Positions 1-10,530 of a DNA stretch of 10,530 nucleotides are shown in pieces. How positions within the stretch are numbered: position 1 is the first letter of the stretch; the number at the start of each line of letters is the position of its first letter. The notes under the pieces were generated by a model. It was given only the letters and a program-made list of their open reading frames with translations. It did not search any database and had not been told where the DNA came from. The stretch spans positions 1 to 10,530 of the forward strand of contig NZ_JAYKGW010000203.1 of assembly GCF_035285525.1 (NCBI RefSeq), written 5' to 3'. Position numbers and translations under genes: made by a program. The stretch is from Okeania sp. Its GTDB lineage: Bacteria > Cyanobacteriota > Cyanobacteriia > Cyanobacteriales > Microcoleaceae.

Positions 1-210
1 CGCTCAATGCTTACTATTGTGCAATAGATAATTTTCTGATAGCGCTCAATGCTTACTATTGTGCAATAGATAATTTTCTGATGGCTATCAATGCTTACTA
101 TTGTGCAATAGATAATTTTCTGATGGCTATCAATGCTTACTATTGTGCAATAGATAATTTTCTGATAGCGCTCAATGCTTAACTATTCCACAATAGATAA
201 TTTTTTTTTG
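1..210. repeat. Tandem array of a 42-bp unit: 4 full copies (1-42, 43-84, 85-126, 127-168) plus a degenerate fifth (169-~210). The array continues beyond the left window edge.
   Basis: Unit is cgctcaatgcttactattgtgcaatagataattttctgatag. The copies differ only at the junctions (..atagCGCTc.. versus ..atggCTATc..). Each unit holds the palindrome CTATTG-tg-CAATAG. The fifth unit has a 1-nt insertion (gcttAactatt) and ends in a T9 run. Confidence 0.95.
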
Positions 211-211
211 C

Positions 212-254
212 ACTTACGCAGGCAAATCCAGAAACCAGATTTATTTGTGTAAGT
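212..254 (+). repeat. Short hairpin repeat, family copy R1 (ACTTACGCAG...TGTGTAAGT)
   Basis: The 5' arm ACTTACGCAGGCAAATC pairs with the 3' arm GATTTATTTGTGTAAGT. Three of the four non-Watson-Crick positions are G.T (G.U) on the + strand and the fourth is a C.A mismatch. About 85% identical to 9479-9519. Confidence 0.8.
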
Positions 255-300
255 TACAGCCATTTTTCTTAAACAAACCCAGCTTATTAATTTTGATAGA

Positions 301-392
301 ACTTACGCAGAAACCGGGTTTATCAAAGAAATTTGGTGATTTGAGCAACAAGAACGGTAATAAACCCGGTTTCTTGATTGCTTTGCGTAAGT
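301..392 (+). repeat. Long-hairpin (MITE-like) element R2
   Basis: ACTTACGCA (301-309) plus GAAACCGGGTTTA (310-322) pairs with TAAACCCGGTTTC (361-373) and TGCGTAAGT (384-392). There is a 10-nt bulge (374-383) on the 3' arm and a ~38-nt loop. Confidence 0.8.
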
Positions 393-424
393 CTGGTTTG
401 ATTGAAAGTAAGAGGAAACCTAAT

Positions 425-1600
425 ATGTCAGAGCAGAACAAAAGTCAATGGGAAAAAAATGCCGAACGGCAAAAAGATGACGATCGCCGTAGAAGAGACA
501 AAGAAGAGTGGAAAGCATTTCAGGAAGCAGAGAACGCTAGAAGAAAACGGGACAGCTATTATTCTCGTCAAGAAGCAGAGGCTACTTTGAATATACTAGA
601 AGCATTACTAGCTTTATGTTGTAGCGCAACAAAATTAATTATCAAAAGTTTTACTAAACCCAAAGAAATCCAAGAAATAATAGATAATGCTCTCGACAAT
701 ATTCCTATCATTGGATGGCTCAATGGCTGGATCGAACAATTCAATCAAGATATTAAGAAAAGTGAAGACGCATTCAAGAAATTCGGTAGTAATTATTGGA
801 TTCGCTGGTATTTGTTGTCATCTGTCAATGCCATTATGATGTCTATTTACCGATGCGGAGTAATCTGGCTTTTTTTAGTATTTTGGTCTTGGTTTTTCTC
901 ATATTCTGTGGGAACTATAATCCCGGAAGGAGTTATAACAATATCGAGTTCGGGTAAAGATTTATTCATTGTACTTGGAGAAAAAGTTGGCTTCCTCGCT
1001 CAAATATTTATCAAGTACGTTCCAATAAATGTTGCATTAATTTGGTGGCTGGCTATGGGACCACCAGCAGTCCGTCAAAATCAATTAATAAATCTAGTAA
1101 TTAAAACACTTCCCTTCCTGATTAAAACACTTGTAGATATTACTTACTGGACTATTTGGTTATTCGTCTATCCATTGATAGCATTGGTTTTATCTTTACT
1201 TTTAGCAGGCACAGGAATTTTGATAAACTCATTAATTTCAACTGCTTTTACTAACCAAGATGGATTTGTTTTCGTTTTGGAAAAATTTGTAGATAATTTC
1301 AGTTCTATCATTGCATTTGTCGGCGAGACAATATATCTGAGGTTCCCACCATCACACATACGCAGGGGTATGACCTGCTTAACCATAGCTAAAATTCTTG
1401 CAGGTTTGTTGTTTTTGCAACAGCCCCAACTGGCTAGTTTAATAGATACTCTGGAAATGCCGTTTTTAATTAGCTTGATGCGTGGTTGGTTAATAGCACA
1501 AATATTGTGGCTCTTCATCGCTGATACTTTTGTGCGAAAGGCTATTTTATGGTGTTTCCATCAGGGAACATCTATTGGGAGAAGCAGTCGTTCAGAATAG
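425..1600 (+). CDS. Multi-pass integral membrane protein of unrecognised family (391 aa). It has a highly charged N-terminal ~50 aa followed by roughly 7-9 hydrophobic helices.
   Basis: Long ORF in AT-rich DNA. ATG 425 is preceded by AGAGGAAA (411-418). The N-terminus is MSEQNKSQWEKNAERQKDDDRRRRDKEEW..., followed by W/F/L/I-rich segments such as VIWLFLVFWSWFF and WTIWLFVYPLIALVLSLLLAG. The TTG-245 extension consists of the R1/R2 repeats, so I do not treat it as coding. Confidence 0.7.
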   Translation: MSEQNKSQWEKNAERQKDDDRRRRDKEEWKAFQEAENARRKRDSYYSRQEAEATLNILEALLALCCSATKLIIKSFTKPKEIQEIIDNALDNIPIIGWLNGWIEQFNQDIKKSEDAFKKFGSNYWIRWYLLSSVNAIMMSIYRCGVIWLFLVFWSWFFSYSVGTIIPEGVITISSSGKDLFIVLGEKVGFLAQIFIKYVPINVALIWWLAMGPPAVRQNQLINLVIKTLPFLIKTLVDITYWTIWLFVYPLIALVLSLLLAGTGILINSLISTAFTNQDGFVFVLEKFVDNFSSIIAFVGETIYLRFPPSHIRRGMTCLTIAKILAGLLFLQQPQLASLIDTLEMPFLISLMRGWLIAQILWLFIADTFVRKAILWCFHQGTSIGRSSRSE

Positions 1601-1603
1601 TTA

Positions 1604-1693
1604 GGACTTGCATAATTAAAGAAACTGGGTTTATTGCCCTAGTTATTATTTTTCGCTTTCACCCGTTGATAAATCCGGTTTCTGCGTAAGCCC
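1604..1693 (+). repeat. Long-hairpin element R3. Same family as R2 but in the opposite orientation (bulge on the 5' arm).
   Basis: GGACTTGCA-taattaaa-GAAACTGGGTTTAT (1604-1634) pairs with ATAAATCCGGTTTC-TGCGTAAG (1669-1690). Both internal non-Watson-Crick pairs are G.U on the + strand. It begins 4 nt after the stop codon of the 425-1600 CDS and may also terminate it. Confidence 0.7.
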
Positions 1694-1730
1694 TAGTCAA
1701 AAACGACAAAATGTGATAATTATAAACAAA

Positions 1731-1807
1731 GTCAGACTTAACAATTATATCAGGAGGAATCTACTATGAAATACCAAGCTTTTTTCAGTTATATAGAATC
1801 CGGGTAA
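1731..1807 (+). pseudogene. Remnant of the leader, RBS and first ~9 codons of a paralogue of the TPR gene at 9572
   Basis: 1731-1792 matches 9537-9598 at 54 of 62 positions. The match includes CAGGAGGAAT, the ATG (1766) and MKY..FFSY. Homology stops at ~1792 and the frame ends after 13 codons (MKYQAFFSYIESG*). Confidence 0.6.
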
Positions 1808-2010
1808 TTAGTTATCGTAGTTTGTAACACAGCCTTCAAGGCTGTAACAAGCAGGATGCTTGAACTGCAAAATTGAATCTTTAAGTAGTTATAGAGCTAT
1901 AAACGTACACTGTATAACCGGATTATATATTATTTAACCATAAGTTATGTTCTAATTTTAACCCCCTGTTAAATTAAGATTGGTTCAAATAGAAATAAGC
2001 AAGGTCATTT

Positions 2011-3195
2011 ATGAGCAAAATCAGGTTTTTGATTATCACTTTAATCAGCTTTTTAACTGTTGTATTGCCGACTATACTAAACAAAACTTTCTCTATTTTT
2101 CTCTGTGGTTTACTGAGTTTTAATTCAGTGGGATGTTATGCAAACTTTAAGGATAATTCTGCCCAGGCAACTTTATCTCCCACTAATACTGAAATAACTA
2201 AAGTATCAATCACAATCGGACAAATACCCAGAGCCAGAAAACCAAATATTAATTTGGATTTGCAACAGGCACTACCACAGGATTTTTTGATTACTACTCA
2301 AATGCCTTTTAGTTCTGGTAAAAGAGAAATTTATCTCATTTCTCCCTCAACCAAAGCTCAACAAATTTATACAGTTAATTTACCTAATGCCAGGTTTCAA
2401 TTATATGGAATTAAATTTCAAAATATACCTGTTATTGATGAGAGTAAATTAACCAAAAGAAATCGCCTAATTCTTAATAGAATTAAGCCTGAAAGTCTCA
2501 ATGATTTTCAAGTCGCATTTGAAAACAATAAATTATCAAAAATTGTTCTAGCTAACGGCAATCAAGGAGAATTTACTGACACTCAAGCTATTATTAAATC
2601 AGCTAATGGTCAAATAATAGAAACTATTGATTTTTCCCAGGTAAATCGAACTGAAGAAACTTTAATTGCTACTACTAAGTCGATGTTATTAACATCATCT
2701 AACTGCAATCAAAATGTTAGTTCAAAATTAGATAATATAGCCGACTTTGTTGGAGTTCAGGGAAATAAACTAGCCTCTAGTGAAAATCAAATTACTCGAA
2801 ATGTCGGATTAGCTTTAGCTGCTACTTCTGCGGCCTTAAAAAATAATATTAATTCTAGACAATCCCTACCTATTGCTAGCTGTGAACGAGCTGTTCAATG
2901 TAATGAAAAGCGGGTAAGTGGAGCTAGTGAAATGAGAAGCGATTTATTTGAAATTCCTAGAGGAGCTAATCCTAAAGTTGCTTTAGAATACGATTTTTTT
3001 GACATTCCCGACACTATTGAACTGTATTTAGATGGTAAAACAATCTATTCTGATGGTCCTAAATCAGAACGACATCAAAGAACATTAGATTTACCAAATA
3101 ATGCAGAATATGTTGGGGTGCGCTTGATTGGAAATCTAGACCCAAAAACTCGATGGTGGTATGTAATTTCTTGTTCCGAAAGTGCAATAGAATAA
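2011..3195 (+). CDS. Hypothetical exported or membrane-anchored protein (394 aa), family not recognised
   Basis: Long ORF with an ATG and AAGG about 8 nt upstream. Hydrophobic N-terminus (MSKIRFLIITLISFLTVVLPTIL...FLCGLLSFNSVGC). Polar N/Q/S/T-rich body. Cys-containing C-terminal segment ...EYDFFDIPDTIELYLDGKTIYSDG...WWYVISC. Confidence 0.65.
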   Translation: MSKIRFLIITLISFLTVVLPTILNKTFSIFLCGLLSFNSVGCYANFKDNSAQATLSPTNTEITKVSITIGQIPRARKPNINLDLQQALPQDFLITTQMPFSSGKREIYLISPSTKAQQIYTVNLPNARFQLYGIKFQNIPVIDESKLTKRNRLILNRIKPESLNDFQVAFENNKLSKIVLANGNQGEFTDTQAIIKSANGQIIETIDFSQVNRTEETLIATTKSMLLTSSNCNQNVSSKLDNIADFVGVQGNKLASSENQITRNVGLALAATSAALKNNINSRQSLPIASCERAVQCNEKRVSGASEMRSDLFEIPRGANPKVALEYDFFDIPDTIELYLDGKTIYSDGPKSERHQRTLDLPNNAEYVGVRLIGNLDPKTRWWYVISCSESAIE

Positions 3196-3494
3196 CCAAC
3201 GCTCCTTGTGGTGATGATGAAATACAGGTTTCTTATGATCAAAAGTCTGAAAATTATCATAGTTACAAAGTAGACAATGAAGCTTGCTTCCTTAACACTC
3301 AGGGTTATAATGTTAATTTTGTTTTTAACGTTATGGTCAGTAATAAACAATTTATTGCGCCAGACCATGAAAGTCAAAAAAAAGTTGAGAATTGCCAAAC
3401 AACAGATTTGAATATATTCGGTCTGTTTGGTAAAGATACTATTAGAACAACTATCAATAAACCTAATAATTATATCACAAACTACACGAGATAA
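3153..3494 (+). CDS. ORF of uncertain status overlapping the end of the previous gene. It could be a separate small protein or a -1-frame continuation of 2011-3195.
   Basis: This frame is open from 3102. The translation looks like a soluble protein (CGDDEIQVSYDQKSENYHSYKVDNEACFLNTQGYNVNF...). There is no obvious RBS. A 113-codon open frame is unusual by chance in DNA this AT-rich, but the opposite strand is also open here. Confidence 0.3.
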   Translation: MVVCNFLFRKCNRITNAPCGDDEIQVSYDQKSENYHSYKVDNEACFLNTQGYNVNFVFNVMVSNKQFIAPDHESQKKVENCQTTDLNIFGLFGKDTIRTTINKPNNYITNYTR

Positions 3495-3710
3495 AATCAT
3501 GTTTTAAACCCTGGTAAAATAACTATAAAAATTGTTGAAAAAAAATGGAAAAATATATGTTCTTACTTGGGGAGAAAGTACAGGAATTTTGCCGACATTG
3601 AATGAGTAGCTGTCTGGAAGTTTATGGGGAGAAGTCGATAAAAAATTAATAAAAAAAAGTCAACGAAATTTTATCTAATAAAATCTACTCTCTACCAGAG
3701 TAAAAATATT

Positions 3711-3740
3711 TTGCCAAAGCCGTAAATTTGGCAATATAAT
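3711..3740 (+). promoter_or_regulatory. Candidate sigma70-type promoter (TTGCCA-N18-TATAAT) with an embedded 8-bp inverted repeat
   Basis: TTGCCA at 3711-3716 and TATAAT at 3735-3740, about 130 nt upstream of ATG 3873. TTGCCAAA (3711-3718) and TTTGGCAA (3727-3734) form a perfect inverted repeat spanning the spacer. Confidence 0.35.
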
Positions 3741-3872
3741 ACTAAAAATCTAACCAACTAGGTACAAATTTGAATTGGTAAAATTATTGTACTGTGCACA
3801 TCTAGCTCACGATATTTCTACCTCGTAACAACGGGGAGTGCTGTAACAATCTGATTAAGGAGAATTAAAACT

Positions 3873-5393
3873 ATGAAAAGAAAACATAAATTATTTATCT
3901 TAAGTCTACTTTTAGTCTTACTTCTGAAAATTGGTTTCTCATGGCAAATAGCGATCGCTAAACCCACACCCACCAACCAACAACCAGAAAAAATTAGCCA
4001 AACAGAAGCCACTCCCACTGAAACCGAAACCGAAACCGAAACTAAAGTAGATACTGAAGCAGAAGACTCCTACGAAACCCTGCTCGAAGCAGATTTTCTG
4101 TATCAGCAAGGAGAAAGAGAAGCAGCAGAAGAACTTTACCGAAAAGTCAAAACACCCTTTGCATCTCATCAAAACACCATGTTTTCAGACCCCATAAACA
4201 ACACCGAAAATTTACCAACCGAGATTCAAACCGAGTGGGAAGAAGCAAAAAATGCTGCTGACAAAAATGATAATCTGGAGATGTTGCAAGAGTTTGTAGC
4301 ACAACATCCAGAATTTGTTCCTGGTCATTTATTCTTAGCTAAAACATTACAAAAGAACGAAAAGAAAAAAGAAGCTCTGCAAGTTCTAGAAAAAGCCTCC
4401 AGTATTTTTCCCGACTCAGTAGAAATAGTTGAAGCTCATGTCAAAGCACTGAGAAAAGAAAAAGACTATTTAGAAGCATCCATCGCAGCTCGTCAATTTG
4501 TGTTAGTTAATCCAGAGCATCCAGAAGCAGCAAGGTTTCTAGAAATTGCTGACGAGAACTTTGAGAAATTCCAGAAGAAAATTAAGGGGCAAATGGTAGG
4601 CAAAGGTATCTTGGGAACAGCTATCCGAGTTGGTGGTTGCGCTGTACTCGGTAATTGTAATGTATTGGGAACTGTTCTGGGAGAAGGCATTAAAATGGGT
4701 AGTTTGCTGCTCCAAGGAGAATCAGGTTTAGGCAGTCGAGTAGCAGAAGCATATAAGAAACAACTCTCACTGGTGGAAGATGAGGAAGTAGTCGAATATG
4801 TGAGTAAAATTGGTAATTCTATTGCGGAGTTAATGGGTAGAGATGATTTTGAATACGAATTTTATGTAGTGAAAGATGATTCCCTCAATGCTTTTGCTTT
4901 ACCTGGGGGTAAAGTATTTGTGAATACTGGATCGATTCTTAATACTAATTCTGAAGCAGAGTTAGCAGGTTTACTTACCCATGAAGTTGCTCATGCAGTT
5001 CTTTCCCACGGTTTTCAAAGAGTTGTGACTACTAACTTGTACGATAGTGCAGGGGGTGTTGTTCGTGATGCGTTAAAAACTAACATTCCTATTAGCAGTA
5101 TTGCTACAAGTTTGATTAGTTTACGTTACAGTCGGAGCAATGAGCGTCAAGCGGATATTGTTGGTACTCGTGTTTTAGCTACTGCTGGTTATGCTGCTGA
5201 TGGTTTAAGAAATTTTATGGCAACTCTGGATGAAAAAAAAGGTGGTAAACGTTCTTTGGGTTTTCTTTCCAGTCACCCCCAGTCAGATGATCGGGTTGAC
5301 TATCTGGAACAATTAATTGAATATAATGGTTACAATCGTTATGCTTTTGAAGGAGTGGAGAAACATAGAGGGATTCAGGAAAAGTTAATGTAA
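3873..5393 (+). CDS. M48-family zinc metallopeptidase (506 aa) with a signal peptide and an N-terminal helical, TPR-like region
   Basis: AAGGAG at 3858-3863 precedes the ATG. Signal-like MKRKHKLFILSLLLVLLLKIGFSWQIAIA. Family motifs present: NAFALPGGKVFVNTG, HEVAH (4980-4994) and the downstream SRSNERQADIVGTRVLATAGY. Confidence 0.9.
   Translation: MKRKHKLFILSLLLVLLLKIGFSWQIAIAKPTPTNQQPEKISQTEATPTETETETETKVDTEAEDSYETLLEADFLYQQGEREAAEELYRKVKTPFASHQNTMFSDPINNTENLPTEIQTEWEEAKNAADKNDNLEMLQEFVAQHPEFVPGHLFLAKTLQKNEKKKEALQVLEKASSIFPDSVEIVEAHVKALRKEKDYLEASIAARQFVLVNPEHPEAARFLEIADENFEKFQKKIKGQMVGKGILGTAIRVGGCAVLGNCNVLGTVLGEGIKMGSLLLQGESGLGSRVAEAYKKQLSLVEDEEVVEYVSKIGNSIAELMGRDDFEYEFYVVKDDSLNAFALPGGKVFVNTGSILNTNSEAELAGLLTHEVAHAVLSHGFQRVVTTNLYDSAGGVVRDALKTNIPISSIATSLISLRYSRSNERQADIVGTRVLATAGYAADGLRNFMATLDEKKGGKRSLGFLSSHPQSDDRVDYLEQLIEYNGYNRYAFEGVEKHRGIQEKLM
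4020..4043 (+). repeat. Hexanucleotide repeat (GAAACC)x3 plus GAAACT inside the M48 gene, encoding (ET)4
   Basis: gaaaccgaaaccgaaaccgaaact, read directly; in frame. Confidence 0.85.
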
Positions 5394-5409
5394 AAAATGG
5401 AGCGATCTA

Positions 5410-5553
5410 ATATCATGTCGGGATAAGAGCCCAATCAAAAAAACTTGCTCCTCCTTTTCCTCTCTTGGGAAGGGTTAGGGGTGGGTTAACTTGTAATTCA
5501 TTCCTCCTGACTCTTTCCCTCTTTATCTATAACTATTTAATCGGACATGATAT
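5410..5553. repeat. Segment of ~145 bp bounded by inverted repeats (possible MITE or decayed element) just downstream of the M48 gene
   Basis: ATATCATGTC (5410-5419) and GACATGATAT (5544-5553) are perfect 10-bp inverted repeats, with partial extension (..GGGAT / ATCGGA..). The interior is rich in polypyrimidine and polypurine tracts. Confidence 0.4.
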
Positions 5554-5608
5554 AACTCCACAATTTCCATTCTTTAGTGTAAAAGGGCGATCGGTAGCAA
5601 TGGAACAG

Positions 5609-5646
5609 ACTTACGCAGACTCTAGATATAGTGCCTTTGTGTAAGT
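5609..5646 (+). repeat. Short hairpin repeat, family copy R4
   Basis: ACTTACGCAG (5609-5618) pairs with TTGTGTAAGT (5637-5646) through two G.U positions. It is followed by AGTCCTG (5645-5651) ... CAGGACT (5673-5679). Confidence 0.75.
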
Positions 5647-5702
5647 CCTGAAACAATGAAAATTTATGCACACAGGACTAAAGCCATGAACGTTATTAGT
5701 AG

Positions 5703-5729
5703 GGTGCGTTAGCCTCAGCATAACGCACC
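5703..5729. other. Perfect 9-bp stem with a 9-nt loop
   Basis: GGTGCGTTA-gcctcagca-TAACGCACC, read directly. Confidence 0.7.
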
Positions 5730-5733
5730 GATA

Positions 5734-5763
5734 CGCTATATATAGCGCCTTTCCGTAAGTCCT
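5734..5763 (+). repeat. Partial hairpin-family copy R5 (3' arm only) preceded by a perfect 14-bp palindrome
   Basis: CGCTATATATAGCG (5734-5747) then CCTTTCCGTAAGTCCT. This parallels tagatatagtgCCTTTGTGTAAGTCCT at 5624-5649. Confidence 0.5.
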
Positions 5764-5907
5764 ATCACAGTTAAAGCAATGTGCGCACTTAATATTTACA
5801 AATCACAGGAACTGTCCAATAACTAAAAGTCTTATTTTATTAAGCAATTTATTCCTTCTGTTCCCTGCGCACAGCGCTATATTATTTGGGAAATCAATCA
5901 AATAATT

Positions 5908-7905
5908 ATGTCACGTTACAAAGTTGGTGGAAACTTAGCAGCAAATCATCCTACTTATGTAGTCAGAAAACAAGATACAGAATTATATGAAAAACTCTTA
6001 GCTGGAGAATATTGTTATATATTCAATGCTCGTCAAATGGGTAAATCTAGTTTGCGAGTGAGCGTGATGAAAAAATTACGTTCCCAAGGTTGTCAATGTG
6101 CAGTAATAGATATGAGTAGATTAGGTAATTCTTCTGCGCCAGAAAAATATTGGTATCGTCAATTTATGAAAAAGATATTTGGGGAATTGAACGATTTTTC
6201 GGTTCAAGAAAAGTCTTGGTGTAATGGATTTATCAAAGAATTATTTAGTGAATTTAATTTAAACTATAGTATCAATTCTCAAGAATGGATAGAAAATCAT
6301 CAAAGTTGGATAAGTACCCAAATTTTAGTTCAATTTATTGAAGAAATTTTATTCATTAATTTTCCAGCACCGCAAAAAATATATATTTTTCTCGATGAAA
6401 TTGATGCCCTGGTAAATTTACCTTTTAAGAATCAGTTTTTTGCCTTTATTCGCTCTTGTTATAATTTCCGAGCCGAAGCTGAAAATTCTGATTATCATCG
6501 GTTAGTTTTTGGTTTTTTTGGAGTAGTAACCCCAGAAGATTTAATTAAAGATGGCAAACATACTCCTTTTAATATTGGTCATGGTATTGAATTAACAGAG
6601 TTAACTTTTGAAGAGGGTAAAAAAAGTTTAATGGAAGGCTTAAAAGAAGTAGTTGATGAACCAGAAACTGTTTTAGAGAAAGTTTTTGATTGGAGTGGCG
6701 GTCAACCTTTTTTAACTCAGAAAATTTGTCAAATTATTCTTGATTATACTGATACTACTCAACCAGATATTGATAGTTTGGTAAAAGAACATATTTTGAC
6801 AGATTGGGAAGATAAAGATCGGCCTACTCATTTAAAATATATTCGCCATTATTTACTCAGTGAAACTTTACTTGCGCCTCAGTTACTGAGGCTATATAAA
6901 AAAATTTTATTGCCAGGAGAAATTAAAGTTAATGATAGTTCTATACAAATGGGATTGAGGCGATCGGGTATAGTTATTAAAAAACGAGATAAGTTGGTTG
7001 TTTTTAATAAAATATATCAGACAATTTTTAATCTAGATTGGGTAGAAGAGCAGTTAGCAAATTTAAGAAATCAAGGTCAAAAAATCTGGCCTCCTAATTG
7101 GAAACAAGTTGCTAGTTTAGTAATTTTCCTGGGAATTAGTTGGCAGTTATCGGTGCAGAAGTTTTTGTTAGATAGGCGGGTGTTTTTACAAGCTATTTAT
7201 CGTCAATATACTCGTCAAAATTCAACAAATAATATTCCCCCTGTGTTGTTAGTGCAAATAGATGATGAATCAATTATTAAAGCAGAAATTGCCCAACCTA
7301 ATCCTATGAGAAGGGATTATTTAGCTAGTTTAGTTAAACGAGTTTCTGAGTTAGAAACCAAGGTCATTGGAATTAATTATTTATTAGATCGCTCTCATAA
7401 AAGAAGGGATGGAGGAGTAGGCGATCGCCTCTTAGCAAAAGCTATTCCAACAGCAGTAAAAAAACAACAATTGATTGTTCTGGTTAACCGCAGCGGCTAT
7501 ACTATAATTCCTGAAATTGCTAATTTGAATTTGATTTTACAAGGAAATGTGAAAGTGATAAGTAATGGAAGATATTTAGCACTCCCCAATCTTGAATCTT
7601 CCGATGTAAAAGATTTTACTTTTTCCTCTATGTTGTTATTAGCTTATCACTTAAATTATGAGAAAAAGTCTGATAGTTTACCTCAAGTAAACTTACAAAA
7701 TCAGGTTAATTTTTCAGTTAATTATCAAAAATATTTTTCTGGAGTTTATCTTTGGAAATCCCTCACTTTTTTTTCCTATCGGTTGAAACAAAGGTGGCTG
7801 CTTCCAATTGTAGACTTTTCTATTAGTTATGACCAAGTATATGACTGTATTCATGCTTGGCGACTTTTGGAATCTCATAATTCTTTAGCTTCCAAAAAAA
7901 ACTAG
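5908..7905 (+). CDS. AAA-like (STAND-type) P-loop NTPase, one TM helix, and the N-terminal part of a CHASE2 domain. The reading frame is cut short by a frameshift in an A8 run.
   Basis: The N-terminus YKVGGNLAANHPTYVVRKQDTELYEKLLAGEYCYIFNARQMGKSSLRV matches the cyanobacterial 'AAA-like domain' family as I remember it. Walker A is GKS (6040-6048) and Walker B is IYIFLDEID (6379-6405). TM helix VASLVIFLGISWQL (~7109-7150). CHASE2-type start PPVLLVQIDDESI...RRDYLASLVKRVSELETKVIGINYLLDR. Confidence 0.85.
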   Translation: MSRYKVGGNLAANHPTYVVRKQDTELYEKLLAGEYCYIFNARQMGKSSLRVSVMKKLRSQGCQCAVIDMSRLGNSSAPEKYWYRQFMKKIFGELNDFSVQEKSWCNGFIKELFSEFNLNYSINSQEWIENHQSWISTQILVQFIEEILFINFPAPQKIYIFLDEIDALVNLPFKNQFFAFIRSCYNFRAEAENSDYHRLVFGFFGVVTPEDLIKDGKHTPFNIGHGIELTELTFEEGKKSLMEGLKEVVDEPETVLEKVFDWSGGQPFLTQKICQIILDYTDTTQPDIDSLVKEHILTDWEDKDRPTHLKYIRHYLLSETLLAPQLLRLYKKILLPGEIKVNDSSIQMGLRRSGIVIKKRDKLVVFNKIYQTIFNLDWVEEQLANLRNQGQKIWPPNWKQVASLVIFLGISWQLSVQKFLLDRRVFLQAIYRQYTRQNSTNNIPPVLLVQIDDESIIKAEIAQPNPMRRDYLASLVKRVSELETKVIGINYLLDRSHKRRDGGVGDRLLAKAIPTAVKKQQLIVLVNRSGYTIIPEIANLNLILQGNVKVISNGRYLALPNLESSDVKDFTFSSMLLLAYHLNYEKKSDSLPQVNLQNQVNFSVNYQKYFSGVYLWKSLTFFSYRLKQRWLLPIVDFSISYDQVYDCIHAWRLLESHNSLASKKN

Positions 7906-8023
7906 AAAATGTGAAGTAACTCAAATAATTGAAGATCAAGTTAAACAACAGATAGTAATAATAGTTCCTGGTGGATATGACAATGCAGGGCTAAAATACG
8001 GGGATGATAATTATACTCCACTG

Positions 8024-8371
8024 ATGGCTTTTAGTTATTGGAATAATGACAAAATTTTAACAGGAGGTGAAATTCATGCCTATATGCTACATCATCTTCT
8101 AATTAATAGAATAGTGATTCCTATACCTGATTTCTGGATGATTTGGGTGGGGGCTTTTTTGGGTCAAGGTGTGATTATTTTATTGCATAAATATCCAGGA
8201 AAGCGTGGTGAGTGGGTAGGGGTTTTTGTAGTTACTAATTTTGTTTATTTAATAGTTAGTTTGCAGGTTTATATTTCTGGGGTGTTTGTGTTACCTATTG
8301 TGTTGCCTTCTGTTACCTTTTGGATTTATATTCTACTGCATTATCGGATAAAAAATGATTTCCCAACTTAA
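8024..8371 (+). CDS. C-terminal part of the same CHASE2 protein in the +1 frame. This frame is open from 7889; ATG 8024 is only the first Met.
   Basis: Frame-2 translation from 7889 reads ..KKTRKCEVTQIIEDQVKQQIVIIVPGGYDNAGLKYGDDNYTPLMAFSYWNNDKILTGGEIHAYMLHHLLINRIVIPIPDFW. Three hydrophobic helices follow. This is the typical end of a CHASE2 domain. Confidence 0.8.
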   Translation: MAFSYWNNDKILTGGEIHAYMLHHLLINRIVIPIPDFWMIWVGAFLGQGVIILLHKYPGKRGEWVGVFVVTNFVYLIVSLQVYISGVFVLPIVLPSVTFWIYILLHYRIKNDFPT

Positions 8372-8441
8372 CTGTGGTATAAATCAAGTAAAATTTTCTA
8401 TCCCTAAAATATGTTTTGTTGAAAATTAAAAGGTGAAAAAT

Positions 8442-9077
8442 ATGCGTTATAAATTTTATTCATTTATATCTTTTTTTCTTCTATCAGTTTCTGGCTTACT
8501 ATGGGTGAATTATTATTCATTAATTAGTCAAGTAAATGCTCAAGTTATTGCTCAAAAGTCGCCTTCTAGCCAATACATTTTGGATCGACTCCAAGAAATA
8601 ATTTTTAATGCTAAAGAAGAACAATCCGAACCTCCAGAAACCTCTGATAAAAATACTTCTCGTGGTGATGATTTTTGTTTAATTGCACCTTGGTTATACA
8701 AATTAGAAAATTCCTCAGAGCAAATATTTGTAGAAGTTTTCCGAGAGCAACCTATCTTTATTTGGCAGAAAGATGCAGGGGCAATTTTCATACAAAATCC
8801 TGAAACTCAGGAGACAATTTGGGCAGAAGTTGTGGATTATGGAGTCAGAAAAATGGTTTATTCTGGTCAAACTTTAGAGAAGGGAAAAATTTATCATCTT
8901 TTCTTACACGAAGGCGATACAACTAGCTCTCCTTTTCCCTTTAAAATTATTAGTGGAAATCGCCGAAAAACTATTGAAGCAGAGTTGCAAAAATTGGAGA
9001 AAAAAGCTGGTGCTGCTTCTGCTGAAGAGATGGCTTTATTACGAGCTGATTATTTTCTGAAGCAAGGTTTATTATGA
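8442..9077 (+). CDS. Exported DUF928-like protein (about 211 aa from ATG 8442; the ORF track starts at GTG 8433)
   Basis: AAGGTG (8429-8434) lies 7 nt before ATG 8442. Signal peptide MRYKFYSFISFFLLSVSGLLWVNYYSLISQVNA-Q. The pattern ..SRGDDFCLIAPW...PIFIWQ...YSGQTLEKGKIYHL...LRADYFLKQGL fits my recollection of the DUF928 consensus (R-G..C..L.P, P-hF-W, L..Gk.Y, YA..G). Not verified by HMM. Confidence 0.55.
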   Translation: MRYKFYSFISFFLLSVSGLLWVNYYSLISQVNAQVIAQKSPSSQYILDRLQEIIFNAKEEQSEPPETSDKNTSRGDDFCLIAPWLYKLENSSEQIFVEVFREQPIFIWQKDAGAIFIQNPETQETIWAEVVDYGVRKMVYSGQTLEKGKIYHLFLHEGDTTSSPFPFKIISGNRRKTIEAELQKLEKKAGAASAEEMALLRADYFLKQGLL

Positions 9078-9169
9078 GATGCTTTTAATAAGATGTTATC
9101 AGTAAAAGAACCCTCTGATGAACTGAATGAAACTTTGAAAAAAATTAAGAAAGAAGAGTTTTGCCCCAC

Positions 9170-9200
9170 CAAGTAACACAAGCATCTTACTTGTTAATTT
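9170..9200 (+). terminator. Weak candidate intrinsic terminator
   Basis: CAAGTAA (9170-9176), a 10-nt loop, TTACTTG (9187-9193), then TTAATTT. The stem is short and AT-rich. Confidence 0.2.
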
Positions 9201-9291
9201 AAAGTAAAACAGACAAAATTCCTGTTAGTCTAACCCACATTCCGCAGGTCAACTTCCAAAATTAAAAATAGTGTGAAAAAAGGAGACTAAA

Positions 9292-9504
9292 ATGCAGCTA
9301 ACTAAAAATTTTCTGTTTTCAATCAGAAAACTAGGTTTTTCTGTAACTACAATTACTGGATTAGTTATTAATTTAACCACTGAAATAGCATTAGCAGGGA
9401 CTGCATGGCAAAAGCGAGAAATTACCAGGATTAACATATATATTTGCCATGCAGTAGATAATTTTTTTTGCTATTCAGACTTACGCAGGCAAACCCAGAA
9501 ATGA
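9292..9504 (+). CDS. Small 70-aa ORF with a hydrophobic N-terminus and a Cys-containing tail; unknown function
   Basis: This is the strongest RBS in the window: AGGAG at 9281-9285, 6 nt before the ATG. Translation is MQLTKNFLFSIRKLGFSVTTITGLVINLTTEIALAG...INIYICHAVDNFFCYSD... The last ~17 codons run into the dispersed repeat at 9454-9522, so the true 3' end is uncertain. Confidence 0.4.
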   Translation: MQLTKNFLFSIRKLGFSVTTITGLVINLTTEIALAGTAWQKREITRINIYICHAVDNFFCYSDLRRQTQK

Positions 9505-9522
9505 GTTTTCCGTGTAAGTCCT
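9454..9522 (+). repeat. Hairpin-family copy R6 with its upstream TAGATAA-T8 segment. Paralogous to 194-254.
   Basis: gtagataattttttttg..ACTTACGCAGGCAAACCCagaaatgagTTTTCCGTGTAAGTCCT aligns with caatagataatttttttttgcACTTACGCAGGCAAATCCagaaaccagATTTATTTGTGTAAGT. Confidence 0.8.
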
Positions 9523-9571
9523 GAGTTGGAAATCAAGTCAAACTTAACAATTCTATCAGGAGGAATTTACG

Positions 9572-10319
9572 ATGAAATATCCAACTTTTTTCAGTTACTT
9601 AACTCTGAGTTCTATCCTAACTTTAACTCCGGTTAAGTTAGGATTAGCTCAAACTCAAAATTCACTGTTAAACTATCAAAAGATTGTACAAGATCAAATC
9701 AGTCACAACTTAGGAAATCAGATAAATAGACTTTATCAACAAGGAGAGAAACAATTAAAAGCAGGTCAATTGCAGGGAGCTTTAAATAGTTATCAGCAGG
9801 CTTTAGCTATTGCTAAAAAAATGGGTAATTCCCAGTTTTTACAAGGGTTAATTTTACAAAGGATCGGAATAGTTTATGGATACCTAAGCGAGTACAAAAA
9901 AGCATTACAAAACTATGAACAAGCTGGGAAATTTTTTCAAGCAGAAGGGAAAACTAAGGATGTTGCATGGACGCTTATATACATTGGTAACGTTTTCAGA
10001 GATTTACAGAATTTTGAAGAAGCAGAAAAATTTTATCAGCAAGCTTTAGAAATTAGTAAAAAAATTGGCAGTCGAGATGTGGAAGGAGAAAGTATCAATG
10101 GTTTAGGCAGCCTCTACAATATTCAGGAGAACTAGGATTTAGCACTGAAATATTATCAACAAGCTTTGCAGCTTAACCAAGAAGAAGGCGATCGCCAAGG
10201 TGAAGGAGTAGTTATTAACAACATTGGAGTCGTTTATCGACAACAAAGTAAATACCAACAGGCGTTAGATGCTTACAAAGCAGCTTTGAAGATTGACAGA
10301 GAAATTAGTAATCGCCTTA
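9572..10319 (+). pseudogene. Exported tetratricopeptide-repeat protein, disrupted by an in-frame TAG (10133-10135) and truncated at its 3' end by an IS insertion at 10320
   Basis: AGGAGG (9560-9565) precedes the ATG. Signal-like MKYPTFFSYLTLSSILTLTPVKLGLA-QT. About 40-aa TPR units follow (..ALNSYQQALAIAKKMG.., ..ALQNYEQAGKFFQAEG.., ..AEKFYQQALEISKKIG.., ..ALKYYQQALQLNQEEGDRQGEG.., ..ALDAYKAALKIDREISNR). ORFs 9572-10135 and 10166-10348 are in the same frame. Confidence 0.85.
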
Positions 10320-10385
10320 GGCTTTGTTGCACAAAAGGTGACGTTTAGGCTATAAATAACATCAGGATCATACGAATCAGTAGAT

Positions 10386-10530
10386 ATGAGTAAGTCCAAG
10401 TCCAAGTCCAAGTCCAAGTCCAAGTCCAAGTCTAAGCCTAAGCCTCAATACAAGATCAAGAATTGGTCTGAGTATAATGCATCCTTGAAGCAACGAGGCA
10501 GCCTAACATTTTGGCTTAATCAAGAGGTAA
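10386..10530 (+). CDS. IS5-family DDE transposase, N-terminal fragment (partial at the window edge)
   Basis: MSKSKSKSKSKSKSKSKPKPQYKIKNWSEYNASLKQRGSLTFWLNQEV. The NW.EYN..L.QRGSLTFW motif is the characteristic N-terminal signature of IS5/IS903-type transposases. Confidence 0.75.
   Translation, partial: MSKSKSKSKSKSKSKSKPKPQYKIKNWSEYNASLKQRGSLTFWLNQEV
10392..10445 (+). repeat. Hexanucleotide microsatellite (AAGTCC)x6 plus AAGTCT and AAGCCT x2, encoding (KS)7(KP)2
   Basis: Read directly. In frame at the 5' end of the transposase ORF. Confidence 0.9.

Follow-up and report, generated by a model that had tools for sequence, protein, structure and literature searches.

What could leave two stretches of DNA almost touching at one locus and nearly 1.5 kb apart, with an intact gene between them, at a second locus of the same contig? 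The question is raised by the 10,530-nt window analysed here (positions 1 to 10,530 of contig NZ_JAYKGW010000203.1), in which every feature described below, apart from the hairpin R3, lies on the forward strand. The source organism is an Okeania, a relative of Trichodesmium, with a GC content of 34% and a genome ridden with MITEs and IS elements. Synteny with Okeania SIO1I7 and SIO3B5 spans only positions 1986-5388 of the window; both outer neighbourhoods differ, and neither the upstream nor the downstream locus has a counterpart in those two genomes.

The gene enclosed at the upstream locus, M (425..1600), is intact and, by ORF and domain analysis, encodes a 391-aa membrane protein with some 5-6 hydrophobic segments and an N-terminus rich in charged residues. 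Its product matches no Pfam or NCBIfam family, and its sole relative, both among 5.8 billion clustered proteins and among 1.84 billion representatives, is the protein P0002, at 47-49% identity. The downstream locus leads into a TPR gene (9572..10348), for which ORF and domain analysis gives a signal-peptide-like N-terminus and TPR_12, TPR_1 and TPR_2 domains, and which has no orthologue closer than 33% identity. This gene is decaying: it carries an in-frame TAG at 10133-10135, and an IS5-family element interrupts its reading frame at about 10349.

Two blocks shared by the upstream and downstream loci

The right-hand shared block (1724..1791 upstream, 9530..9597 downstream) was recovered by self-BLAST of the window and by a repeat finder, with 59/68 identical positions (87%), no gaps and an E value of 6e-15. 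It comprises the leader of the TPR gene, an AGGAGG, the ATG (1766 and 9572, respectively) and nine codons, reading MKYQAFFSY upstream and MKYPTFFSY downstream. The downstream copy runs unbroken into the TPR gene, whereas the upstream copy stops after the nine codons, its ORF ending as MKYQAFFSYIESG with a stop at 1805-1807. The left-hand block is a T-run followed by a hairpin, and self-BLAST aligns 191-254 with 9452-9519 at 77% identity, with gaps (E 3e-7). Its T-run flank occupies 189..211 upstream (CACAATAGATAATTTTTTTTTGC) and, with an added TATT, 9450..9475 downstream (TGCAGTAGATAATTTTTTTTGC); the core of this portion, CA[A/G]TAGATAATTTTTTTT, is identical at 17/18 positions between the upstream copy and 9452-9469, a score not attained in any of 5000 windows drawn at random from the contig. 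Strand and order of the blocks are the same at both loci, and the interval between them is 1469 nt upstream (255-1723) and 10 nt downstream (9520-9529). The matches on which the preliminary description had built, 194-254 with 9454-9519 and 54/62 positions at the leader, are therefore real, the latter falling inside the 59/68 block, and so is the split spacing that it reported.

Outside the blocks the resemblance ends. Beyond 1791 and 9597, self-BLAST and alignment reveal no homology between the two loci, and to the left the comparison, of the tandem unit with the tail of the gene remnant X' described below, is at null level. The sequence there is a 42-nt tandem array of 4.8 units (1..204; TRF period 42, 93% matches; repeat family D1), each unit combining 26 nt of flank specific to the upstream locus with 16 nt (TGCAATAGATAATTTT) from the start of the shared left block; the unit has only TGCA.TAGATAATTTT in common with 9380-9478. 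The array probably arose by amplification in place, at the left end of the upstream copy.

Two colinear, same-strand blocks with similarity above that of dispersed repeats are what a segmental duplication leaves, and their sequences identify both as true, specific paralogous DNA. It is extremely unlikely that they are high-copy dispersed repeats occurring twice in the same order by chance, the outcome that would have undone the preliminary description. The hairpin is indeed a dispersed MITE, its 5' arm matching other genomes at 21/23 positions and its partner in the window at 22/23, and the upstream leader opens with a TIR-like 8-mer, CAGACTTA, where the downstream copy has CAAACTTA. Against this, the T-run lies outside the MITE in other genomes, being missing beside related MITEs in contigs L099 and L113, and the leader holds a ribosome-binding site and a start codon, followed by the first residues of a signal peptide, which at the downstream locus is part of a real gene. 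A search of 932 kb of fetched loci and of 241 million JGI metagenome records did not return the leader. Moreover, the downstream junction recurs without any difference in L006, a Logan contig assembled independently from run SRR19514071 and covering positions 5792-10349 of the window; L006 is unbroken through 9450-9600, which argues that the sample holds no other copy with a long exact shared stretch. The leader, or the T-run together with the hairpin, may yet be a repeat specific to this genome.

The same Logan assembly bears on whether the two loci are truly 7.7 kb apart. Its contig L001 starts at 1903 and covers 1903-5804, so that the Logan contigs account for 1903-5804 and 5792-10349, and the NCBI MAG contig is the only source for the upstream locus (1-1902), which has no independent assembly support. 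The first 1.9 kb or so might thus have been misjoined from elsewhere in the genome or from a related strain in the metagenome; a tandem array stands at the start of the contig and an IS at its end, and the product of M, in either of its annotated lengths, has no record in other assemblies. We nevertheless consider a misjoin improbable: the copies are 13-23% divergent and their longest exact shared runs, 13-14 nt, are too short to mislead a k-mer assembler; the upstream copy is no allele of the downstream locus, as both outer flanks differ; and GC content and MITE family are uniform along the contig. A wrong join would, in any case, leave the paralogy, and the argument made below from M and its former neighbour, valid for the organism or population.

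Hairpins with ISPlag1-like ends

Sequence comparison identifies six hairpins of the window (E1, R2, R3, E4, E5 and E6) as decayed MITEs with ISPlag1-like ends. The repeat at their ends, CAGGACTTACGCAG, coincides with the one published for ISPlag1, a Planktothrix element with a 29-bp repeat, CAGGACTTACGCAAGCACGCTATATATAG, that its describers placed in the IS701 group (PMC2464740). The connection of the hairpins with an IS comes from this one paper, which was reached by a literature search with a 10-mer that includes G; searches with the 9-10-mers returned only primer noise. The pattern CAG(G)ACTTACGCAG...G(T/C)GTAAGTCCTG is present at E4, E6 and R2 (TAGAAC...). Allowing up to two mismatches, ACTTACGCAG occurs 16 times in the window (5.3 expected), a count reached by none of 200 shuffles, and in a genome-wide scan GACTTACGCAG...GTAAGTCCTG was found at more than 117 loci, almost always preceded by YAG. 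Among 122 family copies from many genomes, 46 are bracketed by an exact 5-bp target duplication (0.78 expected) and another 22 by one with a single mismatch, while 44% have none; within the window, R2 has a TTTGA duplication and E1, E4, E6 and R3 lack one.

The window's elements vary in completeness. R2 (297..396) is a complete 100-nt MITE reading TAGAACTTACGCAGAAACCGGGTTTAT...GCGTAAGTCTGG, with TTTGA direct repeats at 292-296 and 397-401 and a predicted fold of -22.8 kcal/mol (z -6.2). R3 (1605..1695, reverse strand) is a degenerate, inverted copy of the same MITE, flanked in its own orientation by ACTAT and TTGAC; about 291-395 of the window aligns with 1701-1605, and the two elements form an inverted repeat (I2) of 30 nt with 90% complementarity. 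The shorter derivatives are E1 (212..254), which has no terminal CAG(G)/CCTG on either side and whose 5' arm, ACTTACGCAGGCAAATCCAGAAA, differs from that of E6 at 1 of 23 positions; E4 (5606..5649; CAGACTTACGCAG...GTGTAAGTCCTG); and E6 (9476..9523; CAGACTTACGCAGG...GTGTAAGTCCTG; z -4.35), which has both termini, is flanked by CTATT and AGTTG, and stands 6 nt (9524-9529) ahead of the leader. E5 (5733..5765; CTATATATAGCG...CGTAAGTCCT; repeat family D6) is a solo 3' terminal repeat matching the 29-bp ISPlag1 repeat at 24/29 positions, its 5' arm having been replaced by another palindrome at 5703-5729. Following E1, a spacer found only in the upstream copy (255..296; inverted repeat I23, from reading of the sequence) contains at 272-293 a stretch resembling an inner-arm fragment of the same MITE family.

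Bacterial MITEs, such as Nezha in the Nostocales and the Correia elements of Neisseria, are small, ORF-less elements with terminal inverted repeats that fold into hairpins; they duplicate their target site, reach many intergenic copies and nest into each other. The hairpins share these features, being 43-100 nt long, non-coding and present in six copies per 10.5 kb, all intergenic. What sets them apart is a 14-nt terminus identical in MITEs of Cyanobacteria, Comamonadaceae/Albidiferax, Chloroflexi, Poribacteria, Acidobacteria and Verrucomicrobia, around a core that is lineage-specific. Any hairpin of the form CAGGACTTACGCAG...CTGCGTAAGTCCTG is an ISPlag1-type MITE, which gives a name to a repeat that readers would otherwise keep flagging; MITEs with the same exact terminus and 5-bp duplications in several phyla are of value for annotation and involve no new principle.

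The assignment of the ends to a family is less sharp. The published description of the IS701 family (PMC2266710) gives a target duplication of 4 bp and ends reading ---YACT-Y--YR, whereas the duplication measured here is 5 bp and the ends, with ACT at positions 5-7, depart from that form at the Y positions; agreement with the ISH3 family (ends CRGT, 4-5 bp) is roughly as good. No transposase gene occurs in the 10.5-kb window, and a search of 123 loci (932 kb) for a full-length element with a transposase, either between distant repeat pairs or beside solo repeats, yielded none. A BLAST of the consensus MITE against the PLSDB plasmids hit nothing but coding sequence of Ralstonia, by chance matches of 25 nt.

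Three other identities for the hairpins were rejected. A REP/REPIN system with a RAYT is contradicted by the 5-bp duplication and by ends that match DDE-type IS, and the window contains no RAYT; a structured RNA, by the lack of any Rfam match anywhere in the window at E values up to 1. The comparison with integron cassettes has more to it, in that M looks promoterless, adjoins an imperfect palindrome, and is present at one site and absent from the paralogous one. The palindromes end, however, in CAGGACTTACGCAG and not in GTTRRRY, and represent the ends of transposons that duplicate their target; RYYYAAC/GTTRRRY core sites are lacking, and no ORF of the window has an integrase or recombinase domain.

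A single gene between inverted MITE copies

In composite transposons, such as those of Tn10-type architecture or the MITE-bracketed integrons of Acinetobacter, inverted copies of an element bracket a passenger. R2 and R3 are likewise inverted copies of one element of about 100 nt that directly bracket a single intact gene, and the outer ends of R2...R3 are both preceded by TTTTGA. It is conceivable, if very unlikely, that they served as the outer ends for an ISPlag1-like transposase acting in trans and that M was thereby carried as a passenger between hairpin and leader. The target duplication expected at the outer ends is absent, these flanks being TTTGA and GTCAA, and R2 has a TTTGA duplication of its own; therefore, R2, the gene and R3 did not move as one unit, as the preliminary description had allowed. 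R3 is in addition degenerate (GGACTTGCATAA), the inverted similarity of R2 and R3 extends into their outer flanks only marginally (p about 0.04), and no second R2-M-R3 copy was found. Independent intergenic insertions explain the arrangement. Other single genes between copies of the hairpin family, which the preliminary description had proposed looking for, do occur, and the case in Dapis sp., a conserved gene of 447 aa (L112 46-1628), is explained by chance intergenic insertion.

It had been proposed that the end of R3 resembles 9510-9525 closely enough to place the junction within the hairpin. With E6 examined as a recombinant of an E-type 5' arm and the R3 3' arm, the expected mark of a deletion through MITE-MITE recombination, its 3' half matches R3 at 23/33 positions, which is generic family similarity, and is closer to E4 (26/30). 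That ISPlag1-type MITEs served as recombination or transposition handles by which M was shuttled between the paralogous sites is decidedly improbable. The route would have been a transposase in trans acting on the R2/R3 or E/R3 ends, or a MITE-templated exchange, in place of unrelated duplication and deletion. If true, this would amount to a widespread, cassette-like relocation of genes, given that the 14-nt terminus is present in at least six phyla.

Proposed duplication of the locus and loss of M

A remnant of a second gene indicates where M may have come from. In the lineage of its relative, a gene that we call X is the next one upstream of M, in the same orientation, in all four contigs (L002, L003, L130 and L131), and the first 47 codons of X are present in the window immediately upstream of the downstream T-run (X', 9292..9432; tblastn 22/47 identical, E 3e-9). 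Blastp of X' against X of L002 and L130 gives E values of 2e-11 to 3e-11, and the DNA is 68.6% identical over 118 nt. Codons 1-47 end 18 nt ahead of the downstream T-run block, and the ORF of X' stays open across the T-run and hairpin as far as a stop codon at 9502-9504. Because X precedes M in the relative lineage and the X' stub ends at the downstream T-run and hairpin, M was most likely at the downstream locus originally; a single comparator lineage suggests this link between X and M. The left flank of the upstream copy is unrelated to X.

We therefore favour, at a probability of about 0.5, an old duplication of some 1.6 kb followed by loss of M downstream. The ancestral downstream locus would have read X' stub, T-run, short MITE, an intervening stretch, M, R3, leader and TPR gene. 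In a first step, about 1.6 kb from the T-run through codon 9 of the TPR gene would have been copied upstream, where both ends would be arbitrary truncations. In a second, an interval of about 1.47 kb with M would have been deleted from the original locus, starting precisely at the intact right terminus of the MITE, the trace to be expected of a transposase-made adjacent deletion or of illegitimate recombination at a MITE. R2 inserted on its own in a separate, later event, as its target duplication shows, and the 42-nt array at the left edge of the upstream copy would have been amplified in another. What is left of X, the former neighbour of M, would now be 7.7 kb downstream of the sole intact M. 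An intermediate with X', hairpin, M, leader and TPR gene in one piece was not found.

Of the two alternatives offered in the preliminary description, the insertion of a unit carrying M upstream or the deletion of the corresponding unit at 9522-9537, the X' stub at the downstream T-run and hairpin thus favours the deletion. The breakpoint itself is more ambiguous. E6 has both MITE termini and E1 neither, so the upstream junction of E1 and spacer is not pristine, and an insertion into the upstream copy would explain it too; the missing target duplication of E6 is weak evidence, because 44% of the family also lacks one.

An alternative, possible though unlikely, is that a unit of only about 146 nt, comprising T-run, hairpin and leader, was duplicated upstream and that M entered between the blocks later, either by double crossover or gene conversion on the flanks of about 65 nt, swapping M from the downstream locus, or by an illegitimate insertion replacing about 10 nt. 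The number of events is equal to that of duplication and loss, a swap would also account for X' remaining downstream, and the breakpoint could be that of the upstream copy, since the right terminus of E6 is complete (GTAAGTCCTG) and E1 ends at GTAAGT, next to unrelated sequence. Such an exchange would, however, have required homologous recombination on short flanks whose present identity is just 77-87%; no donor site has left a trace elsewhere, and neither 254/255 nor 1723/1724 bears a target duplication or insertion signature. A plain foreign insertion would make the relationship of X' and M a coincidence, despite both genes being extremely rare.

Duplication followed by loss of M would be ordinary genome decay and not a new cassette mechanism. 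The repeats ACTTACGCAG/CTGCGTAAGT, through which a hitherto undescribed gain or loss of genes had been envisaged, are ISPlag1-type terminal inverted repeats of ordinary MITEs with 5-bp duplications. Nor would a loss at such repeats be novel: deletions of the mcy gene cluster of Planktothrix, with short ISPlag1 remnants at the breakpoints, were published in 2008 (Christiansen et al. 2008, PMC2464740). In both systems the place of a missing gene or cluster is marked precisely by short remnants without coding capacity, and both hosts are filamentous cyanobacteria of the Oscillatoriales. The two systems have their terminal inverted repeat in common (CAGGACTTACGCA...), with E4 and E5 sharing the ...GCTATATATAG part as well. 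Unlike in Planktothrix, only 43-100-nt derivatives are present here, with most copies in a subgroup with the inner repeat AAACCGGGTTT, and a paralogous copy of the lost unit persists at a distance of 7.7 kb.

The locus would be a worked example of how genes are reshuffled and eroded in a cyanobacterial genome rich in MITEs and IS: a rare two-gene X-M module appears to have been split, X being destroyed and M surviving only in the duplicated copy. Scans for sigma-70 promoters and terminators around both loci gave no excess over shuffles. As in other segmental duplications followed by complementary loss, each of the two colinear copies retains a different part, M upstream and the X stub and TPR gene downstream; unlike in those, the scale is very small (1.6 kb), and most of the retained parts are pseudogenes.

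Paired blocks of the two loci

The preliminary description had reported that a hairpin and a TPR-gene leader, nearly contiguous in the downstream locus (~9292-10348), are split in the upstream locus (~1-1902) by a membrane-protein cassette, and self-BLAST together with a repeat finder confirmed this two-block paralogy. The right block (1724-1791 against 9530-9597, + strand) spans the leader, AGGAGG, the ATG and nine codons, and aligns without gaps at 59 of 68 positions (E 6e-15), the homology ending at 1791/9597. The left block (191-254 against 9452-9519, + strand; 77%, gapped, E 3e-7) has two parts, a T-run flank of ~22 nt (CA[A/G]TAGATAATTTTTTTT..GC) and a hairpin, copy E1 upstream and E6 downstream. 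By itself the flank matches at 17 of 18 positions, a score attained by 0 of 5000 random contig windows; farther left, the comparison of a 42-nt tandem unit with the tail of the downstream-locus ORF (X', see below) scores at the null level. The blocks are colinear and share one strand; the gap between them is 1469 nt in the upstream locus and 10 nt in the downstream locus, a difference that is real and well observed.

E1 and E6 share a short architecture, and their 5' arms agree at 22 of 23 positions with each other and at 21 of 23 with copies in other genomes; in those genomes, compared by the 5' arm, the T-run block is absent in front of the related element. The leader has no match in 932 kb of fetched loci (~90 kb of it from Okeania and Trichodesmium). 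A 24-nt leader pattern gave 0 matches in 241 million metagenome records, and a looser pattern gave five, all unrelated SD-ATG. Within the sequence searched, the T-run and leader results therefore mark the blocks as more than generic dispersed repeats.

The contig starts with a 42-nt tandem array (1-204; 4.8 units, 93% identical). Its unit combines 26 nt of local flank with 16 nt from the start of the shared T-run block, indicating that the array was amplified after the upstream copy arose. Two palindromes unrelated to the hairpin family adjoin the right block: a near-perfect one of 17 nt (ACAGCCTTCAAGGCTGT, 1829-1845) right after the upstream leader stub, and CCTAACTTTAAC..GTTAAGTTAGG (9599-9658) inside the signal-peptide coding region of the TPR gene.

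The hairpins as MITEs

Six members of the hairpin family lie in the window: E1 (212-254), R2 (297-396, + strand), R3 (1605-1695, - strand), E4 (5606-5649), E5 (5733-5765) and E6 (9476-9523). A scan with the pattern GACTTACGCAG-N15-45-GTAAGTCCTG, covering one genome per species, recovered at least 117 loci. Among the matches listed are cyanobacteria (several Okeania species, Trichodesmium, Planktothrix, Microcoleus, Laspinema, Moorena, Microseira) as well as Chloroflexi, Poribacteria, Acidobacteria, Verrucomicrobia, Comamonadaceae/Albidiferax, with dozens of uniform 61-nt GC-rich copies per genome, and others. The three bases 5' of the pattern are nearly invariantly YAG in these listed matches, which extends the terminus to YAGGACTTACGCAG and its mirror to CTGCGTAAGTCCTG. 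For copies among the matches listed, an exact 5-bp direct repeat flanks 46 of 122, and 22 more differ by one mismatch; random re-pairing of flanks gave 0.78. These duplications identify the hairpins as transposed elements and rule out both REP-type palindromes and an RNA motif; an Rfam search of the window returned no match. The hairpins are MITEs. The inner repeat AAACCGGGTTT marks a subgroup that includes R2, R3, E1 and E6 and also occurs in Okeania SIO3B5 and SIO3I5, Planktothrix and Prochloron; no full-length element was found in the fetched loci.

A full-text search for the terminus led to ISPlag1 (Christiansen et al. 2008, PMC2464740), which its authors placed in the IS701 group; the element is 1306 bp long, encodes a transposase of 337 aa and has a 29-bp terminal inverted repeat, CAGGACTTACGCAAGCACGCTATATATAG. 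E5, a solo 3' end, matches this repeat at 24 of 29 positions. In Planktothrix, 197-bp ISPlag1 remnants occur at the breakpoints of microcystin gene-cluster deletions (PMC2464740). The target duplication quoted for the IS701 family is 4 bp (PMC2266710), whereas we measured 5 bp in these MITEs; accordingly, the IS701 label is taken from the literature, and the MITE nature of the hairpins rests on our own tests.

Across phyla (loci L007-L123 and the window members), copies have an identical 14-nt terminus, YAGGACTTACGCAG, and the 5-bp duplication but lineage-specific cores; together they look like one MITE superfamily that spans phyla and is tied to ISPlag1-like elements. In E1 (245-254), E4 (5637-5646) and E6 (9510-9519), ACTTACGCA pairs with TGTGTAAGT, giving G-T wobble pairing that is confined to the + strand (C-A on the other), and all these copies are co-oriented with the genes. 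Possible reasons are a single master copy from which they descend, or a role as RNA hairpins.

The membrane-protein gene and the history of the loci

R2 (+) and R3 (-) are inverted copies of one ~100-nt MITE and bracket the membrane-protein gene M (425-1600). A composite transposon R2-M-R3 failed its key test: the pair is bordered on its outer sides by TTTGA and GTCAA, and TTTGA flanks R2 singly (292-296, 397-401), a duplication of its own which indicates that R2 inserted alone. The repeat-mediated cassette gain or loss proposed in the preliminary description thus loses its most direct prediction, a duplication around R2-M-R3, which makes such a mechanism improbable but does not refute every form of it. 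In Dapis sp. BLCC-M229 (L112, 46-1628), a conserved 447-aa gene lies between two family MITEs 1.58 kb apart, which shows that a lone gene between two hairpins arises without a cassette mechanism, by MITEs settling in intergenic DNA.

M encodes 391 aa with ~5-6 hydrophobic segments and no family match. Searches of 5.8 billion clustered proteins and, with HMMER, of 1.84 billion representatives placed its relatives in a single lineage of four contigs (L002, L003, L130, L131). In all four, a gene that we call X (~195 aa) lies directly 5' of M on the same strand, and these four loci have no hairpin repeat. The window retains the first 47 codons of X as a stub, X' (9292-9432, + strand; 22 of 47 residues identical, tblastn E 3e-9, blastp E 2e-11 to 3e-11; DNA 68.6% over 118 nt), which ends 18 nt before the downstream T-run block; its reading frame continues past the homology through the T-run and MITE to a stop codon. 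M itself lies directly 3' of the upstream T-run, hairpin and R2, and if the loci are joined via the shared block (X' / T-run-hairpin / ... M), X again precedes M. Downstream, the leader runs on into its own TPR gene; the upstream leader copy is truncated after nine codons, and the left flank of the upstream copy is unrelated to X. These contexts indicate that the downstream locus is native on both sides, and that both ends of the upstream copy are arbitrary. X looks like a small secreted protein, and M is a multi-pass membrane protein; the pair makes up a two-gene module known from two lineages only (L002, 9201-11092, and L130, 1938-4003, in the second), with X compared against these loci alone.

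The most likely history, to which we assign a probability of about 0.5, is a duplication upstream followed by loss of M downstream. In the ancestral downstream locus, the X' stub would have been followed in order by the T-run, a short MITE, ..., M, R3, the leader and the TPR gene; ~1.6 kb would have been copied to the upstream position, and the M-bearing interval subsequently lost from the downstream locus. Insertion of R2, and expansion of the 42-nt array at the left margin of the upstream copy, would have come last. At the downstream locus, the start of the deletion coincides exactly with the right terminus of E6; this terminus is intact, and E6 has no target duplication (CTATT vs AGTTG). 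Such a pattern fits a deletion made by a transposase next to the element, or illegitimate recombination at the MITE; 44% of family members (copies among the matches listed) likewise have no duplication, so its absence at E6 leaves us to infer the mechanism. In an equally short but less probable history, a 146-nt unit alone was duplicated, and M was then brought in by double-crossover exchange or insertion; the complete terminus of E6, compared with the truncated ends of E1, slightly favours exchange. Under duplication and loss, as under exchange, M most likely resided originally at the downstream locus. Overall, the finding comes down to established processes, namely MITEs of an IS type already in the literature, segmental duplication on a small scale, and the loss of a gene at a MITE.

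Assembly support and decay of the contig

The window is a complete contig (10,530 nt, GC 34%) of an NCBI MAG labelled Okeania sp., with all sizeable genes on the + strand. An independent Logan contig (L006, run SRR19514071) is identical to 5792-10349, and the downstream junction is therefore not an artefact of one assembler. A second contig (L001) covers 1903-5804, and the first 1902 nt have no independent assembly support. The M protein (WP_324238268.1 / MEB3342838.1, locus tag VKJ25_19045) has no record, at either annotated length, in the other assemblies looked up. Synteny with Okeania SIO1I7 and SIO3B5 is limited to 1986-5388 (86-88% identity), with acetate kinase as the upstream neighbour in SIO1I7, indicating that the surroundings of both loci are rearranged relative to these sister species.

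Decay is widespread in the contig, which fits a genome rearranged by IS and MITE activity. ORFs 2011-3195 and 3153-3494 correspond to one protein in SIO3B5 (560 aa, 85%) and SIO1I7 (522 aa, 83%), a frameshifted gene that is a probable pseudogene or sequencing error. An AAA_35-CHASE2 protein (5908 on) ends at 7905, matching only the first half of CHASE2, and is followed by a 115-aa hydrophobic ORF (8024-8371); 5908-8371 is probably a single gene that a stop codon or frameshift has interrupted. In the TPR gene, the frame contains a TAG (10133-10135) and is then open to 10348, and the gene also carries an IS5-family insertion; the Logan contig ends at 10349.

A MITE-like element of ~158 nt (5408-5565; ends TAATATCATGTCGGGAT / ATCGGACATGATATAA) is unrelated to the hairpin family and has related pieces in Okeania SIO1I7 (L005 19058-19269, inverted), SIO3B5 (L004 7835-7855) and SIO2B3 (L036 5268-5299). 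The N-terminus of the IS5-family transposase begins at 10386 (weak NCBIfam match NF033579, E 3e-4), and the 5' end of its ORF contains (AAGTCC) x 7.5 (10392-10436), encoding (SK)n. The start of this hexanucleotide repeat, GAGTAAGTCC, resembles the MITE 3' terminus, GCGTAAGTCC, a likeness that could be coincidence or a slippage-prone tract.

Follow-up and report, generated by a model that had tools for sequence, protein, structure and literature searches.

Two copies of a widespread IS701-related MITE, very probably inserted independently, flank an orphan membrane-protein gene in Okeania sp.

Introduction

Among prokaryotes, MITEs that stem from DDE-type insertion sequences, such as the Correia elements of Neisseria and, in cyanobacteria, Nezha and those of Microcystis and Anabaena, are non-coding sequences of about 100 bp with terminal inverted repeats (TIRs) and a target-site duplication (TSD) of fixed length. 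They are dispersed in intergenic copies that often abut genes, and fold as long hairpins. The family of the two elements described here, R2 and R3, shares all of these features, even though it is set apart from the known prokaryotic MITEs by the lack of an Rfam entry and by its inner motif, GAAACCGGGTTT...AAACCCGGTTTC.

With regard to insertion sequences, the reference is ISPlag1 from Planktothrix, a member of the IS701 group with a 29-bp TIR, whose description also includes short ISPlag1 remnants of 197 bp (Christiansen et al. 2008, PMC2464740). R2 and R3 have in common with ISPlag1 and other IS701-family insertion sequences a 5-bp AT-rich TSD and the outer 13 nt of their ends (CAGGACTTACGCA), which are identical to the start of the published ISPlag1 TIR (PMC2464740). 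However, they do not carry a transposase gene and, after nt 13, they continue with GAAACCGGGTTT instead of the AGCACGCTATATATAG of the insertion sequences. MITEs may also come in pairs, and those around integrons or mcr-5 are described as MITE-bounded composite transposons (PMC10969869). The arrangement of R2, a gene, and R3 resembles these composites in that a gene lies between two MITE copies but, contrary to them, it shows no TSD of the whole unit, one of its MITEs has a TSD of its own, and no second occurrence of it is known.

The window analysed here, meaning the whole stretch of DNA of 10,530 bp, is an entire contig of Okeania sp. with 34% G+C and long intergenic spacers (410-680 nt). 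A previous sequence-only reading proposed that the gene between R2 and R3 was the cargo of a composite or MITE-pair-bounded element or, alternatively, a gene insulated by 5'-UTR and terminator structures. We consider it very probable that a widespread IS701-related MITE inserted twice, separately and independently, beside an ordinary orphan gene, which gave R2 and R3.

Two related hairpins around one gene

The features of the locus, with positions in the window, are the following.

292..296, no strand: left TSD copy of R2 (TTTGA), abutting the element end
297..396, + strand: R2, full-length MITE of ~100 nt (89.3 bits, E 5.9e-22, covariance model R1), with ends TAGAACTTACGCA...TGCGTAAGTCTGG, inner stem GAAACCGGGTTTAT/ATAAACCCGGTTTC, and the bulge on the 3' side
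397..401, no strand: right TSD copy of R2 (TTTGA), equal to 292-296 and abutting the element end
425..1600, + strand: orphan gene for a helical membrane protein of 391 aa with a highly charged N-terminal stretch of 54 residues
1602..1695, - strand: R3, degenerate copy of the same MITE as R2 (51.8 bits, E 4.8e-12, model R1)

Two hairpins with common arm modules had been described here from the sequence alone; both are present, with the modules as listed, and both fold, since each copy holds a long internal inverted repeat. The resulting long, bulged hairpins have folding energies of -33 kcal/mol (z -3.9) for R2 and -24.5 kcal/mol (z -2.5) for R3. The conserved element ends, YAG[G/A]ACTTACGCA and TGCGTAAGTCCTR, place R2 at 297-396 (100 nt) and R3 at 1602-1695 (94 nt), neither of them inside a long ORF, so that the elements stand while their former limits, 301-392 and 1604-1693, have to be widened by a few bases. 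The tight bracketing of the gene is likewise maintained, although its distances change from 32 nt to 28 nt between the end of R2 and the ATG (425), and from 4 nt to 1 nt between the TAG stop (1598-1600) and R3.

When R2 is aligned with the reverse complement of R3, their parts follow one another in the same order: outer stem, inner stem, a loop of ~36 nt, inner stem, a bulge of ~8-10 nt, and outer stem. That the two copies are mutually inverted, as had been claimed, agrees with the strand-specific scores of a covariance model containing no window sequence, which gives 89.3 bits on the + strand versus 35.6 on the - strand for R2, and 51.8 on the - strand versus 23.4 on the + strand for R3. The motif ACTTACGCA (at most one mismatch) occurs 12 times in the window, versus 1.65 expected, and the module GAAACCGGGTTTA/TAAACCCGGTTTC 10 times, versus 2.7 in shuffles, each count being reached in 0 of 200 shuffles. 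R2 and R3 are 63% identical, and R2 is nearer to copies from Dapis and Microcoleaceae (73-74% identity) than to R3.

The family in other genomes

Relatives were searched for with a 14-mer from the left end of R2/R3 in one genome per prokaryotic species, and 117 stretches matched. A 14-mer is too short for this purpose, so most of these matches are chance ones in unrelated bacteria, and only the 23 cyanobacterial loci were used further. In about 20 of the 23, the match goes beyond the 14-mer and covers the whole element of ~100 nt; the genera include Brasilonema, Oscillatoria, Phormidium, Microcoleus, Dapis, Prochloron, and Okeania (strain SIO2F4), together with several MAGs. A single copy is found in 18 of these 23 loci. 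The external copies are mostly intergenic (20 of 23), several of them lying 2-45 nt from ORF ends, and copies of the element are known from more than 10 genomes.

The covariance model (model R1) was built from 12 full-length external copies belonging to eight genomes or MAGs, with no sequence from the window. Its sources are Brasilonema, Dapis, Okeania SIO2F4, Oscillatoria, Phormidium, Prochloron, and two unclassified MAGs, and the 12 copies can be aligned end to end, loops included. As this external-only model matches R2 and R3 from end to end, the family predates both this locus and the genus Okeania. Across 23 aligned copies, the termini YAGGACTTACGCA/TGCGTAAGTCCTR are kept, with 87% of the terminal helix cells paired.

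The same termini mark 49 sites in 493 kb of marine metagenome loci, where clusters are present and adjacent copies are mostly in direct orientation. The 34 kb available from two other Okeania strains hold no copy, and thus the element is not uniformly dense in the genus. No copy was found in viral contigs, and plasmids gave only one weak match, an unannotated one in Kovacikia. The whole window yields 0 matches in Rfam at E up to 1, and a literature search with sequence strings returned no description of a family combining the inner motif with a 3'-side bulge, the ISPlag1 TIR being the only match. One R2-type copy without its right terminus lies inside an ORF of 917 aa in a Microcoleaceae MAG (L048, 2361-2456).

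Target-site duplications

A perfect 5-bp TSD is located exactly at the ends of 11 of the 15 external elements. When the right flank is shifted by 1-7 nt, the count drops to 0-1 of 15, and other lengths give 1 of 15 (4 nt) and 0 of 15 (6 nt). One MAG has four copies, each on a different contig, that are 92-95% identical to each other and yet have four different 5-bp TSDs, which is the signature of recent transposition. The MAG in question (L025, L080, L095, and L100) is labelled Candidatus Obscuribacterales, a label that stands for a non-photosynthetic relative of cyanobacteria, and its copies suggest a recent burst in the genome so labelled.

Regarding R2, its inner flank equals its outer flank (TTTGA/TTTGA), and therefore it arrived alone, as a single unit; the empty site expected before this insertion is ...AGCTTATTAATTTTGATTGAAAGTAAGAGG... 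Copies of the family insert singly into AT-rich intergenic DNA, duplicating 5 bp of the target, as R2 did. R3 has no intact TSD (ATAGT on the left, GTCAA at 1696-1700 on the right), so that in its case single-unit insertion follows from the behaviour of the family and not from direct observation. R3 would be an older, decayed insertion whose flanks have changed since. By way of speculation, its TSD could have been lost by recombination between copies; a deletion of 3 nt would restore ATAGT on the right.

Taken by its sequence features, the element is a MITE, a non-autonomous DNA transposon of ~100 bp that is widespread in filamentous cyanobacteria. It is short (below ~300 bp) and non-coding, it has TIRs and a TSD of fixed length, and its copies are multiple and dispersed. 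The MITE-like nature attributed to R2 and R3 from the sequence is thereby borne out by their termini, the TSD, and the dispersed external copies.

Possible roles in RNA

With 28 nt between R2 and the start codon, the element must be inside the 5' UTR or the promoter, or adjoin them; judging by its length, the gap between R2 and the start is too short for a promoter downstream of R2. R3, in turn, would provide the transcript with a 3' hairpin. Both elements may incidentally affect the expression of the gene. We regard it as very unlikely, though, that the hairpins serve this gene as dedicated RNA structures, that is, as a 5'-UTR regulatory element and a 3' terminator or stabiliser. Such roles would suit two stable hairpins placed so close to the start and the stop, as well as the substitutions in the inner stem of R3, both of which lead to G:U pairs on the mRNA strand as read from the sequence. 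The arms also covary across the family (7 pairs, with 19 cells changed on both sides and a score reached in 0 of 500 shuffles); however, covariation is also expected of inverted ends that bind one transposase, and thus it does not discriminate and is no argument for an RNA function.

What speaks against dedicated structures is that the same element is found beside unrelated genes in many genera, with TSDs of its own, that it matches no Rfam family, and that the homologous gene described below has no such structures. R3 does not qualify as an intrinsic terminator either, as there is no GC-rich stem directly followed by a T/U run: the sequence after R3 is GTCAAAAACG, without a T-run, and the one terminator-like match is internal to R3 and at chance level, with 1.2 expected from shuffles. 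A promoter scan showed no promoter-like site on the + strand upstream of the gene. The proposal of a gene insulated by 5'-UTR and terminator structures is not supported, on two grounds, namely the unrelated genes adjoined by the element in many genera and the missing T-run.

The gene between the elements and the composite-transposon alternative

The first 54 residues of the 391-aa product are 54% charged (15 K/R and 14 D/E), and they are followed by ~6-8 hydrophobic segments according to hydropathy. No match to the product was obtained in Pfam, NCBIfam, PADLOC, or the PDB. Both results agree with the previous description of a polytopic membrane protein with a strongly charged head and no recognisable family. 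Its sole homologue, retrieved from an index search over 5.8e9 clusters and an exhaustive profile search over 1.84e9 representatives, is 47% identical over 333 residues, a conservation that identifies the product as a real protein. The AlphaFold model, based on a two-sequence alignment, is all-helical with a mean pLDDT of 40.6, which makes it unreliable, and fold matches would mean nothing. Of the homology and structure checks once proposed for this protein, the first thus produced one homologue and no family, and the second no reliable fold.

The homologue (L001) is encoded on a cyanobacterial contig of 126 kb with different neighbours. There are no hairpins at the ends of that gene and no copy of the element in 21 kb around it. 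In the window, the GC3 of the gene is 0.33, versus 0.20-0.28 in its neighbours. The gene is probably an ordinary resident of a repeat-dense, strain-variable region, perhaps a recently acquired one.

A composite transposon, in which the MITE copies would be the ends of a unit carrying the membrane-protein gene, appears highly improbable to us. Were the unit to have inserted as a whole, a TSD would be expected just outside the pair, where TTTGA (292-296) and GTCAA (1696-1700) do not match, and the identical flanks of R2 mean that it came by itself. The near-consensus outer termini of the two copies do flank one gene, and composites bounded by MITEs are documented in other bacteria (review PMC10969869), but here the two copies are only 63% identical. 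Two other Okeania strains lack the gene at the syntenic position and its GC3 is slightly over that of the neighbours, as might be the case for cargo; however, a search for the same gene at other loci led only to the homologue without such repeats within 21 kb, and no second copy of the R2-gene-R3 unit exists among 15 billion proteins. Nor do the external copies show a tendency to inverted pairs around genes: in the 23 cyanobacterial loci they are mostly single, and in the marine metagenome loci neighbouring copies are mostly direct. Besides, each MITE copy holds both ends, so the relative orientation of R2 and R3 is irrelevant to the transposase and to mobility. The cargo of a composite or MITE-pair-bounded element, as first imagined, does not survive R2's own TSD, the unmatched outer flanks, the repeat-free homologue, and the predominance of single copies.

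A variant of this idea is that R2 and R3, inserted separately, now constitute a unit open to being moved whole by an IS701-family transposase, the present locus being the site of assembly. A composite assembled where it lies, and not brought there by a jump, would explain both the TSD of R2 and the absence of an outer one. We hold this to be highly unlikely; if true, it would offer a route for an orphan membrane-protein gene to spread among cyanobacteria.

Independent insertion of R2 and R3 makes the arrangement an ordinary one and not a gene-carrying transposon. The gene would stay resident while the MITEs would insert singly on either side of it, and its bracketing would be due to the elements that nearly all long spacers of the contig have caught.

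A repeat-dense contig

Among the five spacers of more than 300 nt in the window, four hold an element with the termini of R2 and R3. Apart from R2 and R3, the termini recur at 208-259, 5606-5650, 5673-5764, and 9476-9523, which had been missed in the sequence-only reading. These recurrences are listed below together with a duplicated gene fragment.

208..259, + strand: short derivative with an internal deletion and the same termini, formerly named R1 (model R1: 16.9 bits, E 0.0085)
1724..1791, + strand: duplicated fragment of the TPR gene at 9572-10135, comprising 5' UTR and first codons, 87% identical to 9530-9597
5606..5650, + strand: short hairpin with IS701-type termini (model R1: 20.6 bits, E 8.8e-4)
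5673..5764, no strand: ISPlag1-type MITE of 92 nt with right end ...ACGCTATATATAGCGCCTTTCCGTAAGTCCTA, 85% identical to L157 667-757
9476..9523, - strand: short derivative with the same termini, CAGACTTACGCA...GTGTAAGTCCTG (model R1: 24.1 bits, E 1.1e-4)

One arm of the first derivative (212-245) is 79% complementary to 359-392 of R2. The element at 5673-5764, which has an inner TIR motif in agreement with the TIR published for ISPlag1, is a closer ISPlag1-type derivative than R2 and R3.

The TPR-gene fragment just right of R3 marks this spacer as rearranged DNA. Both copies of the TPR 5' region (1724-1791 and 9530-9597) are preceded by a MITE or derivative on the - strand, at 28 and 6 nt, respectively, and positions 1880-1935 also match L151. 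The gene after R3 (2011-3494) is related to an Okeania protein of 560 aa but has a frameshift and lacks the C-terminal part, with an ORF at 2011-3195 corresponding to residues 1-392 and another at 3153-3494 corresponding to residues 392-491; the explanation is a pseudogene or else an error in the assembly.

The region is an unstable one: the part homologous to the two other Okeania strains is restricted to positions 1986-5388 of the window, starting ~10-25 nt before the ATG of this next gene. In strain SIO1I7, acetate kinase takes the place of the 391-aa gene as the neighbour upstream. Strain SIO3B5 has, after an M48 peptidase gene, a gene of the IS605 OrfB/TnpB type (L121, 3926-5131) that is absent from that place in the window and in SIO1I7.

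Further repeats are found along the contig. The spacer at 5394-5907 is a mosaic of dispersed repeats common to marine metagenome contigs (5459-5553, 5606-5650, 5673-5764, and 5771-5867). At positions 1-204, a 42-nt unit, CGCTCAATGCTTACTATTGTGCAATAGATAATTTTCTGATAG, which includes the near-palindrome CTATTG-TG-CAATAG, is repeated 4.8 times in tandem; as this array reaches the end of the contig, its full length may be greater, and none of the 241 loci examined contains it. Near the other contig end, positions 10392-10436 hold 7.5 copies of the hexamer AAGTCC.

The likely mobiliser

A metagenome scan for ISPlag1-type ends matched at least 120 stretches. Among the matches listed, six are complete elements that measure 1.3-1.6 kb and have the ends CAGGACTTACGCAAGGACACTATATATAG...; of the five that have flanks, four show a 5-bp TSD. 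The broken transposase frames of these insertion sequences still hold the TRWKIEEFHREIK signature, and a protein pieced together from parts of two copies reaches 335 bits against the NCBIfam model NF049921 (IS701 family transposase), whose cutoff is 250. The frame is broken in all six full-length IS701-family elements (L143, L144, L151, L165, L186, and L198), and it may be that, in these populations, most of the autonomous partners have died out before the MITEs.

The shared outer 13 nt, the length of the TSD, and the AT-rich targets point to an IS701-family transposase as the probable mobiliser of the R2/R3 MITE. In this mechanism, a DDE transposase of that family, supplied in trans, would move the MITE copies. 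The pairing is circumstantial, as these 13 nt are all that the ends of the MITE and of the full-length insertion sequences have in common. The contig has no intact IS701-family transposase with such ends, and no full-length insertion sequence was found among the R2-type loci. One of the external loci, L028, was considered as a candidate autonomous element and turned out to be a rearranged fragment.

IS200/IS605 elements and REPs are not known to duplicate their target or to have TIRs. A REP-like or IS200/IS605-type palindromic nature of R2 and R3, with movement by a single-strand transposase (Y1/RAYT or TnpA) rather than a DDE enzyme, is therefore barely conceivable: the long hairpin shape and the IS605 OrfB/TnpB gene in a related Okeania contig would fit, but a fixed 5-bp TSD and true TIRs in common with IS701-family elements do not.

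Concluding remarks

The reading of R2 and R3 as independent MITE insertions has slight significance beyond annotation. It portrays this Okeania contig as repeat-dense, decaying, and strain-variable DNA, and the family model would be useful for masking such repeats in scans and assemblies of cyanobacterial genomes. It also puts on record a MITE family, widespread in cyanobacteria, that has IS701-type ends, a 5-bp TSD, and no Rfam entry, and whose members may be mistaken for regulatory hairpins, terminators, or transposon boundaries.

Follow-up and report, generated by a model that had tools for sequence, protein, structure and literature searches.

The window, that is, the whole stretch of 10,530 nucleotides analysed here, contains, from position 5908 on, three co-directional genes followed by the left end of an insertion sequence (IS), and all three genes are pseudogenes (Table 1). 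Translated through a frameshift, the first of them (gene A) encodes a protein of 820 amino acids. Profile HMM searches placed both of its domains above the Pfam cut-offs (27 bits for AAA_35, 26.3 bits for CHASE2). Hydropathy and Pfam agree on the layout that the original prediction had read from the letters alone, with one transmembrane (TM) helix, CHASE2 and three C-terminal TM helices. CHASE2 faces the periplasm and the cytoplasmic domain is N-terminal. The Walker A and Walker B motifs, which had been described as intact, were located and are invariant across 29 homologues. The intact 833-aa homologue P0003 is 80% identical to the corrected gene A protein, in an alignment that spans the frameshift junction, and at the nucleotide level gene A shares 86% identity with loci L001 and L005-L007 over positions 5882-8335.

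Table 1. Features of the locus, with positions in the window.
Feature	Position	Strand	Basis
Gene A, pseudogene (AAA_35 NTPase, TM, CHASE2, three TM)	5908..8371	+	Pfam, blast
AAA_35 P-loop NTPase domain, aa 8-374	5929..7029	+	Pfam, 65 bits
Walker A, GKSS	6040-6051	+	within AAA_35 domain
Walker B, FLDEID	6388-6405	+	within AAA_35 domain
TM helix 1, aa 401-416	7108..7155	+	hydropathy
Extracytoplasmic CHASE2 domain, aa 410-751 after frameshift correction	7135..8161	+	Pfam PF05226, 63 bits, E 4e-17
Frameshift in A8 homopolymer (7894-7901), then TAG (7903-7905)	7894..7905	+	P0003 alignment, independent assembly
Three C-terminal TM helices, aa 742-759, 769-789, 792-810	8132..8338	+	hydropathy
Gene B, pseudogene, exported DUF928-like protein	8433..9176	+	homologues, remote DUF928 relationship
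SRG..C motif of gene B	8658-8678	+	sequence
Premature in-frame TGA, gene B	9075-9077	+	relatives have Trp there
70-aa ORF	9292..9504	+	no family match, no homologue
Exported TPR_12 gene, pseudogene, 3' end cut off by IS	9572..10315	+	TPR_12, E 1e-17
In-frame TAG, TPR gene	10133-10135	+	conserved Tyr position
IS5-family insertion sequence, left end	10316..10530	+	tblastn; left boundary approximate

The AlphaFold model of P0003 reaches a pLDDT of 80-94 for most of residues 20-390, falls below 50 at residues 75-98 and is of low confidence in the CHASE2 part. The best PDB matches of its NTPase were archaeal Orc1/Cdc6, SSO1545, Avs3 and MalT, and the predicted fold of the gene A head is of the Orc1/Cdc6-STAND type. 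At the sequence level, the AAA_35 head matched no solved structure. The original prediction pointed out the absence of a classical output domain next to CHASE2. However, CHASE2 proteins with a non-classical cytoplasmic domain at the N-terminus are common in cyanobacteria and not exceptional.

The frame of gene B runs past its premature TGA to a stop at 9174-9176. Its homologues are 245-256 aa long and belong to a family of 580 representatives, whose modelled fold (AlphaFold) consists of a signal peptide, a beta-sandwich and a helical bundle. Two cysteines are invariant in the family, 72 of 86 members start with a signal-like N-terminus, and in the model of the homologue P0126 the GGSR motif falls into a linker whose pLDDT is below 50. 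Gene B had been called DUF928-like, and this holds as remote homology but not as a direct Pfam match. Gene B did not match DUF928 (PF06051) directly even at E ≤ 10 and, like its close relatives, stays below the Pfam threshold, whereas 23 of 62 family members matched it weakly and hhalign aligned the family to true DUF928 with 70.7% probability (E 3.8e-5). Both families share the motif order of signal peptide, GG(S/T)RG..C, P.F.W and G..Y.W, and both end in a C-terminal helix with LW..A. In the paralogous locus L092, a true DUF928 gene holds the place of gene B behind an AAA_35-CHASE2 gene, although a search with the gene B profile misses this protein. By these profile and motif comparisons, the gene B family is a remotely related sister family of DUF928 with a C-terminal signature of its own, NPS.EL....FC.

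Downstream of gene B, an ORF of 70 aa had been counted as a fourth gene and among the products with signal-peptide-like N-termini. Such hydrophobic N-termini were recovered, by a hydropathy heuristic, for gene B and the TPR gene. The 70-aa ORF matched no Pfam or NCBIfam family, and 87 related loci contain no homologue of it. Copies of a dispersed short repeat, also present at 191-242, make up its 3' end (9452-9509), and the ORF is thus unlikely to be a gene. The frame of the TPR gene continues to about 10315, where TPR homology is lost and the IS begins, as had been predicted. The transposase ORF of this element starts at 10386 with an (SK)n N-terminus encoded at the right end of the window; it is 67-70% identical to annotated IS5-family transposases (tblastn), and the contig ends inside the element. 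The original prediction had placed any CHAT or other effector domain beyond the window. The closest sequence relatives of the TPR gene, however, are proteins of about 390 aa that have TPRs only, with at most 38% identity and in unrelated contexts.

The copy in the window is most likely non-functional: it carries a frameshift, two nonsense codons and an IS cut, and it lacks the gene for a second AAA_35 protein with a helix-turn-helix (HTH-AAA_35) that accompanies its relatives. The frameshift was confirmed against P0003 and lies in the A8 run. An independent Logan assembly covering 5792-10349, where it stops, is 100% identical and reproduces all three lesions, and in related assemblies the same genes are broken at different points. 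Similarity to related loci begins only at 5882, 26 nt before the start of gene A, and the missing HTH-AAA_35 gene therefore does not simply lie off the contig. Along the window lineage, dN/dS of gene A is 0.43, compared to 0.39 between intact copies. Since it is not raised, either the inactivation must have happened recently or the lesions may be errors. Of these defects, the original prediction had pointed out the frameshift and the IS, whereas the stop codons of gene B and the TPR gene escaped it.

The expectation that CHASE2 and DUF928-like genes recur together in cyanobacteria was borne out. In 67 of 78 gene-B-family loci, spread over many cyanobacterial orders, a CHASE2 gene lies directly upstream on the same strand, an order far beyond chance. 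The median gap is -8 nt, 61 of the 67 pairs overlap, and 64 of the 67 CHASE2 proteins carry a CHAT-like head. Judged from gene arrangement, the CHASE2 membrane protein and the DUF928-like gene are co-transcribed. A single earlier mention of CHASE2 next to DUF928 concerns Nostoc punctiforme (PMC5587647). The expected presence of TPR-CHAT genes held as well: exported TPR-CHAT proteases are often found near these pairs, the large downstream TPR gene of relatives with data encodes one, and a signal-like N-terminus was seen in 42 of the 52 long CHAT proteins in these neighbourhoods.

The two halves of gene A have different relatives. Its CHASE2 half is 50% identical to that of the CHAT-CHASE2 proteins of L002 and L003, two loci from sister Okeania genomes in which gene B is present, and this similarity starts at residues 389-399 (blastp) or nucleotide 7113 (blastn). 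TM helix 1 thus marks a domain-swap boundary. The AAA_35 head, in contrast, is 51-55% identical to AAA_35-CHASE2 proteins of L093 and L094, in which the CHASE2 half differs and a DUF928-like partner gene is lacking. Therefore a cassette of CHASE2 and gene B stayed together and its cytoplasmic head was exchanged: the usual head in most lineages is CHAT/caspase-like, and in the Okeania/Trichodesmium lineage, including the window, it is an AAA_35 NTPase. L092 represents a third type of CHASE2, paired with true DUF928. These comparisons suggest that the DUF928-like partner goes with the CHASE2 ectodomain and not with the head, although a distance-correlation test did not separate ectodomain from head (partial r 0.55 versus 0.49). 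Elsewhere, the AAA_35 head is fused to WD40, TPR, kinase or PBP sensor modules. The claim that the NTPase is the only cytoplasmic partner failed, given that the soluble HTH-AAA_35 paralogue lies directly upstream in seven of seven related loci (L001, L005-L007, L092-L094). Its HTH matches Sigma70_r4_2 (E 7e-8) and GerE, and an ECF sigma factor adjoins the module in L005-L007.

The closest described systems are of the EACC2-caspase-CHASE2 type and also comprise an ECF sigma factor and DUF1822 (Kaur, Iyer, Burroughs & Aravind 2021, eLife, PMC8195603). They correspond to the common form of the module, in line with the original suggestion of a link to caspase/CHAT conflict systems. The CHASE2 ectodomain, the TM layout and the N-terminal position of the cytoplasmic module are the same, and in the CHAT-CHASE2 loci of the sister Okeania genomes the same DUF928-like gene follows downstream, while genes for DUF1822 and a conserved protein of 469 aa lie upstream. 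The adjoining ECF sigma factor is a further likeness. In the AAA_35 variant, however, the NTPase replaces the constant EACC2 and caspase head, and the HTH-AAA_35 paralogue is found instead of DUF1822. The searched text of Kaur et al. mentions neither the DUF928-like partner nor exported TPR-CHAT genes (PMC8195603). With AAA+ switches of the STAND or Orc1/Cdc6 type, for example MalT and Avs, the modelled head shares the layout of P-loop core, helical lid and winged helix, and MalT also has a LuxR/sigma-r4 HTH, here carried by the HTH-AAA_35 paralogue, where it is N-terminal. Unlike these switches, which sense through a cytoplasmic repeat array, the module has its sensor (CHASE2) across the membrane. 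Regulated envelope proteolysis controls ECF sigma factors in RseA/RseB/DegS, and in the type III-E Craspase the TPR-CHAT protein Csx29 cleaves Csx30, which leads to RpoE release. With its TPR-CHAT protease, small partner protein, membrane-spanning transducer and output through an ECF sigma factor or HTH, the cyanobacterial module recalls both systems, by analogy only: it lacks CRISPR components as well as a PDZ protease, and its proteases are exported. There is a precedent for a CHASE2 sensor that depends on an accessory protein of the envelope, namely the Sinorhizobium meliloti adenylate cyclases CyaD1, CyaD2 and CyaK, which sense a protein signal via NsrA (PMC13001267). These differ in their C-terminal cyclase output, and NsrA is an outer-membrane beta-barrel unrelated to DUF928.

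With moderate confidence, we interpret the locus as a degraded copy of a sensing module that spans the envelope and is conserved in filamentous cyanobacteria; in the window, it is almost certainly inactive. Of the original observation, the domains, their order and the IS held up, while the 70-aa ORF did not and the DUF928 relationship proved remote; its reading as a sensing module agrees with the recurrence of the pair, but has to do without the 70-aa ORF, a CHAT domain on this TPR gene and a sole cytoplasmic partner. In the intact module, the DUF928-like protein would bind the CHASE2 ectodomain as a co-receptor or tethered inhibitor, and a periplasmic event would alter this complex. As a candidate event, an exported CHAT protease might cut the partner at its invariant GGSR-G..C linker, a site suggested by motif conservation and predicted disorder. 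The change would travel via TM helix 1 to the cytoplasmic head, which, in the AAA_35 variant, may switch its nucleotide-dependent association with the HTH-AAA_35 paralogue and so change transcription. It counts against DUF928-like proteins as partners that some AAA_35-CHASE2 proteins do without any, and that in the window's own clade genes A and B lack the overlap and in some cases have toxin-antitoxin genes in between.

Alternatively, the module could be a conflict or programmed-cell-death system, in which CHASE2 and exported TPR-CHAT proteins detect envelope damage or an invader and the head triggers a suicidal or immune response. Kaur et al. (PMC8195603) place the common form among apoptosis and immunity systems, and the neighbourhoods are rich in CHAT, Peptidase_C14, S8 protease and toxin-antitoxin genes. 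The structural match to Avs3 points the same way, as do the fast-evolving periplasmic parts (mean pairwise distance 0.53-0.56 versus 0.41 for the head; dN/dS 0.4-0.7) and the repeated breakage in different genomes, as expected of dispensable defence genes. However, the AAA_35 variant has no effector domain, while the DNA-binding HTH of its constant partner and the adjoining ECF sigma factor point to transcription, and an ECF sigma factor was also proposed for the last step by Kaur et al. (PMC8195603). We thus regard a conflict function as possible but rather unlikely. The DUF928-like and TPR-CHAT proteins might instead be cargo or clients of the CHASE2 protein, acting as an NTPase-energised platform for envelope assembly or anchoring. 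Signal-like N-termini (by hydropathy) on all partners, production in matched amounts as suggested by gene overlap, and a cytoplasmic ATPase able to power assembly would fit such a role. It is nevertheless highly improbable, as the common head is protease-like and not an ATPase, so that energy coupling is not a conserved feature, the signal peptides of the partners are of the ordinary Sec type, and an Orc1/Cdc6-STAND fold is a switch and not a translocase. To our knowledge, every CHASE2 domain elsewhere is joined to a signalling output (Zhulin et al. 2003), which also argues against a cargo role.

It is very unlikely that the module is intact here, with sequencing or assembly errors posing as lesions and the HTH-AAA_35 gene and the TPR 3' end on other contigs. 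The window does correspond to one complete contig (10.5 kb) from a draft Okeania assembly, with repeats at both ends of the contig, the frameshift falls in a homopolymer, and dN/dS is not raised. But two of the three lesions are stop-creating substitutions at a conserved Trp and Tyr, which is not a typical error mode, and the identity of the independent assembly, the loss of homology just upstream of gene A and the different breaks in related assemblies all speak against an intact module. That the gene adjacency is accidental is almost certainly wrong, even though the M48/TPR peptidase upstream and two unknown ORFs have no conserved place beside the module. L001-L007 and L092 show the same order again, and for CHASE2 and gene B chance was rejected by the recurrence in 67 of 78 loci described above. 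For the TPR gene of the window, a fragment without a close syntenic orthologue, accidental adjacency is possible.

For the sensing module that we favour, the DUF928-like protein is a testable candidate partner of the CHASE2 sensor.

Gene A, which encodes the AAA_35-CHASE2 protein, is interrupted by a frameshift. Its +1 frame is open from the A8 run through to 8371, and joining the frames across this run yields a protein of 820 aa. In Pfam searches of the corrected translation, aa 8–374 matched AAA_35 (PF14516; 65 bits versus a curated cut-off of 27) and aa 410–751 matched CHASE2 (PF05226; 63 bits versus 26.3), the latter match spanning profile positions 10–250 of 257. The intact 833-aa homologue P0003 is 80% identical to the corrected protein from end to end, unbroken at the frameshift junction. 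The P-loop is intact (Walker A GKSS, Walker B FLDEID), with both motifs invariant across 29 homologues that are 34–53% identical to P0003. Hydropathy analysis revealed one helix at aa 401–416 ahead of CHASE2 and three at aa 742–810 behind it. CHASE2 is thus predicted to lie outside the cytoplasm, with transmembrane (TM) helices on both sides. That is, the AAA_35-like and CHASE2 domains, the intact Walker motifs and the order of one TM helix, CHASE2 and three TM helices given in the original prediction were all recovered. A CHAT or caspase match was absent in the family search of the gene A protein, the head of which is AAA_35.

Features of the window and their coordinates
Feature	Position	Strand	Remarks
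Unassigned ORF	2011-3195		394 aa, hydrophobic N-terminus
BepA-like exported M48 metallopeptidase (TPR repeats)	3873-5393	same as gene A	514 nt upstream of gene A
Gene A, first ORF	5908-7905	+	665 aa; TAG stop right behind A8 run 7894-7901
Gene B ORF	8433-9077	+	214 aa; ends at premature TGA
TPR gene	from 9572	+	signal-like N-terminus; TPR_12 repeats at E 1e-17
IS5-family transposase, N-terminus	start 10386		only first 48 aa in window

In the AlphaFold model of P0003, most of the NTPase head reached pLDDT values of 80–94 (below 50 at aa 75–98). The CHASE2 half of this full-length model was set aside, its pLDDT being too poor for interpretation. Among PDB structures, archaeal Orc1/Cdc6 and SSO1545 ranked first against the head model (E about 1e-7), ahead of Avs3 (E 6e-6) and MalT (E 7e-5); a sequence search of the head against the PDB gave zero matches. 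Judged by its predicted structure, the AAA_35 head is probably an AAA+ switch of Orc/Cdc6-STAND type. Elsewhere, this head is joined to WD40, TPR, kinase, PBP or antiporter modules. The homologue P0001 from Okeania sp. SIO3B3 (1206 aa) carries a tandemly doubled fused-type head (AAA_35-AAA_35-CHASE2), which is in line with heads acting as dimers or oligomers.

Gene B, the exported neighbour of gene A, is shortened in the window: its close homologues comprise 245–256 aa and have Trp at the position of the TGA, beyond which the frame runs for 32 further codons to 9176 and includes an invariant Cys. Pfam and NCBIfam searches of gene B gave no match. With DUF928 (PF06051, threshold 26 bits), the window protein and its close relatives remained unmatched even at E<=10. 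An exhaustive profile search yielded a family of 580 cluster representatives. Their signature consists of a signal peptide, GGSRG..C.I.P, P.F.WQG, G..Y, AEEIAL.RANYF...LWSDALQE.YSV.NPS.EL and a final Cys. Among 62 sampled members, 23 showed weak Pfam DUF928 matches (best E 1.4e-6) and ten matched an Ig-like model. Alignment of the family profile with true DUF928 by hhalign gave 70.7% probability (E 3.8e-5, 149 collinear columns), and in L092, a related locus, a true DUF928 gene fills the genomic slot of gene B. Gene B and DUF928 are probably remote homologues of the same superfamily, for which the support is moderate rather than strong. The label 'DUF928-like' of the original prediction therefore holds as a remote relationship, backed by hhalign, the weak matches and the L092 position, but not as membership of Pfam DUF928.

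The AlphaFold model of the gene B homologue P0126 has pLDDT values above 90 at aa 110–245, where four helices come after a beta-sandwich. The linker that holds the GGSR motif scores below 50. Among PDB structures, the C-terminal domain of MtxA was the best match (4z29, E 6e-5), followed by FN3 and Ig domains. The protein P0269 was considered as a fusion of CHASE2 with a DUF928-like partner and rejected: it keeps the start codon and signal peptide of the partner, and hence reflects read-through of neighbouring genes and is not independent evidence of fusion. In the related locus L001, the full gene B is immediately preceded by a partial copy of its N-terminus (13085–13301, 83% nucleotide identity to window 8419–8635).

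In the close relatives L001 and L005–L007, genes for HTH-AAA_35 (434 aa) and then AAA_35-CHASE2 (about 831 aa) are followed by gene B and XisH/XisI. A 1109-aa TPR-CHAT protein is encoded next in L001, and a divergent ECF-type sigma factor is also present in L005–L007. The HTH-AAA_35 protein, a soluble paralogue of the gene A head, matches Sigma70_r4_2 (E 7e-8) and also GerE at its N-terminus. Its gene lies directly upstream in all seven related loci (L001, L005–L007, L092–L094), its putative representative in L092 being a split AAA_35 gene. In the window it is absent upstream of gene A, and the nucleotide sequence is homologous to that of relatives only from 5882 onward, 26 nt ahead of the start codon. 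L092 continues with AAA_35-CHASE2, true DUF928 and a 1048-aa TPR-CHAT gene. L093 and L094 comprise HTH-AAA_35 and AAA_35-CHASE2, with the partner gene absent even as a remnant. In L002 and L003, a conserved 450-aa protein, DUF1822, CHAT-CHASE2 and gene B follow each other, with TPR-CHAT behind them in L002. Toxin-antitoxin and mobile genes (MazE, PIN, HepT/MNT, XisH/XisI, IS605 OrfB) were found repeatedly inserted within the module, between its genes or next to them, in L001–L004 and L088, and a DDE transposase takes the place of the CHASE2 gene in L004.

A genome scan with a narrow gene B alignment detected 80 gene B family loci in many cyanobacterial orders. ORFs at these loci were labelled with custom-built profiles, and examples were verified against Pfam. 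A CHASE2 gene was located directly upstream on the same strand in 67 of the 78 loci with enough upstream sequence, so that the gene order does recur, as had been predicted. The median gap within these pairs is -8 nt, with an overlap in 61 of 67, and a CHAT-like domain forms the N-terminus of 64 of the 67 paired CHASE2 proteins. Further upstream or downstream, we found DUF1822 together with a 469-aa protein (upstream, 40 of 57 loci), additional CHAT genes (46 of 68 loci) and a small exported TPR protein (downstream, 21 of 54 loci). Signal-like N-termini were present in 42 of 52 long neighbouring CHAT proteins. Recurrent neighbours 4–6 kb downstream of the gene B relatives in L008–L087 are exported subtilases (Peptidase_S8) at 15 loci, caspase-like Peptidase_C14 proteins carrying DUF4384 at 14, and a receiver-domain protein and an ABC exporter at 8 loci each. 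The conserved protein of about 469 aa upstream of DUF1822 (L040, 4670–6079, and 44 other loci) has no Pfam match, and its C-terminus resembles a sigma region-4 HTH by eye. This protein might correspond to the divergent 'ECF sigma factor' reported by Kaur et al. 2021.

Comparison of the two halves of gene A revealed different affinities. Window aa 389–816 share 50% identity with the CHASE2 portions of the CHAT-CHASE2 proteins in L002 and L003, whereas aa 1–490 match the heads of the proteins encoded in L093 and L094 at 51–55% identity. The CHASE2 halves of the latter two are too divergent from that of the window for alignment. The swap boundary is TM helix 1. Caspase-like and STAND-like NTPase heads are thus interchangeable on the same sensor, and the partner gene tracks the type of ectodomain and not the head. 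Of the evidence obtained for joint action of gene B and CHASE2 in the periplasm, this tracking is the strongest. A mirror-tree (distance-correlation) test across 59 loci did not separate ectodomain and head.

In the proteins reported by Kaur et al. 2021 (PMC8195603), an EACC2 and caspase head is constant, while the C-termini vary and include CHASE2 and STAND NTPases. The EACC2-caspase genes mostly adjoin an ECF sigma factor and DUF1822, and stimulus-induced autoproteolysis is proposed to feed into the sigma factor; a DUF928-like partner is not mentioned in the passages searched. In contrast to these systems, the window has an AAA_35 head and lacks both the sigma factor and DUF1822. However, relatives sharing its CHASE2 type do have a CHAT/caspase head, and the hallmark neighbours occur among relatives as well (sigma factor in L005–L007, DUF1822 in L002 and L003). 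A 2017 survey (PMC5587647) shows CHASE2 beside DUF928 in Nostoc punctiforme, and a 2010 survey lists a metacaspase-CHASE2 fusion for Trichodesmium. The clearest case of a CHASE2 signal that we found is in S. meliloti, where a protein signal is relayed via an accessory envelope protein (PMC13001267). Our literature search returned no publication on AAA_35-CHASE2 or its HTH-AAA_35 partner, irrelevant results alone for AAA_35/PF14516, and passing mentions at most of CHASE2 with CHAT or DUF928. The AAA_35 head with its HTH paralogue is a new form of an already described system, and the conserved DUF928-like partner is undescribed in the searchable literature.

Downstream of gene B, the 70-aa ORF at 9292–9504, predicted to be a gene, was dismissed. 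It has neither Pfam or NCBIfam matches nor homologues in any of 87 related loci, and ends in dispersed-repeat copies; it is therefore not counted as a gene. The TPR gene contains an in-frame TAG (10133–10135) where the repeat consensus has Tyr, and its similarity to TPR proteins is lost near 10315. There, an IS cuts the gene as originally proposed, and a transposase N-terminus follows with 67–70% identity to annotated IS5-family transposases. At the N-terminus of the window transposase, a tract of (SK)n and (PK)n is encoded by an (AAGTCC)n hexanucleotide repeat (10392–10445). The TPR genes of the syntenic relatives L001, L002 and L092 carry a CHAT domain (PF12770). The nearest relatives of the window fragment are TPR-only proteins of ~390 aa (<=38% identity) in unrelated contexts, so a CHAT domain of the window gene would be hypothetical.

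Okeania is a marine filamentous cyanobacterium. The 10,530 bp are a complete contig of the Okeania sp. assembly (GC ~33%), with all larger ORFs on the + strand and zero RNA families in an Rfam search. The M48 peptidase (Peptidase_M48, E 1e-26; NCBIfam BepA, E 5e-31, yet far under its cut-off) and the ORFs without assignment upstream of it were rejected as module genes, since homologues are absent from all related loci. Likewise, neither family matches nor homologues in these loci were obtained for the ORF of 394 aa. Repeats are frequent. At the contig start (4–213), the 42-nt unit TCAATGCTTACTATTGTGCAATAGATAATTTTCTGATRGCKM occurs in about five tandem copies. A 68-nt direct repeat (1724–1791 and 9530–9597, 87% identity) spans, in its second copy, the ribosome-binding region of the TPR gene along with the first 9 codons. 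The copy further upstream has an ATG at 1766 and a stop after 13 codons, which marks it as what is left of a further copy or of a rearrangement. Short dispersed repeats at 212–242, 297–326, 1666–1695, 5610–5630 and 9476–9509 have the core CTTACGCAG in common and may constitute a family of small mobile or MITE-like elements. One 30-nt inverted pair of them (90% complementary) flanks ORF 245–1600, whose multi-TM product of 451 aa is without family match. In addition, 39 nt at 1823–1861 are 100% identical to an intergenic stretch of L002 (4800–4838) beside the DUF1822 gene of that other Okeania genome, probably one more dispersed repeat.

The lesions in gene A, gene B and the TPR gene were compared with independent data. 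The Logan assembly of SRR19514071 is 100% identical over 5792–10349, broken at repeats on both ends, and thus contains all three lesions too. In the related assemblies L005, L006 and L092, the same module genes are broken differently. For gene A, dN/dS was 0.42–0.43 between the window and intact copies versus 0.39 between intact copies; additional relaxation in the window lineage was not seen. Any inactivation must therefore be recent, and the window copy is a recent pseudogene cluster.

Anatomy, pairing, export signals, head swap, constant HTH paralogue and decay are established, and a model of signalling is proposed on top of them. The DUF928-like protein would bind the CHASE2 ectodomain and might be acted on by an exported CHAT protease at its conserved Arg-containing linker. 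The signal would then pass to the head inside the cell, which in the AAA_35 variant would set transcription through nucleotide-dependent association with HTH-AAA_35. By analogy, the model resembles RseA/RseB/DegS and the action of Craspase on Csx30 and RpoE. Its main rival is that the module serves conflict or cell death, a possible link that the original prediction had raised; the observations behind that prediction largely stood, its interpretation in part only. A more far-reaching version, which we consider speculative and rather unlikely to be correct, is that DUF928-type proteins serve a large CHASE2 class as cognate partners in the periplasm and are processed by exported TPR-CHAT at the invariant GGSR-G..C linker. 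The resulting trans-envelope proteolytic cascade would have an interchangeable head, and in the Okeania/Trichodesmium lineage a caspase-like protease would have given way to an Orc1/Cdc6-STAND NTPase pair controlling transcription.

As a recent pseudogene cluster, the window copy is of lower value in itself. CHASE2 was defined in 2003, and to our knowledge the signals it senses are still poorly known. Genes of one family of small exported proteins almost always adjoin, and usually overlap, CHASE2 genes of a large cyanobacterial class. Because the type of partner follows the type of ectodomain when heads are swapped, this family provides a concrete, testable candidate for the molecule bound by CHASE2. 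The interchangeability of the heads bears on the evolution of death- and immunity-type signalling modules in multicellular bacteria.

Follow-up and report, generated by a model that had tools for sequence, protein, structure and literature searches.

Introduction

Frameshift pseudogenes made by slippage at homopolymers belong to bacterial genomes with much non-coding and mobile DNA, such as those of Trichodesmium and its relatives. The genome of Trichodesmium erythraeum, related to the organism considered here, is only ~60% coding and has numerous IS elements along with pseudogenes of transposases (PMC4143802). A run of A's that disrupts a frame need not be fatal. In the endosymbionts Buchnera and Blochmannia, in Thermus dnaX, in Shigella mxiE and in IS elements, poly(A) frameshifts are rescued by transcriptional slippage. 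The run length involved is typically at least 9, with 8 sufficing in some organisms, and Baranov et al. considered an 8-nt run productive in some bacteria, Nostoc IS elements included (PMC1088944). When RNA polymerase slips on A or T runs it mainly generates 1-nt insertions, and homopolymer deletions are rare (PMC5574713). At the level of DNA, phase-variable contingency genes of Neisseria, Haemophilus and Campylobacter have mononucleotide tracts whose length sets the frame of an ORF. Such tracts are usually longer than the one dealt with here, are near the 5′ end and vary in length between and within strains, 8 nt being at the short end of the range for those composed of A or T.

The run at issue, of 8 A's, is in a stretch of 10,530 nucleotides from Okeania sp. 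(‘the window’), which is the entire length of a short contig from a draft assembly. The affected gene encodes an AAA_35 NTPase domain followed by a CHASE2 domain.

Reading frames at the A run

The features of the gene are as follows.

5908..8371, + strand: disrupted AAA_35-CHASE2 gene, 820 aa after deletion of one A (AAA_35, residues 8-374; CHASE2, residues 410-751)
5908..7905, + strand: upstream ORF of 665 aa ending ...SLASKKN*, comprising the AAA_35 NTPase and roughly two thirds of CHASE2, together with a weakly hydrophobic segment
7894..7901, + strand: A8 homopolymer AAAAAAAA with the additional base, followed by C and then TAG
7903..7905, + strand: premature TAG arising from the frameshift
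7889..8371, + strand: +1 frame continuation of 160 codons, covering the end of CHASE2, profile positions 184-250, plus three hydrophobic helices
8024..8371, + strand: tail ORF of 115 aa, MAFSYW..., from an internal conserved Met, the C-terminal part of the broken gene

The first-pass annotation of this DNA had placed eight A's at 7894-7901, with frame 1 closed directly afterward by the TAG at 7903-7905, and every coordinate that it gave is confirmed. It also had frame 2 open from 7889 with CHASE2 sequence and three terminal helices to 8371, and translation, Pfam and hydrophobicity all bear this out: the +1 frame has a TAG at 7886-7888, then no stop codon from 7889 until the TAA at 8369-8371, and its translation reads LPKKTRKCEVTQIIEDQVKQQIVIIVPGGYDNAGLKYGDDNYTPL...GGEIHAYMLHHLL.... 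The continuous frame of ~820 aa that had been anticipated on removal of one A proves to be exactly 820 aa, with the CHASE2 match rejoined. The residues across the break in this full-length product are ...SLASKKTRKCEV..., the junction peptide being SLASKKTRKCEVTQIIEDQVK. The A run is at codon 662 of 820, i.e. 81% into the gene.

AAA_35 (PF14516) is matched at residues 8-374 with a score of 66.1 bits, the cut-off being 27 (E 3e-18 with ORF1). The match to the CHASE2 profile (PF05226, gathering cut-off 26.3 bits) is severed between positions 142 and 184 of its 257. ORF1 alone matches positions 10-142 with 43.7 bits and the repaired protein gives a single match to positions 10-250 with 63.0 bits, both exceeding the cut-off; the downstream frame alone matches positions 184-250 with E 0.0026 and 17.8 bits, which is under the curated cut-off. 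The earlier interpretation had been staked on CHASE2 homology of frame 2 in an HMM search, and it is upheld, with the proviso that the tail by itself is a sub-cut-off match. All three strongly hydrophobic segments (repaired residues 741-760, 769-787 and 790-812) are 3′ of the break. Since an open frame of 160 codons has a chance of occurrence of ~3e-6 at this base composition, and since the tail shares ~80% identity with the C-terminal ends of orthologues that are intact and has the CHASE2 match just described, the +1 frame from 7889 is the true continuation of the AAA_35-CHASE2 gene and not a random ORF.

In the NCBI annotation 5908..7905 is MEB3342842.1, an ‘AAA-like domain-containing protein’, and 8024..8371 is MEB3342843.1, a hypothetical protein, with no pseudogene flag having been set on the gene by the pipeline. 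The main value of what is reported here is for annotation: the 665-aa and 115-aa entries are fragments of a single disrupted gene, and the two genes that come after it on the contig are also disrupted.

Orthologues at the A run and the case for recoding

Three orthologues (L002, L003 and L004; ~80% identical) are all in frame at the A run. Comparison of orthologues for A7, A8 or A9 had been advocated in the first-pass annotation, and L002, the closest orthologue with identical flanking codons, has TCC-AAAAAAA-CT-AGA in frame, i.e. the window sequence minus one A. L003 and L004 have AAAAAAAA-T-AGA, also in frame, where the window has AAAAAAAA-CT-AGA. The spacing from TCC to AGA is 9 nt in the orthologues, whether as A7-CT or A8-T, versus 10 nt in the window (A8-CT), and the A7 versus A8 difference among the orthologues is a C-to-A substitution, not a change in length. 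The frame break is thus lineage-specific, the extra base being in the window alone. The remaining indels that distinguish the window from the orthologues are of 3, 3, 6, 39 and 3 nt, leaving the A run as the sole frame-breaking difference. Over its full length the repaired protein is 80-81% identical to the intact orthologues P0001 and P0003, both of which are continuous across the site, and nearly all the full-length paralogues listed are single ORFs of 770-833 aa. In the predicted structure of P0003 the AAA_35 part is confident, with a fold nearest to Orc1/Cdc6-type AAA+ proteins; the CHASE2 part has pLDDT <50 (residues 522-676) and is uninformative on the position of the break. There is a 15-nt gap beside the run, and the notion that this gap and the extra base reflect one 14-nt deletion is unlikely, as the shorter form, without SNDLV, is also present in the relatives P0122 and P0127, neither of which has the frameshift.

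A DNA pattern search for further copies of the window allele, covering A7 to A9, yielded none in the metagenome collection and, in the genome collection, only the A7 orthologue L002. At the protein level, no relative was confirmed in a scan of the genome collection, and a scan of the metagenome collection gave only paralogues, of at most 64% identity.

Could the gene nevertheless be one in which transcriptional slippage, or +1 ribosomal frameshifting, regularly yields both a 665-aa and an 820-aa protein? That slippage on runs of 8 A's can be productive (Baranov et al.) is in favor of such programmed recoding, and the run is indeed retained by all three orthologues, but in frame in each, so that the out-of-frame arrangement is not conserved. 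Rescue would require a 1-nt deletion or a 2-nt insertion. For the ribosomal variant a +1 shift is needed, whereas A_AAA_AAC is a −1 motif, and slippage to the −1 frame would lead to the dead-end ...LENVK* rather than to the CHASE2 frame; further, the AAC codon that precedes the stop is unable to re-pair in the +1 frame. Neither is there sign of a stimulator: the sequence before the A run has no Shine-Dalgarno-like element, and folding near the run revealed no stable RNA structure (the downstream 89 nt have z +1.33, worse than shuffles, and upstream z is +0.83). We regard programmed recoding at this site as very improbable. An Rfam scan of the window gave no match.

Damage in neighbouring genes and in relatives

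The AAA_35-CHASE2 gene does not suffer alone, as the features 3′ of it illustrate.

8433..9176, + strand: partner gene conserved downstream, for a secreted protein of ~247 aa, interrupted by an in-frame TGA (9075-9077) where Trp is conserved
9572..10348, + strand: TPR-repeat gene, interrupted by an in-frame TAG (10133-10135) where a repeat has its conserved Tyr, and cut at ~10349 by an inserted element
10386..10530, + strand: IS5-family transposase gene, which begins here and runs off the end of the contig (NCBIfam NF033579 positions 1-24, E 9e-5)

In the partner gene homology runs for 32 codons past the TGA to the TAA at 9174-9176, and the Trp at the site of the TGA is conserved even in a homologue with just 35% identity. 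A code in which TGA specifies Trp was entertained and rejected, as the AAA_35-CHASE2 gene uses TGG for Trp and has no in-frame TGA; we know of no cyanobacterium with such a code. On the 5′ side, an HTH-AAA_35 partner is directly upstream in L002, L004 and L086 and is absent in the window, where homology begins only at 5880. The nonsense codons in both downstream genes, the IS5 insertion and the missing upstream partner point to relaxed selection around the gene.

Independent lesions, of other types, are present in relatives also. L004 has TAG in place of TAT 30 codons downstream of the A-run site, and frameshifts are present in L093 and in the paralogue P0054, where no homopolymer is involved. 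L095 and L096 are missing ~150 aa, with a change of frame, and L089 holds a C-terminal relic accompanied by AAA_35 fragments. That the breaks in the window, L004 and P0054 are within ~50 codons of each other was considered and set aside as evidence because of search bias: a full-length query scores late truncations highest and a tail query favors tail-only ORFs.

One might envisage a functional split, with a truncated NTPase-sensor and a separate 115-aa membrane tail, initiated at ATG 8024, cooperating as two subunits. The frameshift in the window and the nonsense codon in L004 both leave an ORF from the same conserved Met (MAF...), and stand-alone tail ORFs are present in several relatives, the search with the tail as query being biased towards them. 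The breaks, however, differ in kind and position (homopolymer insertion, nonsense, 150-aa deletion, relic without the N-terminal part), and because they do so they have the signature of decay and not that of a conserved two-gene design. Moreover, the break runs through the CHASE2 profile, and on the + strand there is neither a promoter-like site nor a Shine-Dalgarno sequence before ATG 8024. Very little credence can be given to cooperation of the two pieces.

Is the extra base real?

One surplus base in an 8-nt homopolymer is a classic fault of several sequencing chemistries, with error rates at homopolymers differing greatly between Illumina and long-read data, and were the genome really A7 the gene would be intact with no biological event to explain. 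The short contig is from a draft assembly, and the tail is perfectly intact with a dN/dS like that of the rest of the gene, as an error would have it. Against this, the Logan assembly of SRR19514071, a separate k-mer assembly of a run for which a literature search located no publication, is identical to window positions 5792-10349 (4558 bp), A8 included, though it may share reads with the NCBI assembly; its contig ends exactly at 10349. In addition, none of the 12 other A or T runs of at least 7 inside ORFs of the window breaks a frame, among them an A8 (5233-5240) inside a Peptidase_M48 match and a T8 (7767-7774), and the five runs within the AAA_35-CHASE2 gene have no indel relative to the orthologues. 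As these other runs leave their ORFs unbroken, the assembly has no general homopolymer problem. Nonsense substitutions in the two adjacent genes are not homopolymer artefacts, and establish damage to the locus independently. An error of sequencing or assembly is accordingly unlikely, and the extra base is probably present in the DNA rather than being an artefact of reads.

If the base is in the DNA, it might be there reversibly, with slipped-strand mispairing switching between an ‘on’ A7 state, giving the membrane-anchored full-length protein, and an A8 state that is off or truncated. A tract of this sort is hypermutable in principle, the orthologues have kept it as Lys-Lys codons, and the family, with its CHAT, TPR, MazE/PIN and XisH/XisI neighbors, resembles a fast-evolving and possibly conflict-related set of genes. 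On the other hand the tract is far from the 5′ end, the three orthologues are all in frame with their A7/A8 difference being substitutional, the Logan contig spans the site with no variant allele in that one assembly, and the lesions that break the neighboring genes are irreversible. Phase variation of this kind has, in our estimation, only a very slight chance of being correct. Were tract length shown to vary in reads or RNA, it would be a rare instance of cyanobacterial homopolymer switching; nothing found points there.

More generally, the A run could be considered a functional slippage site, as a DNA-level A7/A8 switch or at the RNA level, that chooses between a full-length membrane-anchored form and one lacking the helices. 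We think this most unlikely. Were it true, the independent truncations just before the helices in relatives would be testimony to selection having repeatedly favored release of the NTPase-sensor from its membrane tail, and not to decay; the truncations meant are the L004 nonsense codon and the P0054 frameshift, shared by three samples, together with the tail ORFs that stand alone.

Ordinary decay as the favored explanation

Given that the neighboring genes are broken too, the frameshift is most likely ordinary gene decay and not a regulatory switch. Replication slippage from A7 to A8 probably made this AAA_35-CHASE2 gene a recent pseudogene, or at best a crippled copy. The first-pass annotation had listed a fixed pseudogene, phase variation, slippage in transcription or translation and a homopolymer sequencing error without ranking them; the first is now favored, with the qualification ‘recent’, the error is less likely and the other two are without support.

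The sequence of events envisaged is simple. In this Okeania lineage the A run would have gained one base by replication slippage, and a ribosome translating the resulting mRNA would read ...SKKN and halt at the TAG. Its product of 665 aa (an estimated ~77 kDa, versus ~94 kDa for 820 aa) would still have the AAA_35 NTPase and the initial two thirds of CHASE2, but not the final conserved segment of that domain, nor any of the three strongly hydrophobic helices at the C-terminus; it is probably non-functional. The gene would be one member of a large paralogue family with fast turnover, and the decay would extend to the entire locus. As a small minority of the transcripts from an A8 tract can have the frame corrected, full-length protein may still be made to some extent.

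The frameshift seems to be recent. There are no further stop codons in the tail, and dN/dS is 0.36-0.49 3′ of the break versus 0.51-0.57 in the upstream part of CHASE2, i.e. not raised in the tail, both of which fit with a recent event. An intact 160-codon tail with unrelaxed dN/dS is equally compatible with sequencing error or a tail that is still expressed.

On a broader front, the case is a small data point for fast turnover of the expanded AAA_35-CHASE2 family and its partners in Okeania and Trichodesmium, with many relics.

Comparison with known systems

As with other CHASE2 sensors, the repaired protein has a near-complete match to the domain and ends in three hydrophobic helices. Unlike in those sensors, CHASE2 is here at the C-terminus, the helices are not followed by an output domain, and the part of cytoplasmic partner falls to the N-terminal AAA_35 NTPase. 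Proteins built in this way are common in Okeania, Trichodesmium and Dapis, and to our knowledge there is no experimental study of them.

With the contingency genes of Neisseria, Haemophilus and Campylobacter the locus has in common that the length of a mononucleotide tract sets the frame of an ORF. Their tracts are usually longer and 5′-proximal, and are variable in length, whereas the tract in the window has none of these features.

The resemblance to poly(A) frameshifts rescued by transcriptional slippage is that of an A run within a coding region at which an mRNA with more or fewer A's would have its two frames rejoined, and with Thermus dnaX it extends to position, about seven eighths of the way into the gene (PMC1088944). 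The rescued tracts, though, are usually of at least 9, keep their out-of-frame arrangement from one homologue or strain to another, and mostly involve insertions; here there are 8, the orthologues are in frame and a deletion is needed.

With the homopolymer-slippage pseudogenes of Trichodesmium and its relatives there is no essential difference. There, as here, a one-base change in an A or T run is followed soon after by a stop codon with the remainder still recognizable in another frame, neighboring genes are damaged and an IS element is nearby. What is particular to this case is that the AAA_35-CHASE2 family is uncharacterized and that its pieces have been called ordinary proteins by NCBI.

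A reading frame broken within CHASE2

The AAA_35-CHASE2 gene (5908-8371, forward strand) is interrupted at a run of eight A residues, and the pertinent features are as follows.

5908-7905, forward strand: upstream ORF of 665 aa, C-terminus ...SLASKKN*
7886-7888: TAG closing the +1 frame, after which 160 codons are open
7894-7901: the A run, AAAAAAAA, followed by C
7903-7905: TAG ending the upstream ORF
8369-8371: TAA ending the open +1 frame

An open frame of this length has a chance probability of ~3e-6 at the composition of the window (34% G+C), and its translation runs LPKKTRKCEVTQIIEDQVKQQIVIIVPGGYDNAGLKYGDDNYTPL...GGEIHAYMLHHLL... The first-pass annotation, which had described the A8, the TAG at 7903-7905, an open +1 frame with CHASE2 sequence and a protein of about 820 aa were the run A7, was right throughout: removal of one A yields an 820-aa protein, and the downstream frame by itself matches Pfam CHASE2 profile positions 184-250 (E 0.0026).

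The upstream ORF has AAA_35 at residues 8-374 and matches CHASE2 profile positions 10-142. Repair of the frame lifts the CHASE2 score from 43.7 to 63.0 bits and leaves a single unbroken match, which covers 10-250 of the 257 profile positions. From the N-terminus the protein consists of an AAA_35 P-loop NTPase, a weakly hydrophobic segment, the CHASE2 module and three helices at the C-terminus, beyond which no output domain follows; the three hydrophobic segments (741-760, 769-787 and 790-812) all lie past the break. In the predicted fold of an orthologue the AAA_35 part is confident and is nearest to Orc1/Cdc6-type AAA+ proteins, and since the CHASE2 part is of low confidence, the structural effect of truncation is gauged from the Pfam profile only. 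The AAA_35-CHASE2 architecture recurs in about 40 of the best 120 matches, mostly at 770-833 aa; Okeania, Trichodesmium and Dapis commonly have it, and no experimental work on it is known to us.

Origin and age of the extra base

Three close orthologues with DNA available, at 80-81% amino-acid identity, allow the site to be compared.

Sequence at the site of the A run in the window and in the loci of its orthologues
L002, encoding P0003 (833 aa): TCC AAA AAA ACT AGA AAA TGT (S K K T R K C)
L003, encoding P0001 (1206 aa), and L004, encoding P0004: [GT]CC AAA AAA AAT AGA AAA TGT (K K N R K C)
Window: TCC AAAAAAAA CT AGA AAA TGT

Addition of one A to L002 gives exactly the window sequence at the site, and a change from A7 to A8 is the most parsimonious event. 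Insertion of a C into an A8-T allele was considered as an origin and rejected as not being a slippage-type change. Along the whole gene the other indels between window and orthologues (3, 3, 6, 39 and 3 nt) are all multiples of three. The gap at the A run is 14 nt, a 15-nt in-frame difference combined with one extra base; because the relatives P0122 and P0127 share the short form that is without the five residues SNDLV, this form is a polymorphism that predates the frameshift and has no connection with it.

Relative to the orthologues dN/dS is 0.36-0.49 for the tail, 0.51-0.57 for the upstream part of CHASE2 and 0.33-0.36 for AAA_35. The tail has acquired zero further stops, which points to a frameshift that is recent on the scale of a dS of ~0.2-0.35. 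That it is a real mutation which created a pseudogene is, in our estimation, probable.

Neighboring genes and the probable reality of the mutation

The features on either side of the gene are as follows; the two genes downstream of it are damaged too.

3873-5393: M48-TPR peptidase gene
8433-9176: conserved partner gene, secreted protein of ~247 aa, in-frame TGA at 9075-9077
9572-10348: TPR_12-repeat gene, in which TAG (10133-10135) replaces, in frame, the conserved Tyr of one repeat
10350-10530: start of an IS5-family transposase (ATG at 10386), MSKSKSK...QYKIKNWSEYNASLKQRGSLTFWLNQEV, matching NF033579 positions 1-24 (E 9e-5)

Counterparts of the partner gene lie downstream of the orthologues (252 aa in L004, 256 aa in L002) and in L093 a homologue at 35% identity (E 2e-28) even follows a CHAT-CHASE2 gene that is itself only distantly homologous. 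The TGA stands where L004 and L093 have Trp, and past it a further 32 codons keep both frame and homology, conserved C-terminal Cys included, up to the TAA at 9174-9176. Similarly the TPR sequence stays in frame past its TAG to ~10345, homologues, e.g. on L002, being of ~1100 aa. Directly upstream of two orthologues and one paralogue is a 434-aa HTH-AAA_35 gene with a weak N-terminal GerE/HTH match (L002 6648-7952; L004 4121-5425; L086 1601-2905), and in L003 it is fused with the AAA_35-CHASE2 gene into the one 1206-aa ORF. It is missing upstream in the window (5394-5907 compared), where DNA homology starts only at 5880 and the M48-TPR gene is found instead. With four independent lesions within ~4.6 kb, the simplest reading is that the locus as a whole is under real relaxed selection.

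A homopolymer sequencing error could in principle have made the A8, and we regard this as unlikely. Lesions in the adjacent genes cannot be homopolymer artefacts; a separate k-mer assembly (Logan, run SRR19514071) has a contig of 4558 bp that matches window 5792-10349 without a difference, also in the A8, its exact end being where the window switches to IS5 sequence after ~10349; and of 19 other A/T runs of at least 7, the 12 that sit in ORFs all keep frame. Among these, the A8 at 5233-5240 within the Peptidase_M48 match and the T8 at 7767-7774 within the AAA_35-CHASE2 gene leave their frames unbroken, and the five A/T runs within the latter gene have no indel relative to the orthologues. Indirect as this evidence is, it favors real mutation.

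Several repeats were seen in passing. A 42-nt unit is tandemly repeated at 4-213 (about five copies, 74-100% identity), ending in a T9 run (201-209); the ~680 bp of 3196-3872 have no convincing ORF and contain three A8 runs (3376, 3538 and 3651); and a hexamer repeat, (AAGTCC)n at 10392-10433, encodes (KS)n in the transposase start. A 68-nt direct repeat, 87% identical between 1724-1791 and 9530-9597, takes in the ribosome-binding site of the TPR gene together with its first codons (MKY...FFS); no long ORF lies behind the 1724-1791 copy, and this copy may be another gene-start relic.

Could the break be bypassed?

RNA polymerase slippage at A/T runs does occur, and 8 A's can suffice for it in some bacteria (PMC1088944). 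Programmed recoding at the run is, however, most improbable. The out-of-frame arrangement is not conserved in the orthologues, and the required +1 shift corresponds to a 1-nt deletion or 2-nt insertion in RNA, whereas genome-wide measurements found homopolymer slippage to give mostly 1-nt insertions, with deletions rare (PMC5574713). For the ribosome, A_AAA_AAC is a −1 motif, a −1 slip ends at LENVK*, and re-pairing in +1 is not possible for the AAC ahead of the stop. The run is not preceded by any Shine-Dalgarno-like sequence, and neither the 89 nt downstream (z +1.33) nor the 54 nt upstream (z +0.83) folds better than shuffled sequence. A small incidental fraction of corrected transcripts is possible; nothing suggests that it would be programmed.

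Phase variation, with the length of the run switching the gene on and off, is similarly hard to credit, the tract being short and at codon 662 of 820, with no frame-changing length differences among the orthologues. A functional split into two products we also rate as very unlikely. The practical result is an annotation correction: NCBI lists a protein that matches the 665-aa product without a difference, MEB3342842.1 / WP_324238272.1 ('AAA-like domain-containing protein [Okeania sp.]'), on a contig of exactly 10530 bp, all of which the window covers, and the 115-aa ORF at 8024-8371 has a separate NCBI entry as hypothetical protein MEB3342843.1.

Relics in the wider family

P0004 itself is broken 30 codons past the A run, where TAT has become TAG (L004 7616-7621, GGDN*TPPMAF), a nonsense mutation that is independent of the lesion in the window and leaves one ORF of 715 aa and another of 112 aa. 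The paralogue P0054 (L086, L087 and L088; 4970-5040) has a non-homopolymer frameshift at ...TPYS|NQKQMSG, yielding a 679-aa ORF and a second one of 116-131 aa; five contigs from three samples carry the identical sequence, so that the split copy must persist in nature. In L089, from a TARA metagenome, an orphan C-terminal relic 84% identical to P0003 is without its N-terminal part, and AAA_35 fragments, in two frames, adjoin an intact paralogue (relics at 4929-5570 and 7023-7477); the C-terminal relic adjoins MazE/PIN genes. CHAT-CHASE2 genes have a simple frameshift in L093 (4812-4831) and, in two samples, a ~150-aa deletion with frame change (L095, ~1511; L096, ~2244).

Breaks seem to cluster toward the C-terminus, largely because of the search design. 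Since their kinds and positions differ, these lesions are what decay looks like. The event in the window is most likely a homopolymer frameshift of an ordinary kind, recent and specific to its lineage, in a gene cluster on its way out. The related Trichodesmium genome is known to be ~40% non-coding and to hold many IS elements as well as transposase pseudogenes (PMC4143802).
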